The notes under the pieces: generated by a model
The model's input: only the letters and a program-made list of their open reading frames with translations
Database searches by the model: none
What the model was told of the DNA's origin: nothing
Assembly (NCBI GenBank): GCA_963816435.1
Contig: CAWFKS010000013.1
Span: 122,848-186,847, forward strand
Direction of reading: 5' to 3'
Source: an uncultured Alphaproteobacteria bacterium
GTDB lineage: Bacteria; Pseudomonadota; Alphaproteobacteria; Rhizobiales; Rhizobiaceae
DNA length: 64,000 nt
Made by a program: the position numbers and the translations under genes
In this document: positions 1 through 64,000 of the stretch, in pieces
Position numbering within the stretch: position 1 is the stretch's first letter
How the letters are laid out: every line of letters begins with the position of its first letter

Positions 1-227
1 CGGCGGCCGGGATGACGGCGGAGGAGGTGGGCCGCATGGCCGACATCGTCGCCGAACTCAACCGGGAGGCCGCCATCATCATCGTCGAGCACGACATGCA
101 GTTCATCCGCTCCATCGCCAGGAAGGTCACCGTGTTCAGCCAGGGCCGCATCCTGATCGAGGACGACGTCGAGACGGTGATGCGCGATCAGGCAGTGCGC
201 GACGTCTATCTCGGCAAGAAGGCTTAG
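1..227 (+). CDS. ABC transporter ATP-binding protein, C-terminal part (LivG/UrtD-like; 5-prime end outside window)
   Basis: The frame is open to the window edge. The IIIVEHDMQFI H-loop region and the C-terminal VRDVYLGKK tail are typical of branched-chain/urea-amide type ABC ATPases. A second ABC ATPase gene starts 5 nt downstream. Confidence 0.8.
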   Translation, partial: AAGMTAEEVGRMADIVAELNREAAIIIVEHDMQFIRSIARKVTVFSQGRILIEDDVETVMRDQAVRDVYLGKKA

Positions 228-232
228 CGGCG

Positions 233-2659
233 ATGGCTGGCGACAAGGCGCTCGAAGTCAGGTCACTGGCCGCCTCCTACGGACGGATACCGATCCTGCA
301 TGGCATCGACCTGCATGTGGCGGATGGCGAGATCGTCGGGATTCTCGGCCACAACGGCATGGGCAAGTCGACCCTGCTCAAGACGATCATGGGTTTCCTG
401 CCGGCGCGCGCCGGCTCGATCTCGCTCGCCGGCGAGGACATCACGCGGCTGAAGCCGCATCACCGTTCGCTGCGGGGGCTCGGCTACATCCCGCAGGGCC
501 GCGGCATCTTTCCCAAGCTCTCGGTGCGCGACAATCTGCGGCTCGCCTGGCAGCACAACGGCGAGGCTGGCGAGGAGGAGACGCTCGAAAGCGTGCTCTC
601 CGATTTTCCACGCATCCGCCGGCTTCTCGACCGCGAGGGCGGCGCGCTGTCGGGCGGCGAACAGCAGCTTCTGGCGCTGGCGCGCGGTCTGATGGCCGAT
701 CCGTGGCTGCTGCTTCTCGACGAGCCGACCGAGGGCATCCAGCCGAGCATCATCGAGGAGATGGAAGAGACCCTGCAGAGGCTGCGCACGAGCCGCGGCC
801 TGACCATCCTGCTCGTGGAACAGAATTTCGACTTCATCAGCGCGCTCGCCGACCGCGTGCTCATCCTCGAGCGCGGCAGGATCATTGCCGAGTTCGACGG
901 CGCCTCGCTCAGCGATCCGCGCCAGATCGAGGAGTTCCTCGGCTTTGGCGGCGTGCGCCGCACCCGCGGCGGTGCGCCGGCCCAGCCTTCTGCCCGGGCC
1001 CACGCGCCAGCCGAAGCAGCCGCGCCAGTCACCGTCGTGGCCGGCACGAATGGCGGCTTTGTCGATACCAGGCGGGCACCGGAGCCGCGCCGTTCCCAGG
1101 ATTCCAGTCATGCCCGGCCGGTCGCCGGTCCCACGGAGGCACGCATGAGCGTCAGAAGGCCAACCCTCGAGCAGATGCGCGACGTCGTGCACGGGCTCGG
1201 CATGTCGATGGGCGAGCGCGAGATGCTCGACTACCTGACGCTGATGGAGTCCAACTTCCAGGCCTACGACATCATCGACGCGATGCCGGACAATCTGCCG
1301 AAGGTGAAATACCCGCGCACCCCCGGCTATCGGCCCTCCGGCGCCGAAAACCCGATGAACGCATGGTACGTGAAGTCGGAGGTGCGCGGTGCGGCCTCGG
1401 GCCCGCTTTCGGGCAAGAAGATCGTGCTGAAGGACAATGTGTGTCTTGCCGGCGTGCCGATGATGAACGGCGCCTCGACGCTGGAAGGCTATGTGCCGGA
1501 CGTCGACGCCACCGTGGTGACGCGCATCCTCGACGCAGGCGGCACCATCCTCGGCAAGGCTCATTGCGAGTATTTCTGCCTGTCGGCGGGAAGCCACACC
1601 AACGCGACCGGTCCCGTCCACAACCCCTATCGCATGGGCTACAACGCGTCGGGCTCGTCGTCGGGCTGCGGCGCGTTGGTCGGCGCCGGCGAGGTCGAGA
1701 TGGCGATCGGCGGCGACCAGGGCGGCTCGATCCGCATGCCGGCCTCGGTCTGCGGCGCCTACGGCATGAAGGCCACGCACGGGCTGGTTCCCTATACCGG
1801 CATCATGCCGATCGAGCCGACGATCGACCATGCCGGCCCGATTACAGCGACGGTGCGCGACAATGCGCTGCTCCTGGAGGTGATCGCCGGCGAAGACGGG
1901 CTCGATCCGCGCCAGTATTGCCCGAAGGTCGACCGCTATACCCAGGCCGTCGGCATGGGCGCGTCGGGCCTGCGCATCGGTCTCGTGAAGGAAGGCTTCG
2001 GGCGCCCGGAATCGGAGGCCGATGTCGACGCCAAGGTGCGGCAGGCGGGCGAGAAATTCCGCTCTCTCGGGGCGATGGTGGAAGAGGTGTCGATCCCCAT
2101 GCACCTCACCGGCGCGGCGATCTGGACGCCGATCGCGCTCGAGGGCCTCACCGACATCATGATGCACGGCAACGGTTTCGCAACCGGTTGGGAGGGGCTC
2201 TACGTCACCAGCCTGCTCGACTACCATTCGAACTGGCGGGCGCGGGCGAACGAGCTGTCGAAGAGCCTGAAGATATCGATGTTCGTCGGCGAATACATGC
2301 AGAAGCAGTATCGCGGGCACTACTACGCCAAGGCACAGAACCTCAGCCGCCTCTTGCGCCAGGCCTATGACGACGCGCTGGCGAAATACGACCTGCTGCT
2401 GATGCCGACGACGCCGATGAAGGCGCAGCCGCTGCCGGCACCCGACGAGCCGCTGGCGGTGCAGATCCAGCGCGCCTTCGAGATGGTCGGCAACACCTGT
2501 CCGTTCGACACGTCCGGCCACCCGGCGATGAGCGTGCCCTGCGGTCTCAGCCAGGGCCTGCCGGTGGGAATGATGCTGATCGCCAGGCACTACCAGGAAA
2601 GCACGATCTACCGCGCCGCCGGCGCCTTCGAGTCGCTGGGCGACTGGCGGGCCATGTAG
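233..2659 (+). CDS. In-frame fusion: LivF/UrtE-like ABC ATPase (N-terminal) + amidase-signature-family amidase (C-terminal)
   Basis: One uninterrupted 808-aa ORF. The N-terminus has Walker [10 protein letters not shown], signature LSGGEQQ and Walker B LLLLDEP. A linker of about 65 aa rich in Ala/Pro/Arg follows. From the internal ATG at 1145 ([10 protein letters not shown]) the sequence is an amidase with the Gly/Ser-rich motif [13 protein letters not shown]...[13 protein letters not shown]. Confidence 0.8.
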
Positions 2660-2700
2660 GCGGAAGGACGCGCCGGCAGGCATTGCACGGGAGGAAAGCG

Positions 2701-4470
2701 ATGACCATTCTGTCGGAATCCATGGCCGGAAAGCTGTCGACCAGCTTCTTCGACCATCCCGGCGACGCGGCGGCATCCGGCGCCACCATCGCGCCCGTGG
2801 ACGGCAAGTCGTACGTGTCGGGCGACCGCTCGGTGCCGTTGCGCCGCGCCACGATCCCGCAGGTCTTCGCCGAGACCGTCTCGCGCTTCGGCCCCCGCGA
2901 GGCGGCCGTGTTCCGCGCGTTCGGCAGGCGCTACACCTATTACGATCTCGACCGGGAGGTCGACGCTTTCGCCAGCGGCTTGCTGAGCCTCGGCATCGAG
3001 CCCGGCGACCGAGTCGGCATCTGGTCGCCGAACCGGCCCGAATGGCTGATCACCCAGTTCGCGACGGCGCGGATCGGCGCCGTGCTGGTCACGATCAACC
3101 CGGCCTACCGCGTGTCGGAGCTCGAATACGCGCTCAACAAGGTGGGCTGCAAGGCGCTGGTGACGGCCGCCAGCTTCAAGAAGTCGAACTATCTGGAGGC
3201 GATCGGACAACTCGCTCCGGAACTCGCCTCGTGCCGCCCGGGCGCGCTCGCGGCGGCCAAGCTGCCGCAGCTCAAGACCGTGATCCGCATGGGGGCGGAC
3301 AAGAGCCCCGGCATGTTCAATTTCGACGAGGTGTCGCGAACCGGCGGTCCTGCGCAGCAGTTGCGGCTCGACGCGATCACGCGCTCGCTCGATCCCGACG
3401 ACCCTATCAACATCCAGTTCACCAGCGGCACGACGGGATCGCCGAAGGGCGCGACGCTCACGCACTACAACATCGTCAACAACGCCTATTTCACTGTCAG
3501 GACGATGGATTTCACCGAGACGGACCGGCTGTGCATCCCCGTGCCGCTCTACCATTGCTTCGGTATGGTGCTCGGCACGCTCGGCTGCGTGACGACAGGT
3601 TCGTCGATGGTGTTTCCGGGCGAGGCGTTCGAGCCGGCGGCGACGCTGGAGGCGGTTTCGGAGGAGCGCTGCACGGGTCTCTATGGCGTGCCCACCATGT
3701 TCGTGGCGATGCTCGACCACCCCGATTTCCGCAGGCACGACTATTCGAGCCTGCGGACGGGCGTCATGGCCGGCGCCCCGTGCCCGATCGAGGTGATGCG
3801 TCACGTCGTCAGCTCGCTTCACATGCCGCAGGTGACGATCGGCTACGGCATGACCGAGACCAGCCCGATCTCCTTCCAGAGTGGCATGGCCGACGAGCTG
3901 GAGGACCGTGTCTCGACCGTCGGCCGCATCCATCCGCATGTCGAGGTCAAGATCGTCGACGAGCGCGGCCATACCGTCGATGTCGGTGTGCAGGGCGAAT
4001 TGTGCACCCGTGGCTACTCGGTGATGCGCGGCTACTGGAACGATGAGGAGCGCACGCGCGAGGCGATCGACCGGGGAGGGTGGATGCACACCGGCGACCT
4101 GGCCACCATCGACGCGCGTGGCTTCTGCCGCATCGTCGGGCGCGTCAAGGACATGGTGATCCGCGGCGGCGAGAACATCTATCCGCGCGAGATCGAAGAA
4201 TACATCTATCGCCATCCGAAAATCGCCGAAGTGCAGGTGTTCGGCGTTCCCGACGCCAAATACGGCGAGGAGGTCTGCGCCTGGATCGTGCTGCATCCCG
4301 GCGAGACGATGACGGAAGACGAGGTCAAGGCCTTCTGCCAGGGGCAGATCGCGCACTACAAGGTCCCGCGCTACGTGCGCTTCAAGGATGCCCTGCCGAT
4401 GACGGTTACCGGCAAGGCGCAGAAATTCGTGATGCGCGACGCCATGGTCGAGGAACTCTCGGCTGCGTAG
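2701..4470 (+). CDS. AMP-dependent acyl-CoA synthetase/ligase
   Basis: AMP-binding motifs [12 protein letters not shown] and GYGMTET, and a C-terminal GKAQKF-type lysine region. A GGGAGGA Shine-Dalgarno sits just upstream of ATG 2701. The track ORF starts at an upstream TTG at 2683. Confidence 0.9.
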
Positions 4471-4589
4471 GGAAACCGGCAGAGCGACCGGAAACTTTCA
4501 ATGGACGGCCGGGTTGCGCGGGCGCTAAGCTTCGCCGGTTCATGTGCATGCACCGCGCAAGAAGAACATTGGGCATGTAGGGGGCACGG

Positions 4590-5576
4590 ATGGGGAAGCT
4601 CGGATCGTCAGGCTGGAGCGCGCTCAATCAGGAGCGCATCGTTCTGCTGACGGCCATCGCGATCTTCGTCGCCGCCTCCGTGGGCCTGCCCGGCTTTTTT
4701 CAGACCGACAATCTCGTGGCCATCGTGCGCTCGGTGTCCGTGCTCGGCATCCTGGCGCTCGGAATGGCGGTCGTCATCATCGGTCGTGGCATCGACCTTT
4801 CGGCCGTGGCCATCATGGCGATGTCGGTGGCCTGGTACCTGCAGCTCCTCAACAGCGGAATGAGCGAGATCGAGGCCTTGCCGCTGGCGCTCGCAGGCGT
4901 CATCGCCGTCGGCCTGCTCAACGGGTTCCTCGTCGCCTATGCCGACGTCCCGGCGATCTTCGTGACGCTGGCGACCGGCTCGCTGGTCTTCGGCTACGTG
5001 CGCTCGCAGCTCATCACCCAGGACGCGGTGCCGGTGCCGACCGGCCACTGGGTCGAGCTTCTGGGCGGCGTCCGCTATGCGGGCATCCCGGTCGAGGTGT
5101 TCATCTTCGCCGCCTTCGCCTTCGTCATCTTCCTGTTCCTGCGCTACACGAAGTGGGGCCGCTACGTCTATTACGCCGGCGACAACCCGGTCGCGGCGCG
5201 CATCGCCGGCATTCCGGTGCGGCCCATGCTGGTGCTGCGCTACGTGATTTCGGCGGTCATCGCCTTCGTGGCCGGCCTCCTGACCGCGGCCAGCCTGCAT
5301 TCCATGAACACCCGCGTGGTCAACTCCACGCTGCTCTACGACATCGTCCTGGTCACGGTGATCGGCGGCATCGGGCTTTCGGGCGGCAGGGGCGGGGTGC
5401 GCAACGTGCTGTTCGGCGCGGCGCTGATCGGCATCATGCTCAACGCGATGACGATCCTCGACATTCCGCTGCTCTACCAGAACCTCATCAAGTCGACGAT
5501 CCTGCTCGGCGCCATCATCCTCGATGGTCTCATCAATCCGCGCGACGAGCAGACCTCGCAACAGGGGGACATCTGA
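4590..5576 (+). CDS. Sugar ABC transporter permease (RbsC/AraH-type)
   Basis: Polytopic hydrophobic protein. The motifs GRGIDLS and GIGLSGGRGG are typical of ribose-type (CUT2) permeases. Confidence 0.85.
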   Translation: MGKLGSSGWSALNQERIVLLTAIAIFVAASVGLPGFFQTDNLVAIVRSVSVLGILALGMAVVIIGRGIDLSAVAIMAMSVAWYLQLLNSGMSEIEALPLALAGVIAVGLLNGFLVAYADVPAIFVTLATGSLVFGYVRSQLITQDAVPVPTGHWVELLGGVRYAGIPVEVFIFAAFAFVIFLFLRYTKWGRYVYYAGDNPVAARIAGIPVRPMLVLRYVISAVIAFVAGLLTAASLHSMNTRVVNSTLLYDIVLVTVIGGIGLSGGRGGVRNVLFGAALIGIMLNAMTILDIPLLYQNLIKSTILLGAIILDGLINPRDEQTSQQGDI

Positions 5577-5628
5577 GGCGGGACGACGACAAAGCAATCA
5601 TGGACCAGGCAAACCGAGAGGGAACGAC

Positions 5629-6657
5629 ATGAGACATATGCAAATGCTCCTTGCAGCAGCAATCCTGCTTGCCGCCGGGCTTGTGGCCGGCGTGCACCGC
5701 GCCGAGGCGGCCGATCCCGGGCCCGAAGCCTATTCCAAGGCGCTCAGCGGAAAGCGGGTGATGCTGGTGCCGCTGGCAATGGGCTTCGACCTGGCACAGG
5801 GCTGGGCGGCGATCCTGCAGCGCGAGGTCGAGGCGTTCGGGGGAACCTTCGAGACGCGCGATCCGAACTGGAGCACCGATGCCGGCGCCCAGGCGATCAC
5901 CACCGCCATCTCGTCGGGCGACAAGCCGGACGTCCTGATCATCATGGCGCCGGATCTCAACTCCTATTCGCGTCTGATGAAGAAGGCGCAGCAGCAGGGG
6001 ATCTACGTCATCCTCATCGACAACCCTGCCAACTTCCCCGCTGACGCCTATGTCGGCGGCGACTGGAACCGGCTCGGCCAGCTCGAGGCGGAGGCGGTCG
6101 TGAAGGGCTGCGGCGACAACTCGTCGAAGAAGATCGGGCTCGTCCAGGGCGACGAGGTCAACGCCACCAGCCTCTACCAGTACGACGGCGTCATGGAGGT
6201 GCTGAAAAAGCACCCGGATTTCGAGGTCGTGGCCAAGCCCGATTCCAACTGGGACGCGACCACGTCGCGCAACGTCACCACCACCATGCTGCAGCAGCAT
6301 CCCGATATCTGCGGCATCATCGACTTCTGGGACGGTGACGCCACCGGTGCGGCCGCCGCGATCCGCGACGCCAACCTGCAGGACAAGGTCTATCTCGTCA
6401 CCACCGGCGGCGGCGAGGAGACGACCGACTGCGCGCTGCTTCAGGACGGCACCTTCGACGCGGTCGTTTCCACCGAGCTCGTCAACGAGAGCGAGGCGAT
6501 GGTGGCGATGATCAAGTACCTGCTGCAGAGCGGCCAGCCTGCGGGGACGGCGTCCACCTACATCTACACGCTGCTGTCGACGATGACCAAGGAGAACCTC
6601 AACCCGAGGAGTTGCTGGAGCCTCAAGGCGCTGCAGCAGCAGGCATCCGCCGAATAG
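5629..6657 (+). CDS. Periplasmic sugar-binding protein (type I periplasmic binding fold, RbsB-like)
   Basis: ATG 5629 gives a signal peptide MRHMQMLLAAAILLAAGLVAGVHRAEA. The mature part resembles ribose/LacI-fold binding proteins. The track ORF starts further upstream at 5524. Confidence 0.8.
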   Translation: MRHMQMLLAAAILLAAGLVAGVHRAEAADPGPEAYSKALSGKRVMLVPLAMGFDLAQGWAAILQREVEAFGGTFETRDPNWSTDAGAQAITTAISSGDKPDVLIIMAPDLNSYSRLMKKAQQQGIYVILIDNPANFPADAYVGGDWNRLGQLEAEAVVKGCGDNSSKKIGLVQGDEVNATSLYQYDGVMEVLKKHPDFEVVAKPDSNWDATTSRNVTTTMLQQHPDICGIIDFWDGDATGAAAAIRDANLQDKVYLVTTGGGEETTDCALLQDGTFDAVVSTELVNESEAMVAMIKYLLQSGQPAGTASTYIYTLLSTMTKENLNPRSCWSLKALQQQASAE

Positions 6658-6729
6658 CATTTGACGACGCGCGGCGGCCGGCTTGGGTCCGGCCGCCGCC
6701 ACACCTGCATCGAGCGGCGAACCGAATTC

Positions 6730-8855
6730 ATGTCCTTCCGCGAAAACTTCCAGGCTTGGCGCTACAACGCCATCCCGGACCACCTCATTGGCGAAATCCT
6801 GACCAAGCGCTGGATCGACAACGCCATCCCCTTCCTGGCCCTGGTCGTCACGCTCGCCGTTTTCGGCAGCATCATACCGGGCTTCTTCAATCCGTTTTCG
6901 CTGCAGGAATCGACCCGACAACTGGGCGAGTTCGCCATCGTCGTGATCGGTCTTAGCGTCGTCATGCTCGGCGGCGGCATCGATCTCTCCGTCGGCTCGA
7001 TCTTTGCGCTTTCGGCATTCTCGACCGTTTCGGTGTTCTTCATCTTCGAGCTGCCGGTGTGGCTGGCCTTCGTCGCGGCTGTGGCTACCGGCATCGTTTT
7101 CGGAGCGATCAACGGCTACCTGGTCGGATTCCTGCGCCTGCGCGCGTTCCTGACGACGCTGGTCACCTTCATCATCGGCCGCGCCCTCTACGACATACTC
7201 GTCGTCAATTTCGCCTCGCAGGTTCAGCTCTCCGGCGCCATGTCGGATGTCTGGGACTTCATCGGCGCCGACACGATCTTCGGCCTGTCGGTGCCGGTGC
7301 TGGCGGCGCATCGTGCTGGCGATCATTACCCATGTCGCGCTGACGCGTTCGCGCCCCGGCTGGCACCTGCTGGCGGTGGGCGGCTCCAGGCGCTCGGCCC
7401 ACAACGCCGGCATCCGCGTGCGCCGCACCGTCTTCATGAGCTACGTCTTCTCCGGCTTCTGCTCGGCCGTGGCGGGCTTCCTCTTCGCCGCGCGCCTTTC
7501 CGGGGCCGGGCCCGGCACGGGCTCGGGCATGGAGATCCTGGCGCTGACGGCCGCCGTGGTCGGCGGCAACAGCCTCGGCGGCGGACGCGGCTCGGTCGCC
7601 AAGGCGCTGATGGGCGCCGTCATCGTGCTGGTGATGACCAACGGGCTGATCAGGCTCGGCTACGGCACGGGCACCAATCAGATGGTGCTCGGCATCCTGC
7701 TTGCCGTCGCTGTGACCATCGACATTCGCTGGCTGAAGAACCGGCACAAGGTGCTCAACGAGGTCTATGTCGCGCCGGTCTACCTGAAGATGGGTCAGGC
7801 GCAGTCGGCGGTGCCGGGCTCGGGCACGCCCTACGAGCTCAACAACAAGCTGTCGGAGGCCGAGCATATCGGGCTCGGCGAGCTCGAAGGGCCCGAGGAC
7901 GTCATTCTCGACCGCGACGACAATCTCTACTGCGGCACGCGCCACGGCGAGATCATCCGCTACTTCGCGCCGGACTATCAGCGCTGGGAGGTGTTCGCCC
8001 ATATCGGCGGGTTCCCGCTGGGGCTGGCGATGGACAGGGACGGCAACCTGATAACCTGCGTCGGCGCCATGGGGCTCTACGCGATCTCGCCCGACCGCGC
8101 AGGTGACGCAGCTTTCCGCCGAGACCAATCGCTCGTGGAGCTCGGTCGTCGACGACGCGCGCCTGCGCGATCCCAACGATCTCGACATCGCTCCCGACGG
8201 GCGCATCTATTTCACCGATTCCACGACGCGCTACGACGCGCACGAATGGGCGCTCGATTCCATCGAGAACCGCGGCACCGGACGCCTGCTGGTCTACGAT
8301 CCGAAGGACGGCTCGACGCGCACGTTGCTCGACGGCTACCGCTACACGAACGGCGTCTGCCTGGCGCATGACGGCAAGTCGATCCTGTTCGCCGAGAGCT
8401 GGGCCTGCCGCATCCACCGATACTGGCTGGAGGGGCCAAAGGCCGGCAAGGCCGAGTGCATCATCCGCGACATGCCCGGCTACACCGACAACATCAACCG
8501 CGCGTCCGACGGCACCTACTGGATGGCCTGGCTCGGCATGCGCACGCCGAGCTTCGACCTGTCGCTGCGCCATCCCGGCATGCGCAAGCGAATGACCCGT
8601 CGCCTGCCGCAGGACGACTGGCTGTTTCCCAACATCAACACCGGCGGCGTGGTGAAGTTCGACGACACCGGCCGCATCATCGAGACCTTCGGCGACCTTT
8701 CCGGCGTGTCGCACCCGATGGTCACTTCGATGCGCGAACACAAGGGCCATCTGTTCATCGGCGGCATCCTCAACAATCGCGTCGGCCGCTACCGGATCGA
8801 AGGCGCCGACCCGAACTGGACGAGCTACGACTCCTACTGGGGGAAGCGGCCGTGA
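6730..8855 (+). pseudogene. CUT2-type ABC permease fused to a strictosidine-synthase/SMP-30-like beta-propeller domain; two frameshifts
   Basis: The reading continues across three frames. Frame 1 covers 6730 to about 7308. Frame 2 runs to about 8100. Frame 3 runs to 8855. There is no stop between the permease end (IDIRWLKNRHK) and the propeller (LGELEGPEDVILDRDDNLYCG...DGRIYFTDS...). Each junction looks like a 1-nt insertion. Confidence 0.75.
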
Positions 8856-9911
8856 TCTTCGAACCCATCCTCGACTTCTTCCGCGGCAAGGCGATCACGA
8901 TCCCGCCGCTCGACGGCGCCTTTCGTCCCAACACGCTGCTCGACGAGGCCGCGCTCGTGGCGAAACTTGCCGCGGCCGACAATCTCGCCGTGCTCGACGG
9001 CAGGCTGATCGCCAGCAGCGGAAACATGCTGTTCTCCGTCAGTCCCGATGGCGGCGGCGCCGACAAGCTCGACACTTTCGCCGCGCCAGTCACCGCCGTC
9101 GCCGTGTCGCCGGCGGGCGAACTCGCGGTTGGGCTCGACGACGGCTCGCTTCTGATCGATGCCGAGAAGATGTCGCTGCCGGCAGAGGTGCGCTGCATCA
9201 CCGCGCTCGCCTTCGGCCCGGACGGCACGCTGTGGCTGGCCAACGGATCGGCCAGGCACGCGCCGTCGGAATGGTCCGCCGACCTGATGGAACTCAACCG
9301 CTCCGGTTCGGTCTGGCGCCGCGATCCCGGCTCGGCGAACTTCCAACGTGTGGCAGACGGTCTGGGCTTCCCCTACGGGCTGCTGGCCGATCGGGACGGC
9401 GTCTTCGTCAGCGAAAGCTGGCGCCATCGGCTCCTTCGTCTCGATGGCGCAGGCAGCTCGCACCGTGGTCGCCGACCATCTGCCGGGCTATCCGTCGCGC
9501 CTGTCGCCGGCGATCGGCGGCGGCGCATGGCTTTCGATGTTTGCGCCGCGCAACCGGCTCATCGAGCTGGTCCTGCAGGAGACGCACTACCGGCTCGACA
9601 TGATGGCGGAGGTGCCGCGCGAATACTGGATCGCGCCGGCGCTGGCCTCGCGCCAGAGCTTCCTCGAGCCGCTGCAGTGCGGCGGCATCACGACAATGGG
9701 CGTGCGCAAGCCTTGGGCGCCGAGCCGGTCCTGCGGCATGGTCGTGCGGCTCGACGAGGCGATGCTGCCGCTGTCCAGCATCCACAGCCGCTCGAACGGC
9801 GAGCGCCACGGCACCTGCAGCGCGGTCGAGCACGACGGGCGGCTGTTCGTCGCCTCGCGCGGCGGCGACTGCCTGGTCGCCGTGGACATCGCCGCGCAGG
9901 GGAGGCACTGA
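8852..9911 (+). pseudogene. Second SMP-30/NHL-like beta-propeller protein; one frameshift near 9450
   Basis: The GTG start overlaps the upstream stop (GTGA). Frame 2 (...GVFVSESWRHRLLRLDG) continues in frame 3 (AARTVVADHLPGYPSRL...GRLFVASRGGDCLVAVD). Confidence 0.65.
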
Positions 9912-9912
9912 C

Positions 9913-11411
9913 ATGGACACGATCGTCAGGCTGGAGGGCGTCACCAAGCTCTATCGCGGCGTCGCCGGCCATCAAGGATGTCGACTTCGAACTGAAGAAG
10001 GGGGAAATCCACGCGCTGCTCGGCGAGAACGGCGCCGGCAAGTCGACGCTGACCAAGGTGATGGCCGGCGTCGTCGAGGCGACGTCCGGGACGATGTACC
10101 ATCTCGGTCGGCAGACGAGCTTCGCGTCTCCCAACGAGGCGCTCGAGGCCGGCATTGCCATGGTCTTTCAGGAGACGAGCCTGGTGCCGTCGATGACGGT
10201 CGCGCAGAACCTCTATCTCGGCACCGAGAGCTTCCTGAACCGCCTGCGCGGCACCTACATCGCCGCCCAGCAGTTCCTGCAGTCGCTGAATTTCCCGGTC
10301 GATCCGGCCGCCATGGTCGAGACGCTGGGTGCTGCCAAGCGGCAGATGGTCGAGATCGCGCGCGCCGTCCACCACAATGCCGAGGTCATCATCTTCGACG
10401 AGCCGACCGCCTCGCTGACGCCCGAGGAGAAGCGCCACTTCTTCGACCTCATGCGGCGGCTCAGGAAGCGGGGCGTCTCCATCGTCTTCATCTCGCACGC
10501 GCTGGAGGAGGCGCTGCTGATCGCCGACCGCATCACCATCATGCGCGACGGCGAGGTGGTGGTGACCGACGACACCTCGGCTTTCGACCGCGACAAGATC
10601 ATCGCCGCGATGGTCGGCCGCTCGCTGTCGTCGGAGCTCTACCTGCAGCGCGACGAGACGCAGGATCCGCCCCGCCGGCAAGCGCGTGCTGTCGGTGCAG
10701 GACATCTCGATGGGCGCGGTGGTGCGCAACAATTCTTTCTCCGTCTTCGAGGGTCAGGTGACGGGGGTGTTCGGGCTGGTCGGTTCGGGACGCACGGAGA
10801 CCTTCAAGATCGTGTCGGGCGTCTACAAGCGCGACTTCCTTCGCGGCGGCACGATCGAGCTCGACGACAGGCCGGTTCGCTACTACGTGCCGCGCGAGGC
10901 GATGAAGGACGGCATCGTCTACGTGACCGAGGACCGCAAGAGCGAAGGTTTCTTCGAAACGATGTCGATCGCGGAAAACCTGTTTTCGGGCGTGCTCTCG
11001 TCCGGGCGCGAGAACTCCTGGGTGATCAGCCTCAAGGAGATGCGCGAGCTCGCGGCGAGCTGGACGGAAAAGCTCAACATCAGGGCGATCAACGACAACG
11101 CGCGAGTGGTCGAGCTCTCCGGCGGCAATCAGCAGAAGGTGGTGATCGGCAAGGGGCTGGTGCAGAACCCGCGCGTCATCATCTTCGACGAGCCGACGCG
11201 CGGCGTCGATGTCGGCGCCATCGCCGAAATCCACCAGATCATCGAGAGCCTCGCCGATTCGGGCCTCGCGGTGGTCGTCATCTCCTCGTACCTGCCGGAG
11301 GTCATGAACATCTCCGACCGCATCCTGGTCTGCCGGCAGGGGCGCATCGTCGAGGAATTCTCGCCGATCGACGCGACCGAGGAAAAGATCATGTATGCGG
11401 CGGTGCACTGA
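9913..11411 (+). pseudogene. Sugar ABC transporter ATPase with two nucleotide-binding domains (RbsA/MglA-like); two frameshifts
   Basis: NBD1 motifs are GENGAGKST and IIIFDEP. NBD2 motifs are GLVGSGRTE, LSGGNQQK and VIIFDEP. The frame changes near 9966 and 10675. The track shows the pieces in ORFs 9913.., 8456..11467 and 10686..11411. Confidence 0.85.
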
Positions 11412-11445
11412 TCGACAGCGACAGCAAGGGAGTGCGAACGAAACC

Positions 11446-11856
11446 ATGGCGACCGTCAAGCTCTTGAACGACGCGGAGGCCGAGGCGAATCCCATCGTCA
11501 AGGCGGTGTTCGACGACATCCGCGCCTCGCGAAAATCCGATTTCGTCAACAATTTCTGGCGCGGACTGGCGAACGATCCGCCGCTGCTCAAGCGAACCTG
11601 GGAAGGGCTCAAGGCCGTGATGGGCGGCCCCGGAGCGCTCGATCCGGTGGTTCGCGAGATGATCTACATCGCGGTGTCGACGGCCAATGGCTGCCAGTAT
11701 TGCGTTCATTCCCACACGGCGGCAGCCCGCGCCAAGGGTATGACGGACGCCCAGCACGGCGAGCTTCTGGCGATTATCGGACTGGCCGCCCAGACAAACC
11801 ATCTGGTGACCGCCATGCAGTTGCCGGTCGATCCCGAGTTCGACGTGACGACCTGA
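11446..11856 (+). CDS. Carboxymuconolactone decarboxylase / AhpD-like family protein
   Basis: CxxC-type motif GCQYCVHSH in a protein of about 136 aa. ATG 11446 lies downstream of the track start at 11395. Confidence 0.75.
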   Translation: MATVKLLNDAEAEANPIVKAVFDDIRASRKSDFVNNFWRGLANDPPLLKRTWEGLKAVMGGPGALDPVVREMIYIAVSTANGCQYCVHSHTAAARAKGMTDAQHGELLAIIGLAAQTNHLVTAMQLPVDPEFDVTT

Positions 11857-11924
11857 CAAGAACAGGGAGCGTGGCACTCGCCTGTTCGAGGCCGGAGCCG
11901 CGCGATTGCCGCGGCAATATAGGA

Positions 11925-11958
11925 AAGCCCGCGCTGCGCAGCGCGGGCTTCTTCTTTG
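11925..11958 (+). terminator. Rho-independent terminator candidate
   Basis: GC-rich hairpin AGCCCGCGC-tgcgca-GCGCGGGCT followed by TCTTCTTTG, about 70 nt after the stop at 11856. Confidence 0.6.
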
Positions 11959-12058
11959 CCGATTTCACAATGTGCCGGCGCCACGCGAAAGGCCCGCCGA
12001 CTTGAGCCGACGGGCCTTTCTCGGGTTGGATCATCGTGTGTCCAACTGCTGTTGCCGC

Positions 12059-13402
12059 TTAGCGGGCTCCGAGCGTCACGACCTGGTCGTCGCGCAGATC
12101 GCGATACTGGCTGCTGTCGAAGTTCGACATGCCCTCGATCTGCCGCTCGGTCACGTCGGGCGCCAGCAGCGTCCCTTCGTCGGTGACGTAAAGCGCCGAC
12201 AGCGGCACCGCAGCGCGATCCTCGCCAAGGCCGAGGAAGCCGCCGGAGGTCACGACCGCGTAGAGGCGACCGTTGACGTTGTCGACGTTCTCGACGTCGC
12301 CCAGCTCGTTGCCGTTTGCGCCAACGATATTGTAGTCCTTGATGTCGCCCACGGTCAGCCGGACATCCCGGGAAGACCCGGCGGCAACGGCCGTCGTCTC
12401 GTTGTCGCGCGCCTGATTCCGCGACACCGCAGCCGTCTGCTCGTTATCGACGCCGTTGTCGCTGTTGGCGTTGTCGGCCTGCTGCTGGGCAGTGCGACCG
12501 GCCTGATCGTTCCGGGCCTGCTGATTGTTCTGCTGCTCGAAACGGATTTCCGGTTTGCCGTCGGCGCGGCTCACATTGACCTGCGCGTCTTCGGCTTCGT
12601 AGCGAACGCGCGGCTTCTGATCGGAATCCTGCATCTTGACGACCGGCTGACCCGAACGCTGGATCTGAACGTTGGCCTGCTCGTCATCGTGGTTGGTGCG
12701 GACCTGCGGCTGGCTCTTGCTTACGCGAACCTGCGGCTCACCCTGGTCCACCTCGACCTGCGGCTGAGCCTGGCTGACATTGACGTCGGGCTCCGGCATG
12801 CGAACCGTGATCTGGGGCTGCGGAATCTCGACGTTGACCGTCGGCGCCGGCTGATGGACGATGATTTCGGGCTGCTGCTGGCGCACGGCCACCCTCGGGC
12901 TCGGCTGCTGGACCGTCACATCCGGCTCCGGCACGTTGACGCGAATTGCCGCGCCACTCTGGTCGACGACGACGTCGGCATCGGCGGCGCTGGCCGTATT
13001 CCGGTTCGTCTGCTCGTCCATGTTCGCCATCTGCTGCTCGGCGCGGTTGAGAGCCTGCTCGGCCTGCTGCATGTCCTGGTTCGACAGAGCCTGGCTGGCC
13101 TGGCGCAACGGCTGCCGGACCTGGGTGATCGCGTCACGGTTGCCGTTCTGGGTGTTCTGCGCCTGCTGCTTGAGCTGGCGGCGCGCGGTCTGCACGGCCT
13201 GTCGTGCTGCCTGCATGTCGCCCTGGTCAAGCGCATTCAGCGCCTGCTGAATCTGTGCCTCGACCCGGCCCATACCGGGATTGGCCTGATCGGCCTGGGC
13301 GGTCTGGTTCTGCGTGTTGCCGGCCGAGTTCTGCTGGGCGACAGCGCCGGTGGAGACCAAGGCGGTCCCTGCCATAAGCGCGGCGATATACTTCATCTTC
13401 AT
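12059..13402 (-). CDS. Secreted Gln-rich repeat protein with C-terminal PRC-barrel domain
   Basis: ATG 13402 (MKMKYIAALMAGTALVSTGAVAQ) gives a signal peptide and has an AGAGAGG Shine-Dalgarno. The central part has about 12 degenerate 10-11-aa repeats of the type PxPxVxVxQ. The C-terminus (DIKDYNIVGANGNELGDVENV...) is PRC-barrel-like. Confidence 0.75.
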   Translation of the reverse strand: MKMKYIAALMAGTALVSTGAVAQQNSAGNTQNQTAQADQANPGMGRVEAQIQQALNALDQGDMQAARQAVQTARRQLKQQAQNTQNGNRDAITQVRQPLRQASQALSNQDMQQAEQALNRAEQQMANMDEQTNRNTASAADADVVVDQSGAAIRVNVPEPDVTVQQPSPRVAVRQQQPEIIVHQPAPTVNVEIPQPQITVRMPEPDVNVSQAQPQVEVDQGEPQVRVSKSQPQVRTNHDDEQANVQIQRSGQPVVKMQDSDQKPRVRYEAEDAQVNVSRADGKPEIRFEQQNNQQARNDQAGRTAQQQADNANSDNGVDNEQTAAVSRNQARDNETTAVAAGSSRDVRLTVGDIKDYNIVGANGNELGDVENVDNVNGRLYAVVTSGGFLGLGEDRAAVPLSALYVTDEGTLLAPDVTERQIEGMSNFDSSQYRDLRDDQVVTLGAR

Positions 13403-13892
13403 GAAAACTACCTCTCTGTTCGTTGAAGGGTTGGCACGCGATGAACTGTCCGCTCTCGACGCGCGCTCCTTTTCCAATCCCTCGGCCAATGATCTGTTCC
13501 GGAATTCGTGACGGAAAATCGGCGACGCCACGGAGCCCCCGACAGAAGGCGTAGGGTGTATGGGCGAGCCTTCGCCTCACCCGGGAGGATGGGCCTTCGC
13601 CTCACGCTTCAGCCACTGGAACCGGGCCGCAGCGCTGCCAAACGCGGCGGCGCATGGCCTCCGGAGCGATCGACGCATCGTCTTTGCCGAGGCTGTCACT
13701 TGCATGGGCGCATGAGGCTGCGGCTGCGGATTGCGCGAGCTTGCTCGGCCCACGCATATGGCGCTGCGATCTTTTCGAGAGCCGCCGCATCGACGGCTAG
13801 GAAGCCGTTACGTCACTGGCTGGGGATTGTGTGGAACCATGGCGGCGCAATTGGCAAGCCGATTGGCAAGATGCTCCCGCACGCGATCAAGT

Positions 13893-13940
13893 CGATGCGG
13901 GCCGCCCGTGATGCGGGCCGCCCATGATGCGGGCCGCCCA
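13893..13940. repeat. 16-nt tandem repeat x3 (GATGCGGGCCGCCCRT)
   Basis: Three consecutive near-identical copies read directly in a gap of about 780 bp with no convincing ORF (13403-14181). Confidence 0.8.
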
Positions 13941-14181
13941 TATTGTCACGGGTCGTGGAAAGGGCGAAACGCGCCGCACGTAGATTGCGGTCTCATTCCG
14001 GCAAGCCGAGGGGTGGTGTTAGCGATCGACAACCGGACCGTAACGGAAAGCACCGATGGCCACCGGCCAACCAGCCACACCACGTCCAGGCACGTCAGCA
14101 ACAGCATCATTCCTCTCGGAGTCGTGATCCCCGGCCACAGGCAAACTTTGCCTCGGCTCGCGGCCGACAATCCTGCACAGT

Positions 14182-14964
14182 TCACCGTGCCATCCAGCCC
14201 CCGTCGACGCAAAGTACGTGCCCGTTGACGTAGGCGGCTCCCGGCGCGGCAAGAAACACGGCGGCGGCCGCGATGTCGTTCGGTTCGCCCCAGCGCCCGG
14301 CGGGAATGCGCTCCAGAATCTGGCGCGATCGGTCGGGATCGGCGCGCAGCGCGCTGGTGTTGTCGGTAGCGACGTAGCCGGGCGCGATCGCGTTGACACA
14401 GACATCGTGGGCTGCCAGCTCGTTCGCCAGCGCCTTCGTGAGTCCGGCCACGCCGTGCTTGGCCGCGGCATAGCCCGGTACCTTGATGCCGCCCTGGAAC
14501 GACAGCAGCGATGCGACCGAGATGATGCGGCCGTAGCTGCGTTCGCGCATGCGACGGGCGGCGGCCTGCGAAAGGAACCAGACCGCATCGAGATTGGCTG
14601 CGATGACGCTGCGCCAGTCGCTCTCGGCGTGATCCTGCACGAAGTCGCGGCGGATGATGCCGGCATTGTTGACAAGGATCGAGACCGGCCCCAGCCGGTC
14701 CTCTGTTTCGGCAATCAGCCGATCGGCCTTGGCGGCGTCGAAGCTGCCAAGATCGGCCTTGATCGCGCATGCCTTGCTGCCCGCCTCGCCGATGGCGGCG
14801 AGCGTTTCGGCGCCCGGCCGGCTGTGCTCGGTTATCGCCACGTCCGCACCCGCCCGAGCCAGGGCGACCGCGATCGCCTGGCCGATGCCGCTAGCGCCGC
14901 CGGTGACGAGCGCCGTCTGGCCTTCCAGGCCGAATTGCTGCTTAAGATAGGTCTCGACAGTCAT
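14182..14964 (-). CDS. kduD: 2-dehydro-3-deoxy-D-gluconate 5-dehydrogenase-like short-chain dehydrogenase
   Basis: SDR motifs TGGASGIG, NNAG and YAAAKHG. The gene sits in the same locus as kduI. Confidence 0.75.
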   Translation of the reverse strand: MTVETYLKQQFGLEGQTALVTGGASGIGQAIAVALARAGADVAITEHSRPGAETLAAIGEAGSKACAIKADLGSFDAAKADRLIAETEDRLGPVSILVNNAGIIRRDFVQDHAESDWRSVIAANLDAVWFLSQAAARRMRERSYGRIISVASLLSFQGGIKVPGYAAAKHGVAGLTKALANELAAHDVCVNAIAPGYVATDNTSALRADPDRSRQILERIPAGRWGEPNDIAAAAVFLAAPGAAYVNGHVLCVDGGWMAR

Positions 14965-14981
14965 CTTCGCTCCTGCGTGCG

Positions 14982-15875
14982 GTGGACTTGATGGACGGGT
15001 TGCGCGACGCCTTCGAGATCGGCGAGCATGAGCTCGAATTCCGTTCCGCGCGCACCGAAAGGCGAGAAGGGTTCCTGCTTGAGAAGCTCGCGTTTCGCGC
15101 CGCCGACGGCGAACCGGTTCGGGGCTTCTTCACCCGCCCGCTGCATGACGGCCGCGTGCCGGCGCTGCTTTGCATCCATGCGCACGGCTTCAGATACGAG
15201 ATCGGCGCCAGCGAACTGCTCGACGGCCGGCCGAGCCTGCAAGGCCCGCCGGGGCCTGACTTCGCGAAGCTCGGCTTCGCCACGATGATGATCGACCTGC
15301 CCTGCTTCGGCAACCGCGCCGAGCCGGGCGAGAGCGCGCGGGCCAAGGGGCGGATGTGGCGCGGCAAGTCCCTCGCGGGGCAGATGTTGGGCGAGCTTTC
15401 CTCGGCTCTGAGCTGGCTCGCGGCGCGCGAGAACATCGTTTCCGACCGCATCGGCGTCTATGGCATCTCGATGGGCGCGACGCTCGGCTACTGGCTGGCA
15501 GCGGTCGATCCGCGGGTCACCGCCGTCGCCCACATGTGCGCCTACGCCGACTTCGCCAGCCTGATCGAAACGGGAGCGCACGACCTGCACGGCATCTACC
15601 TCACCGTACCCGGCCTGCTCAAGCTCGCCTCCAACGGTGAGATCGCCGGCAGGATCGCGCCGCGCCCGCAATTCATCGGCATTGGCGACCGCGATCCGCT
15701 GACACCGCCCGCCGCCGTGGACATCGCCCTTGCCGAGACCCGGGCGGTCTATGAGCGCGCGGGCAAGCCAGACATGCTGGTCGTGCACCGCGAACCCGAA
15801 AGCGGTCATGTCGAGACGCCGGCCATGCGGGCCGGCGTCGCTGGCTTCTTCGAGCGCCATCTCAAGCTGGCCTAG
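14982..15875 (+). CDS. Alpha/beta hydrolase (dienelactone hydrolase / carbohydrate esterase-like)
   Basis: Nucleophile elbow GISMG and a C-terminal His region (ESGHVE). Alternative start at ATG 14991. Confidence 0.7.
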   Translation: MDLMDGLRDAFEIGEHELEFRSARTERREGFLLEKLAFRAADGEPVRGFFTRPLHDGRVPALLCIHAHGFRYEIGASELLDGRPSLQGPPGPDFAKLGFATMMIDLPCFGNRAEPGESARAKGRMWRGKSLAGQMLGELSSALSWLAARENIVSDRIGVYGISMGATLGYWLAAVDPRVTAVAHMCAYADFASLIETGAHDLHGIYLTVPGLLKLASNGEIAGRIAPRPQFIGIGDRDPLTPPAAVDIALAETRAVYERAGKPDMLVVHREPESGHVETPAMRAGVAGFFERHLKLA

Positions 15876-16960
15876 ACCGCGGGCGCCCGCAGGCCGTCGG
15901 CATCGAACAGGTGCATGCGCTCGGCCGGCAGCCGCAGCCTGATCGGCGCTCCGTCCGAGGCGATGTCCTGGCGGTTCAGCACGGCCAGCAGCCTCTGGTC
16001 TCCTTCCATCATGGCGTGGACCACCGTTTCGGGCCCGAGCGCCTCGGCAAGCGTCACCTGCGCCTCGACGCAATCCGCGCCGTCGCCGCCGAGTTCGATG
16101 TCGTGCGGGCGGATGCCGAGCGTGACGCTGTCGCCGGGCTTCAGCGCCGAGCCGTTGGCGGCGATGGTCGCCGTCACCCCGCCGTCGCCTTCCACGGAGA
16201 CCTCGCTCGCATTCGCCGCGCGTACTTTCGCCGGCAACAGGTTCATGCGCGGCGCGCCGATGAAGCCGGCGACGAACAGGTTCGCCGGGTGGTTGTAGAG
16301 CTCGAGCGGTTTGCCGATCTGCTCGATGCGGCCAGCGCGCATGACCACGATGCGGTCGGCCAGCGTCATCGCCTCGGTCTGGTCGTGGGTGACGTAGATC
16401 ATCGTCGTGGTCAGCCGCTTGTGCAGCGCGGCGATCTCGGCGCGCGTCGAAATCCGCAGCTCGGCGTCGAGGTTCGACAGCGGCTCGTCGAGCAGGAAGG
16501 CGGTCGGGTTGCGGACCACGGCGCGGCCGATCGCGACGCGCTGCTTCTGCCCGCCCGAAAGCTGCCCCGGCCGTCGGTCGAGATAGTCGGAAATGTCGAG
16601 CATGCGCGCCGCCTCGGCGATGCGCTCCTCGATCTCGGCCTTCGGCATGCGGATGTTCTCGAGCCCGAAGGCGAGGTTCTGGCGCACCGTCATGTGCGGA
16701 TAGAGCGCATAGGACTGGAAGACCATGGCCAGCCCGCGGTCGGCGGCCGAAACCTTGGTCACGTCGCGGCCGTCGATGGCGATCGTGCCGCCGGTCGGGC
16801 GGTCGAGGCCGGCGATCAGGCGAAGCAGCGTGGACTTGCCGCAGCCGGACGGGCCGACCAGCACCAGCATCTCGCCGTCGCCGATCTCCAGGTTGATGTT
16901 GTGCAGCACCTTGATGGAGCCGTAGGCGCGGTCGATGTTGGCGAGGCTAATGTGTCCCAC
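15872..16960 (-). CDS. Sugar ABC transporter ATP-binding protein (UgpC/MalK type)
   Basis: Motifs GPSGCGKST, LSGGQKQR and LLDEPLSNLD, plus a MalK-like C-terminal regulatory domain. GTG start with an AGGGGG Shine-Dalgarno. Confidence 0.9.
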   Translation of the reverse strand: MGHISLANIDRAYGSIKVLHNINLEIGDGEMLVLVGPSGCGKSTLLRLIAGLDRPTGGTIAIDGRDVTKVSAADRGLAMVFQSYALYPHMTVRQNLAFGLENIRMPKAEIEERIAEAARMLDISDYLDRRPGQLSGGQKQRVAIGRAVVRNPTAFLLDEPLSNLDAELRISTRAEIAALHKRLTTTMIYVTHDQTEAMTLADRIVVMRAGRIEQIGKPLELYNHPANLFVAGFIGAPRMNLLPAKVRAANASEVSVEGDGGVTATIAANGSALKPGDSVTLGIRPHDIELGGDGADCVEAQVTLAEALGPETVVHAMMEGDQRLLAVLNRQDIASDGAPIRLRLPAERMHLFDADGLRAPAV

Positions 16961-16969
16961 TGCCGCCCC

Positions 16970-18022
16970 CTATTTCAGCCCGGCGCCGGCGATGCCGGAG
17001 GTGATGTAGCGCTGCAGGAACACGAACACGAGCACCACCGGGATCATGGTCACCACCGTCATCGCCAGGATGTAGTTCCACTGCACGTTGAGCTGGCCGG
17101 CATAGGTGTTGAGGCCGACCTGCAGCGTATAGACCTCCTTGCGCGACAGCGCGACCAGCGGCCACAGGAAGTCGTTCCAGCGCCAGACCACCGAGAAGAT
17201 CGCCAGCACCGCCAGCGCGGGGGCTGCCAGCGGCATTACGATGCGCCAGTAGATCTGCCATTCCGAGGCGTGGTCCATGCGAGCGGCATCGAGAAGTTCG
17301 TCGGGGATGGTCAGCATGTACTGCCTGAGCAGGAAGACGCCGGTCGGCGTTGCGACCGTCGGCAGGATGACGCCCCACAGATTGTTGAACAGCCCCAGCG
17401 CGTTGATGATCGAAAACAGCGGCACCATGATCACGCCGAGCGGCACCATCAGCGTGGCAAGGATAAGCAGCATCACGGTGAACTGGCCGCGGAACTTGTA
17501 TTTCGACAGCGCGAAGGCGGCCATCGAATTGACCACCAGGGTGATCACGGTCGCCATGGTCGTCACGAAGACCGAATTCCACAGGAAGCGCAGGAAATCG
17601 AAATGCAGGAAAGGTTCGGTGTAGTTGTCGGTGGCAAACGAGACCGACTGCACCGGCTCGAGATCGTTGATGTTGACCTTGATGATCTCCTTCGGCGCCG
17701 TCGGATCGACAAGCTGGGCGATGATGCCGATGCGGCGCACCATTGCCAGCCGTTCCGTTTTCCCGTCCGGCAGCGTCGCCCGGTAGAGCGGCAGCGGGTC
17801 GTCATAGCCTTCCACCTGCACCGTCTGGGTCGCGTAGGGCAGCAGGGTCGGCGGGAAAGCGGCCAGTTCCCGCGGCGTCTTGAAGGACGAGAAGACCAGC
17901 CACACGGCCGGGCCGAACATGATGACGATGCCGCAGATCAGCCACGCCCAGGTGACGACGTCGGTCCAGTGCCAGCCTTCGCCGCCGCGCCGGCGGAAGA
18001 GGAACGCGGAAATGCGGCTCAT
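16970..18022 (-). CDS. Carbohydrate ABC transporter permease (MalG/UgpE-like) with a large periplasmic loop
   Basis: The start MSRISAFLF... overlaps the upstream stop (ATGA at 18019-18022). An EAA-like loop is present (DELLDAARMDHASEWQIYWRIVMP). The track ORF is over-extended to 18472. Confidence 0.85.
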   Translation of the reverse strand: MSRISAFLFRRRGGEGWHWTDVVTWAWLICGIVIMFGPAVWLVFSSFKTPRELAAFPPTLLPYATQTVQVEGYDDPLPLYRATLPDGKTERLAMVRRIGIIAQLVDPTAPKEIIKVNINDLEPVQSVSFATDNYTEPFLHFDFLRFLWNSVFVTTMATVITLVVNSMAAFALSKYKFRGQFTVMLLILATLMVPLGVIMVPLFSIINALGLFNNLWGVILPTVATPTGVFLLRQYMLTIPDELLDAARMDHASEWQIYWRIVMPLAAPALAVLAIFSVVWRWNDFLWPLVALSRKEVYTLQVGLNTYAGQLNVQWNYILAMTVVTMIPVVLVFVFLQRYITSGIAGAGLK

Positions 18023-19047
18023 CGGGTCGCCCCCTTCTTCTCGCGGCTGCGCGAGAACCACAGCTGCAGCAGGGTGAGCACGACCAGCACCGCACCCATC
18101 AGGATGGAGGCGGCGGCGGCGAGCCCCGGGTTGCGCAGCTGCGAGGCGAAGCCCTTCTCGTAGATGTACTGGATCAGGTAGAGCGTGGACGTGCCCGGGC
18201 CGCCGGCGGTCAGAACGAAGACCTCGTCGAATATCTGCACCGCGCGGATCAGCGCCAGCACGATCACCACCAGGAGGTTGGGCGCCAGCAGCGGCAGCGT
18301 GATGCGCCAGAAAACGCGGGCGTGCCGCGTCCCGTCCATCTCGGCGGCCTCGTAGAGGTCCTTCGGGATCGCCTGAAGTCCGGCGAGCAGGATCAGCGCG
18401 TAGAAGCCCAGATGCGCCCAGATCGACACGCCGACGGAGGCGGCGAAGGCCCAGTTGCGATCCGACAGCCAAGTATAGGGGGTGGAGCCGAACAGGTCGA
18501 ACATCACCAGGTTGAGCAGACCCTGGCGCTGCAATATCCAGCGCCAGATCAGGCCGACCACGACCGGCGACAGCAGAACCGGAAAGAAGAACACGGCACG
18601 CCAGAAGCTGCGGCCCCTGATTTCCCGGTTGAGCACCAGCGCGGTGATTAGAGCTGCCACGATCAGCAGCGTCACCTGGACGCCGACGAAGGCGGCGGTG
18701 TTGCGCGCCGCGATCCAGAACGTGTCCTCCACGCAGGAATTGGGATCTAGATAGCTGGTGCAGGTGAAAATCTGCCGGTACTGGTCGAGCCCGACGAAGT
18801 CGCGCTGCGGCAGGAAGATGGCGGCGCCGCCGGTCGTGGAATAGACGAAGTTGATGATCAGCGGCAGCAGCACGAAGATGCCGAAGATCGCCATGTTGGG
18901 AAACAGGAAGAAGGCGGCCATGCCGTTGAAGCCGGCGGCCTTCTGCAGCCAGCGCAAAGGCGCCTCGATCGCCGCCATCACCAGCTTCACCGGCATGTAG
19001 CCGAGCTCGCCGAGGCGCAGGCCAGGCCTTGCTTCACTCGTCGTCAC
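18019..19047 (-). CDS. Carbohydrate ABC transporter permease (MalF/UgpA-like)
   Basis: GTG 19047 is preceded by GGGAGGGGA. EAA loop DLYEAAEMDGTRHARVFWRITLP. The track ORF extends upstream into the binding-protein gene. Confidence 0.85.
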   Translation of the reverse strand: MTTSEARPGLRLGELGYMPVKLVMAAIEAPLRWLQKAAGFNGMAAFFLFPNMAIFGIFVLLPLIINFVYSTTGGAAIFLPQRDFVGLDQYRQIFTCTSYLDPNSCVEDTFWIAARNTAAFVGVQVTLLIVAALITALVLNREIRGRSFWRAVFFFPVLLSPVVVGLIWRWILQRQGLLNLVMFDLFGSTPYTWLSDRNWAFAASVGVSIWAHLGFYALILLAGLQAIPKDLYEAAEMDGTRHARVFWRITLPLLAPNLLVVIVLALIRAVQIFDEVFVLTAGGPGTSTLYLIQYIYEKGFASQLRNPGLAAAASILMGAVLVVLTLLQLWFSRSREKKGATR

Positions 19048-19153
19048 CGTCCCCTCCCGGAGCACTTGCCGAGGGCTGCGGTTAGCAGCCGTCGCAAGGA
19101 TGCGGAACGTGTGGAAGGCGGCGGCCAGGCAATGCGGGCCGCCGCCGTGGCGA

Positions 19154-20425
19154 TCAGTTGCCGCCGGCTTCCTGCACCTTCTGGGCGACATCCTCGTCGA
19201 TGCGCTTGAAGGCTTCGTCGGTGGTCATCTCGCCGGCCATGGCCTGGCCGAGGCGGCTCACCCAGGCGCCCCATGCGGCGAAGTTCCACTTCCAGCCCTG
19301 CATCTGGTAGGCCTGCGGGTCGGTGGTGGCGGAGGCCTTCACGAAGGCGTTGAGCGCCGCCTTCACCTGGGCGTCGTCGGTCTTGTAGTCGAGGCCCTGA
19401 TCGATGACTTCCTTGTTGGCCGGCAGGAACAGGGTGCGTTCGATGAACTCCTTGTAGACCGGGCTGGAAGCCAGCCAGTCCATCACCACGCCGACGTCCT
19501 CGGGGTTCTTGGTGGTCTTGATCGCCACCAGGCCGGCGCCGCCCGGCATGCCGGTGCACGCGGCCGGGCCGCAGGGGCTGCCGGTCGCCACCCAGTCGAA
19601 ATTGTTGCCGATCTTGGTGGCGAAGTTCGGGATCTGCCAGGAGCCGGAATAGTAGTAGGCGATCTGGCTGTTGATGAAATCGTCGGCCGCGGCGCGATAG
19701 GTGGTGCCGGATGCCGAAACCCAGACGTCCTTGTCGGCGGTGCCGTCGTCCGTCCAGCCGACCAGCTCGTTCATGTAGTCCTTGGCTGCCTGGTCGAGCG
19801 GCGCGGGCTTGCCGTCCTTGCCGATCAGCTGGGAGCCGTAGGAAATGATCGGGCCCGTGATGCGGTGGCCGGAGCGGTCGACGGCGAAGGCGTAGGGGAG
19901 CTGCTGGCTTTCCTGCACCTTCTTGGCGGCGGCGACCCAGTCGTCCCACGTCGCCTTGTCGCCCGGCACGTCAACGCCGGCCTGGTCGAACAGCGTCTTG
20001 TTGACGAAGCCGCCGGTCAGCGTGATCTGCGTCATGAAGCCGGGAATGGCGTCGGAGCCGTCGGGCCGCATCCAGTCGAGCTGATCGCCGTAGTTGTTGC
20101 GCCAGAAGTCCGCATCCTTGACGTAGGGCGTCAGGTCCAGCCAGTACTTGTCCTGCGTCTTCAGATCGGTGACGCGGGCGATGTCCGGCCCCTGGCCGGC
20201 GGCGAGCTGCACCGGCAGCTGCTCGCGGATGGTCTGGTAGGACACCTCGTCGAGCGTGACGTTGATGTCGGGATGGTCCTTGTTGAAGCGCGCGATCAGG
20301 TCCTGCATGACCTGGCCCTCGACGCCGTCGGAATACCATTCGATGCGCACGTCGCCGGCATAGGCGCTGGTCGAGGCCAGCAGGCCTGTTGCGGCGGCGG
20401 CCAGCAGGGTCGTCTTCATCTTCAT
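19154..20425 (-). CDS. Extracellular solute-binding protein (family 1, CUT1 sugar/oligosaccharide type)
   Basis: ATG 20425 gives the signal peptide MKMKTTLLAAAATGLLASTSAYA and has a GGAGGAG Shine-Dalgarno. The length and composition fit oligosaccharide-binding proteins. Confidence 0.85.
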   Translation of the reverse strand: MKMKTTLLAAAATGLLASTSAYAGDVRIEWYSDGVEGQVMQDLIARFNKDHPDINVTLDEVSYQTIREQLPVQLAAGQGPDIARVTDLKTQDKYWLDLTPYVKDADFWRNNYGDQLDWMRPDGSDAIPGFMTQITLTGGFVNKTLFDQAGVDVPGDKATWDDWVAAAKKVQESQQLPYAFAVDRSGHRITGPIISYGSQLIGKDGKPAPLDQAAKDYMNELVGWTDDGTADKDVWVSASGTTYRAAADDFINSQIAYYYSGSWQIPNFATKIGNNFDWVATGSPCGPAACTGMPGGAGLVAIKTTKNPEDVGVVMDWLASSPVYKEFIERTLFLPANKEVIDQGLDYKTDDAQVKAALNAFVKASATTDPQAYQMQGWKWNFAAWGAWVSRLGQAMAGEMTTDEAFKRIDEDVAQKVQEAGGN

Positions 20426-20486
20426 CTTCGTCTCCTCCGTTGTTGCGGGACAGTGCCCGTTCGATTGATGCCGTTTTCCGGTCTGC

Positions 20487-23030
20487 TCAGGCGCCGGGCG
20501 CCTGCTCCTCCACCGTTTTTCCGTCGGTGAAACGTGTCGCGATGCCGTGAACCGGCCATGCCGCCGGGTCGAGTTTTCGGCCTTCCGCCTCGACGCTCGC
20601 GTCGGCGGCAAACCGGACGGACCCGTATCGCGGGTCCTCGACCACCAGCGCGCCGTCGCCCGCCGCGGTGACCGTCAGCGCCTTGCAGGCTTCCGCGAAC
20701 GCGTCGAGCGAGCCGAACTCCCGCCGGTCGCCGAGGCGCACCAGCCAGGTCGCCTTTCGTCCGGCGGCGCGCAACTCGCATCCGGCTGTCGGGCCGGCGG
20801 CAACCTCGCCCAGCGGCGCGTCGGAGCGGATGTAGAGGAAGGCGCCTTGGGCTTCCGCGACCGCCTCGCGACTGCCGATCCGCGAATGGTCGAACGCGGC
20901 GCGCGGGAACCAGGCGTGGGTGAAGTCGGGCTGTTCGGCCGCGCAGTCGAAGGCGACGAGCGCCAACGCCTTGTACTGGTGGACGCGCGGCAGCGTTCCG
21001 CAACCGCCCCAGTAGGAAGGGCGGCCGTAGCCCGACTGCAGCACCTCGCCGGGATGGTTGATCCACACCTGCGCGTCCGGGTTTGCCCCCATGCGCAAAT
21101 GCAGCACAGTTTCCTGATAGCCCCACTGGTTCCAGCGATAGCCGGCGGCACTGCCCATCGCGTAGGCCGCCGTCTTGTAGTGGTAGAGCTTCGCGAAGCG
21201 ATCCTGCCCCTGCGCGAACGCCCATTCCCGGGCGTCGTCTTCGCAAAGCGAGGCGATTTGGGCCAGTTCGGCGGGCAGTTCCAGGCCGTGATCGCGCAGG
21301 CACAGCGCCAGCTGCGGCAGGGCATGGAAGCGCATGCCGAAATTGCCCTTGCCCCACAGCATGCGGCAGATGCCGGACAATTCCAGCGAGCGGGCCGCGC
21401 GGAGCGTGTGCTCGTAGGAACGGCCCTGTGCGCCGGTCAGGATACCGTGATGCGCGGAACGGGCGACGATTTCCAGCAGGCGGACGATCGCCTCGCCGGC
21501 GCGTTCGGCCATGTCGGTGTCGGGCGCCAGCGCGTAGAGCGCGCACAGGCCCTTGAGGTCGATCGGGAAATAAGGCGCCGAGTTGAACTCGGCCATCTCC
21601 CACTCCTCGAAGTGGTCGAGCCAGGCGCGCACGCGTGCCGCGCCGACGTCCGACTGGTCGCGGCCGATGCGTGCGGAGCGCACGAAGCGCTCGGCCGGGA
21701 AAATGTCGCCAGCGAGATAGGCGGCGGTGTGGAACAGCAGAGCGTGGTTCTCCGAGAAATACCACTGCACGTCGTTGCCCGGCTCGTCCATCCAGTAGCG
21801 GTAGCCGAGGATGGCGGCGTCGATGCGCCCGCGCAGTTCCGGGTCGATGGCGTCGCCGTGAACCTTGCGGCACCACAGGAGCGGCACGAGGATGAAATCG
21901 GCGCAGTCGTGGCAGTCCTCGATGGCCGGCAGCGTACCGGCGATCATCGCATCGGTCTCCGCGCCGGCCTTTCCAATGGCGAGGCGCGCGAGCGCGCGCA
22001 CCGTGTCGGCCTCGGCGTGCTCGGCCACCTCGTCGAGCGCTTCGCGGACGCGGTCATCCAGCTTCGCGGGTGCGGCGCCCTGGCGGGCGGCATGGCAAAT
22101 CTCGACGCCGAAGACGCGCGAGACGGAATGGCCGCCGACCGTCAGCGTCACCTTGAAATGGCGGAAATCGGCAGGGAGGTCCTCCGTTTCGGCTATCGAA
22201 AGGCGCGTTCGGCCGGCGGCCAAGGCGAGATCGAAACGCACGGGCGCCTCGATCGACATGAAATCGCCCTCGATGGTCACCGCGACCTCAGCATCGAGCG
22301 GCAGCGCGACGTCGCTGACCAGCGCCACCTCGCCGGCATCGTAGGCGGGGCGCTCGAAATGCATGCTCTCGAGCGCAGCCTCCATGGCGTCGGCGAGCCC
22401 GCCATCGACCGAAATCGGCAATGCGACGGCGGCGGAGGGACCGGACAGATAGTCGAGCTGGAAATAATAGCGCGCATCGCGCTCGGCGAGATCGTCGAAC
22501 CAGATGCGGATGTCGTTGCGTCCGGCCCTCAGCTGGACGCGGAATTCCTCGGCCGTTTCCAGGTTGCGTCCGTACGGCGCCATCCAGCCGGCCTCGGCGT
22601 CGTTGACGAACAGGACCGCGCCGCCGCAGGTGGCGAGCCGCAGGACCGCTTCGCCGGAGGAAACCGTCTCGATCACCGTCTCGGCCCAGGTGCCGATCAC
22701 GGTCGGTCTGAACCAGAAGCCGGAGAGATCGACGCGCGGCGACGCAAAGGGCAGCCAGACGCGGTCGGCAGCTGGAGCCGCGGTGACGCGCGGGCGCCTC
22801 CCCCGCTGCTCGGCGGTGAATTCGGTGCGGCAGGGATATTCGTGCGGAATGAAGTTCTTGTGCTTGGTCAGGAAGAAGAACGGGTCCATCTCGCCGGCCA
22901 TCGGGCGCTCGGCGACGTCGTAGCGGGCCTCCGCGGTCTCGCCCAGCCGCCAGTAGACGAGTGGAGCACCCGCGGCGACAGGGCGGCGCAGCGTGCAATC
23001 CGGGCTGATGTCACGAGCCGCCGCAATCAT
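20487..23030 (-). CDS. Large (847-aa) carbohydrate-active-like protein: N-terminal beta-sandwich + (alpha/alpha)6-type domain; family unresolved
   Basis: The start ATG overlaps the kduI stop (ATGA at 23027-23030). No signal peptide. The N-terminal segment resembles rhamnosidase-type sugar-binding domains (LATCGGAVLFVNDAEAGW...RAGRNDIRIWF). The central Trp/His-rich helical region suggests a six-hairpin fold. The assignment rests on context and composition only. Confidence 0.5.
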   Translation of the reverse strand: MIAAARDISPDCTLRRPVAAGAPLVYWRLGETAEARYDVAERPMAGEMDPFFFLTKHKNFIPHEYPCRTEFTAEQRGRRPRVTAAPAADRVWLPFASPRVDLSGFWFRPTVIGTWAETVIETVSSGEAVLRLATCGGAVLFVNDAEAGWMAPYGRNLETAEEFRVQLRAGRNDIRIWFDDLAERDARYYFQLDYLSGPSAAVALPISVDGGLADAMEAALESMHFERPAYDAGEVALVSDVALPLDAEVAVTIEGDFMSIEAPVRFDLALAAGRTRLSIAETEDLPADFRHFKVTLTVGGHSVSRVFGVEICHAARQGAAPAKLDDRVREALDEVAEHAEADTVRALARLAIGKAGAETDAMIAGTLPAIEDCHDCADFILVPLLWCRKVHGDAIDPELRGRIDAAILGYRYWMDEPGNDVQWYFSENHALLFHTAAYLAGDIFPAERFVRSARIGRDQSDVGAARVRAWLDHFEEWEMAEFNSAPYFPIDLKGLCALYALAPDTDMAERAGEAIVRLLEIVARSAHHGILTGAQGRSYEHTLRAARSLELSGICRMLWGKGNFGMRFHALPQLALCLRDHGLELPAELAQIASLCEDDAREWAFAQGQDRFAKLYHYKTAAYAMGSAAGYRWNQWGYQETVLHLRMGANPDAQVWINHPGEVLQSGYGRPSYWGGCGTLPRVHQYKALALVAFDCAAEQPDFTHAWFPRAAFDHSRIGSREAVAEAQGAFLYIRSDAPLGEVAAGPTAGCELRAAGRKATWLVRLGDRREFGSLDAFAEACKALTVTAAGDGALVVEDPRYGSVRFAADASVEAEGRKLDPAAWPVHGIATRFTDGKTVEEQAPGA

Positions 23031-23860
23031 CGCAGATCCTTCACCGCAACCGGATCGACATCGTTGTAGGCCTGGTTCTCGCCGGTCATGCCCCAGACGA
23101 AGCCGTAGGGGCCCGTGCCGGAGCCCATGTGGATCGACCAGGCCGGCGAAAGCACGCAATCGCCGTTGGCGACGATCAGGTGGCGGGTGTTGTCGGGCCG
23201 CCCCATCAGGTGGATCACCCGGTCCTCGTCGGCCAGATCGAAATAGCAATAGGCCTCCATGCGGCGCTCGTGCAGATGCGGCGGCATTGTGTTCCAGATG
23301 CTGCCGGGCGCCAGGTCGGTGATGCCCATCAATAGCAGGCAGGACGGGCCGACCTCAGGGTGGATGTACATTCGCAGCGTGCGCTTGTTGGCGCGCCTGT
23401 CCTCGCCGATCTCCACCGGCTTGGACTCCGCCCTCGTCACCAGCCGATGCGGGATGTCGGCGCCGGCCGGCACCGAGTTCATGTAGAACCGTGCGGGCTT
23501 TGCCGCGTCGTCGCTTTCCAGCGTCACCGATTTCGCGCCGCGCCCGACATAGACCACATCGCGGTTGGCGACGGCTTGGCGCGTGCCGTCGATGGTCACC
23601 GAGCCGGCGCCGCCCAGGTTGGCGATGCCCATTTCGCGCGCGGTGAAGAAGTGCTCGGTGCCGACATCGGCGCCGTCGCCGAAGCTCAGGGCTGCAGCCG
23701 TGGGGCAGGCGCCGCCGACGATCATCCGGTCGACATGGGTGTAGACGAATTCGATCGCGCCGGGCCTGAACAGGCCTTCCACCAGGAATTCTGCTCTCAG
23801 CCGGTCGGTGTCCATGCCGGAAATGTCTGCCGGCGAAGCGCCGTAGAGTGCGCGCATCAT
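23027..23860 (-). CDS. kduI: 5-dehydro-4-deoxy-D-glucuronate isomerase
   Basis: 278-aa cupin protein with conserved KduI stretches (FVYTHVDRMIVGG, MPPHLHERRMEAYCYF, NQAYNDVDPV). The start overlaps the upstream stop. The track ORF is over-extended to 24517. Confidence 0.9.
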   Translation of the reverse strand: MMRALYGASPADISGMDTDRLRAEFLVEGLFRPGAIEFVYTHVDRMIVGGACPTAAALSFGDGADVGTEHFFTAREMGIANLGGAGSVTIDGTRQAVANRDVVYVGRGAKSVTLESDDAAKPARFYMNSVPAGADIPHRLVTRAESKPVEIGEDRRANKRTLRMYIHPEVGPSCLLLMGITDLAPGSIWNTMPPHLHERRMEAYCYFDLADEDRVIHLMGRPDNTRHLIVANGDCVLSPAWSIHMGSGTGPYGFVWGMTGENQAYNDVDPVAVKDLR

Positions 23861-24960
23861 GCTGCTTGTGCCCTCGCGTCGAGATGGTTGAGGCCTTCGG
23901 TGAGGCACAGGATCGCCAGCGCCTGGCCGTAGCCGGTCGGCTGGATCGGAATGTCGCGATAGAATTGCAGGTCGTGGCCCATGCGCGTGCCGTAGGAGAC
24001 GTTCGACACGACGCCCTGCTCGTCGACGCTGGTCATCACGGCTTCCAGCGCCTTCAGCCCGGCGGCACGGCAGCCGGTGGGGCCGATGCCCAGCCGCGCT
24101 GCCTTGAGCAGGCCGTAGCCGAAGCCGGCGGTGGCCGAGATCTCCTCGTAGGACGCCGGGTCGTCGAGCAGCGTGCGCCATGCGCCCGACGGCGTCTGCA
24201 GCTTCAGCAGCGCGGCGATCTGCGTTTCCAGCACGCCGAGCAGGAAGTCGCGGACCGATGGCGCGATGTCGGCGATCTCGAGGAGATCGAGAATGCCGAC
24301 GGTGATCCAGGCATTGCCGCGGCCCCACAGGGCGCGGGCGAAATTGTGCCGGCCGTCGAAGGTCCAGCCGTGGAACCACAGGCCGGACGCCGGGTCGGCG
24401 AGATAGCGCGCGTGCACGAGGAACTGCCGTTCGGCCTCGTCGACGAAGCGCCGCTGGCCGGTCGCCTGCCCATGCGAGGCCAGGAACAGCGCCACCATGA
24501 ACAGCGTGTCGTCCCACAATTCGTCATCGTTGATGCGGTCGGAGACGTCGTGCTGAAAGCCGCCTTCGGGCGTGCGCGGCATCGCCGTCACCACACGCTC
24601 GGCCCAGTCCGCCAGAACCGGCTCGAACCGCGTCAGCCCCGCACGACGGGTCAGTTCGCTCAAGGCCAGCATCGGCGCGGTGGTGTTGACGTTCATCGGC
24701 GGCAGGCCGGCCTCGACCTGCCGGTCGAACCAGTTCTCGATCGTTCCCCGCAGCGTCTCGTCGCCGGTCTGCGACCACAGACGGACGAGGCCGTAGAGGC
24801 CCACGCCCTGCGGCCATTCCCAGCTGTCGAAGCTGACATAGTCGCCGGGCGTTCCGTCCAGATTGGGTTCGTGGAAGCGGCCGTCATGGCGCAGGCCGGT
24901 CATGCCGGCGACGAGCCCGGCAAGCACGGTTCTTACGCTGTCGGCCGAAAGCGGCATCAT
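23857..24960 (-). CDS. Unsaturated uronyl hydrolase (Glyco_hydro_88 fold; GH88/GH105-like)
   Basis: Motifs WEWPQGVGLYGL, DELWDDTLFM and LWGRGNAW are typical of YteR/UGL-type six-hairpin hydrolases. GGGAGGA lies directly upstream of ATG 24960. Confidence 0.8.
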   Translation of the reverse strand: MMPLSADSVRTVLAGLVAGMTGLRHDGRFHEPNLDGTPGDYVSFDSWEWPQGVGLYGLVRLWSQTGDETLRGTIENWFDRQVEAGLPPMNVNTTAPMLALSELTRRAGLTRFEPVLADWAERVVTAMPRTPEGGFQHDVSDRINDDELWDDTLFMVALFLASHGQATGQRRFVDEAERQFLVHARYLADPASGLWFHGWTFDGRHNFARALWGRGNAWITVGILDLLEIADIAPSVRDFLLGVLETQIAALLKLQTPSGAWRTLLDDPASYEEISATAGFGYGLLKAARLGIGPTGCRAAGLKALEAVMTSVDEQGVVSNVSYGTRMGHDLQFYRDIPIQPTGYGQALAILCLTEGLNHLDARAQAA

Positions 24961-25010
24961 TCCTCCCAGACAATGCGCCAACTCGCTCAACTCTCACACA
25001 GGTATTTTTC

Positions 25011-25038
25011 TTGCGCAATCTGAAAATCTTTTGCAAAA
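25011..25038. promoter_or_regulatory. Candidate LacI-type operator(s) in a divergent intergenic region
   Basis: Two perfect short palindromes were read directly: TTGCGCAA (25011-25018) and TTTTGCAAAA (25029-25038). They lie between the GH88-like gene and the LacI gene. Confidence 0.35.
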
Positions 25039-25064
25039 CCCCCACATCTGCTCGGGATTGAAAC

Positions 25065-26132
25065 ATGACCACGCAAGGAAAGCGCGGGCGGCCGAGCCGC
25101 CGCATCGGCCTCGAGGAAATCGCCAGGCGCTGCGGTGTGTCGGTCAGCACCGCCTCGCGCGCCCTGTCGGGCGTCGGCGGGGTGCGCGAACGGCTGCGCG
25201 CCGAGATCATCGAGACGGCGCGCTCGCTTAATTATGCCGTCCCGGCCTCCGTGGCCGGCCGCAAGGTTATCCTGGCGGCCAGTAGCGTCGCGCTGGTCGA
25301 CCAGGCGCGAAACCAGTTCACCTGGCACGTGCTCGACGGCCTCAACGAGCGGGCGCGGCTGCTCGGCGTCGACCTGCTGACGCGCCCGGTATCGGGCCCC
25401 GAGGAAGAGGACGCCCTGCTCGCGGACTCCGAGCGCGACGAGTTGGTGGCCGGCTGCCTGTTCCTGACGCTCGACGAGGACGACGTGCTGACGCGCGCCT
25501 CCGGCTTTTCCAAGCCGATCGTGCTGGTCAATGGCGACGATCCGTCGATGCGCCATTCCTCGGTCACGCCGTGCAACCGCTCGGCTGCCCAGATGGCGGC
25601 CCAGCACATGATCGGGCTCGGCCACAGGCGCATCCTGTTCGTGATGCGCCGCGGCAGGCGCACCATCGAGCGCCGCTACGAGGGCTGGCGCGACGCGCTG
25701 GCGGCGGTTGGGGTTGCCGCGCCCGACGAACTGGTGGTCGAGGTCGACGACTGGCTGCCGGAGCTCGCCGCGGAAGCGATCGAACGGCGCATCGCAGCGC
25801 GCGGCCTCGATTTCACCGGCGTGCTGACGGCGGGCGACAGCCTTGCCTTCGGGGCTATTCTCGGCGTGCAGCGCGCGGGGTTTTCCGTGCCGGGCGACGT
25901 TTCGGTGGTCGGCATGGACGACCTGCCGCTGTCGTCGTTCTCCAGCCCGCCATTGACGACCATGCACATCCCGATGCGCGAGATCGGCACGGCCGCGCTC
26001 AGCCTGCTGCTCGACGATTTGGCGCTGACGACGATGCCGGCGCGGCGCGTCGAGCTTGCCTGTCATCTCGTCGAGCGTCAGACGACGGCACCGGCGCGGA
26101 AAGGCGCGTGCTCGCATCAGCCGGCGTCCTGA
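25065..26132 (+). CDS. LacI-family transcriptional regulator
   Basis: N-terminal HTH (IGLEEIARRCGVSVSTASRAL) plus a periplasmic-binding-fold effector domain. Confidence 0.9.
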   Translation: MTTQGKRGRPSRRIGLEEIARRCGVSVSTASRALSGVGGVRERLRAEIIETARSLNYAVPASVAGRKVILAASSVALVDQARNQFTWHVLDGLNERARLLGVDLLTRPVSGPEEEDALLADSERDELVAGCLFLTLDEDDVLTRASGFSKPIVLVNGDDPSMRHSSVTPCNRSAAQMAAQHMIGLGHRRILFVMRRGRRTIERRYEGWRDALAAVGVAAPDELVVEVDDWLPELAAEAIERRIAARGLDFTGVLTAGDSLAFGAILGVQRAGFSVPGDVSVVGMDDLPLSSFSSPPLTTMHIPMREIGTAALSLLLDDLALTTMPARRVELACHLVERQTTAPARKGACSHQPAS

Positions 26133-26653
26133 ACGCTCGCATGGCGTCCGCCGGCGAAGAGCAGCGGTTCGCCGTCGCCGGTCGCCATCTCGTGGACGCG
26201 ACCGAGAAGGATCATGTGGTCGCCTGCCTCGAAGCGGTTCGCGACCTCGCATTCGAAGCGCGCCAGGGCGCGCGGCAGAAGCGGGACGCCGCGGGCGTTC
26301 CAGCTGAGCTCGAGGCCGGCGAAATCGGCTCCCGACTTCGAGAAGCGCGCGCTGAGATCGGCCTGGTCGGCGGCGAGCACGTGGATGGCGTAGTGCGCAC
26401 AGTTGGCGAAAGCCTCGAAGCGGCGCGAGTGGCGGCCGATCGACCACAGCACCAGCGGCGGGTCGAGCGAGACGGAGGAGAAGCTGTTGGCGGTGATCGC
26501 CATCGGGCCCTGCGGGGTTGCGGTGGTGACCACCGTCACGCCGGTCGCGAACCGTCCGAACGCATTGCGCAGCGCGCGGGCGTAGTCATTTCCGTTGGCG
26601 CCGGCTGCCGCGTCGGCACGGCTCTGCGTCTCGATCCTCTGATGCATCATCAC
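26117..26653 (-). CDS. NAD(P)H-dependent flavin reductase (HpaC/SsuE-partner type); SmoA-like by context
   Basis: Flavin_Reduct-type sequence (FATGVTVVTT...NSFSSVSLDPPLVLW). It is the last gene of a tightly overlapped three-gene operon. Confidence 0.8.
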   Translation of the reverse strand: MMMHQRIETQSRADAAAGANGNDYARALRNAFGRFATGVTVVTTATPQGPMAITANSFSSVSLDPPLVLWSIGRHSRRFEAFANCAHYAIHVLAADQADLSARFSKSGADFAGLELSWNARGVPLLPRALARFECEVANRFEAGDHMILLGRVHEMATGDGEPLLFAGGRHASVQDAG

Positions 26654-27579
26654 GGCACCTCATGTCCCAGGGCGAGGGTGTAGAGTTCGAACCAGGTCTC
26701 GCGATCCATCGGCACGTCGAACGCCTTCGACAGCGTGGCGATGCGTTCGGGCGCATTGGTTCCCATCACCGGCATGATCTTCGCGGGATGACGCAGCAGC
26801 CACGCGACCGCCGCCGCGCTCGCGTCGGCGCCGACTTGCTCACCGATCTCGGTGAGCCGGCTCAGGAGCTTTTCGTGGCCGGCCATGAACAGCCGCCCGC
26901 CGCCGAGCGGCGACCACGCCATGGGGATGGTGCCGCGCTCCTGGAGGAAGGCGAGGTCGCCATTGGTGAGCGCTTCATGGGCGATCAGCGACAGCTCGAT
27001 CTGGTTGGTGAGGAGCGGCGTTTCCATGCACGACTGAAGCAACGTGAAGTCGTGGGGCCGGAAGTTCGATACGCCGACGGCCCGGACCTTGCCCGCCTTC
27101 ACGGCCGCGTCCAGCGCCACGCCGGTCTCGTGCGGGTCCATCAGCGGGTCGGGCCGGTGGACGAGCAGCAGGTCGATGCGCTCCAGGCCCATCAGCCTGA
27201 GCGACCAGTCGATCGAACGCTCGATGTGGGCCGCACTCGTGTCGTAGTGCTTGACGCGGGCTCCGGCATAGCGTCCCGCGTCGATAACGATGTCGAACTT
27301 GGTGACGATCTCGACGCGGTCCCTGAGATGCGGCGCGGCCTTGAACGCCTTGCCGACGATCTCCTCGACCTGATAGCCGCCATAGATGTCGGCGAGGTCG
27401 AGCGTGGTGATGCCTTGATCCAGGCACGCCTCGATCTTGGCCTGGACGTGCTTCGGCGAGGTGTCGGGGTCGTCGCCGAGCCGCCAGGTGCCGTAGACGA
27501 TGCGCGACAGCGCCAGGTCGTCGTCGAGCGCGACGCGCTCCATCGTCTGCGAACCCGCGCGCGATACCGCCTGTTCCAT
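26650..27579 (-). CDS. Aldo/keto reductase (YdhF-like); SmoB-like by context
   Basis: AKR motifs (GTWRLG, LDLADIYG, VGVSNF). ATG 27579 overlaps the upstream TGA by 1 nt. The track ORF is over-extended to 27840. Confidence 0.85.
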   Translation of the reverse strand: MEQAVSRAGSQTMERVALDDDLALSRIVYGTWRLGDDPDTSPKHVQAKIEACLDQGITTLDLADIYGGYQVEEIVGKAFKAAPHLRDRVEIVTKFDIVIDAGRYAGARVKHYDTSAAHIERSIDWSLRLMGLERIDLLLVHRPDPLMDPHETGVALDAAVKAGKVRAVGVSNFRPHDFTLLQSCMETPLLTNQIELSLIAHEALTNGDLAFLQERGTIPMAWSPLGGGRLFMAGHEKLLSRLTEIGEQVGADASAAAVAWLLRHPAKIMPVMGTNAPERIATLSKAFDVPMDRETWFELYTLALGHEVP

Positions 27580-28736
27580 CACGTTCGCTCCCCGTTGCCG
27601 AGCGGCGTCGCCGGCACGCCGTCGGGCACGCGGCCGTATTCCTGCGGGAGCGAGCAGGTCTTGAGCTGCGGCAGCACCTTGGTGCCGAAGTGGCGGCATT
27701 CGTCGAGATGCGGGTAGCCGGAGAAGATGAAGGCGCGGATGCCCATCTTCCGGTATTCCTCGATCTCCGAAAGGACCTGGTCGGCCGACCCGACGAGGGC
27801 GGCGCCGCAACCCGACCGCGCGCGGCCGACGCCAGTCCAAAGATGCGGCTCGACATAGCCTTCAAGGTCGGCGAGCTCGCGGTTCCTGGCCTGGTGGGAG
27901 ACGCCCAGCGATGCCGCGTCCAGCGCCCGCTCTCGGATGCGCTTGCCCTGTTCGTCGTCGAGCTTCGACACCAGTTCGCGCGCATATTCCTTGGCCTCGG
28001 CCTCGGTGTCGCGCACGATCATGTGGACGCGCAGACCGTAGTCGAGCGTGCGGCCGTGCTTCTCGGCGCGCGCGTGAACGGCCTTCATGCGGCCGGCCAA
28101 TTCCTCCCTGGTTTCGGGCCACATTAGATAGACGTCGCACTGCTCGGCGCAGAGCTCGAGCGCGTCCGGCGAATAGCCGCCGAAATAGAGCAGCGGCCCG
28201 CCGTTCTGCTGGTACGGCTTGGCCGGCGCGGTCGGCAGCCCCTTGAAATGATAGACCTCGCCCTCGAAATCGATTTCGTCGCGCGTCCACGCCTGGCGCA
28301 GAATCTGCACGACCTCGCGCGAGCGCTGGTAGCGATAGCTGCTGGAGGCGTCCTCCCCGGGAAAGTTCGAGGAAATGATGTTCACCGTCAGCCGGCCTTG
28401 CAGCATGTGGTCGAGCGTGGCGATCGTCCTTGCCAGCATGATCGGCTGCATCTCGCCGCAGCGCACGGCGGCCAGCATGTTGATCTTCGAGGTGATCGGC
28501 GCGCATCCGGCAACGAAGGAGAGCGTGTCCTGCCCGACCTGGTAGGACGACGGGCAGAGGATGTTGCGGAAGCCCATTTCCTCCGAGGTCCTCACGATCT
28601 CCGAGCAATGCGCCCAGCTCGACCGCAGGCTGCCATCGGCCACGCCGAGATATCGGTAATCGTCCGAGCACAGCGCGGCGAACCACGACACCTCGGAGGC
28701 ATCCAGATCCTGTGAGGTTATGGGAACGACGCTCAT
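27579..28736 (-). CDS. Luciferase-like (LLM) flavin-dependent monooxygenase, SsuD/SfnG-related; SmoC-like by context
   Basis: 385-aa TIM-barrel LLM family protein with an alkanesulfonate-monooxygenase-like N-terminal half (MLARTIATLDHMLQGRLTVNIIS). Confidence 0.8.
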   Translation of the reverse strand: MSVVPITSQDLDASEVSWFAALCSDDYRYLGVADGSLRSSWAHCSEIVRTSEEMGFRNILCPSSYQVGQDTLSFVAGCAPITSKINMLAAVRCGEMQPIMLARTIATLDHMLQGRLTVNIISSNFPGEDASSSYRYQRSREVVQILRQAWTRDEIDFEGEVYHFKGLPTAPAKPYQQNGGPLLYFGGYSPDALELCAEQCDVYLMWPETREELAGRMKAVHARAEKHGRTLDYGLRVHMIVRDTEAEAKEYARELVSKLDDEQGKRIRERALDAASLGVSHQARNRELADLEGYVEPHLWTGVGRARSGCGAALVGSADQVLSEIEEYRKMGIRAFIFSGYPHLDECRHFGTKVLPQLKTCSLPQEYGRVPDGVPATPLGNGERT

Positions 28737-28810
28737 CCTGACCCTTTCGCAACGTCATTGAAAAATTGTCGCGCAGCGCTGCTTTCGGGCTTGCGTACCA
28801 TCGTCCTTGA

Positions 28811-28834
28811 TGTAGATCAATACTGTATCAATTT
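28811..28834. promoter_or_regulatory. Candidate GntR/HutC-type operator
   Basis: TGTAGATCAATACTGTATCAATTT contains GTA-N6-TAC and an imperfect inverted repeat TCAATAC/GTATCAA. It lies between the divergent monooxygenase operon and the GntR gene. Confidence 0.3.
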
Positions 28835-28859
28835 TCCCGGCATCGTCGGAAGCGAGCAA

Positions 28860-29597
28860 ATGAAGGTGAGGAGGGCCGAGCAAGGCCACCGGTCGAGCCA
28901 GTTGCGCGGGCCGCTGCCCGTGCACATGCAGATCAGCGAAATGCTGATCCGCGAGATCGCCGCCGGCCGGCTGTCGAACGGCGAGCGCCTGCCGCCCGAA
29001 CGCGAGATGGCGGCCAATTTGGGCATCGCGGTAGGCACCCTGCGGCAGGCGCTGCGCGACCTGACGGAAAAAGGGCTGCTTGAACGCATCCAGGGATCGG
29101 GCAACTACATCCGGGCGAAACCCGACATGCAGGGCGTCTACGCGTTCTTTCGCATCGAGCTCGTGGACGGTGGCGGCCTGCCGACGGCCGACGTCCTGTC
29201 CGTCGACACGCTGGAAAAGCCGGCCGATCTGCCGGAATTCGGCTCGTCACCGCGCGGGCACCGCATCCGGCGCCTCAGAAAACTCGGCGGAACGCCGGCC
29301 GCCATCGAGGAGATCTGGCTCGACGGCAGCCGCGCCGACACGCTGTCGGCCGAAGACCTCTCGGAATCGCTCTATCTCTTCTACCGCAACGCGCTCGGCT
29401 TCCACGTCGGGCGCGCCGACGACCGTGTCGGCGTCGGCCCCGTTCCCGACTGGACGCCTTCTGCCTTCGGGCCGAAGCCCGGCGCCGTGGCCGGCTTCAT
29501 TGAACGCATCGCTTGGGCGAACGACGGCCCGAGCGCCGAATATTCACGCACATGGTTCGACCCGGCGACGGCACGCTACGTTGCCCGGCTGCGATAG
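28860..29597 (+). CDS. GntR-family (HutC subfamily, UTRA domain) transcriptional regulator; SmoD-like by context
   Basis: Winged HTH (LPPEREMAANLGIAVGTLRQALRDLTEKGLLERIQGSGNYI) plus a UTRA-like C-terminus. ATG 28860 lies downstream of the track start at 28758. Confidence 0.85.
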   Translation: MKVRRAEQGHRSSQLRGPLPVHMQISEMLIREIAAGRLSNGERLPPEREMAANLGIAVGTLRQALRDLTEKGLLERIQGSGNYIRAKPDMQGVYAFFRIELVDGGGLPTADVLSVDTLEKPADLPEFGSSPRGHRIRRLRKLGGTPAAIEEIWLDGSRADTLSAEDLSESLYLFYRNALGFHVGRADDRVGVGPVPDWTPSAFGPKPGAVAGFIERIAWANDGPSAEYSRTWFDPATARYVARLR

Positions 29598-29613
29598 GAA
29601 GGTCAGGTTTCGC

Positions 29614-30729
29614 GTGGGCACGTCAACGACAGGTTACGGCATCATCGGCTGCGGAATGATGGGCCAGGAGCACATCCGCAATATCGCCCTCGTGCCGGAT
29701 GCGCGCGTGGCCGCCATTTTCGAGCCCTGCGATGCCATGCGTGCGGAGGCGCTGCGGCTGGTGCCCGGCGCACATGTGGCCAACTCCGTCGCCGAGGTGC
29801 TGGCCACGCCGGGCGTGAACTGCCTGGTAATCGCCAGTCCGAATTTCTGCCACGTGAGTCAGTTGGAGGAGATCGCCGCGATCCGGTCGCTGCCGGTCCT
29901 TGTCGAGAAGCCGCTGTTCACCGATCCGCGCGACGCCGTCCGCCTTGCCGCGTTCCGGTCCCGGTTGCCGCTGCTGTGGGTGGCGATGGAATACCGCTAC
30001 ATGCCGGCCGTGGCGCGGTTCGTCGCCGACGCTGAGGTTGCCACGGGCGGCGTGCGCATGCTGTCGATCCGCGAGCATCGCTATCCGTTCCTGAAGAAGG
30101 TCGGCGACTGGAATCGCTTCAACCGCAACACCGGCGGCACCTTCGTCGAAAAGGGCTGCCATTTCTTCGACCTGATGCGGTTGATCCTGAAATCGAAGCC
30201 CGTGCGGGTTATGGCCAGCGCCGGGCAGGCCATGAACCATCTCGAGGAGCGTTACGGCGGCGAGACGCCCGACGTGTGGGACAACGGCTACGTCGTCGTC
30301 GACTTCGAAAGCGGGGCGCGCGCCATGCTCGAACTGTGCATGTTTGCCGAGGGCAGCCGCTATCAGGAAGAGCTGTCGGCCGTCGGAGCGAGCGGCAAGA
30401 TTGAATGCCTCGTGCCCGGCCCGGCGCGGTTCTGGCCGGCCGATCTCGGAGCGCCGCCGGTGGCGCAGGTGATCGTCAGCCCGCGCCATCCGGCCGGGCC
30501 GCGCGCCGTCGAAATCCCGGTCGATCCCGAACTGCTCGTCGCCGGCGACCACAACGGCTCGACCTATTTCCAGCATCGGCGTTTCGTGGAGGCGTTGCGC
30601 GGCAACGGACGGGTTGAAGTGATGCTGGATGATGGCTGGTGGGCAGTCGTCATGGGGCTCGCCGCCCAGCTCTCCGCACGCGAGGGGCGGGCGGTGGTGC
30701 TCGCGGAGGAATACGATCTGCCTGGTTAG
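29614..30729 (+). CDS. Gfo/Idh/MocA-family NAD(P)-dependent oxidoreductase
   Basis: GTG 29614 follows AGGAAGG. Rossmann N-terminus YGIIGCGMMGQEH and the EKP motif (VLVEKPL). The upstream part of track ORF 29080.. is non-coding read-through. Confidence 0.85.
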   Translation: MGTSTTGYGIIGCGMMGQEHIRNIALVPDARVAAIFEPCDAMRAEALRLVPGAHVANSVAEVLATPGVNCLVIASPNFCHVSQLEEIAAIRSLPVLVEKPLFTDPRDAVRLAAFRSRLPLLWVAMEYRYMPAVARFVADAEVATGGVRMLSIREHRYPFLKKVGDWNRFNRNTGGTFVEKGCHFFDLMRLILKSKPVRVMASAGQAMNHLEERYGGETPDVWDNGYVVVDFESGARAMLELCMFAEGSRYQEELSAVGASGKIECLVPGPARFWPADLGAPPVAQVIVSPRHPAGPRAVEIPVDPELLVAGDHNGSTYFQHRRFVEALRGNGRVEVMLDDGWWAVVMGLAAQLSAREGRAVVLAEEYDLPG

Positions 30730-31007
30730 GCGCCACCATGGCTGGCGTAAGGCTTCCGAACCCAAGGCTGAACTCTTCTCAACGCTCCGCACGATTGCGC
30801 GCGCCTGCGGCGAGCGACGAACCGAAAAGTGCGAGAGCAGGAAGTGGGCGTGGTGTGAGATCGCCAGTTCAGGCGCTTTGCCTGCTTCGGAAAGGAACGG
30901 GGTGAGCCGTCCGAGTGGCAGCGACTCTTGCGAGCGTTACATTTTCTAAGCCGCCCCTAGAATATCTCACTTTTCATGGCCGCGAATTCGCCCTTGGTTT
31001 CCAGCCG

Positions 31008-32435
31008 ATGGTGAGGACAGTGGCGCGCACGCTCTACGACAGGATCTGGGATCAGCACGTGGTCGCCGAAAGGCAGGACGGCTCCGTGCTCCTCTACATC
31101 GATCGCCACCTCGCCTACGAGATCACCAGCCCGCAGGCTTTCGAGAAGCTGAAGAGCGCCGGCCGCACCGTTCGCCGCCCCGAAATGACACTGGCGCTGG
31201 CCGACCATGGCGTGCCGACGACCGGCTCACGCACCGGCCCGGTGGCCGACCCGAAGAGCCAGCTGCAGATAGAAACGTTGAAGGCGAACTGCACGTCCGC
31301 CGGCATCCAGTTCATCCCGGTTGATGACGTGCGCCAGGGCATCGTCCACGTGGTCGGTCCCGAGCTGGGCTTCAGCTTGCCGGGCACGACGATCGTGTGC
31401 GGCGACAGTCACACCTCCACGCACGGCGCGCTCGGAGCGCTGGCCTTCGGCATCGGCACCAGCGAGGTCGCGCACGTCCTGGCGACCCAGACACTGGTGC
31501 AGCTGCGTGCGAAGAACATGTGCGTGCGGATCGACGGCGCGCTGCCGCCGGGGGTCTTCGCGAAGGACGTCGCCCTGGCACTGATCGCACAAATCGGCAC
31601 GGACGGCGCGCGCGGCCACGTCATCGAATATTGCGGCTCGGCGGTCGAGGCGTTCTCGATGGAAGAGCGCATGACGCTGTGCAACATGTCGATCGAGGCG
31701 GGTGCGCGCGCCGGGCTGATCGCGCCCGACAACACCACTTTCGCATGGCTCGAAGGCCGTCCGATGGCGCCCAAGGGTGAGGAGTGGGATCAGGCGCTCG
31801 CCTGCTGGCGCGCACTGAAGAGCGACGGCGACGCGGTGTTCGACCGCACCGCCAGGCTCGAAGTCTCCGAACTCTCCCCGCGTGTCACGTGGGGCACGCG
31901 GCCCTCGCAGAACGGCGGCGCGCAGGACATTGTCCCCGATCCCGCCGATGCCGCGACGAAGGAGGAGGCGACGGCGATCGCCAAGGCGCTCGACTACATG
32001 GCACTCGAGCCGGGGACGCCGCTGGCCCACATCCCAATCGACCATGTCTTCATCGGCTCGTGCACCAATTCGCGGCTTTCGGACCTGCGCGCGGCGGCCG
32101 AGGTCGCACGAACGGGCCGGGTCGCCGATGGCGTCAGCGCGATCGTCGTGCCCGGTTCGGGTCTGGTGAAGGCGGCGGCGGAACGTGAGGGGCTCGACGG
32201 CATCTTCCGAGCCGCTGGATTCGAATGGCGGCAGCCGGGCTGCTCTGTGTGCGTGGCCGTCAACGGCGACCGCGTGCCGCCCGGCGCGCGTTGTGCGTCG
32301 ACCTCCAACCGCAATTTCGAGGGCCGTCAGGGGCCGGGCGCGCGCACGCACCTGATGAGTCCCGCCATGGCGGCAGCTGCGGCCCTGAGCGGGCGTATCG
32401 CCGATGTGCGCGAGATCCTGGCGAGGCGGCAGTGA
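31008..32435 (+). CDS. Aconitase-family dehydratase large subunit (LeuC-like)
   Basis: LeuC-type N-terminus [14 protein letters not shown] and the Fe-S cysteine region (IGSCTNSR...GCSVCV). Confidence 0.85.
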
Positions 32436-33049
32436 AGGCATTCACCCGACTGGCCGCACGCGCCGTGCCGCTGATGATCGACGACGTCGACACCGACATG
32501 CTCTTTCCCGCGCAGTTCGCCACCACGCTCGGCAGTTCGGGGTTGGCCGATTGCCTGTTTGCACGCGAACGGTTCGACGCGGAGGGTGCGCCTGTGTCTA
32601 CGTTTGCGCTCAACCGGCCGGAGTTCCGGGGCTCGGAGATACTGATCTCGGGCGCCAATTTCGGCTGCGGCTCCTCGCGAGAGCACGCCGTGTGGGCCCT
32701 GCGCGATTTCGGCTTTCGCTGCATAGTCGCAGAAAGCTTCGCCGACATCTTCTATTCCAACTGCTTCCGCAACGGCATCCTGCCGCTGCCGCTGCCGCGC
32801 GAAACGGTGGACGCGCTGGCGCGGAAAGTGGAGAAGCGACCCTCGGCTTTCGTGACCGTCGACCTCGAAGGACAGACGGTCGCGGCGGACGGGATCGGGC
32901 GCACGGCGTTCGCTGTCGATCCGTTCCGACGCGACATGCTGTTGAGGGGACTCGACGAGATCGGGCTCACGCTGCAGGACGAGCCTGCCATCGGCGCGTT
33001 CGAAAAACGACATTTCGGCGCGCAGCCGTGGCTGCGTGTTCGAACCTGA
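32432..33049 (+). CDS. Aconitase-family dehydratase small subunit (LeuD-like)
   Basis: The GTG start overlaps the large-subunit stop (GTGA). Swivel-domain motif [13 protein letters not shown]. Confidence 0.85.
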
Positions 33050-33062
33050 CTGGAGGAACAAG

Positions 33063-33932
33063 ATGGACAAGATTGCGGGGCGGCCGAACTGGAAGGCGCT
33101 CGTCTCGGGCGAAAAACCTCTCCTTCTGCCGTGCGCGCACGACGCGCTGTCGGCGCGGCTGATCGAGCAGGCCGGCTTCGACGCATTTTCGATCGGTGGG
33201 TTCCCGTTGGTCGGAGCACGCTATGGCATCCCCGATGTCGGGCTGGTCGGGCTCGGCGAGATGGCCGACGGCGTACGCGATATCATGGCGGCATCGACAA
33301 TTCCCGTACTGGTCGACGGCGATAATGGCTACGGCGACGCCAAGAACGTCGCGCGCACCGTGCGAACATACGAGAACCTCGGCGCCGCCGCGCTATTCTT
33401 CGAGGATCAGGTTGCACCCAAGCGCTGCGGCCACATGGCCGGCAAGGACGTCATCCCCGCGGCCGAGATGGAGGCCAAGATTCGTGTCGCGGCCGCGGCG
33501 CGGCAAGACCTCGACACCTTCATCCTGGCGCGTACCGATGCACGCGCCGTCCACGGGCTGGACGAGGCGCTGCGCCGCGGCGAAAGATACCTGGCGGCGG
33601 GCGCCGACGGTCTGTTCATCGAAGCACCCGAGAGCATTGATGAACTGGAGAGGGTGGGGCGCGCCTTCGACGGCGTACCTCAACTGGCCAACATGCTCGA
33701 AGGCGGACGCACGCCGGTCCTGCCGCCGAACGATCTCAAGGCAATGGGCTTCGCCATGGTCGCCTATCCGACCAGTCTGATCTTCCGCGTCGTGAAGACG
33801 ATGCAGGAGGCGCTGCGCGACATGGCCGCCGGCCGACTGACACTCGAAGGCGAGGGCGTCGACTTCGAAGCGTTCAAGAAGGTGGTCGGTTTCAGCGAAT
33901 GGGCCGCCTTTGAAGAGATTGCAGGGCGCTGA
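33063..33932 (+). CDS. Isocitrate lyase / PEP mutase superfamily enzyme (methylisocitrate- or dimethylmalate-lyase-like)
   Basis: Motifs DGDNGYGD, FFEDQVAPKRCGHMAGK and ARTDA. TGGAGGA Shine-Dalgarno before ATG 33063. Confidence 0.8.
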   Translation: MDKIAGRPNWKALVSGEKPLLLPCAHDALSARLIEQAGFDAFSIGGFPLVGARYGIPDVGLVGLGEMADGVRDIMAASTIPVLVDGDNGYGDAKNVARTVRTYENLGAAALFFEDQVAPKRCGHMAGKDVIPAAEMEAKIRVAAAARQDLDTFILARTDARAVHGLDEALRRGERYLAAGADGLFIEAPESIDELERVGRAFDGVPQLANMLEGGRTPVLPPNDLKAMGFAMVAYPTSLIFRVVKTMQEALRDMAAGRLTLEGEGVDFEAFKKVVGFSEWAAFEEIAGR

Positions 33933-33983
33933 CGAGGAGTTTACTTTCGTAACCGTCCACGCACGGATACGTGCCGCTTGTGC

Positions 33984-34895
33984 TCACTCCCGGCGGTGCG
34001 CCATTCCCGCCTCCGCGAGCAGCCAATTGCGCACGCTGCGAATCTCGGGCCGCCCGGCCAGCGCTTCGGGGCAGACGAAATAGAAGCCCAGCCCGCTCTT
34101 CACCTTGGTGGCGAACGGTGCCACCAGCCGCCCCGTCTCGATGTCGCTCATGGCGAAGACCTTGCGCGTGATGGCGAAGCCGAGGCCATGGACAGCCATT
34201 TCGAGCGCCAGAGCGGAATTCTCGTGCATGACCTGCCGCTGCGGATTGACGCCCCGCACTCCGGCGGCCTCCAGCCAAAGCCGCCAGTCGTCCGGCCGGC
34301 GCATCGTCGTCAGCAGCGGATAGCGCGCCAGCGTCGCGGGATCGGCGGGGTCCGGAACGTCCTCCAGCAACTGCGGCGCGCAAACGGGAAAGAATTCGTC
34401 CTCGAGCAGCAGGTCCGCCCTGAGGCGTGGCCACTCGCCGTCGCCAATACGCACCGCGGCGTCGACATCGGCGGTCGCGAAATCGACGTTTGCCATGCTG
34501 GTGGAGATCTGGATGGTTATGTCGGGATGCGTCGCACGGAAGCGCGGCAGCCGCGGCGCAAGCCATTTTTGTGCGAAGGACGGCAGCAGGCTGAGGGTCA
34601 CGCTGCCTTGCTTGCGCCAGTTGAGGTCGCTGAAGGCCGAGGCGATCGAGGCGAAGGATTCGTGCAGGACAGGATAGATTTCTTTTCCCGACTGCGTCAG
34701 TTCCAGCGCTCGATTGGCGCGCCGGAACAGCTTGATCCCGAGCGCGGTTTCCAGCGCCTTCACCTGATGTGTGACAGCCGCCGGCGTGACGTGCATTTCC
34801 TGTGCCGCCTTCTTCATGCTCAGATGCCGGGCCGCCGCCTCAAACGCGCGCAGCGAATTCAGGGAAGGGAGGCGGCTTATCGGCGAATCGGACAT
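33984..34895 (-). CDS. LysR-family transcriptional regulator (GcvA-like)
   Basis: N-terminal HTH LNSLRAFEAAARHLSMKKAAQEMHVTPAAVTHQVKALE plus a LysR substrate-binding domain. Confidence 0.9.
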   Translation of the reverse strand: MSDSPISRLPSLNSLRAFEAAARHLSMKKAAQEMHVTPAAVTHQVKALETALGIKLFRRANRALELTQSGKEIYPVLHESFASIASAFSDLNWRKQGSVTLSLLPSFAQKWLAPRLPRFRATHPDITIQISTSMANVDFATADVDAAVRIGDGEWPRLRADLLLEDEFFPVCAPQLLEDVPDPADPATLARYPLLTTMRRPDDWRLWLEAAGVRGVNPQRQVMHENSALALEMAVHGLGFAITRKVFAMSDIETGRLVAPFATKVKSGLGFYFVCPEALAGRPEIRSVRNWLLAEAGMAHRRE

Positions 34896-34911
34896 GGACA
34901 GGGGCTGGCCA

Positions 34912-34928
34912 ATTTAGCTGGCCTAAAT
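34912..34928. promoter_or_regulatory. Candidate LysR box (T-N11-A palindrome)
   Basis: ATTTAG-CTGGC-CTAAAT is a perfect 6+6 inverted repeat. It lies 17 nt upstream of the LysR start, in the divergent region towards the ABC operon. Confidence 0.4.
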
Positions 34929-35023
34929 CGAAGGCAATTCTTATCAATTGGCCGGACGGCGCTCAAGTCATTAGTGTCGTTGCAAAACAGGCGGACCGGT
35001 CCGTCACACGAGGGAGGAAGGAG

Positions 35024-35899
35024 ATGAGCGGTGCCTCGTCGGCGAAAGCCGTAGGCACGACGAAGCCATCCGCACATCCGCAGCCTGAAAGGGCGCGGAG
35101 CGATCCCGCGGTTCGGCTGCGTGGCATCAACATCACCTATGGCGGACATGCCGACGCGGCCTACACGGCAGTCGCCGAAGCCGACCTCGACGTTGGCGAC
35201 GGCGAGTTCGTGGCGATCGTCGGCCCCACCGGCTGCGGCAAGTCCACGCTCCTCAACGTCGCCGCCGGTCTCCTGAAGGCGTCGGCGGGCACCTGCGACA
35301 TCTACGGCGGCGATCTTTCGGGCATCAACCGGAAGGCCGGCTACCTCTTCCAGTCCGACGCGCTGATGCCGTGGAAGACGGCGGCGCAGAACATCTCCAT
35401 CGCGCTGCAGGTCAACGGAGCGAGTGCCGCGGAAGCGCGCGAGAAGACTACCGACTGGCTGGCAAAGGTCGGCCTGCGGGCCTTCGCGGACCGCTATCCC
35501 CATCAGCTCTCTGGCGGGCAGCGCAAGCGCGTGGCGCTCGCCCAGACCCTGTCACTCGACCCGAGAATCCTGCTGATGGACGAGCCGTTCGGACCTCTGG
35601 ATGCGCAGACGCGCGCGCTGATGGGCGAATTGCTGCTCGAGCTTTGGTCGAGCGACCGCAAAGCAGTAATGTTCGTGACCCATGATCTCGAGGAGGCGAT
35701 CTCGCTGTCGGACAGGGTGGTGGTGATGTCGGCGGGGCCGGGCTCCCGCATCGTCGGCGACTACCCCGTCCCGCTGGAGCGTCCTCGCGACCCGGCCGAG
35801 ATTCGCCACACGGCCGAGTTCGGCGCGATCTATCGCGACATCTGGCATACGCTGAAGGGCGAGGTCATCAAGGCCTACGAGGAGGAGGACAGGCGGTGA
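35024..35899 (+). CDS. ABC transporter ATP-binding protein (NitT/TauT family; SsuB/TauB-like)
   Basis: Motifs GPTGCGKST, LSGGQRKR and LLMDEPFGPLD. Strong Shine-Dalgarno GAGGGAGGAAGGAG before ATG 35024. Confidence 0.9.
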   Translation: MSGASSAKAVGTTKPSAHPQPERARSDPAVRLRGINITYGGHADAAYTAVAEADLDVGDGEFVAIVGPTGCGKSTLLNVAAGLLKASAGTCDIYGGDLSGINRKAGYLFQSDALMPWKTAAQNISIALQVNGASAAEAREKTTDWLAKVGLRAFADRYPHQLSGGQRKRVALAQTLSLDPRILLMDEPFGPLDAQTRALMGELLLELWSSDRKAVMFVTHDLEEAISLSDRVVVMSAGPGSRIVGDYPVPLERPRDPAEIRHTAEFGAIYRDIWHTLKGEVIKAYEEEDRR

Positions 35900-36690
35900 C
35901 GAAGTCCGGCGTCGTCATGCTGCGCATTCTCGCCGCGGTCGCCGCCCTCGCGTTGTGGCACGTGCTCACCACACTGCCGCGCGACGAGCCGCTGCTAGAC
36001 CCCTTCTTCTTCTCCACGCCGGTCGACGTGATCGAGCGCACCGCGCGCGACATCGTCACCGCCAGCATGTGGTACGACCTCTACATCACCATGCTGGAGA
36101 CGGCGCTCGCATTCGTTATCGGCGTCGTCAGCGCCGTCGTCCTTGGCTTCTGGTTCGCCAGGCGTCGGCTGCTGGCCGCCGTATTCGATCCCTACGTGCA
36201 GGCCGCCAACGCGCTGCCGCGCGTCGTGCTGGCGCCGATCTTCGCGCTGTGGTTCGGCCTCGGCATCTGGTCGAAGGTGGCGCTTGGCGTCTCGCTGGTC
36301 TTCTTCATCGTCTTCTTCAACGTCTATCAGGGCGTCAAGGAAGTGAACCCGGCCGTGCTCGCCAATGCCCGCATGATCGGCATGAGCGACCGGCAGCTCA
36401 TGCGCCACGTTTACCTGCCTTCGGCGATGTCGTGGGTCTTTTCGTCGCTGCACACGTCCGTGGGTTTTGCGCTCATCGGCTCGGTGGTGGGCGAGTATCT
36501 CGGTTCCGCCGCAGGGCTGGGCTACCGCATCTCGCAGGCCGAAGGCGTCTTCGACGTCACCGGCGTGTTCTCGGGAATGCTCGTCCTGATGATCTTCGTC
36601 GTCATCATCGACGGGCTGGTCAGCGTTGTCGAGCGTCGGCTCCTCGTGTGGCGTCCGGCAGCGGCGACAACTGCGCCACATGGCGAATAA
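35896..36690 (+). CDS. ABC transporter permease (NitT/TauT family; SsuC/TauC-like)
   Basis: The GTG start overlaps the upstream stop. Six-TM BPD-type permease. Confidence 0.85.
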   Translation: MTKSGVVMLRILAAVAALALWHVLTTLPRDEPLLDPFFFSTPVDVIERTARDIVTASMWYDLYITMLETALAFVIGVVSAVVLGFWFARRRLLAAVFDPYVQAANALPRVVLAPIFALWFGLGIWSKVALGVSLVFFIVFFNVYQGVKEVNPAVLANARMIGMSDRQLMRHVYLPSAMSWVFSSLHTSVGFALIGSVVGEYLGSAAGLGYRISQAEGVFDVTGVFSGMLVLMIFVVIIDGLVSVVERRLLVWRPAAATTAPHGE

Positions 36691-36710
36691 CCAAGAAGGA
36701 GGAAACTGAA

Positions 36711-37730
36711 ATGCGTATCTTCAAGACGATGGCGATTGCGGCAGCATTGGCCGCCACCGCAGCAATGGCCGCCCAGGCGGCCGAGCCGGAAAAGACCGAC
36801 GTAACACTGGGCGTCGGCGGCAAGTCCGCGCTCTACTATCTGCCGCTGACCGTGACGGAGAAGAAGGGCTTCTTCAAGGACGAGGGTCTGAACGTCACGA
36901 TCCAGGACTTCAAGGGTGGCTCGAAGAGCCTGCAGGCGCTGATGGGCGGCTCGGTCGACGTCGTCACCGGCGCCTACGAACACACGGTCCGCATGCAGGC
37001 GAAGGGACAGGACCTCGAGGCGGTTGTCGAGCTGGGTCGCTTCCCGGGCATCGTCGTGGCGGTTCGCAAGGATCTGGCCGACAAGGTGAACTCGGCGGCC
37101 GACCTGAAGGGCCTGCGCATCGGCGTCACCGCGCCGGGCTCCTCGACCAACAACATCGTCAACTTTGCCCTGGCCAAGGCGGGATTGTCCTCACGCGACG
37201 TCTCGTTCATTGGCGTGGGCGCCGGCCAGACGGCGGTCGCCGCAATGGTCAACGGCGAGATCGACGCAATCTCCAACATCGACCCGGCGATTTCGATGAT
37301 CGACAAGAAGGTCGGGCTGAAGCCGATCGTCGACACGCGTACCGAAAAGGATACGATCGACCTGTTTGGCGCGCCGGTGCCTGCGGCGGTGCTCTATCTC
37401 AGGCCCGAGTTTGCGAAGGAGAATCCGGAGACGGTTCAGCGTCTGGTGAACGCCTTCTACAAGGGCCTGCAGTGGCTTGCCAGCGCCTCACCCGAGGAGG
37501 TCGCCGACCTGATGCCCGAGGAATACTATCTCGGCGACAAGGACATGTACACGACGGCCGTCAAGGATTCGCTCGACGCGTACTCGCGCACCGGCGAGAT
37601 CACCGAGGAGGGGATGAACGCAGCGACGAAGCTTCTCTCCTTCGACAAGGACCTCGACCTCGACAGCGTCGACATGTCCAAGACCTATGACGGCAGCTTC
37701 ATTCAGAAGGCCCACGAGAGCGCCGACTGA
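36711..37730 (+). CDS. ABC substrate-binding protein (NMT1/SsuA/TauA-like)
   Basis: ATG 36711 follows AAGGAGGAAA. Signal peptide MRIFKTMAIAAALAATAAMAAQA. Track ORF 35955.. is over-extended. Confidence 0.85.
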   Translation: MRIFKTMAIAAALAATAAMAAQAAEPEKTDVTLGVGGKSALYYLPLTVTEKKGFFKDEGLNVTIQDFKGGSKSLQALMGGSVDVVTGAYEHTVRMQAKGQDLEAVVELGRFPGIVVAVRKDLADKVNSAADLKGLRIGVTAPGSSTNNIVNFALAKAGLSSRDVSFIGVGAGQTAVAAMVNGEIDAISNIDPAISMIDKKVGLKPIVDTRTEKDTIDLFGAPVPAAVLYLRPEFAKENPETVQRLVNAFYKGLQWLASASPEEVADLMPEEYYLGDKDMYTTAVKDSLDAYSRTGEITEEGMNAATKLLSFDKDLDLDSVDMSKTYDGSFIQKAHESAD

Positions 37731-37745
37731 TCCACGTCAGGAATC

Positions 37746-37773
37746 CCGGACGGCCAATAGCACGGCCGTCCGG
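37746..37773 (+). terminator. Perfect 10-bp GC hairpin after the ABC operon
   Basis: CCGGACGGCC-aatagcac-GGCCGTCCGG lies 16 nt after the stop at 37730. There is no clear T-tract. Confidence 0.45.
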
Positions 37774-38443
37774 CAACCATCGGTGCATCCTTGCATACCG
37801 TCCTTGACCGCGTTGGGCGGCACATCAGGAATCGGGGTGGTTCAAGGTCAGAACTTTCCACGTCGATCGCCGTGAGCAGCAAGGTGGGCTCATCCGAGAC
37901 TGACGCCACGTGCCAGATCGGGCGAGCATAGCGGTGAAGAAGAGCGGGGTCGCACGATATTGTTCGTGGTTGGCGAATCGGCGTGCCGTCCTGACGTTGA
38001 TCGGTGTGGCAATCTCATAAAGTCTCATTCTATCCAGCGCATGACATGGCGTCGATGACAGACAAATTGAGATCAGCTCCTTTTCACTGTCCCACTCCGT
38101 TCCAACCGCGGACGAACGTTGCCGGGCCACTTCGCTCCACCATTGCAGACGCTCAGGCAAACTTTGCCCATCCGCAACCGAAGAACACGGATGAGACAGA
38201 GAACGGCCGCTTCGCGCCCACCGCGGTAATTGCGGCGTCCCGCGTGATGATCTGAAAGCAGTCACCTTTTCGCGAACCATCGAGCCGCGCAGCACATTCA
38301 TTCTTGAAGCCGAAATTGCGATGACCTGCGGCACGGCTCCGATCTCGCCAGGCGAGTCGTCTAACCGGCATTTGCAATTGATCTGCCTGCGAAGCTTCCA
38401 AGGGTGGCGTGCCCACTCGCTCGATCGCCTCGTTGGCGGTGAT

Positions 38444-39430
38444 TTATCGCAGAATTGCCGCGCTCATCCGTAGCCAGTTTCCAGACGCATAGTTTTCGAG
38501 CTCGCGCCCCTCCAGTCCGCATGTCTCGATGAAGGTTCGCGCCGTCGCCCCTGGCCGGTACTGGTATGGATAGTCCGTGGAAAACAGGAGACGATCCGGG
38601 CCTACGATCCCGACAGCGCGACGGAGATGTTCGGACGAAAACATCCCGCTGGTCCCCAGGAAGACGTTCTGACGAAGGTAGGTTTCCAGCGATTGGCTTA
38701 GGCCGGAGACGCGATCGACAGAGGCCAGTCGATCGACATAGTAGAGTACGAGCTCGCCCCAGTGACCGAGAATGACTGGCAGGGCGGGGTGCTTGTCGAA
38801 TATCCCCGAAAGGACCAGGCGCAGAAACTGGAATCCGGCGTCCAGGTGCCATCCGATCGCGTAGCCCGCAAGGGCCATTTCGACCCGATCACCCAGCCCT
38901 GCAAACCAGGTGTTCCGCACCGCGCCGGGAGCGACGCGCGGGTGAAGAAGGAGAGGCACGCGGCGACGTCCAGCCACCTCGAAAATCGGCGCGAAATCCG
39001 GGTGATCGAGATTTCGTTCACCGACACGTCCGCAGAGCATTGCGCCTGAGAACCCGAGCTTCACAATGCAGCGTTCCAGTTCACGGGCCGCCGCTTCAGG
39101 TTGGGCAACGGGCAAGGTTGCCATCGCCCCGAACCGATCCGGATGGCGCTGTAACGCCTCAGCCAGAACGTCGTTGACACGCCGCGCCATATCGACGCTT
39201 TCAGGACCCAGATCATGGAGTGCAGGCGTGGTAAGGGACAGGACCTGGACATCGATGCCTGCTTCATCCATGAGTGCGATCCGTCCTTCGGAAAGATCGA
39301 GCAGTCGATTTTCGATGTCGCCCACCTGATGGTAGGCGACGCCAGGGTCAGTGGCCTCCAACCCGAGGGCGTGCCAGGCGGCTGCAACCTCGCGGGTTGC
39401 CATATGCTCTTCGGTCGCAATGATTTTCAT
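38444..39430 (-). CDS. Amidohydrolase-2 family protein (ACMSD/decarboxylase-hydratase type)
   Basis: The start MKIIATEEHM carries the N-terminal metal-binding motif typical of amidohydrolase_2. A C-terminal FSTDYP motif is present. The track ORF is over-extended to 39550. Confidence 0.8.
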   Translation of the reverse strand: MKIIATEEHMATREVAAAWHALGLEATDPGVAYHQVGDIENRLLDLSEGRIALMDEAGIDVQVLSLTTPALHDLGPESVDMARRVNDVLAEALQRHPDRFGAMATLPVAQPEAAARELERCIVKLGFSGAMLCGRVGERNLDHPDFAPIFEVAGRRRVPLLLHPRVAPGAVRNTWFAGLGDRVEMALAGYAIGWHLDAGFQFLRLVLSGIFDKHPALPVILGHWGELVLYYVDRLASVDRVSGLSQSLETYLRQNVFLGTSGMFSSEHLRRAVGIVGPDRLLFSTDYPYQYRPGATARTFIETCGLEGRELENYASGNWLRMSAAILR

Positions 39431-39434
39431 GGCG

Positions 39435-39737
39435 TCACCAAGCCACAGTGCGGCCGTCCCGGTCCTGATAGCGCAGGCCCGGTCTGCCCTCTTGCGCCAA
39501 AACCAGATCCACCAGCTTCGGTGCCAATTCTTCCAGCGTGTAGCGGGCATCGGCGCCGCCGAGTTCGGTCTGAATCCAGCCAGGCGCGATCAGCAGCAGC
39601 GGGCGCGTTTCACCCTCGCGGATCGCATAGCTGCGCATATACTGGTTCAACGCGGCCTTGGACCCGCGATAGACCTCACGGCCGCCTTTGGTATTTTCCG
39701 TGACGCTGCCCTGTCCGGAAGACATGACAGCTGTCCG
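39435..39737 (-). pseudogene. Short-chain dehydrogenase, C-terminal half only (5-prime part deleted next to IS)
   Basis: Contains the SDR catalytic YxxxK (YRGSKAALN) but no Rossmann N-terminus. The reading frame closes at a TGA at 39741, right next to the IS end. Confidence 0.7.
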
Positions 39738-39818
39738 GCGTCAGCGCTGATGGGACCAAAGCGGCTTAACTGAGGACGGAGGATTTCTGGTTCATCGTAG
39801 CGTTTCAAAGGAGCGAAG

Positions 39819-40193
39819 ATGAGACAGAAATCCGGAACCGGGAAAACACCAGCGGAACAGGTCATCAAGGACATCCGCCGTGCGACCCGCAAGCAGTATT
39901 CCGCCGAGGAGAAGATCCGCATCGTGCTGGAGGGGCTGCGCGGCGAGGAATCGATCGCCGCGCTGTGCCGGCGCGAGGGGATCGCCGAGAGCCTGTATTA
40001 CAACTGGTCGAAGGAATTCCTGGAAGCTGGCAAGAAGCGCCTGGCCGGGGACACGGCACGCGCCGCCACCGGCGACGAGGTGAAGGTGTTGCGCAAGGAG
40101 GCCCGCGATCTCAAGGAGGTCGTCGCCGAGCAGGCGCTCGAAAAGCGGCTGCTCAAAAAAAGCATGATCGCGGATGGGGGCGACGACGAATGA
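39819..40193 (+). CDS. IS3-family transposase OrfA (HTH)
   Basis: YSAEEKIRIVLEGLRGEESIAALCRREGI is a typical IS3/IS911 OrfA sequence, with a leucine-zipper-like C-terminus. Confidence 0.9.
   Translation: MRQKSGTGKTPAEQVIKDIRRATRKQYSAEEKIRIVLEGLRGEESIAALCRREGIAESLYYNWSKEFLEAGKKRLAGDTARAATGDEVKVLRKEARDLKEVVAEQALEKRLLKKSMIADGGDDE
40155..40161 (+). promoter_or_regulatory. A7 slippery run for programmed -1 frameshift (OrfAB)
   Basis: CTC AAA AAA AGC near the end of orfA. orfB is in the -1 frame and is open across this site (..QKKHDRGW..). Confidence 0.7.
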
Positions 40194-41170
40194 GATACCG
40201 TGCATCCGAGAAGCTGGAGGTCATCCGGCTGGTCGAGAACTCCCACCTGTCGGCGCGGCGCACGTTGCAGAAGCTCGGCATTCCCCGGTCGACGTTCTAT
40301 CGCTGGTATGACCGCTTTCTTGCCGGCGGCCTCGACGCGCTGGAGGACCGCAGACCCCGGCCGAACCGGGTCTGGAACCGCATCCCCGAGGAAGTACGCG
40401 ACCAGATCGTCGAGCTGGCACTGAACGAGCCGGAGTTGTCCCCACGCGAACTGGCGGTCACCTTCACCGACACCAAGGGCTACTTCGTGTCGGAAGCCTC
40501 GGTCTATCGGCTGCTCAAGGCGCACGACCTGATCACCAGCCCGGCCTTCATCGTCATCAAGGCTGCCGACGAGTTCAAGGACAAGACGACGGCGCCGAAC
40601 CAGCTCTGGCAGACCGACTTCACCTATCTGAAGGTCATCGGCTGGGGCTGGTTCTATCTGTCGACGATCCTCGACGACTTCTCCCGCTACATCATCGCCT
40701 GGAAGCTGTGCACGACGATGAAGGCCGACGATGTCACCGACACGCTGACCCTGGCGCTGCAGGCTTCCGGCTGCGACAGCGCCAAGGTGGTGCATCGACC
40801 GCGGCTGCTCTCCGACAACGGCCCGTCCTACGTCTCGTCCGACCTCGCCGACTGGCTATCGGACCATGGCATGGATCACGCCCGCGGTGCGCCGCTTCAC
40901 CCGCAGACCCAGGGCAAGATCGAGCGCTGGCACCAGACGCTGAAGAATCGCATCCTGCTCGAAAACTACTTCCTGCCGGGCGACCTTGAGCGCCAAGTCG
41001 AAGCCTTCGTCGAGCACTACAATCACCGCCGATACCATGAGAGCCTCGGTAATCTAACTCCCGCCGACGTCTACTTCGGACGCGGCGACATCATCAGGCT
41101 GGAAAGGGAAAGGATCAAACGCGAAACCATCAGACAACGCCGCTTGCGTCATCGGGAAGCGGCCGCCTAA
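40190..41170 (+). CDS. IS3-family transposase OrfB (DDE/rve integrase core)
   Basis: The ATG overlaps the orfA stop (ATGA). DDE region WQTDFTYL...LLSDNGPSY...HPQTQGKIERWH. Confidence 0.9.
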   Translation: MRYRASEKLEVIRLVENSHLSARRTLQKLGIPRSTFYRWYDRFLAGGLDALEDRRPRPNRVWNRIPEEVRDQIVELALNEPELSPRELAVTFTDTKGYFVSEASVYRLLKAHDLITSPAFIVIKAADEFKDKTTAPNQLWQTDFTYLKVIGWGWFYLSTILDDFSRYIIAWKLCTTMKADDVTDTLTLALQASGCDSAKVVHRPRLLSDNGPSYVSSDLADWLSDHGMDHARGAPLHPQTQGKIERWHQTLKNRILLENYFLPGDLERQVEAFVEHYNHRRYHESLGNLTPADVYFGRGDIIRLERERIKRETIRQRRLRHREAAA

Positions 41171-41212
41171 AATGACAACCCTGATGGGCCAGAGCCTCCG
41201 TTAGCTCACACC

Positions 41213-41603
41213 GCAAGTTGTCCCAAAATCCCTGACGACGGACACGCCGGAGCGCATCGGCACGGCAACCACATTCAAGGAACTGCTGGCGAGAGAGCCG
41301 CTGATCCTGCCGACCGTCGAAAGCAGCATTCGGTCCGGTGCCGACGCCTTGTTCGATCGGCTTCACATACGCCCCCGCATCGCCGCTGAGGTCGACGACA
41401 TGGCGATGATCCGTCTTTTGACCCGGGAGGGCGTGGGTCTGGCCGTCGTGCCGCCGATCGTGGTCAAGGACGAGCTCGCGGCCGGTCGGCTGCTCGAAGT
41501 CGACCAGTTTCCGCAGCTCAAAGAAACCTTCTATGCTGTCACGCTTTCGCGTCGCTTCCCAAATCCTCTCCTACGAGAGCTAATCGTCGCGCCTGGTGTT
41601 TGA
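41213..41603 (+). pseudogene. LysR-family regulator, C-terminal substrate-binding fragment only
   Basis: The frame is open from 41205, immediately after the IS end. The sequence ...LILPTVESSIRSGADALFDRLHIRPRIAAEVDDMAMIRLLTREGVGLAVVP... matches a LysR effector domain. No HTH is present. Confidence 0.7.
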
Positions 41604-42174
41604 TGCGTGCGGAGTTGGAATGTCGTTGCTGGCCCTTGCGGCGCGCGAGCCTGTGAGACACGGCGCCGTCCACACGAATGCGCGGATCGTTGCCCTTCTG
41701 GATGCTGAGGTCGCAGACGTGCCGAAGAGGCCGACATCTGCGTAACGCCATCTTAGGGGGGGACAGGGCTGGCTGCGGTGACCGTTGACGGCCATTCCTG
41801 GAGTTCGCAACAGCACGAGACGCCAGTCGCTCACGAGATCCCCGGAACTTAGGGCCAATCTCCCGGAGCGAACTCTTTCCGAACGGCCAGCAGACTGGTC
41901 GCACTTCTCCTTTCCTCTATCGTCGTAACCGAAGGGGGCCGATTGCCGACAAGCGGATTCCAGCAGAGCCTCGCGGTAAGCGGGCGTCCGGCAAACGACC
42001 GCCGCTTTGCCGTTCAAACCGCCTTCGTCGACCGCCGCCATCTGCGCGCACCATCGGCTGCAGAATCTCGCCGTCAACCCCGTTGCGGCCTGGGAGGCGG
42101 ATTGTAAACCTTCGAGGAGAGGCGATGCCGGCCCCCGCTCTTAAGCCGGAGACTGGCTACGACCAAACGAGCGG

Positions 42175-42203
42175 TTGACATCGCGAGGGGCTGGCTCTAC
42201 TTA
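42175..42203 (+). promoter_or_regulatory. Sigma-70-like promoter for the cold-shock gene
   Basis: TTGACA, a 17-nt spacer, then TACTTA. The resulting 5-prime UTR would be about 140 nt, as is usual for csp genes. Confidence 0.5.
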
Positions 42204-42350
42204 TCGGAGGATCGATATTTGCTTGCTGAGCTTTGGTTATTGCGCGATTGGCACCGCGCCTGAACGATCCTCCCTTTCAAAAATCGTTATCCTGATCCGC
42301 AGCGCACTTCCGCGTTGCGGTAAACAACACATGCTATGAAAGGGTTCATC

Positions 42351-42560
42351 ATGACCACTGGCACAGTTAAATGGTTCAATCCCACCAAGGGCTTCGGTTT
42401 CATTCAGCCTGACAATGGTGGCGCTGACGCATTCGTCCATATCTCCGCCGTCGAGCGCGCCGGTATGCGCGAAATCGTTGAGGGCCAGAAGATCGGCTAC
42501 GACCTGGAGCGCGACAACAAGTCGGGCAAGATGTCGGCCTGCAATCTGCAGGCGGCGTAA
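42351..42560 (+). CDS. cspA: Cold-shock protein (CspA family)
   Basis: MTTGTVKWFNPTKGFGFIQPDNGGADAFVHISAV carries the RNP1/RNP2 motifs. Confidence 0.95.
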   Translation: MTTGTVKWFNPTKGFGFIQPDNGGADAFVHISAVERAGMREIVEGQKIGYDLERDNKSGKMSACNLQAA

Positions 42561-42623
42561 GTCGGTATCAGCTCTCCCTTGACCACGGATGTACTGGCAT
42601 TGTCGAGAGCATGAGACTGAGAA

Positions 42624-42651
42624 AGGTCAGGCATTTGCCTGGCCTTTTTTT
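42624..42651 (+). terminator. Rho-independent terminator
   Basis: AGGTCAGGCA-tt-TGCCTGGCCT followed by T7. Confidence 0.8.
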
Positions 42652-42688
42652 GTTGCCGCTCGTTGTCAGGCGAGCCGGAAGGACGATC

Positions 42689-42946
42689 ATGACGCAACAC
42701 AGCAAGTCGCGCCAACAGGCGGAGAGCGCCTTTGCGAAGAGCAAATCGCAGTTCCTGGCGCGAACCCGCGCCGTCGAACCCGACATGATGGCTAGGGCTC
42801 GAAAGGAAAAGACTTTGCGTCTGAAGAATGCCCCCCTGGCAAAGCAAGCGGATGAATGCGCGAGGGCAACTGCCGCGCAGATCTCAAAGCGACCCATCAG
42901 GACCGAAGCCCAGCGTGATGAGACTTCAACAGGAACACAGATTTGA
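42689..42946 (+). CDS. Small conserved hypothetical protein (85 aa, basic, helical)
   Basis: MTQHSKSRQQAESAFAKSKSQFLARTRAVE...EKTLRLKNAPLAKQA. It resembles small proteins common next to csp genes in Rhizobiales (from memory). Confidence 0.5.
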   Translation: MTQHSKSRQQAESAFAKSKSQFLARTRAVEPDMMARARKEKTLRLKNAPLAKQADECARATAAQISKRPIRTEAQRDETSTGTQI

Positions 42947-43323
42947 AAAACACCAGAGACAATGATCTCTCCGATCGCCGTGCCGCCGCTGCCGACGCGA
43001 AGGCGGCTCTCCTCCAGGCTTATCGTGCCGCCAAGGAAGCCGCTGAGCCGACCCGGCTCGCACGGCAGGAAATACGCATCGCGGCAGCCGAGGCCCGGGA
43101 AGAACGGCGTGCCGAGCGTGAACGGCTGAAGCTCGAGGAGCGCGAGCGCGTTCAGGCCGAAGCGGCCGAACGTCAGGCAGCCGCCGATGCTGCCGCCAGA
43201 GCTGAAGTCGAAGCACGTGAGAAGGCTGAGAAAGACCGCATCTCTCGCGTCATCGAGGATGAGACCGCCCGAAAGGCCGCACGCGATCTGCGCTACGCCA
43301 ATAGAAAGGCGCGACAGAAATAA
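42943..43323 (+). CDS. Ala/Glu/Arg-rich small protein (DUF6481-like)
   Basis: The TTG start overlaps the upstream stop. Charged coiled-coil composition (AAEAREERRAERERLKLEERERVQAEAAERQ). Confidence 0.5.
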   Translation: MKNTRDNDLSDRRAAAADAKAALLQAYRAAKEAAEPTRLARQEIRIAAAEAREERRAERERLKLEERERVQAEAAERQAAADAAARAEVEAREKAEKDRISRVIEDETARKAARDLRYANRKARQK

Positions 43324-43473
43324 CGACCTCACCCGTCCCCGGACATTTGGCCGTTCTGTCCCAGACGACGGATAAGATCGACAAGCCTTCCGCTTCGGGG
43401 CGTGGTATTCTCCATATGCGCGGGCGACCTCGTGGCGAAGCGCGGTGCATCGGCTGAAGCGCCGCCGGGCAGC

Positions 43474-44708
43474 CTATTCAAGCCTTGCCGGATTGAGGCG
43501 CCCGCGCGCCCTTGCTTTGGGCGGGCGCGGGCGCCAGGAGCCGACGAAGCGCTCGTAGCTCTCTGGGCCTTTCGGGCGATGTTCATCTCCTGATGCCGCA
43601 GTTCCTTGACGTGGTAGGCATAGGTCGGACCTCGCGAGTTCCCCTTCTTCTGTGGCTTCCCGGCTTGCAGCTCCATGCTTCGCACCTTGTGAGCCACCAG
43701 GCTGGGTCGCGCCCACAGATAGTCCCTCTCCTTCGTGAGCATGTGCCAGACAAGAACGGCCAGCTTGCGCGCCACAGCGACTGCGGCACTGATGCCCACG
43801 CCGGGCTCGAACTCGAACGAAGAAGGCATGCAGTGGGCCAGGTGCTTTCGCCGACGCCCAGGCCGCTTCGACAAGCATGGCGCGGGCATGGCTGCGCCCG
43901 ACCTTGCTGATGCGCCCATGGTGGGCGGCGCCGAGGCCGGACTGACGCACCGAGGATTGAGACCGAAGTAGCTGACCAGCTTCTGCGGGGACCTGAAGCG
44001 GGCGATATCGCCTATCGCCGCCATCAGTTCGACCGCCACCGTCAGATTGACGCCGGTGATGGTCAGAAGTCGTCTGACCGCTACGTCATCGAGGCTGCTC
44101 TCGGCAATCTCCCTGTCAAGGATCGCCAGGTCTTCGGCAAGCCGATCCAGTTCGCGCACATGCCGCTCGATCGCAACACGTTCATCATTGGGGACCGGCT
44201 GGCGCATCAGCCAAGCGCGGCCGCGACCATTGAACAGATCAGCGTGCGGGCACTTCGGTATAAGATGAGCATGCAGGATCGAATGCACTTCGTTCTTGAT
44301 CCGCGTGCGATGTCGCACGACCTGGTAGCGGCGAGCAGACAGCCTGCGCATCCGCTCGGTGGCGGCATCCGGTGTCCATATCTCCGGCAGATAGCCGGCC
44401 GCATGCAGGCTTGCCAACGTGCCCGCATCGATCTTGTCGGTCTTTACATGGGCATGGGCAATCGCCTTCACCTGTAGCGGATTGGCGATCACTACCCGCT
44501 TCACGAACGGCGACAGCACCCGTGACACCGCCATGCAGTTGCCGGTCGCCTCGATCACCACCTCGTCCGTGGCTAAAAGGCTCTTGCCGAAGCCTTCCAG
44601 CGCTGTCCGGGTCATGTCGACACGGCCACCATGGCGAAGCTTGCCTTCTTCCCAGAAAACCACCTCGCCGAAGGTGCGGTGGATATCCATTCCGATAACG
44701 CGTCGCAT
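43474..44708 (-). mobile_element. IS110-family element; transposase disrupted by about three frame changes (ends undetermined)
   Basis: The N-terminal DEDD domain is intact (MRRVIGMDIHRTFGEV...IEATGNCM...KTDKIDA). The C-terminal domain alternates between two frames near 43955, 43790 and 43560 (pieces in ORFs 43329..44708 and 43474..43950). Confidence 0.8.
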
Positions 44709-45534
44709 AAGCGCCTCCTGTCCATCAGCTTGACGACGGGAGCGGCGGGCGACACGACAACTACGGATTCGCGCTCTCAGCGCAACCGGGCGAGTCGCAG
44801 AGGCGGCCAGCTACTAACACGAGCTCGCAGCTCATCGTGTGGATCGGCCTGCCCGCACCTTCGTGCTCCCGGTGCCTCTGTCCCGGATGGTCGCACCATA
44901 CGCCTCGGGCAACAAAACCGAAGCCTGACTTCGGCACCAGGAATCTTATACCGGTTACTAACTTGGTCCGATCGCCGGCGCTTGCCCTGGGACACGCGAA
45001 CCGCACCGATGTGGGAAATGGCCGCACTAGGTTTTGCAAATCTGAAAACTGCAGGCAGCAATCGGCCCGGTCCGGCGGTCGGCTTCGATCCAACTGATCG
45101 CGGCGGGAAATGATGGATGGCCTGCCCTCGGTCTGCAAGTGAATGTCGAATGGCTTGTGCAGTCTGCATCAATGTATCCGGTCTCTTGTGAGGGCTCGCC
45201 CTCGGACCACGATGGAGATTCGCGCGCCTGAGTCCTCATAATTCCTCGGCCGCTGACGGGCTTCATTTCCCTCGGGTTCCCTCAGGTTGTGAACCGGCGC
45301 GTTGGAATGGTCCCGGCGAAGCGAGCCAATACAAGAAGTTAGAGTGCCGATCGGCGTCGGACCCCACGCCGATTCACACACCATCGGGACGCCTCGTCGT
45401 GTGCGGCACCTTGCCCGCTTGACCTAGCGCAATGTGCCCGCGCGTGGGGGCCTTTTTCATCTAAGAGCATGGCAAACTTCCGGAGCAGGACGTTCATGCG
45501 GCTGGATTGCTCGCAATATGGAGAGGGACCGGGC

Positions 45535-46764
45535 ATGAATGGTGCTGGCACGAGAATCATTCGAGGTGGACTGCTTGCCGTCGGCCTGGTTGTGGTCGCG
45601 ATCGCAGGATGGCTCGGCGCCGCAGTTTCCAATTATGGCCCGGAATATGTTCGCAGGGTTCTGGTCTGGCAGGAGTCGGATCAGGGCGACTACAGCAATC
45701 ATTTTCCACAGCGGCGGCTCTCTGCTTCGCCGCAGCCCGTGCCATTCGCGCCGGCGCCCGACCAGAGTGCTCCCGAGAAGTTCGCGGCGGCGTTCGGCCT
45801 CGATGATCTTTCTGGCTTCCTTTCACGAACGCGGACCGAAGCGCTTCTCGTGATCAGGAACGACCGGCTGGTTTGGGAGAGCTATGGCGCCGGGGCGACG
45901 CGCAACTCTTTGCTCACGTCGTTCTCGGTGGCGAAGTCATTCGTCTCGATGCTCATCGGCATCGCTATTGGCGAGGGCAAGATTGCCAGCGTCGACGATC
46001 CAGTGACGAAATATCTACCTGAACTTGCCGCGCGCGACGATCGCTTCTCGGCGATCACCATCCGCGATCTGCTGACGATGTCGTCGGGGCTCGACTACGC
46101 CGAGCGACGGTGGGGCCTGTTCGGCGGCGACGATCCGCTGACCACCTACTATCCCGACCAGCGCTGGATATCACTCAACAACACGCACATTGTCAGGCCG
46201 CCGGGCGAGGTGTTCAGCTACAATAAATACCACCCACAGCTACTCGGCATGATCCTGGAGCGCACGACCGGGATGTCTGTGACGCAATACACGCAGACGA
46301 AGCTTTGGGACCCCCTCGGCATGGAGTTCGACGGATCGTGGAGCCTCGACAGCGAGAAGAGCGGCTTCGAGAAGATGGAGGCGGGGCTCAACGCCCGCGC
46401 CGTCGACTTCGCCAAGTTCGGCCGGCTCTTTCTGGATGGTGGCCGAGTAGGCGGCGTCCAGGTGGTGTCGGAGGCGTGGATGCAGGCAGCAACCGCCCGC
46501 GACCCGGCCCTGCAACGCGCAGACTACTATCCGCAGGGCTGGCCGCAGACGATCTACGCCGGCGGGCACGGCTTCTATGGGTTCTTCGTCTATGGTCGCT
46601 CGCGCAGCGGGGCGTCAGCGGATTTCTTCGCGGAAGGCGACCATGGGCAGTTCATCTACATCTCGCCGGCCAAACGGCTAGTCATCGTGCGGCTCGGGCT
46701 GGAGTTCGGCATTCCAAGTGGGCAATGGGTCGACGGCTTCTACGCATTTGCGTCGGCAATGTAG
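45535..46764 (+). CDS. Membrane-anchored serine hydrolase (beta-lactamase/esterase family)
   Basis: N-terminal TM helix, SxxK motif (SVAKS) and YxN-like region. GGAGAGGGA Shine-Dalgarno before ATG 45535. Confidence 0.8.
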   Translation: MNGAGTRIIRGGLLAVGLVVVAIAGWLGAAVSNYGPEYVRRVLVWQESDQGDYSNHFPQRRLSASPQPVPFAPAPDQSAPEKFAAAFGLDDLSGFLSRTRTEALLVIRNDRLVWESYGAGATRNSLLTSFSVAKSFVSMLIGIAIGEGKIASVDDPVTKYLPELAARDDRFSAITIRDLLTMSSGLDYAERRWGLFGGDDPLTTYYPDQRWISLNNTHIVRPPGEVFSYNKYHPQLLGMILERTTGMSVTQYTQTKLWDPLGMEFDGSWSLDSEKSGFEKMEAGLNARAVDFAKFGRLFLDGGRVGGVQVVSEAWMQAATARDPALQRADYYPQGWPQTIYAGGHGFYGFFVYGRSRSGASADFFAEGDHGQFIYISPAKRLVIVRLGLEFGIPSGQWVDGFYAFASAM

Positions 46765-47008
46765 TGGGTTCCTTTACCGGTTTGGTCGGCGGCCGAACGG
46801 CCGCTCTCAGAGGCGGGAAAATTTGCCTGAACGACTGAGATGCGGCGCGCGTTGCCGCCGCGGCTCATTGAGCCGGTGAAAGGCAGCTTTCCACAGGTAG
46901 TTTCTCGAAACCTGCCAGTTGGCCTCCCATCCGCACGGTGGTCGAAGCAATGCGGTATTCCGCGTTTCAAAAGCGGCCATCCACGCTGCGTCGGATGGCC
47001 GCTCAACG

Positions 47009-47641
47009 TCAGATCTCGGTTCGCTCGGCCAGGAGGAGCGCGTCCTCTACATCGACGCCGAGGTAGCGCACCGTGTTCTCGATCTTGGAGTGACCAAGCA
47101 GGATCTGAATTGCGCGGATGTTTGCCGTCGCCTTGTAGATCATCGATGCCTTCGTGCGTCGGAGCGAGTGTGTTCCATACTCTTCAGGACGCAGGCCGAT
47201 CGCGGTCACCCATTCGTCGACGAGGCGTGCATACTGCCTCGTACTCATGTGGCGTGAGTGATTGACCCGGCTCGGGAACACATAGTCCTGGACCGAGCCT
47301 CCTCGTCGTTCGAGCCAAGCCAGAAGGCTGGCTCTCACGTCGCTGGTAATCTCGAACTGGACCGGCCGCCCCGTCTTTTGCTGAACCACGATCGCCCGGG
47401 TCCTGATCTCTGCCCCGGCGACCACATCGCGAATCCTGATCTTGACCAAGTCACAGCCGCGAAGCTTGCTGTCGATTGCCAGATCGAACAGTGCACGGTC
47501 CCGAACGCGTCTCTCGCGGTCGAGGAAGAAGCGAATTGCCCAGATCTGCTTCTGGGTGAACGGGCCCTTGGTGCCAACCTTCTTTCCGGCATTCCAAGCT
47601 GTGCGTTCGCGACTAGCATCATCGAGTTGAGAATGGCCCAT
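47009..47641 (-). CDS. Tyrosine-type site-specific recombinase (short, catalytic domain only)
   Basis: Catalytic residues in context: LRGCDL (Arg), HSLRRT (His-x-x-Arg), LGHSKIENTVRYL (His...Tyr). Confidence 0.85.
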   Translation of the reverse strand: MGHSQLDDASRERTAWNAGKKVGTKGPFTQKQIWAIRFFLDRERRVRDRALFDLAIDSKLRGCDLVKIRIRDVVAGAEIRTRAIVVQQKTGRPVQFEITSDVRASLLAWLERRGGSVQDYVFPSRVNHSRHMSTRQYARLVDEWVTAIGLRPEEYGTHSLRRTKASMIYKATANIRAIQILLGHSKIENTVRYLGVDVEDALLLAERTEI

Positions 47642-47899
47642 GTGAGTTCTCCTTGGCCTTGATTGGCCGAGAGAGAAACAAAATTGTAGGCACTATCTGT
47701 CACTTGGCGGCTTGTGGTGAGCTGAGCTCGGTGGTGGCCGAATCCAGATCTTTGTCTGCTGGCATCTGCCCTGTCTCGACCGTTCACGTATTCGCACGAA
47801 TAATCTGAAGGCGGTCGTTTCGTGGCCCACGGAATTTCCAGTTGGGGCGTGCGTGAGTAGCTGCGCAGCCGAGAGCTCGCGCAGCCGACACTATCCCTT

Positions 47900-48643
47900 T
47901 CAGTCCCCCGTTCCGGCCACGCGCTCTTCGCGTTGCCCGCGCATCAGCAGCACATCGGCCCACAGCCATAGCAGGAAACAGAAGAAGGTGATCGCGGGCA
48001 GTGCCGCGTCAGTCGGTGGCGCGCCCTGGCTTGCGAGTCTCGCCACGTCGATTGCCAGCGAGGCGAGCGATGGAAGGCGGCTCACCACGACGGCCCCACG
48101 AAGCGCCGACAACAGCCAAAGCGGCGCGGTGCGGGGAAGCACTGCCGTCCCGAGCTTTCCGCCTGCCAGCAGCGTCCCGGCAACGAGGGCCAGCAAGACG
48201 TCTCCGAAGTTCGCCAGCGCCGCCGTCAGTGCCAGCGCGGCAATGGCCGACAACAGGTCACCCAGCCTTATCAGCCGCCGGTCGACATGTCCGCGCTCCG
48301 CCGATGCACGATGATAGGCTTCGCCGGAAAACATGAAGATGATGATGGCGAGCGTCAGAAAGCTCGCGCCGCTGCTGCCGAACAAATAGTTGGTGATGGC
48401 TTCGCCCAAGCCTTCGCCGCGCTGCGCCGAGAGAATCTGCACGGTCACCCCGCTCATCAGCGCAATGACGTTTCCCAAGTTGTATATGCCGCCGGGACCT
48501 GCGAGCCGTCGTGTCAGCGCGCTCCCCAAGGACCTTGCGGCCGCAATCTCTCCGGCTGCTCCCGAGAGACCGGTTGGAAAGGTCCGGACGCCTTGTGCAT
48601 TCGGCTCTCGGGTGCGTCCCAGTGGTTGAGGATGTCGTTGCAT
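47900..48643 (-). CDS. Polytopic membrane protein, unknown function
   Basis: Five to six hydrophobic helices. Strong AAGGAGA Shine-Dalgarno before ATG 48643. No family recognised. Confidence 0.7.
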   Translation of the reverse strand: MQRHPQPLGRTREPNAQGVRTFPTGLSGAAGEIAAARSLGSALTRRLAGPGGIYNLGNVIALMSGVTVQILSAQRGEGLGEAITNYLFGSSGASFLTLAIIIFMFSGEAYHRASAERGHVDRRLIRLGDLLSAIAALALTAALANFGDVLLALVAGTLLAGGKLGTAVLPRTAPLWLLSALRGAVVVSRLPSLASLAIDVARLASQGAPPTDAALPAITFFCFLLWLWADVLLMRGQREERVAGTGD

Positions 48644-48767
48644 CGAAATTCTCCTTCATGACGGCGGCCGTCGCCGCGGGCGTCCCGCGCGTTCGCGCCC
48701 TGTTTCTGATCCATTGGTTCGAAGTCGCCGCGGCGGTGCCGGTGAATGCGGCTTGGAGATGTCCCCG

Positions 48768-49736
48768 TCAGAGCCGGAAATGCGTCTCCGCGCACACGAC
48801 CACCTTCCCGTCCGAGCCACGGCGCCCGTAGGAAGTCACGATCACGCTCGGCTTCGGCGCCGTGCACCACACCGAGGAACGGCAAAGAACGTCGAGGCGG
48901 TCGCCGCTATCGAGATTGCCGAAGAAGTGCAGCCGGCGATCGACAATCGGCAGCGCAGCCACCAAGGCCGGCAGGGCGTTCGCCTCGCTTTCGACGATGA
49001 AGTCGTGGAGAACCGCAAAATAGACGAGGCCGACACCATTGAGATGAAGTGACCGCTTGATCGGGAAGGTCATGTGGGCCGGAGCCTTGTCCCCTTCCGC
49101 TGTCCATCTTGCAGAAGCGCCGAGCCTCCGAAACATGGCGGCTCGTCGCGCTTCCTTGCCCGCGCGAGCCGGCGCGAATTCCGTAGGCATGTCCGCTATC
49201 TCAAGGTCGCGGTTCGAATTCCCGTTCCTGCGCGCGAAGGCGGTGACAATCTCGACGGTCAGCAGCGCGCCATTCGTCCCGGCGAGACGCGTGCGGCTCA
49301 GCCATCCGTTCGCGGCAAACGGCGCCTGGACGAGTTCCAGCCGCACGTCGTCGTCCTCATGGAAATGCTCCGTCTGGCCGTGGATTCCGCACGCCACCAC
49401 CGAGGCCATGGCCCGCGCGCCGGTACGGTCGCGCAGCTCGCCGGGCGAGGTTCCGAGCTGGCGCGAAATCGCCCACCAGTGAAGGTGGCCGGCCTCGCGC
49501 AGGAGCCACGAGCGGCGCACCCCTTCCGTGCCGAGATGAGGCATGCCGAGCCGAAACTGCCGGGGTTCGATCGTTTCGGGTTCCGGATCGGAGCGCAGAA
49601 CGGGCGTGCAGTCGCGGATTGTCTTACTGGGCGCGTTTCGTTCCAGCGATGTGGTGGCGACGAACGCCGTTGCGGCCCGTTCGTCGTCGGTGCGTTGCGC
49701 GCTAGTTCGCCGATCGACTTCTGACATTGCTTGCAT
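48768..49736 (-). CDS. Hypothetical protein, possibly double hot-dog fold (LnmK / Pnap_2097-like)
   Basis: GAGGAG Shine-Dalgarno before ATG 49736. The N-terminal FRLGMPHLGTEGVRRSWLLREAGHLHWW resembles the start of LnmK-type proteins (from memory). Two repeat-like halves of about 140 aa each. Confidence 0.45.
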   Translation of the reverse strand: MQAMSEVDRRTSAQRTDDERAATAFVATTSLERNAPSKTIRDCTPVLRSDPEPETIEPRQFRLGMPHLGTEGVRRSWLLREAGHLHWWAISRQLGTSPGELRDRTGARAMASVVACGIHGQTEHFHEDDDVRLELVQAPFAANGWLSRTRLAGTNGALLTVEIVTAFARRNGNSNRDLEIADMPTEFAPARAGKEARRAAMFRRLGASARWTAEGDKAPAHMTFPIKRSLHLNGVGLVYFAVLHDFIVESEANALPALVAALPIVDRRLHFFGNLDSGDRLDVLCRSSVWCTAPKPSVIVTSYGRRGSDGKVVVCAETHFRL

Positions 49737-49888
49737 TGCTCGCTCCTCTCGGTTGAAGCCGGACCTTGATGGTCGGCATGGAGCGAGAATTGCGGGCTGG
49801 GCGTCAGACGAAGGTCAACGCAGCGTCAATGCGCCGCAAATTGCGCATGCAGGCAGGAAAAAAATGCGCAACAAGCGCGACGGGTCGA

Positions 49889-52027
49889 TCAGGATCTGCG
49901 CGGGAGGCCGCCGCGTCCGCTGCGCGGCGCCGGGAGGATCAGCCCCCCGAGCTGAGGCTGGCGGGCCGTATCGGCCGGCTCCAATTGCCGTGGCTGCTGC
50001 GGGTAGGCGTCGGTTCCACTGTCGACCAGAAACCGAACGAGCTGCGGGGCCGCGACACTGGTGCCGTTCATTGCCGCGACCGCGCCGCTGCGCGCGCCCG
50101 CGGCGAGCACGCCTGACAAGATTGGTGAGGTTTCGGTGACGGCCGAATGCGTCACGCGTTCACCGCCGGCGGGATCCGTCGCTTCGAGCGGCGTGGCCGA
50201 GTAGCTGGCGGGAAGCGGCGGGCCGCCCGGGTCGGCGCACGAGCGCAGGACATAGCCGCCCGCCACCAGCCGATTGGGGTCGTCTGCGGTCGCGATCGCG
50301 TTGAGGGTACCGGCGCGGCGAACGGGCGAGACGGGAGGCGAGGGATCGAAGGCGATCTTGACGCCGCGCGGGTCGGTCTCCCGGTAGGCCGCGTCGACGA
50401 ACCAGCTCTGGCGGCCGCTGTCGGGAAAGCCGGGGGGAACGTCGTCGCGCAACACCCAGGCGTGGATGGTGACGGGCCCGGTGTTTCCCCGTGGGGCGAT
50501 CGTGACACCCCAGTCGCCGGGCGGAACCGCCGCGCCACCGGTGAGGCCGGGATCGGTGGGCGCCAGGATCAGGCTCACCATCACCTCGCCACCGTCTCGA
50601 CGAACGGCAGCGCGGCCGGCGATGCGATCGATCGGCGGCGCCTGCCGGCCGGGCCATCGGTGAGGCGGCCACGTAAGGAGCTTGGCGAACTCCGTCGTGT
50701 CCGTCGTCGCCGACTGGACCAGCCGCTCGTGCAACGGTGGAATGGTCAGCACCACCGGCTCGATGTCGTCTCCCTGCGGCGTACAAAGCGTGAGCAACAC
50801 GGTTTCGATGCCGTCGGCGGGAGTGAGCCAGCATTCCAGATAATTCGACGTCGGATCGGCCGGTTGCAGGTGCCAAGTGACGTTCATGGCTTCGGCGGCG
50901 CCGGGCGACACGACGCCGGTGGCATGGCCTTTCGCATTGTTCCTGTTGCCAGCTCCGAAGACGATTTGCACTTCGCCACCACCTTCGGAGCTATGGTGGG
51001 AGACTATCGCGTCGATGCTGCGTTCCAGCTGGTGGCGGCCGAGCCTTGGCCCGCCTGAAAGACCGAAGCTGAAGTTGATGAAAACCGGAACGCGGGTGCC
51101 CAGGCTGCGCGCGCGATAAAGGATATATTCCAGCCCCTGAATGAAGAAGATGCCCAGCAAGGAGCCCGACGTCTCGCGCGCGACGATCGGCGGCAGGTTC
51201 ACGGCAATGATCGGGCGCCCCTTGGCAGCAGCGTCGTCGGGGTCCATCCCCGCCGCGAGATCGAGCACGTGGGTCCCGTGGCTGTGGGCAAGCCCGAGCG
51301 GATGCTCTCCGACCAGTTCGAAATCGAGCATCCCGAGCTTGCGCAAGACCTGGTCATCCTGTCCGTTCGTATCGGCGATGAGGCTTGCCAGCTGCGCACC
51401 GTTCCACTCGCATCCGAAGGGGAGCGGTCGACCGGGCATTCCTGGGGACCGGAAAGCGGGGCGCCAGTTGCCGCCCTGGTCCCATGCAAACGCCAACCGC
51501 GTGCCATGAGGCCCCTGTCGGAAGCGCTCGTGGGCGACGTTGATGGCATGATCAATTATGCCGACGATCGCATCCGGCCTGCCGGCCGGTGCCGCGGCAG
51601 GGGAGGGATCCTCGAAACGGGGGATGAACAGTGCGGGATTCACCGAGCGGCGGTGCAGCGGCAGGAGAAAAAGCCTGGGGTCTGCCATATGCAGCTTGCG
51701 CTCGAGAAGTTGAACGAACTGATCCGACAAGGAAGTGCCGTCCTCGGTCATCACTGGCACGATTGTTGTGATACTCGGCACGCCGGAACGGGCGTTCAGA
51801 TCGGCCATGTCGATCCCGGCCAGAAATAGGAAATCGCCGGGCTGCTCGCGCTGGCCGACCAGATACCTGCTCGATCTCAGCCCGGGCCCGCTGATCCACA
51901 GGCTCACTGGGTCCATGAAGCGGCTGTCGAACCGCAGCAATTGAGGAACCCGGTCGCTCGTGGTCGAAAGATCGACAAACTCGCTGTCGAAGATGCCGGG
52001 CCAATCCTCGCTCCAGGCCAGAGCCAT
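49889..52027 (-). CDS. Subtilisin-like serine protease (peptidase S8), no signal peptide, N-terminal extension and very large internal insertion
   Basis: Catalytic motifs: Asp in VGIIDHAI, His in HSHGTHV, oxyanion Asn in GAGNRNN, Ser in NGTSVAAP. ATG 52027 lies 2 nt after the upstream stop and is preceded by a G-rich Shine-Dalgarno. Alternative start at 52045. Confidence 0.85.
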   Translation of the reverse strand: MALAWSEDWPGIFDSEFVDLSTTSDRVPQLLRFDSRFMDPVSLWISGPGLRSSRYLVGQREQPGDFLFLAGIDMADLNARSGVPSITTIVPVMTEDGTSLSDQFVQLLERKLHMADPRLFLLPLHRRSVNPALFIPRFEDPSPAAAPAGRPDAIVGIIDHAINVAHERFRQGPHGTRLAFAWDQGGNWRPAFRSPGMPGRPLPFGCEWNGAQLASLIADTNGQDDQVLRKLGMLDFELVGEHPLGLAHSHGTHVLDLAAGMDPDDAAAKGRPIIAVNLPPIVARETSGSLLGIFFIQGLEYILYRARSLGTRVPVFINFSFGLSGGPRLGRHQLERSIDAIVSHHSSEGGGEVQIVFGAGNRNNAKGHATGVVSPGAAEAMNVTWHLQPADPTSNYLECWLTPADGIETVLLTLCTPQGDDIEPVVLTIPPLHERLVQSATTDTTEFAKLLTWPPHRWPGRQAPPIDRIAGRAAVRRDGGEVMVSLILAPTDPGLTGGAAVPPGDWGVTIAPRGNTGPVTIHAWVLRDDVPPGFPDSGRQSWFVDAAYRETDPRGVKIAFDPSPPVSPVRRAGTLNAIATADDPNRLVAGGYVLRSCADPGGPPLPASYSATPLEATDPAGGERVTHSAVTETSPILSGVLAAGARSGAVAAMNGTSVAAPQLVRFLVDSGTDAYPQQPRQLEPADTARQPQLGGLILPAPRSGRGGLPRRS

Positions 52028-52029
52028 GC

Positions 52030-53238
52030 TCAATCGCCCCCCCATTCGGCGCGTGCCCTAGCCCAGAGCCAGGCCACGGCCTCGGAGGTTTCGACCTGGG
52101 CGGTCGCCTCGCCGTAGGCGATGATCTCAATTCCGTGACCTGCGCCGTGGTGGGCGTGGTCCGCGTGATCTTCCCCGTCATCGTCGCGTGCGTCGCGAGT
52201 GGCGAATCCCTGTCGTTCGCCGTTCGCCCAGACGCGAGCGGCATAGAAGTCGCTGGCGCCGATACCCGGTCCATGGAAATGGCGGAGGCCGACTTCGGCG
52301 CTCTCGCCGGCGCGTGCGAGAACGATGTCGGCACACAGGAATCCCAACATGGAGCCGCAGAAGCTGTCGGCGGGGAAATGAAGTCCGGCCACGGTCCGAT
52401 TCACGGCGATGCGTGCAGCCATGGCCATGAAAAGGTCGTCAAGCCCAGCGGCCTTGGCGCTCTCGGGGATCAGGCACCTCAGCAATTCGGCCGTGGCGAA
52501 GGCTTCAGTCGCGTGGCCGGAAGGCAGCGAGCCATGCCCCGGCGTCGCGATCAGCGGCTCGATCTGGGCGGACAAGACGTGCGGGCGCAGACAGGCGAGC
52601 GAGTGCTTGCATTGCTGCGCGACATGCGCGGCAACATGCTGGACCAGTGACATCAGTTCCAGCGTATGCTCCATGCGCTCGGGCACCATCGGCAGTAGCG
52701 ACGCGAAATAGGCCGACGTGCCGGTGATTTGGTCGACGATCTCCTGTGCTCGGTCCGGCCGGAGATCGGCGTAGTCGTTGACCACCCGGGCCTGGGCCAG
52801 GAAATCGTCAATCGTCGGGCGGACCAGTGTCGCCACTGGCTGGTAGGTCGCCGTCGGCACGGACTCGCCCGCCGTGACCAGGAGCAGGTTTATGGCCAGC
52901 TCGATTTCGCCTTCGGCGTGCCCGGCCGGCCGCTGCACGTAGCCGATGCGGGAAAGTATCTCGTTGAGCAGGACCAATTGTCGCCATTGCCGGTCCCACA
53001 GCGCCAGGTTTGTCGTTTCGCCCGCAGCGTACGGAGCCGGTGCATGTGGCGGCCGCCACGTTCCCACGATCCCGTCACGTGCAGTCGCAAGGCCGAGCGG
53101 GGACGCCACGCTGCCGAAGCCGAGCATCGCAGCGGCGACCTGAGCGGGCTGCGGGCCCGCCTGGATGCCTTGGATGCCTTGAATTCCCTGTATGCCTTGG
53201 ATCCCCTGTATGCCCTGAGCCAGCGTGTTCAACGGCAT
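52030..53238 (-). CDS. PAP2-superfamily / vanadium-haloperoxidase-like protein with N-terminal (GIQ)6 repeat and His/Asp-rich C-terminal patch
   Basis: Complete motif set: K-x6-RP (KHSLACLRP), PSGH (LPSGHATE) and R-x5-H-x3-D (NRTVAGLHFPAD). GGGGAGA Shine-Dalgarno before ATG 53238. No TM helices or signal peptide are evident. Confidence 0.7.
   Translation of the reverse strand: MPLNTLAQGIQGIQGIQGIQGIQGIQAGPQPAQVAAAMLGFGSVASPLGLATARDGIVGTWRPPHAPAPYAAGETTNLALWDRQWRQLVLLNEILSRIGYVQRPAGHAEGEIELAINLLLVTAGESVPTATYQPVATLVRPTIDDFLAQARVVNDYADLRPDRAQEIVDQITGTSAYFASLLPMVPERMEHTLELMSLVQHVAAHVAQQCKHSLACLRPHVLSAQIEPLIATPGHGSLPSGHATEAFATAELLRCLIPESAKAAGLDDLFMAMAARIAVNRTVAGLHFPADSFCGSMLGFLCADIVLARAGESAEVGLRHFHGPGIGASDFYAARVWANGERQGFATRDARDDDGEDHADHAHHGAGHGIEIIAYGEATAQVETSEAVAWLWARARAEWGGD
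53161..53214 (-). repeat. Six tandem 9-nt units encoding Gly-Ile-Gln
   Basis: On the coding strand the units read GGC ATA CAG / GGG ATC CAA / GGC ATA CAG / GGA ATT CAA / GGC ATC CAA / GGC ATC CAG. The peptide repeat is perfect but the DNA units differ at synonymous sites. Confidence 0.95.
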
Positions 53239-53255
53239 TGCAGTGTCTCCCCGGG

Positions 53256-54911
53256 TTAGTGCAGCGGAATACCCGCGGCCTCGAAGACGCGTCCCCACTC
53301 CTGGCCGACCCTGGTCTTGCCGGCGGGATGACGCGTGAGATACCCCTCCACCGTGAACGCCGGATCCAGCGTGAGCAACTCCCGGGCGACGGCCTTGGCC
53401 GCAGCGGGCTGCCCCATCAGTTGCAGCCCTGCCAGTTTGGCCCGCATGGCCGAGACATGGCGCGGGCTGGTGAGCAGGGATGCCTCGGCGAGTTCGATCG
53501 CCTTGGCGTAGTCGCCTGCCACCAGGTATGCGGTCGCACTTAGTCCTTCGAAGAAGTGGACCCGGGGGTCACAGGGCGACAGCAGTTTCGCCCGCTCCGA
53601 CAGCGCAACCGCTGTCCTGCCCTCGCCCAGGAAACTGTGCAGCAGCGCCTTGAACTGGCAGGCGATGGCGCTCGAGTTGTTGACGGCCAGCGAGGCTTCG
53701 AAACTCTTGCGCGCGGCATCAAAGTCTCCCTGCAGCACCGTCTTCACGTTGCCGTCCATGGCGAGGGAAAAGGCGCACTGCGGGTTGAGGTCGAGCGCCC
53801 GCTGCACCGCATCGACGGCGAGCGCGTTTTCTTGCGCCGGATTCTCGCTCCAGCCCTGGAAGACCTTGAGAAGGTGCCACTGGGCCGACCATGCGCGCGG
53901 AATCGAATGCCGCGGTGCACGCCGAATTACCTCGTCCACCTGCTCCTTCGCGCGCGCGAAATTCGCCGTGGACATCTGGTACATCAGGCCGATCGCGGAC
54001 ATCATCAAGCCATGTGTCGTAACGCTCGGCAACGGCCGAATTGCGCCGAGCTCTATGGAGTTCACGAGTACCGCACCCACGACCTCGGCGGCGATCTCAT
54101 GCACCAGTGCGGCGTCTCCGTGCAGGAAGTCCGCGGCGTTGGCGACAAATCGGTCGCCCCACACAAGGGTCCCGGCATAGGTGTCGTGGAAGTCGATGTC
54201 GACCGCGAGCCGGCCGCCAGCTTCGAGCACGCGCCCAGTGACGATGTAGTCGGCGCCGAGTGCCGTCTTCAGTTGAGCCAGTTCCACGACGGTGGGGTCG
54301 AGCGTCCGACTGGACAGATGCGATATCATGTCGATGAGTTGCGACCTTGCCAGCGCCCGTATTAATTCCTGTGCGACGGCGTCGCCGAGCTGTGCGGCTT
54401 CGGGCTGGGCGCTCAGAAGGGGCAGCACTGCGATGCGGGGACGCAAAGATTCTGACACCACGCCGGACACCATTCGGCCCGCAGCGGCCTGCCGCGATGT
54501 GCGCAACCAGTCCTCGAATCCTTCCTCGCCGAGGTCCATCCCTTCCAGGAAATCTCCCCGCGAGGGGTCCTCGTGGATAACTACGCCGCCGGCGCGAAAC
54601 CCGATACGGTCCTGCTGCACATCGAATACAAGGTCGAAGCGCCCGCCGAGGGAGTTTCTCATCGCGGAAAGCGCCTGGCGCAGGCTCGCGCGACCGAGAT
54701 GATCATCGACATTGCCCCACAACGTCGCGACCAGCCAGGCGCGCGTCCGGACCATGTCCGGGGACGAAGCCAGCAGTGCAAGCAGCGCACGCTGCTTCTG
54801 CCCGGCGAGACGCAATTCCTCACCGTCGACCCAGCGGACCATGAATGGACCGAAGAGCTGGATCTCCAGCTTTGGCTCCAATGGAGCTTGCATGCCTCGT
54901 CCTTTTGGCAT
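53256..54911 (-). CDS. SARP-like winged-helix transcriptional activator with central and C-terminal TPR region
   Basis: N-terminus LEIQLFGPFMVRWVDGEELRLAGQKQRALLALLASSPDMVRTRAWLVATLWG matches SARP/OmpR-type wHTH proteins. The C-terminal approximately 200 aa are TPR-like. Alternative start at 54893. Confidence 0.75.
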   Translation of the reverse strand: MPKGRGMQAPLEPKLEIQLFGPFMVRWVDGEELRLAGQKQRALLALLASSPDMVRTRAWLVATLWGNVDDHLGRASLRQALSAMRNSLGGRFDLVFDVQQDRIGFRAGGVVIHEDPSRGDFLEGMDLGEEGFEDWLRTSRQAAAGRMVSGVVSESLRPRIAVLPLLSAQPEAAQLGDAVAQELIRALARSQLIDMISHLSSRTLDPTVVELAQLKTALGADYIVTGRVLEAGGRLAVDIDFHDTYAGTLVWGDRFVANAADFLHGDAALVHEIAAEVVGAVLVNSIELGAIRPLPSVTTHGLMMSAIGLMYQMSTANFARAKEQVDEVIRRAPRHSIPRAWSAQWHLLKVFQGWSENPAQENALAVDAVQRALDLNPQCAFSLAMDGNVKTVLQGDFDAARKSFEASLAVNNSSAIACQFKALLHSFLGEGRTAVALSERAKLLSPCDPRVHFFEGLSATAYLVAGDYAKAIELAEASLLTSPRHVSAMRAKLAGLQLMGQPAAAKAVARELLTLDPAFTVEGYLTRHPAGKTRVGQEWGRVFEAAGIPLH

Positions 54912-56044
54912 TCTGAAAGAATATCCCTCGGAAAGACTGAGTCAACGAAGCTGCGGCAGCAGCATTCGGCGCAGTCGCTTTGGAATTCAAAATACCGACG
55001 AATTCGGGGCCGCAAACTTGCACTTCCGTCAGTGGCGTTTCTGAATTTGGCCCGTGCTGGCACTTTCATTTCCCGCGGGAAACCAGCTCCCGGGACTGCG
55101 CTGCGCACGTGAACGGGCGAAACCGGGCACGATCAGCGACACGATCGAGCGCGCGTCCGCCTTGCCCTGCCGAGCCACATCGTGATCGAACGTATTGTGC
55201 AAGCGCCTCCGACATCCGCATTGAGCCTGATGAGGCGTCGGACGCGAACAATACCCGACCGTCGGGCTCATAGGATAGCGTCGGGGCCAGCTCGCTCCGA
55301 AGCTCATGTCCTCCCCGGCCGTGCATTCTGCATGGAACAAGGTCGGAAAACGTATCTTGTGCCGCGTGGTGCGGCGGTGCAGCTGTGGCCCTCCACTGGC
55401 GATCGAACTGGTGGCCCCGAGCAGCAGAAGAAGCCTCGGGCCGCGACGATCGAAAGCTCTCCGGAGCGGATTCGTACCCGAGCCTTGCTTCCACATCCGC
55501 CCGGCCACGCTCGTAATGATGCTGGTTCTCGATCTTCCGGAGCCAGCTTTCTGCGTCCACGTTCTGCCGGACGAAGTGGTTGAGGAGTGCCTGGAAATCG
55601 GGCTCGACCATTGTCGGATCGCAGCCGACCGGTCGTGCGCGACGGACCACGCTCTTCAGCAACGTTACGTACCGGCGGGCAACGAGGCGTTCCGCGGGAA
55701 TCGGCCACGCATCTACCATGTACTGGCGCACCTGCTGGCGCACCTGTACGGCATTCTTCTGAACTGGCCGACATAATAACGGTGTCGTTCATGCGGCCTT
55801 TCCAGGTCATGCACCCCACTAGGCGACGGCGGGTCTGACGATCGTCGGCGGTTCCTAGCCAGGCTCTGTAGAGCTTGCGCGCGCGACCACGAGCAAGCCT
55901 GGCCTGCACGCACTAGCTGCCTTCGCGTCGCATGAGATAGGAAGGCCGGACCACGACATCTCCGCGCAAAATCATGCGAGATGTCACACAGTTGGCTGAC
56001 CCCTGTTTCAGCCTGAGTGCTTGATTTTGCTTGTTCCGGAGCAG

Positions 56045-56090
56045 TGGTAGCGGAGGAGGGATTCGAACCCCCGACACAAGGATTATGATT
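56045..56090 (-). other. tRNA-Met(CAU)-like 3-prime half remnant (att-site-like)
   Basis: The minus strand reads TCATAATCCTTGTGTC-GGGGG-TTCGAAT-CCCTC-CTCCGCT-A-CCA. This covers anticodon loop, variable loop, T-arm, 3-prime acceptor strand and CCA. No D-arm or 5-prime acceptor strand (AGCGGAG) lies upstream. Confidence 0.7.
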
Positions 56091-56262
56091 TTTCCCGAGG
56101 ACTGGGGCTTCCCTCTGCATCCTGCGCCAGTTCATTGCATCAATCATTTGACATCGCTGAGGAAAGGTGCGCCAAGCCGCACCAATCAGTTCCAGTGTCG
56201 GCCATTCAACCCCGTGGATTTCGGACTCCCAATTGAAACCCAGGTCCGATTAGCCGTCGAAG

Positions 56263-56587
56263 TCATAGCTTCAGGGAGTGATTTCGCTCCAGATATGACA
56301 CCACGTTCTCCAGAGCCTTCAGTATCAGAAGCTCATTCGCCCCGAATGCATACCGCCCGGTCATTTGCTCGGCGGGAGAAAGCGAACTCATACCAATGAG
56401 CCCCCTTCCTTTTCTGCCCGTCAGTGTGGGTGAACGTGATCGGGTATCGAAAGCTGCGCCCTTCGCCATAAAAGGCACCGTTCGGCCCCCAGTTTTGAAT
56501 ATTGGCATTGTAGCAGGAGTTCGCGACTATGGACTCCAACTTCCTGAGCACGGCGAGGCGCTTCTTGCTGATCCTCATATCATCCAC
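56263..56587 (-). pseudogene. Small hypothetical protein (about 105 aa), frameshifted near 56400
   Basis: The N-terminal part lies in ORF 56333..56587 (..GEGRSFRYPITFTHTDGQKRKG..). The C-terminal part lies in ORF 56263..56508 (..SLSPAEQMTGRYAFGANELLILKALENV..). GC content is lower than in the surrounding sequence. Confidence 0.5.
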
Positions 56588-56595
56588 CCCTGTCG

Positions 56596-56889
56596 CTAAG
56601 CGTTCAGCAGATGTGGCTTGATCCGGGCGTCGATCTCCCGGTCCGCGAGCGTTAGATATCGCTTACGTGCCGCTTGGGTCATCGGCACGGACCGTCTGTT
56701 TCCAATGTGTTTCAACAGGCCGAAATAGGCGGAGTAGCTGGAAGCGTGGGTGTCCACAGAGATCGTCAGCCATGCCGGCACCGCTTTTTCGAGTTCTGCA
56801 AGCCGGTAGACTTCACCCAACGCCATCCTCGTGATGTCGTCGACTGTCTTGCCCTGAGCTTTGAGAAGGCGATTTCGTGCATCATTCAC
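56596..56889 (-). CDS. Hypothetical protein; possibly the C-terminal part of the upstream nuclease-like ORF
   Basis: GTG start 11 nt after the upstream stop, in a different frame. The upstream in-frame peptide YNLILVND suggests a former continuous ORF. Confidence 0.4.
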   Translation of the reverse strand: MNDARNRLLKAQGKTVDDITRMALGEVYRLAELEKAVPAWLTISVDTHASSYSAYFGLLKHIGNRRSVPMTQAARKRYLTLADREIDARIKPHLLNA

Positions 56890-56899
56890 GAGGATAAGA

Positions 56900-57133
56900 T
56901 TATACGAACTCGTTCATGCCCGTGCCGCCTTTTCGCATTTCATTTCTCGTTTTGACGCCCACGAGAAATCGAACGCCGTCCTTCACCGCCAGCAAATCAG
57001 CGAACGGGTAGTTGTTGCGGATCGTGTTCATGTTCACGACCTCAGAAAACGCGTGACGTTCAAGACATTCCGCCGCGATTGTCTCGCCCAGCTTCCCCAA
57101 CTCGCTAATACGCTCTGTCGTTCTTAGTAGCAT
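56900..57133 (-). CDS. PD-(D/E)xK-nuclease-like small protein (YraN/Hjc-like core)
   Basis: GAGGGA Shine-Dalgarno before ATG 57133. The pattern GKLGETIAAECLERHAF...FADLLAVKDGVRFLVGVKTRNE resembles the D...(E)xK core, but Gly replaces the usual Glu. Confidence 0.4.
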   Translation of the reverse strand: MLLRTTERISELGKLGETIAAECLERHAFSEVVNMNTIRNNYPFADLLAVKDGVRFLVGVKTRNEMRKGGTGMNEFV

Positions 57134-57373
57134 GATGGTCCCTCGCGAAAGCGAAATATTGGCATGGAGCTCGTTTCCACCGGGTAAACCATAAGTATCA
57201 AAGACGAATTCCCCCGAAGTGTGCCTAAGCAACAGAGAGGTAAAGGATCGCTCGCGACCAAGCTGTTGCTGCCTTCTCGACGCGGAGCTGTGCTTGGCGG
57301 ATCGCTCTGGGGATGTACATCACTCTCTTGGCGTCGCGGTCCCGCGCAGGTTAGTGTTCTCCTGGGGGTACGC

Positions 57374-57994
57374 ATGCCAACTTGCGATAAGTGCGGTGAG
57401 GAAATCGAGTTTCGCGATATGGGCGGCAGGCCCACGCCGATCCATGTGAGCGGGGGGTGGTGCAAAGGGTACCGTTCCGGCGCTAGCTCCACCGTCGCCA
57501 AGGCGTTTCAAACGGTCGTCTCGTACGTAAACCCGAATGCCCATTGCCCGGTGTGCGGCGAACGGGTGTTTTTTTATCAAAGTCCGAATGGCGGGAGGGT
57601 GTTCTTCGACGATTTGGGGTGGCCGTGGCCGAAACATAGCTGCACAGACAACCCGAAGTCGCAGTCAGCAAGCGTGAAAACTGTAGCGCAGAGCGTTCAT
57701 ACGTCTTTTCGAAATCGGGACGGTGAACCGCTCGACCTCTACGAACTAGCGTCGCTCACTGAGGCGAAGAACATCGTCGATATGCGTTTCCGCAGGATCG
57801 GTGAGAACCGCAGCTTTCAAGGCTCGGTCTCTGTCGGCGAACTGCAGGGTTGGAAAGTCACCGTTGCGGATATCAGAGCTGCGCCTTCCTTCGTTGTGCG
57901 GTCGAGCGGCGCATTTCGAATTGTCGAATTCATTTCGAGCCGCAAGCAGATGATTGATCGCATCGTGGTTCGGAAGCCAACGCCTTCCGCGTAG
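57374..57994 (+). CDS. Zinc-ribbon protein, unknown function
   Basis: Two CxxC pairs (CDKCGEEIEF, CPVCGERVFFYQ) plus a conserved-looking GWPWPKHSC. ATG 57374 lies downstream of the track start at 57221. Confidence 0.55.
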   Translation: MPTCDKCGEEIEFRDMGGRPTPIHVSGGWCKGYRSGASSTVAKAFQTVVSYVNPNAHCPVCGERVFFYQSPNGGRVFFDDLGWPWPKHSCTDNPKSQSASVKTVAQSVHTSFRNRDGEPLDLYELASLTEAKNIVDMRFRRIGENRSFQGSVSVGELQGWKVTVADIRAAPSFVVRSSGAFRIVEFISSRKQMIDRIVVRKPTPSA

Positions 57995-58046
57995 CTGGTG
58001 TCCAGCGTCCTCCTACGTTCGTGAGACACCCTTCCTCGACCAGGCT

Positions 58047-58304
58047 TCAGGCCTCGGCAAACCCCATCAGTTGTCGCAACACTTCAACTCGCTGGTTGCG
58101 TAGGGTCGTCACGCCTTCTCGAACGGAGCCGAGTGGGTCGGGGTGAGGGTCGAGATACCTCCAGCGGATTTCGCGGAAGCCGTCAGGCATATCTGGGGGC
58201 GACACATGCGCCGGCCGCCAAGCGTAGACGCTCCAAGCGTGGAACTCGAGAAACCGGGAAAGCGGACCGTCCTTGTCTGACAGGCTGCCGAGACATTCGG
58301 GCAT
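58047..58304 (-). CDS. Hypothetical small protein
   Basis: ORF only. No motif recognised. Confidence 0.25.
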   Translation of the reverse strand: MPECLGSLSDKDGPLSRFLEFHAWSVYAWRPAHVSPPDMPDGFREIRWRYLDPHPDPLGSVREGVTTLRNQRVEVLRQLMGFAEA

Positions 58305-58483
58305 CAGGCAGAGATTGGCGAGATGAGTTTAGGCTGACGGATCCTTGGTCGCCTGTCTGTGCCAGTGAGATGAGAACAGCCGCTTGAGGCACTGTGGGCT
58401 GAGGTAGACCTACGGCGATCGAATGGCGGCTCTCTCTGCGCGGACTGCTGCCGGCCTTGATCACCGAGGATTTGGAGGGGTCC

Positions 58484-58515
58484 AAAAAAAAAGACCCCGC
58501 CTTGAAGGCGGGGCC
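58484..58515 (-). terminator. Rho-independent terminator (minus strand)
   Basis: The minus strand reads GGCCCCGCC-ttcaa-GGCGGGGTC followed by T9. Confidence 0.8.
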
Positions 58516-58529
58516 GAGTCATTCGCCTA

Positions 58530-58621
58530 CTACTTCACCTTTCCCGTCCTTCGAGAAACCTCTTTGGTGCCGCGAAGGATTTCGGTGCCGAGAACACCAG
58601 GCATGACTTCCTTGTAGGTGC
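58530..58621 (-). pseudogene. 3-prime remnant (30 codons) of a gene truncated by IS insertion
   Basis: The minus frame TYKEVMPGVLGTEILRGTKEVSRRTGKVK* runs from the IS end (58622) to a stop at 58530, directly upstream of the strong terminator. Confidence 0.4.
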
Positions 58622-58647
58622 TGACCTGCTCCCCGTTTTGTCCGCGC

Positions 58648-59505
58648 CTATAAGTTAGCCCTGTTCACGTTGTGGTCCGATCTGGACCGGGTTGCAAATT
58701 CGTTCGGGGTGAGCCCGTCGAGGCTCGTGTGCGGTCGATTCACATTGTAGTCGATCCTCCATTCTTCGATGCTGTTGCGAGCGTGCTGATAGCTGGTGAA
58801 GAGCCGTTCGTTGAGGCACTCGTCGCGCAGCCGACCATTGAAGCTTTCCACGAAGCCGTTCTGCATCGGCTTGCCCGGTGCGATGTAGTGCCATTCGACC
58901 TGCCGATCCTCCTGCCACGCCAGGATCGCATTCGAGGTCAGCTCGGTGCCGTTGTCCGACACGATCATGCAGGGGTAGCCGCGATGCTCGGCGATGATGT
59001 CGAGTTCGCGGGCGACACGTTCGCCCGAGATCGAGTTGTCGACGACCGTGGCCAGGCATTCCCGGCTGAAGTCGTCGATGACGCACAGGATCCGGAAGCG
59101 GCGGCCGTCGGTCAGCGTGTCCGAGACGAAGTCGAGGCTCCAGCGCTGGTTGGCATCCTGCGGGATAGCCATCGGTGCCCTCGTGCCAAGCGCCCGCTTG
59201 CGGCCGCCACGTTTGCGCACTGTCAGGCGCTCTTCCCGATAAAGCCTGTAGAGCTTCTTCCAGTTCAACGCCACGCCTTCGCGTCTCAGGAGCAGGTGCA
59301 GCCGGCGATAGCCGAAGCGTCGGCGCTCGGCTGCCAGTTCCCGTAGCCGCTTTCGCAGGTCAGCGTCGTCCGGTCGCCTCGAACGATAGCGGTAGACCCG
59401 CGGCTCCATGCCGACGAGCCGGCAAGCACGACGTTGCGTATAACCCTTGTTCTCGATCGCCCAGGTCACGGCGGTTCTCCTCGACCCAGGCGTCAGAAGT
59501 TTTTT
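58648..59505 (-). CDS. IS3-family transposase OrfB (expressed as OrfAB by -1 frameshift)
   Basis: DDE/rve core WSLDFVSD...[11 protein letters not shown]...[20 protein letters not shown]. The -1 frame is open across the slippery site. Confidence 0.9.
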
Positions 59506-59759
59506 CCGAGCATCTCGCGCAAGGTCGAGACGTCGAGCATGGCGTCGGCCAGTAGGCGCTTCAGCTTGCCGTTCTCCTCCTCGAGGCTCTTCAGCCGCTT
59601 CGCCTCCGACAGCTCCATGCCGCCATACTTCGAGCGCCACTTGTAAAACGTCGCGTCGCTCACACCGTATTTGCGGCAGAGCTCCGTCGCCGATAGCCCC
59701 GCCTGGTGCTCCTTCAAAATGCCGATGATCTGTTCGTCGGAAAACCTGCTGCGCTTCAT
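59493..59759 (-). CDS. IS3-family transposase OrfA
   Basis: [47 protein letters not shown]. It ends at ..GGA AAA AAC.., a canonical in-phase A AAA AAC slippery heptamer at 59499-59505. Confidence 0.9.
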
Positions 59760-59824
59760 TGCCTGTCTCCTCATCCGGATGACAGGCTAACCTCAAAGCG
59801 AGGACATTTCAGGGGAGCAGGTCA

Positions 59825-60493
59825 AGACGATCGACGGGTGATCAGCGGCATCCTGCATGTGCTGAAGACGGGCTGCCGCTGGCAGGACTGCCCTGCTGAA
59901 TACGGTCCGCCCACGACCATCTACAACCGCTTCAACCGCTGGTCCCGCCGCCGGCTCTGGAGCCGCATCCTTGATGCCCTCGTCGCGAAGGGTGTGCTTG
60001 CGCTGTCAGCGTCGATCGACTCCAGCTATGTGAAGGCGCACCGCTCTGCCCATGGCGGAAAAGGGGGGCGAAGGCGCAGGCCATCGGGCCCTCGCGCGGC
60101 GGCCAGACCACCAAGATCCATGCAGTGACGGACCTTCTCGGGCGGCCCGCCATTCTGCGGCTGACGGCCGGCAACGTTGCCGATGTTACCATGGCCGGGT
60201 CGCTGATGAATGCGGCCGGTCGGGTGCGCTGCCTGATCGCTGACAAGGGCTACGACGCCAACGCGCTGCGCAAACGATTGCGCGCTGAAGGTGCCCAGGC
60301 CGTCATTCCTGGTCGCTCAAACCGCAAGGTGCCGATCGAATATGACGAGGCTCGCTACAAGAGCCGCTGGCGCATAGAGGCCGCCTTCTGCAGGCTGAAG
60401 GACTTCCGCCGCGTCGCAACTCGATACGACAAGCTGGCCAGGAACTTCTTCTCCGCTGTCGCGCTCGCAACCGTCATCGCCTTCTGGGTATGA
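59825..60493 (+). mobile_element. IS5-family (IS427-like) element remnant; the left end and about 40 N-terminal codons were removed at the IS3 junction
   Basis: Homology starts right after 59824 (DDRRVISGILHVLKTGCRWQD..). The DDE part continues in the -1 frame after GGAAAAGGGGGGCG (60057-60070): ..GGQTTKIHAVTD...IADKGYD...RWRIEAAFCRLKDFRRVATRYDK. Confidence 0.8.
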
Positions 60494-60849
60494 ATGAGTC
60501 TCGACCCTAACAGAAATGCCTTGAAGCATCAGCAGTCATCGGAACTTCTGACGTTTTCGCTGCATAGGATGGCAATCGATAAGTGAGTGGGACGCGAGGA
60601 TTGCGTCACGGGGCCGACCTTGGATGAAAGGCTCGGCAGGCGAGAAGGAGGCGCGTGCGGCGATCACCGCCTGAACCTACCTTTGTCTTGCGATAGATAG
60701 AGCGGTCCTTCGGGGTCGCTCTCTTTTTTGGCGGCATCGCCGTCTGTGTAGCTTACGACCACAACGAGCAAGATCGAAACTGGTGAGAACTGCATCACTG
60801 TGTTGATGATCGATGCGCTACGCGGTACGCCGTGGATCAGGAGGCTGCT

Positions 60850-61165
60850 ATGAGCGAGCGCCGAAGAAAGACCACCAGACTCGACCGTAAGTCTCGACGA
60901 TGAGGACTATGCGTCGCTGGCGACCATCGCTGAGAGAAGCGATGTTTCGTTGTCGTGGGTTACCTTCCGGCGCATAGAAGCGATCACCCAAACCACTGGC
61001 GGATACAGAGTGCTCGATCTGACCGAACCCAGCGTTCGCGCCGCGATTGAGACGGGCACAAGCGCCCAAGTTTGTTCGAGGGAAAGGCGGCGGTCGATTA
61101 TGTTGCGTGAGGGATGCGCGACGCGAATGCGCAGAAGCATCAAGGGTAAATTTCGGTGGTTGTAA
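60850..61165 (+). pseudogene. Ribbon-helix-helix (CopG-like) protein, frameshifted near 60885
   Basis: ATG 60850 has a GGAGG Shine-Dalgarno (MSERRRKTTRL..). The +1 frame then gives TVSLDDEDYASLATIAERSDVSLSWV, a typical RHH strand-helix. The 3-prime limit is uncertain. Confidence 0.5.
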
Positions 61166-61870
61166 GAAGACGCGGCAACGCCCTCGAAAAGTGGGAGATC
61201 GCGCTCATCAAGGCTATGGTCTCGCGTGGAGACTGGCCGAATGACCAAGACATCCTTGTACTTCACTAGACCGACACGCTCAGTAAACCATCGGGCGATC
61301 GCCGAGATAAGGAAAAATGAGAAGCACGCAGCCATCAAGGCAGCCGCCGACGATGCGTTAAGCGAATTCTTGGCAACGTGGCCCGATGTGGACCCTCAAA
61401 CAGGTTTGAGCATACGAGGCGACGAACTTCTCATTAAGGCGCGCGAAGCAATGATCGCCGCCGTTCACATATTCAACGGCGCGGGCCTAACCTTTCGCGC
61501 GGAGTTGTTCATCGTGACCAGCGTGATCGGATGGACCTACCTTTTGCACGCTTGGTTCCGGCGCGAGGGCATCGATTATCGCTATAAGAACGCAGACGGC
61601 ACGTTCAAGAAGACCAAGCAAGGTGAAGATTGCTACTGGGAGCTGGGAAAATGTCTTCGGCACAATCGCTGCCCCCTGTCGCCAGGCGCCGTCAAAAATC
61701 TAGAGTTCCTCCTGGAGCTTCGACACGAGATCGAACATCGGTCCACCAGCCGGATTGACGATGCTGTCAGCGCGAAATTGCAGGCCTGTTGCATCAATTT
61801 CAATGACGCGATCAAAGCTCTGCGGGCCTATCCACCAAACGCAGGTGCCTTCCCCGGACGCCTAAATTAA
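61156..61870 (+). pseudogene. DUF3644-like protein, frameshifted near 61258 and probably 3-prime truncated
   Basis: Frame 1 reads ..GNALEKWEIALIKAMVSRGDWPNDQDILV. Frame 2 reads YFTRPTRSVNHRAIAEIRKNEKH...AVHIFNGAGLTFRAELFIVTSVIGWTYLLHAWFRREGIDYRY. The family is assigned from memory. Confidence 0.4.
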
Positions 61871-61954
61871 CCAAGGATTTAGGTCGATTCTCCTCCCCGC
61901 TTGAACAGACGCCAGTTTCCGCCCACATCGCAGCCTTCGAGTGCGGGGGCGGCA

Positions 61955-63022
61955 ATGGCCCAGAAACGACAGCCCAGGATCAACAGCCTCGAGTGGCTGG
62001 AATGGAAGTTTCCCACGGAGGAATCCGCGCGGAAGCTCTTCGAGCGGCTCGTCTGGCCGGAGGGAGCGCACTGCCCGCACTGCGGTTCGGCCGAGGTCTG
62101 GCGCTTCCGTGAGAAGGGCAGGAAGTCGCGGCCCGGCCTCTACGAGTGCCGCCACTGCGCAGGCCAGTTCACGGTCACGACGAAGACCCCGATGCACGCC
62201 ACGAAGCTCCCGCTGAAGGTCTGGCTGCGGGCAATCTACCTGATTCTCTTCTCGTCGAAGGGCGTGTCCTCCGTAATCCTGGGGAAGCAGCTCGGCGTCA
62301 GGCAGCCAACGGCGTGGAAGGTGGCGCACGCGGTCCGGGAGATGACGGACGACCGCGATGGCAAGGACCCGCTGCTCGGCCGTATCGTCGAGGTCGACAC
62401 GACCTAGATGGGAGCGCCGCCGCGCAAGAAGAAAACCAAGTTCCACAAGCACGTCTGGAACCCGCCTGGCAGGGGCACGAAGCGGCCGGAGGTGGCGGTC
62501 GCCGCCAGCCGGGACGGGCGCGTGGCCGCGGCGGTCGTCCCCAAAGGCGACAAGGGCGCGATCGCCCGGTTCCTGGACCGATTTGTCGCCAGGGATGCCC
62601 GGATCATGTCGGATGACGACCGCAGCATCGCCAAGGCCGCCAAGGCTTTCGCGGGCCACAAGACCGTCACGCACAGCCAGGACGAGTTCGCCCGCGGGGA
62701 TGTCCATTCCAACACGGTGGAGGGCCTGGCCGCGCATCTGAAGCGGGCGCAGCTCGGCGTGTTCCACTACATCAGCGAGATGCACCTGCAGCGCTACGTC
62801 GACGAGCTGGTCTTCCGGAGGAACCAGCGCGAGGTCGTGATCAGGCAATACGAACGGGATGGGCCTGCGACGCTGGAGCTGGTCTACCGTGACTTCGAGA
62901 TCCAGCTGGAGGACCTGCTTAAGCGGGCCGTCGGGCGGCAGGTGCGGAGGTCCGAAGTCGGAGGCCTCGAGTGGCCGCCGCCGATCGCGCCGGGGTACGC
63001 GACAGCGCCTTCTGCGGCTTGA
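61955..63022 (+). mobile_element. IS1595-family (ISXO2-like) transposase gene with one in-frame TAG; element ends unresolved
   Basis: N-terminal zinc ribbon CPHCGS...CRHCAGQF. The DDE_Tnp_IS1595-like C-terminus carries FRRNQRE. ORFs 61901..62407 and 62408..63022 are in the same frame and are separated only by a TAG at 62405-62407 (VEVDTT*MGAPPRKKK). Confidence 0.8.
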
Positions 63023-63025
63023 CTA

Positions 63026-63046
63026 ATATCATATGAGATATCATAT
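63026..63046. promoter_or_regulatory. Candidate toxin-antitoxin operator
   Basis: ATATCATAT-gag-ATATCATAT. Each 9-mer is near-palindromic. The site ends 7 nt upstream of the PIN start codon. Confidence 0.4.
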
Positions 63047-63052
63047 TCCGCC

Positions 63053-63490
63053 ATGAACGTTTTCGATGCCAATGTCATCCTGTCGGCTTTCCGGTCGAGG
63101 AACGGTGGTTCCAACATTATTTTGCGCGAGATGATAAGCGGCACGATCTCGTTTGCGGTGTCACCGGCCGTAGCCCTTGAATATGAGGACGTGCTGAAGC
63201 GACCGGGCATACTTGGTGAGAATCCTTGGGTCACCCATGAAGAGATTGATGTCATTCTTGATGCTGTATTCAAACGGGCAAAGCTGGTGTCACCGTGGTT
63301 CCGCTTTCGGCCGTTTCTTCAGGACCCCAAGGATGACTTGTACATCGAATGCGCTCTCGCCGCCGGAGCGCGGACGATCGTGACGAGCGATCGGCATTTC
63401 GATGTCCCGGTTGTCGGCGCGTTCGGACTGTCGGTTGTCAAGGCAGGAGAATTCCTTGCCGAGTTCAGAAGAAGGAGCCAGCCAACATGA
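63053..63490 (+). CDS. PIN-domain toxin (putative RNase)
   Basis: Acidic residues in PIN context: MNVFDANVILS (Asp5), VALEYEDVL, DDLYIECA and IVTSDRHF. Confidence 0.8.
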   Translation: MNVFDANVILSAFRSRNGGSNIILREMISGTISFAVSPAVALEYEDVLKRPGILGENPWVTHEEIDVILDAVFKRAKLVSPWFRFRPFLQDPKDDLYIECALAAGARTIVTSDRHFDVPVVGAFGLSVVKAGEFLAEFRRRSQPT

Positions 63491-63756
63491 GTAGCTATCC
63501 CCTGAGGCTTGCAGACCACGTGATGGAAGAGGCAAAGCAGGCCGCTGCAGAAGAAAACGTATCGCTAAATCAGCTGCTGGCAGCATTCATTGCCGACGGC
63601 ATCGGCCATCGTCGAGCGATATTGAGCCTAAGAACGAGGGCAGCGCGCGGGAACCCTGAAGCAGCGCTGGCTATTCTGGACCGCGCCCCGGATGTTCCCC
63701 CTGATCCAGGCGACGAGATACCGGACGAAGGAGGTACGGTAGCACCTCGACTCTGA
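63487..63756 (+). CDS. Antitoxin (RHH/Arc-type, HicB-C-like)
   Basis: The ATG overlaps the PIN stop (ATGA). The beta-strand/helix start is SYPLRLADHVMEEAKQAAAEENVSLNQLLAAFIADG. The tail is acidic and Pro-rich. Confidence 0.7.
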   Translation: MSSYPLRLADHVMEEAKQAAAEENVSLNQLLAAFIADGIGHRRAILSLRTRAARGNPEAALAILDRAPDVPPDPGDEIPDEGGTVAPRL

Positions 63757-63765
63757 AAAGAAGTT

Positions 63766-63795
63766 AAGGGCGCTAGTGAGCGGCCCTTCATTTTT
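63766..63795 (+). terminator. Rho-independent terminator candidate
   Basis: AAGGGC-11 nt-GCCCTT followed by CATTTTT. Confidence 0.5.
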
Positions 63796-64000
63796 CGACG
63801 CACCTGCGTTTGGCGGATAGGTGCGAAGCTCTGTTCGGTTTGCAATACGGCTTGGAAAGAAGACTGCCCATTGCGCTTCAGTTCGTCACTTTCAGTTCAG
63901 ACCAACGCGCGGTATTGAAGAAGGCTAGTTCCCTTCCAGCTCACATTGAAGCCATGATGGACGAATTCCATCAAGGGCTTACCGACGAGGAACAGGCCGA

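What the first reader, a model, noticed from the sequence alone, without database searches (positions are those of the whole stretch)
47900..54911. Intact orphan module: SARP/TPR regulator, PAP2/haloperoxidase-like protein, atypical cytoplasmic S8 subtilase, double-hotdog-like protein and membrane protein
Five same-strand genes remain fully intact in a region where most neighbours are IS-disrupted or frameshifted.

- The first three genes are tightly packed. The regulator stop lies 18 nt before the PAP2-like ATG, and the PAP2-like stop lies 2 nt before the S8 ATG. This implies co-translation of a phosphatase/haloperoxidase-fold enzyme with a non-secreted subtilase.
- I know of no described pathway, defence system or biosynthetic cluster with this combination.
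- SARP activators are classically cluster-situated regulators of secondary metabolism in actinomycetes. Vanadium-haloperoxidase-like enzymes and LnmK-type double-hotdog enzymes are natural-product tailoring enzymes. A cryptic small-molecule or lipid-modification cluster is therefore one hypothesis.
- The alternative is a conflict/defence or signalling module that uses a regulated intracellular protease. Supporting context: a recombinase (47009..47641), IS elements, a tRNA remnant and a toxin-antitoxin pair.
- The GC content looks native, so the module is probably old and maintained by selection.
Basis: partly seen in the sequence, partly recalled or inferred. Interest (0 to 1): 0.8.

Follow-up and report, generated by a model that had tools for sequence, protein, structure and literature searches.

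The report
Repeat-tailed phosphatase, protease, TPR sensor cassette
Three of the five genes form a widespread, undescribed bacterial cassette in which a phosphatase carries a tail of repeated three-residue units that changes together with the end of the neighbouring sensor protein, as a matched lock and key would.

Summary
The five minus-strand ORFs are real and intact, but only three form a conserved unit:
- a signal transducer (winged-helix + TolB_N-like + TPR, 53256-54911);
- a soluble PAP2 phosphatase (52030-53238);
- a cytoplasmic subtilase with the fold of clostridial Csp proteases (49889-52027).

This trio recurs in about 80 loci of Alpha-, Beta- and Gammaproteobacteria and on plasmids, with unrelated flanks. 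The LnmK-like hotdog gene accompanies it only in the closest clade. The membrane protein never does.

**New findings:**
- Every PAP2 gene with an intact 5' end starts with a tandem tripeptide repeat. There are 40 different units, 4-16 copies each; here it is (GIQ)x6.
- The units are kept identical at protein level while differing at synonymous sites (954 synonymous differences against 26 variant units).
- The first gene's output domain is swappable: winged helix in about 44 loci, class III cyclase in about 24.
- In two lineages, near-identical cassettes with different repeat units diverge sharply only across the C-terminal TPRs of gene 1 plus the repeat tail of gene 2.

**Best reading (inferred):** the TPR end binds the repeat tail as a specificity pair, and the Csp-like protease processes the phosphatase N-terminus.

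It matches no defence system, NCBIfam model or paper. The physiological role is unknown.

The parts
53256..54911 (-). Gene 1: signal transducer, 551 aa (a start at M7, 54893, is also possible). Built of winged helix, TolB_N-like domain and TPRs.
   Evidence: ORF; Pfam and PDB matches. It is 44% identical over its full length to the first gene of the Sedimentitalea cassette. A homologue lies next to PAP2/S8 in 71 loci.
54645..54869 (-). OmpR/AfsR-type winged-helix DNA-binding domain (residues 15-89). This is the swappable output domain.
   Evidence: Trans_reg_C E = 0.0023. AfsR and EmbR E about 0.01. A class III cyclase domain replaces it in about 24 loci.
54168..54440 (-). TolB_N-like domain (residues 158-248, includes the 'RIAVLP' motif).
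   Evidence: PF04052 E = 6e-4. It is conserved in both the wHTH and cyclase versions.
53259..53822 (-). C-terminal TPR region and tail (residues 364-551). It corresponds to the hypervariable specificity block seen in related cassettes.
   Evidence: TPR Pfam hits and consensus-TPR PDB matches. In related cassettes the last 100-150 codons have dN 0.18-0.43 when repeat units differ and 0-0.018 when they are the same.
53239..53255 (-). 17-nt spacer with a GGAG Shine-Dalgarno for the PAP2 gene.
52030..53238 (-). Gene 2: soluble PAP2-family phosphatase, 402 aa, with an N-terminal repeat tail.
   Evidence: PF01569 E = 3e-14. AlphaFold model pLDDT 84; its core matches class A acid phosphatases. It is 47% identical to the Sedimentitalea partner.
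53161..53217 (-). Tandem tripeptide repeat Q(GIQ)x6, residues 8-26 of the PAP2 protein.
   Evidence: The six units differ only at synonymous sites. Equivalent arrays occur in every related PAP2 gene that has its 5' end on the contig.
53056..53079 (-). Conserved motif RDGIVGTW after the repeat and linker. It is a candidate conserved processing or recognition site (inferred).
   Evidence: R54 and G59 are at least 90% conserved. The motif is seen in almost all loci.
52366..52608 (-). PAP2 catalytic motifs: KHSLACLRP, PSGH and NRTVAGLHFPAD.
   Evidence: K211, P239, S240, H242, R281, H287 and D291 are invariant in 37 homologues.
49889..52027 (-). Gene 3: cytoplasmic S8 subtilase of Csp type, 712 aa. 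It has a putative N-terminal prodomain, a catalytic core and an inserted beta-rich domain. Catalytic residues are D159 (within 51539-51559), H250 (within 51263-51286), N361 and S657 (within 50045-50068).
   Evidence: AlphaFold model pLDDT 82, pTM 0.89. Foldseek best hits are CspB, CspA and CspC at E 6e-21 to 1e-16, against 1e-6 for other subtilases.
48768..49736 (-). Accessory gene: LnmK-family double-hotdog protein, 322 aa.
   Evidence: TIGR04098 at 113 bits, above the cut-off of 100. LnmK structures E about 0.007. It lies next to the cassette in only 7 related loci, in varying orientation.
47900..48643 (-). Neighbouring membrane protein, 247 aa. It is not part of the conserved cassette.
   Evidence: At least 4 hydrophobic segments. 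It is a real family with 31 homologues but is absent from all 80 cassette loci. Elsewhere it sits next to distant wHTH-TolB_N-TPR paralogues.

Best explanation
The core is a self-contained three-gene signalling cassette that moves horizontally.

**The three genes**
- Gene 1 is a one-component-type transducer. Its output domain is either a winged-helix DNA binder (as here) or a class III nucleotide cyclase. A TolB_N-like domain and C-terminal TPRs follow.
- Gene 2 is an active, soluble, cytoplasmic PAP2 phosphatase. Its N-terminus is a disordered tail of 4-16 identical tripeptides.
- Gene 3 is an active cytoplasmic subtilase of the clostridial Csp (zymogen-activating convertase) type.

**Proposed mechanism**
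- The C-terminal TPRs of gene 1 bind the tripeptide-repeat tail of gene 2, repeat protein against repeat peptide. This cognate pair sets the specificity of each cassette.
- The Csp-like protease cuts the phosphatase N-terminus at a conserved site downstream of the repeats, near ALIxxRDGIVGxW. By analogy with CspB cutting pro-SleC, the cut would free or destroy the tail and switch the phosphatase.
- The cut would thereby change the state of the transducer and so transcription or cNMP synthesis.

**Shown**
- The cassette is conserved.
- The output domain is swappable.
- The catalytic residues of both enzymes are intact.
- The repeat is translated and under strong protein-level selection.
- The repeat unit co-varies with the TPR end, and the two are exchanged together as one block.

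**Inferred**
- Direct TPR-tail binding.
- Cleavage of gene 2 by gene 3.
- The direction of the switch.

**Unknown**
- The input signal and the phosphatase substrate.
For: **Cassette conservation**
- The three genes lie in the same order in nearly all of 80 loci. Only these three families recur, and flanks are unrelated.
- Copies sit on Phaeobacter, Roseibium and Rhizobium plasmids.
- The S8 family has 3,582 50%-identity clusters at E <= 1e-30.

**Output domain swap**
- The TolB_N + TPR part is homologous throughout, while the N-terminal domain is wHTH (about 44 loci), a Guanylate_cyc domain (about 24 loci) or wHTH + BTAD (L028).

**Repeat tail**
- It is present in every PAP2 gene with an intact 5' end.
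- There are 70 arrays, 662 units and 40 distinct units, always with a period of 3 residues.
- 954 synonymous differences stand against 26 variant units.
- In the window a Shine-Dalgarno precedes the ATG upstream of the repeat, and the six GIQ units differ only synonymously.
- The tail is disordered in the model (pLDDT below 50 for residues 1-30).

**Co-variation**
- Partial Mantel test on 63 cassettes, controlling for PAP2 core distance: repeat-unit distance against the gene-1 C-terminal 400 aa gives r = 0.14, p = 0.011; against S8 it gives r = 0.02, p = 0.34.
- Kiloniella cassettes are 80-90% identical in DNA. They fall to 44-69% exactly across the last 500 nt or so of gene 1, the spacer and the repeat plus linker when units differ (SGV against SGM or TGL).
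- The same-unit Kiloniella pair is 88-93% identical in that same stretch.
- Burkholderiales L061 (SGV) and L073 (SGI) are 92-99% identical except for 51-78% in the same block.
- In that block dN reaches 0.18-0.43, against 0-0.02 for same-unit pairs. In L061/L073 dS also jumps from about 0.1 to 0.9-1.7, which indicates exchange of the whole block.

**Protease**
- The Csp fold is specific and the catalytic residues are invariant.
- The protease does not co-vary with the repeat unit, which fits cutting at a conserved site rather than inside units.

**Engineered precedent**
- Designed helical-repeat proteins bind 4-6 tandem tripeptide repeats with high affinity and specificity (PMC10115654).
Against:
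- The gene-1 3' end and the gene-2 5' end are physically adjacent. A single recombination tract would hit both even without a functional link. The same block in two lineages and several alleles argues against chance but does not exclude a recombination hotspot at the repeat DNA.
- In Bradyrhizobium-type cassettes the regulator is divergently oriented and only about 25% identical, and no clear block was seen.
- The repeat units contain no proline, unlike the designed polyproline-II binders.
- The Mantel correlation is modest, and one regulator (L018) was mis-picked in that test.
- Nothing shows that the S8 substrate is the PAP2 protein.
- The role of the phosphatase chemistry is unexplained.
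Confidence: 0.4

Rival explanations
1. Peptide-product (RiPP-like or signal-peptide) system. The repeated tripeptides are multiple core units carried on the PAP2 protein as a scaffold. The S8 protease releases them as many copies of one short peptide, perhaps acylated by the LnmK-like enzyme where it is present. The TPR protein senses the released product.
For: - Identical units are repeated 4-16 times under protein-level selection. Multi-core precursors cut by S8 proteases exist, for example cyanobactin PatA/PatG, and PatG appears among weak fold hits.
- TPR receptors that bind short peptides encoded next door are known (the RRNPP family; from my own knowledge).
- In the closest clade every unit ends in Gln (SLQ, AAQ, STQ, ATQ, AVQ, NLQ, GIQ), as a shared P1 residue would.
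- The hotdog acyltransferase accessory occurs in that same clade.
Against: - S8 does not co-vary with the unit (r = 0.02), although 40 chemically very different units would need different specificity pockets.
- No residue is common to all units that a PAP2 enzyme could modify.
- No exporter or peptide transporter recurs in the flanks.
- There is no signal peptide.
Confidence: 0.2
2. The repeat is only a flexible spacer or an unstable sequence. On this view the divergent block at the gene-1/gene-2 junction is a by-product of recombination or mutation promoted by repeat DNA, not a specificity interface. The three genes would still be a regulatory or enzymatic operon, but without TPR-tail pairing.
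For: - The block is centred on the repeat DNA.
- dS as well as dN is raised in L061/L073, so recombination occurred.
- Copy number varies between close relatives (one search list).
Against: - 954 synonymous changes against 26 variant units show long-term selection for identical units, which a mere spacer would not need.
- The period is always 3 residues in 70 arrays.
- The block extends 300-500 nt into the TPR region but only to the end of the linker on the PAP2 side.
- Same-unit pairs are most conserved exactly there.
- dN rises more than tenfold while the middle of gene 1 has dN near 0.
Confidence: 0.15
3. Anti-phage or abortive-infection defence. The TPR protein senses infection and the protease activates a cytoplasmic non-specific phosphatase, which depletes nucleotides or other phosphorylated metabolites.
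For: - The cassette is compact and self-contained with unrelated flanks. It is carried on plasmids and, in the window, on an island with IS elements and a recombinase.
- It has a hypervariable recognition part.
- Protease-activated effectors are a known defence theme, for example bacterial gasdermins (one search list).
- Class A acid phosphatases, the closest structural matches of the PAP2 core, are broad-spectrum (from my own knowledge).
Against: - No PADLOC model matches any of the five proteins.
- The output domains of gene 1 (DNA-binding or cyclase) are typical of signalling rather than effector activation.
- No known defence genes recur in the flanks.
- No phage record was examined.
Confidence: 0.1
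4. One reading: a five-gene cryptic secondary-metabolite or lipid-modification cluster. It would have a SARP activator, a vanadium haloperoxidase-like enzyme and an LnmK-type tailoring enzyme.
For: - The LnmK-family match is above its cut-off.
- Some homologues carry the VCPO_2nd Pfam domain.
- L028 has a true wHTH + BTAD first gene.
Against: - Only three genes are conserved.
- There is no BTAD in the window protein.
- Haloperoxidases are far weaker fold matches than acid phosphatases.
- No ACP, PKS, NRPS or other biosynthetic genes recur.
- The hotdog is absent from about 90% of cassettes, and the membrane protein from all.
Confidence: 0.03

Closest known systems
Clostridial Csp proteases and pro-SleC (germination zymogen activation)
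   Same: The S8 protein has the Csp fold: a subtilase core with a large inserted beta domain and an N-terminal prodomain-like region. Foldseek E is 6e-21 to 1e-16 for CspB, CspA and CspC, against 1e-6 for other subtilases. It is non-secreted. Csp's known role is to remove an N-terminal propeptide from a partner enzyme, which is the role proposed here.
   Different: - Sequence identity is only 13-16%.
- The host is a proteobacterium that does not sporulate.
- The partner is a PAP2 phosphatase, not a cortex hydrolase.
- The gene sits in a fixed cassette with a TPR transducer.
- Cleavage has not been shown.
RRNPP peptide-TPR receptor pairs of Firmicutes (Rap-Phr, PlcR-PapR, NprR-NprX)
   Same: A TPR protein with a regulatory output is encoded directly next to the gene that carries its putative peptide ligand. 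S8 proteases process Phr peptides (from my own knowledge).
   Different: - The peptide is a tandem tripeptide array fused to an enzyme, not a small secreted propeptide.
- There is no signal peptide or importer.
- The output is an OmpR-type wHTH or a cyclase, not an Xre-HTH or Rap domain.
- The hosts are Proteobacteria.
agr and comQXP pherotype blocks
   Same: A hypervariable DNA block spans the adjoining ends of neighbouring genes that encode interacting partners, while the rest of the locus is conserved. The block is exchanged as a unit.
   Different: The components are unrelated. There is no evidence for an extracellular signal or for social discrimination.
Designed repeat proteins that bind tripeptide-repeat peptides (superhelical matching, PMC10115654)
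   Same: A helical-repeat protein is paired with 4-6 or more tandem tripeptide units. Specificity is set by the unit sequence.
   Different: - Those proteins are engineered and their targets are proline-containing.
- The natural units here contain no proline.
- Binding here is only inferred.
Class A non-specific acid phosphatases (PhoC, PhoN, P. aeruginosa 7F17)
   Same: They are the best structural and sequence matches of the PAP2 core. All catalytic motif residues are present.
   Different: - Those enzymes are periplasmic proteins of about 220 aa.
- This one has no signal peptide, is 402 aa and has an extra beta domain with no structural match.
- It also carries the repeat tail.

Membership tests
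SARP (Streptomyces antibiotic regulatory protein) | OmpR-type winged-helix DNA-binding domain at the N-terminus | tested here: inconclusive
   Trans_reg_C E = 0.0023 at 18.4 bits, below the 26.2 cut-off. AfsR and EmbR structures match at E about 0.01 over residues 9-91.
SARP (Streptomyces antibiotic regulatory protein) | BTAD (bacterial transcriptional activation domain, PF03704) after the winged helix | tested here: not met
   No PF03704 match even at E <= 10. A TolB_N-like domain occupies that position. The relative in L028 does have a BTAD.
PAP2 superfamily (acid phosphatase / haloperoxidase fold) | Three motifs: KxxxxxxRP, PSGH and SRxxxxxHxxxD | tested here: met
   KHSLACLRP, PSGH and NRTVAGLHFPAD (S replaced by N). 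The residues are invariant in 37 homologues. PF01569 E = 3e-14.
Vanadium-dependent haloperoxidase | Two-bundle VHPO architecture, closest structural similarity to VHPOs, and vanadate-dependent halogenation | tested here: not met
   VHPO structures (4usz, 9l8x, NapH3) match only at E 0.01-0.3 with TM 0.25-0.32. Acid phosphatases match at E 2e-6. Activity is not testable here.
Peptidase S8 (subtilase) | Catalytic triad in the order Asp-His-Ser plus an oxyanion Asn, on a subtilisin fold | tested here: met
   D159 (IIDHAIN), H250 (HGTHV), N361 (AGN) and S657 (GTSVAAP) are invariant. Subtilase fold hits. The Pfam score of 20.7 is just under the 21.8 cut-off.
Csp-type subtilase | Large beta-rich (jellyroll) domain inserted in the catalytic domain | tested here: met
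   About 290 residues, mostly beta strands, lie between N361 and S657. Alignments of 530-700 columns to CspB, CspA and CspC give TM up to 0.67 on the target.
Csp-type subtilase | Prodomain autoprocessed but retained; activates a partner zymogen | not testable with these tools
   An N-terminal region of about 150 residues with alpha/beta elements is present, but processing cannot be judged from sequence.
LnmK family bifunctional acyltransferase/decarboxylase | Double-hotdog protein scoring above the NCBIfam TIGR04098 cut-off | tested here: met
   113.2 bits against a cut-off of 100. LnmK structures match at E about 0.007 over residues 180-317. The activity and the ACP partner were not tested, and no ACP gene lies nearby.
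RRNPP quorum-sensing receptors | TPR receptor plus an adjacent small secreted propeptide that is re-imported | tested here: not met
   The candidate peptide is fused to a 402-aa enzyme, has no signal peptide, and no transporter recurs in the flanks.
Known anti-phage defence systems (PADLOC-DB v2) | A match of any component to a defence-system model | tested here: not met
   No family at E <= 0.01 for any of the five proteins.

The most novel reading that the evidence does not exclude
Nature uses a modular code in which a TPR superhelix reads a tandem tripeptide repeat. On this reading, the TPR end and the repeat tail form exchangeable specificity alleles of an intracellular signalling cassette. 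A Csp-like protease gates the cassette, which drives either transcription or cyclic-nucleotide synthesis in thousands of Proteobacteria. This would be a new class of bacterial signal-transduction module and a natural counterpart of designed repeat-peptide binders.
Probability: 0.35. Interest if true: 0.9.

Novelty: categorically new. Interest (0 to 1): 0.85.

Why it matters
- **Scale.** The protease family is large (3,582 clusters at 50% identity), and in about 80 sampled loci it sits in this cassette, on chromosomes and on plasmids of well-studied genera (Phaeobacter, Rhizobium, Bradyrhizobium). It has no assigned function.
- **New handle.** The tripeptide-repeat tail and its co-variation with the TPR end give a concrete, testable entry point.
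  - If the pairing is real, it is a natural, evolvable repeat-protein/repeat-peptide recognition code. Dozens of orthogonal pairs would be ready for synthetic biology.
  - It would also define a new way of wiring proteolysis and phosphatase activity to transcription or cNMP signalling.
- **Csp proteases.** It would extend Csp-type proteases, so far a clostridial germination speciality, to Proteobacteria.
- **Annotation.** Public gene calls often start the PAP2 gene downstream of the repeat, which hides the feature.

Tried and rejected
- **Defence system.** PADLOC scan of all five proteins found nothing.
- **Specific named families.** NCBIfam gave only distant generic hits for REG, PAP2 and S8.
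- **Five-gene module.** tblastn and phmmer of the membrane protein against 80 loci found nothing. Its own homologues sit in unrelated contexts.
- **Conserved extra genes in the flanks.** All-against-all clustering of 4,716 ORFs found only generic families (ABC ATPase, SDR, LysR) and antisense shadow ORFs. RTX proteins appear in some Roseobacter loci.
- **Beta-lactamase-like neighbour as part of the module.** The window and Sedimentitalea copies are not orthologous.
- **Repeat as untranslated 9-nt DNA repeat or regulator binding site.** Rejected because of the Shine-Dalgarno and ATG upstream, the strictly synonymous variation, and its presence in cyclase-type cassettes too.
- **Collagen-like triple helix.** 16 of 70 units lack glycine and no unit contains proline.
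- **Unit-specific cutting by S8.** No co-variation with the unit.
- **Source organism.** The exact S8 protein is on record from one 188,649-bp NCBI/ENA contig, but no locus could be retrieved. Plasmid megablast matched only the recombinase gene. The genome scan gave no match above 43% identity (best segment).
- **Literature.** Seven searches found no paper on this gene combination.
- **Bradyrhizobium-type cassettes.** No clear hypervariable block was seen.

Full report
**1. The observation**

The five minus-strand ORFs are present and uninterrupted:
- REG, 53256-54911;
- PAP2-like, 52030-53238;
- S8, 49889-52027;
- hotdog, 48768-49736;
- membrane protein, 47900-48643.

The REG stop and the PAP2 ATG are 17 nt apart, with a GGAG 8 nt before the ATG. 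The PAP2 stop and the S8 ATG are 2 nt apart. The last two genes follow after gaps of 152 and 124 nt.

Pfam and NCBIfam confirm PAP2 (E = 3e-14) and a weak S8 match. They also give an LnmK-family double hotdog above its cut-off (113 against 100 bits). The membrane protein has no family.

REG is not a SARP. It has a weak OmpR/AfsR-type winged helix, a TolB_N-like domain and TPRs, but no BTAD even at E <= 10.

S8, PAP2 and hotdog have no hydrophobic segment. The membrane protein has at least four.

The surroundings hold IS110 and IS3-type transposase genes and a short tyrosine recombinase gene. No tRNA was found.

**2. What is conserved**

The S8 protein has about 190 scored homologues at 29-44% identity, mostly unnamed. 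A profile search of 1.84 billion cluster representatives finds 3,582 at E <= 1e-30.

In Sedimentitalea nanhaiensis the S8 gene is preceded by a 368-aa and a 551-aa gene. These are 47% and 44% identical to the window's PAP2 and REG.

A scan of one genome per species returned 80 loci. tblastn shows REG-PAP2-S8 in the same order in nearly all of them.

All-against-all clustering of 4,716 ORFs shows that only these three families recur, in 80, 77 and 71 loci. Everything else is antisense shadows or generic families in variable positions.
- The hotdog lies next to the cassette in only 7 other loci of the closest clades, in varying orientation.
- The membrane protein is in none. It is a real family, found elsewhere beside distant paralogues of REG.

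The cassette occurs in these groups:
- Rhodobacterales;
- Kiloniella, Pelagibius and other Rhodospirillales;
- Bradyrhizobium, Rhizobium and other Hyphomicrobiales;
- Burkholderiales;
- a Granulosicoccaceae MAG;
- plasmids of Phaeobacter, Roseibium, Rhizobium and Paracoccus.

The adjacency is strongly conserved.

**3. The parts**

*S8.* D159, H250, N361 and S657 are invariant. The AlphaFold model (pLDDT 82, pTM 0.89) matches clostridial CspB, CspA and CspC at E 6e-21 to 1e-16. All other subtilases start at 1e-6. It is thus a Csp-type subtilase with a large beta-rich insertion and an N-terminal prodomain-like region.

*PAP2.* All catalytic residues are invariant. The model (pLDDT 84) matches class A acid phosphatases (E 2e-6 to 1e-3) over about 170 residues. 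Vanadium haloperoxidases are much weaker matches. An added beta domain has no match.

*Gene 1.* The C-terminal 400 residues or so (TolB_N-like + TPR) are homologous in all loci, but the N-terminal output domain varies. It is a winged helix in about 44 loci, 11-12 of them divergently oriented. It is a class III nucleotide cyclase in about 24, and wHTH + BTAD in one. The Roseibium plasmid copy is annotated as a cyclase. A sensor module kept constant while the output is swapped marks gene 1 as a signal transducer. It also points to the TolB_N/TPR part as the portion tied to PAP2-S8.

**4. The unexpected feature**

Every PAP2 gene whose 5' end is on its contig begins with M-x-x-(L). A tandem tripeptide repeat follows, then a linker of 10-25 residues, then the conserved ALIxxRDGIVGxW motif.
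- Across 70 arrays there are 662 units of 40 different kinds, in 4-16 copies (median 9), always with a period of 3 residues.
- 54 of the 70 arrays have a glycine-containing unit, and no unit contains proline.
- The window has (GIQ)x6 at 53161-53217.
- Its closest clade has SLQ, AAQ, STQ, ATQ, AVQ and NLQ, so all end in Gln.
- Others include GAH, GAS, GVT, EGF, SGE, GGL, GAF, GSH, GRS and GNY. Phaeobacter plasmids carry NSF.

The arrays are nearly perfect at protein level. Only 26 units carry one changed residue, yet the perfect units hold 954 synonymous nucleotide differences from the array consensus. In the window the six GIQ units use ggc/ggg/gga, ata/atc/att and cag/caa.

This shows that the repeat is translated and that identical units are kept by selection. 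Public gene calls often start downstream and hide the repeat.

**5. Co-variation**

In 63 cassettes, repeat-unit distance correlates with divergence of the gene-1 C-terminal 400 residues after controlling for PAP2 core divergence (partial r = 0.14, permutation p = 0.011). It does not correlate with S8 divergence (r = 0.02, p = 0.34).

Close relatives are more telling.
- *Kiloniella.* Cassettes are 80-90% identical in DNA. Pairs with different units (SGV against SGM or TGL) fall to 44-69% exactly over the last 500 nt or so of gene 1, the spacer and the repeat plus linker. The same-unit pair is 88-93% identical in that stretch.
- *Burkholderiales.* L061 (SGV) and L073 (SGI) are 92-99% identical everywhere except that block, where identity is 51-78%.
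- *Substitution rates.* In the last 100-150 codons of gene 1, dN is 0.18-0.43 for different-unit pairs and 0-0.02 for the same-unit pair. The middle of the gene has dN near 0.
- *Recombination.* In L061/L073 dS also jumps from about 0.1 to 0.9-1.7, so the block was exchanged by recombination with a divergent allele.

A variable block that spans the abutting ends of two genes, inside an otherwise conserved locus, is the pattern known from agr and comQXP specificity groups (from my own knowledge).

No clear block was seen in Bradyrhizobium-type cassettes, where the regulator is divergent.

**6. Mechanism**

The best-supported reading is that the C-terminal TPRs of gene 1 and the tripeptide-repeat tail of gene 2 are a cognate binding pair. 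TPRs are peptide-binding modules. Designed helical-repeat proteins bind 4-6 tandem tripeptides specifically (PMC10115654).

The protease does not track the unit and has the fold of a zymogen-activating convertase. It most likely cuts once at a conserved site after the repeat. That cut would separate the tail from the enzyme and switch both the phosphatase and the transducer.

These steps are inferred. Neither binding nor cleavage was tested, and the input signal and phosphatase substrate are unknown. Overall confidence is 0.4.

The rivals are:
- a peptide-product system (0.2);
- a repeat-driven recombination artefact with no pairing (0.15);
- a defence system (0.1);

**7. Novelty**

No PADLOC model, no specific NCBIfam model and no paper in seven searches covers this combination.

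The proteins belong to known superfamilies. The cassette, the repeat tail and the exchangeable TPR/repeat block match no system I could find.

I rate it categorically new, with the caveat that the function is inferred. Interest is 0.85.

Noticed in passing
window 47900-48643; L087 5350-7750; L088 7001-11826: The membrane protein family is not linked to the cassette. In other genomes it sits next to distant (21-24% identical) paralogues of the wHTH-TolB_N-TPR regulator. In Roseobacter sinensis that neighbourhood also holds a VCPO_2nd + RTX protein and a beta-lactamase + RTX protein.
   Followed up: partly
L004 5025-6638; also L005, L007, L009, L011, L019, L020: RTX calcium-binding repeat proteins (PF00353, E = 2e-90) lie beside the cassette in several Rhodobacterales loci. 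This may be shared synteny or a functional link; it is undecided.
   Followed up: partly
window 52135-52210 region (PAP2 residues about 345-367): The window's PAP2 protein has an Asp/His-rich disordered insertion (DARDDDGEDHADHAHHGAGHG, pLDDT below 50). The Sedimentitalea homologue lacks it.
   Followed up: no
window 47009-47641: This short (210 aa) tyrosine recombinase gene is 84-85% identical in DNA to genes on Sinorhizobium and Ancylobacter plasmids. It is the only part of 47-56 kb with a near match in the plasmid collection.
   Followed up: partly
window 43329-44708 and 58648-59796: An IS110-family transposase ORF whose Transposase_20 match stops halfway, which suggests a frameshift, and an IS3-type integrase-core ORF flank the region. 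GC drops to 0.55-0.56 at 56-58 kb.
   Followed up: no
window 45469-46764: A beta-lactamase-family (PF00144) protein of 431 aa is encoded on the plus strand. A similar family member lies near the Sedimentitalea cassette, but the two are not orthologous.
   Followed up: yes
window 54918-54945 (minus strand): A sigma-70-like promoter match (TTGACT, 16 nt, TATTCT) lies just upstream of the REG start. It is one of only two such matches in 9 kb, which is about the chance expectation.
   Followed up: no
L040 9780-10030 and equivalents: A second, weaker variable stretch lies in the N-terminal (prodomain-like) part of the S8 gene in Kiloniella. It varies in all pairs regardless of repeat unit.
   Followed up: partly
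public protein records P0124, P0131, P0148, P0166, P0171 and others: Many database gene calls for the PAP2 partner start at or just before the RDGIVG motif, omitting the repeat that is visible in the DNA of related loci.
   Followed up: partly
window 61226-61870: A DUF3644 protein (PF12358, E = 4e-47) is encoded in the low-GC stretch downstream.
   Followed up: no
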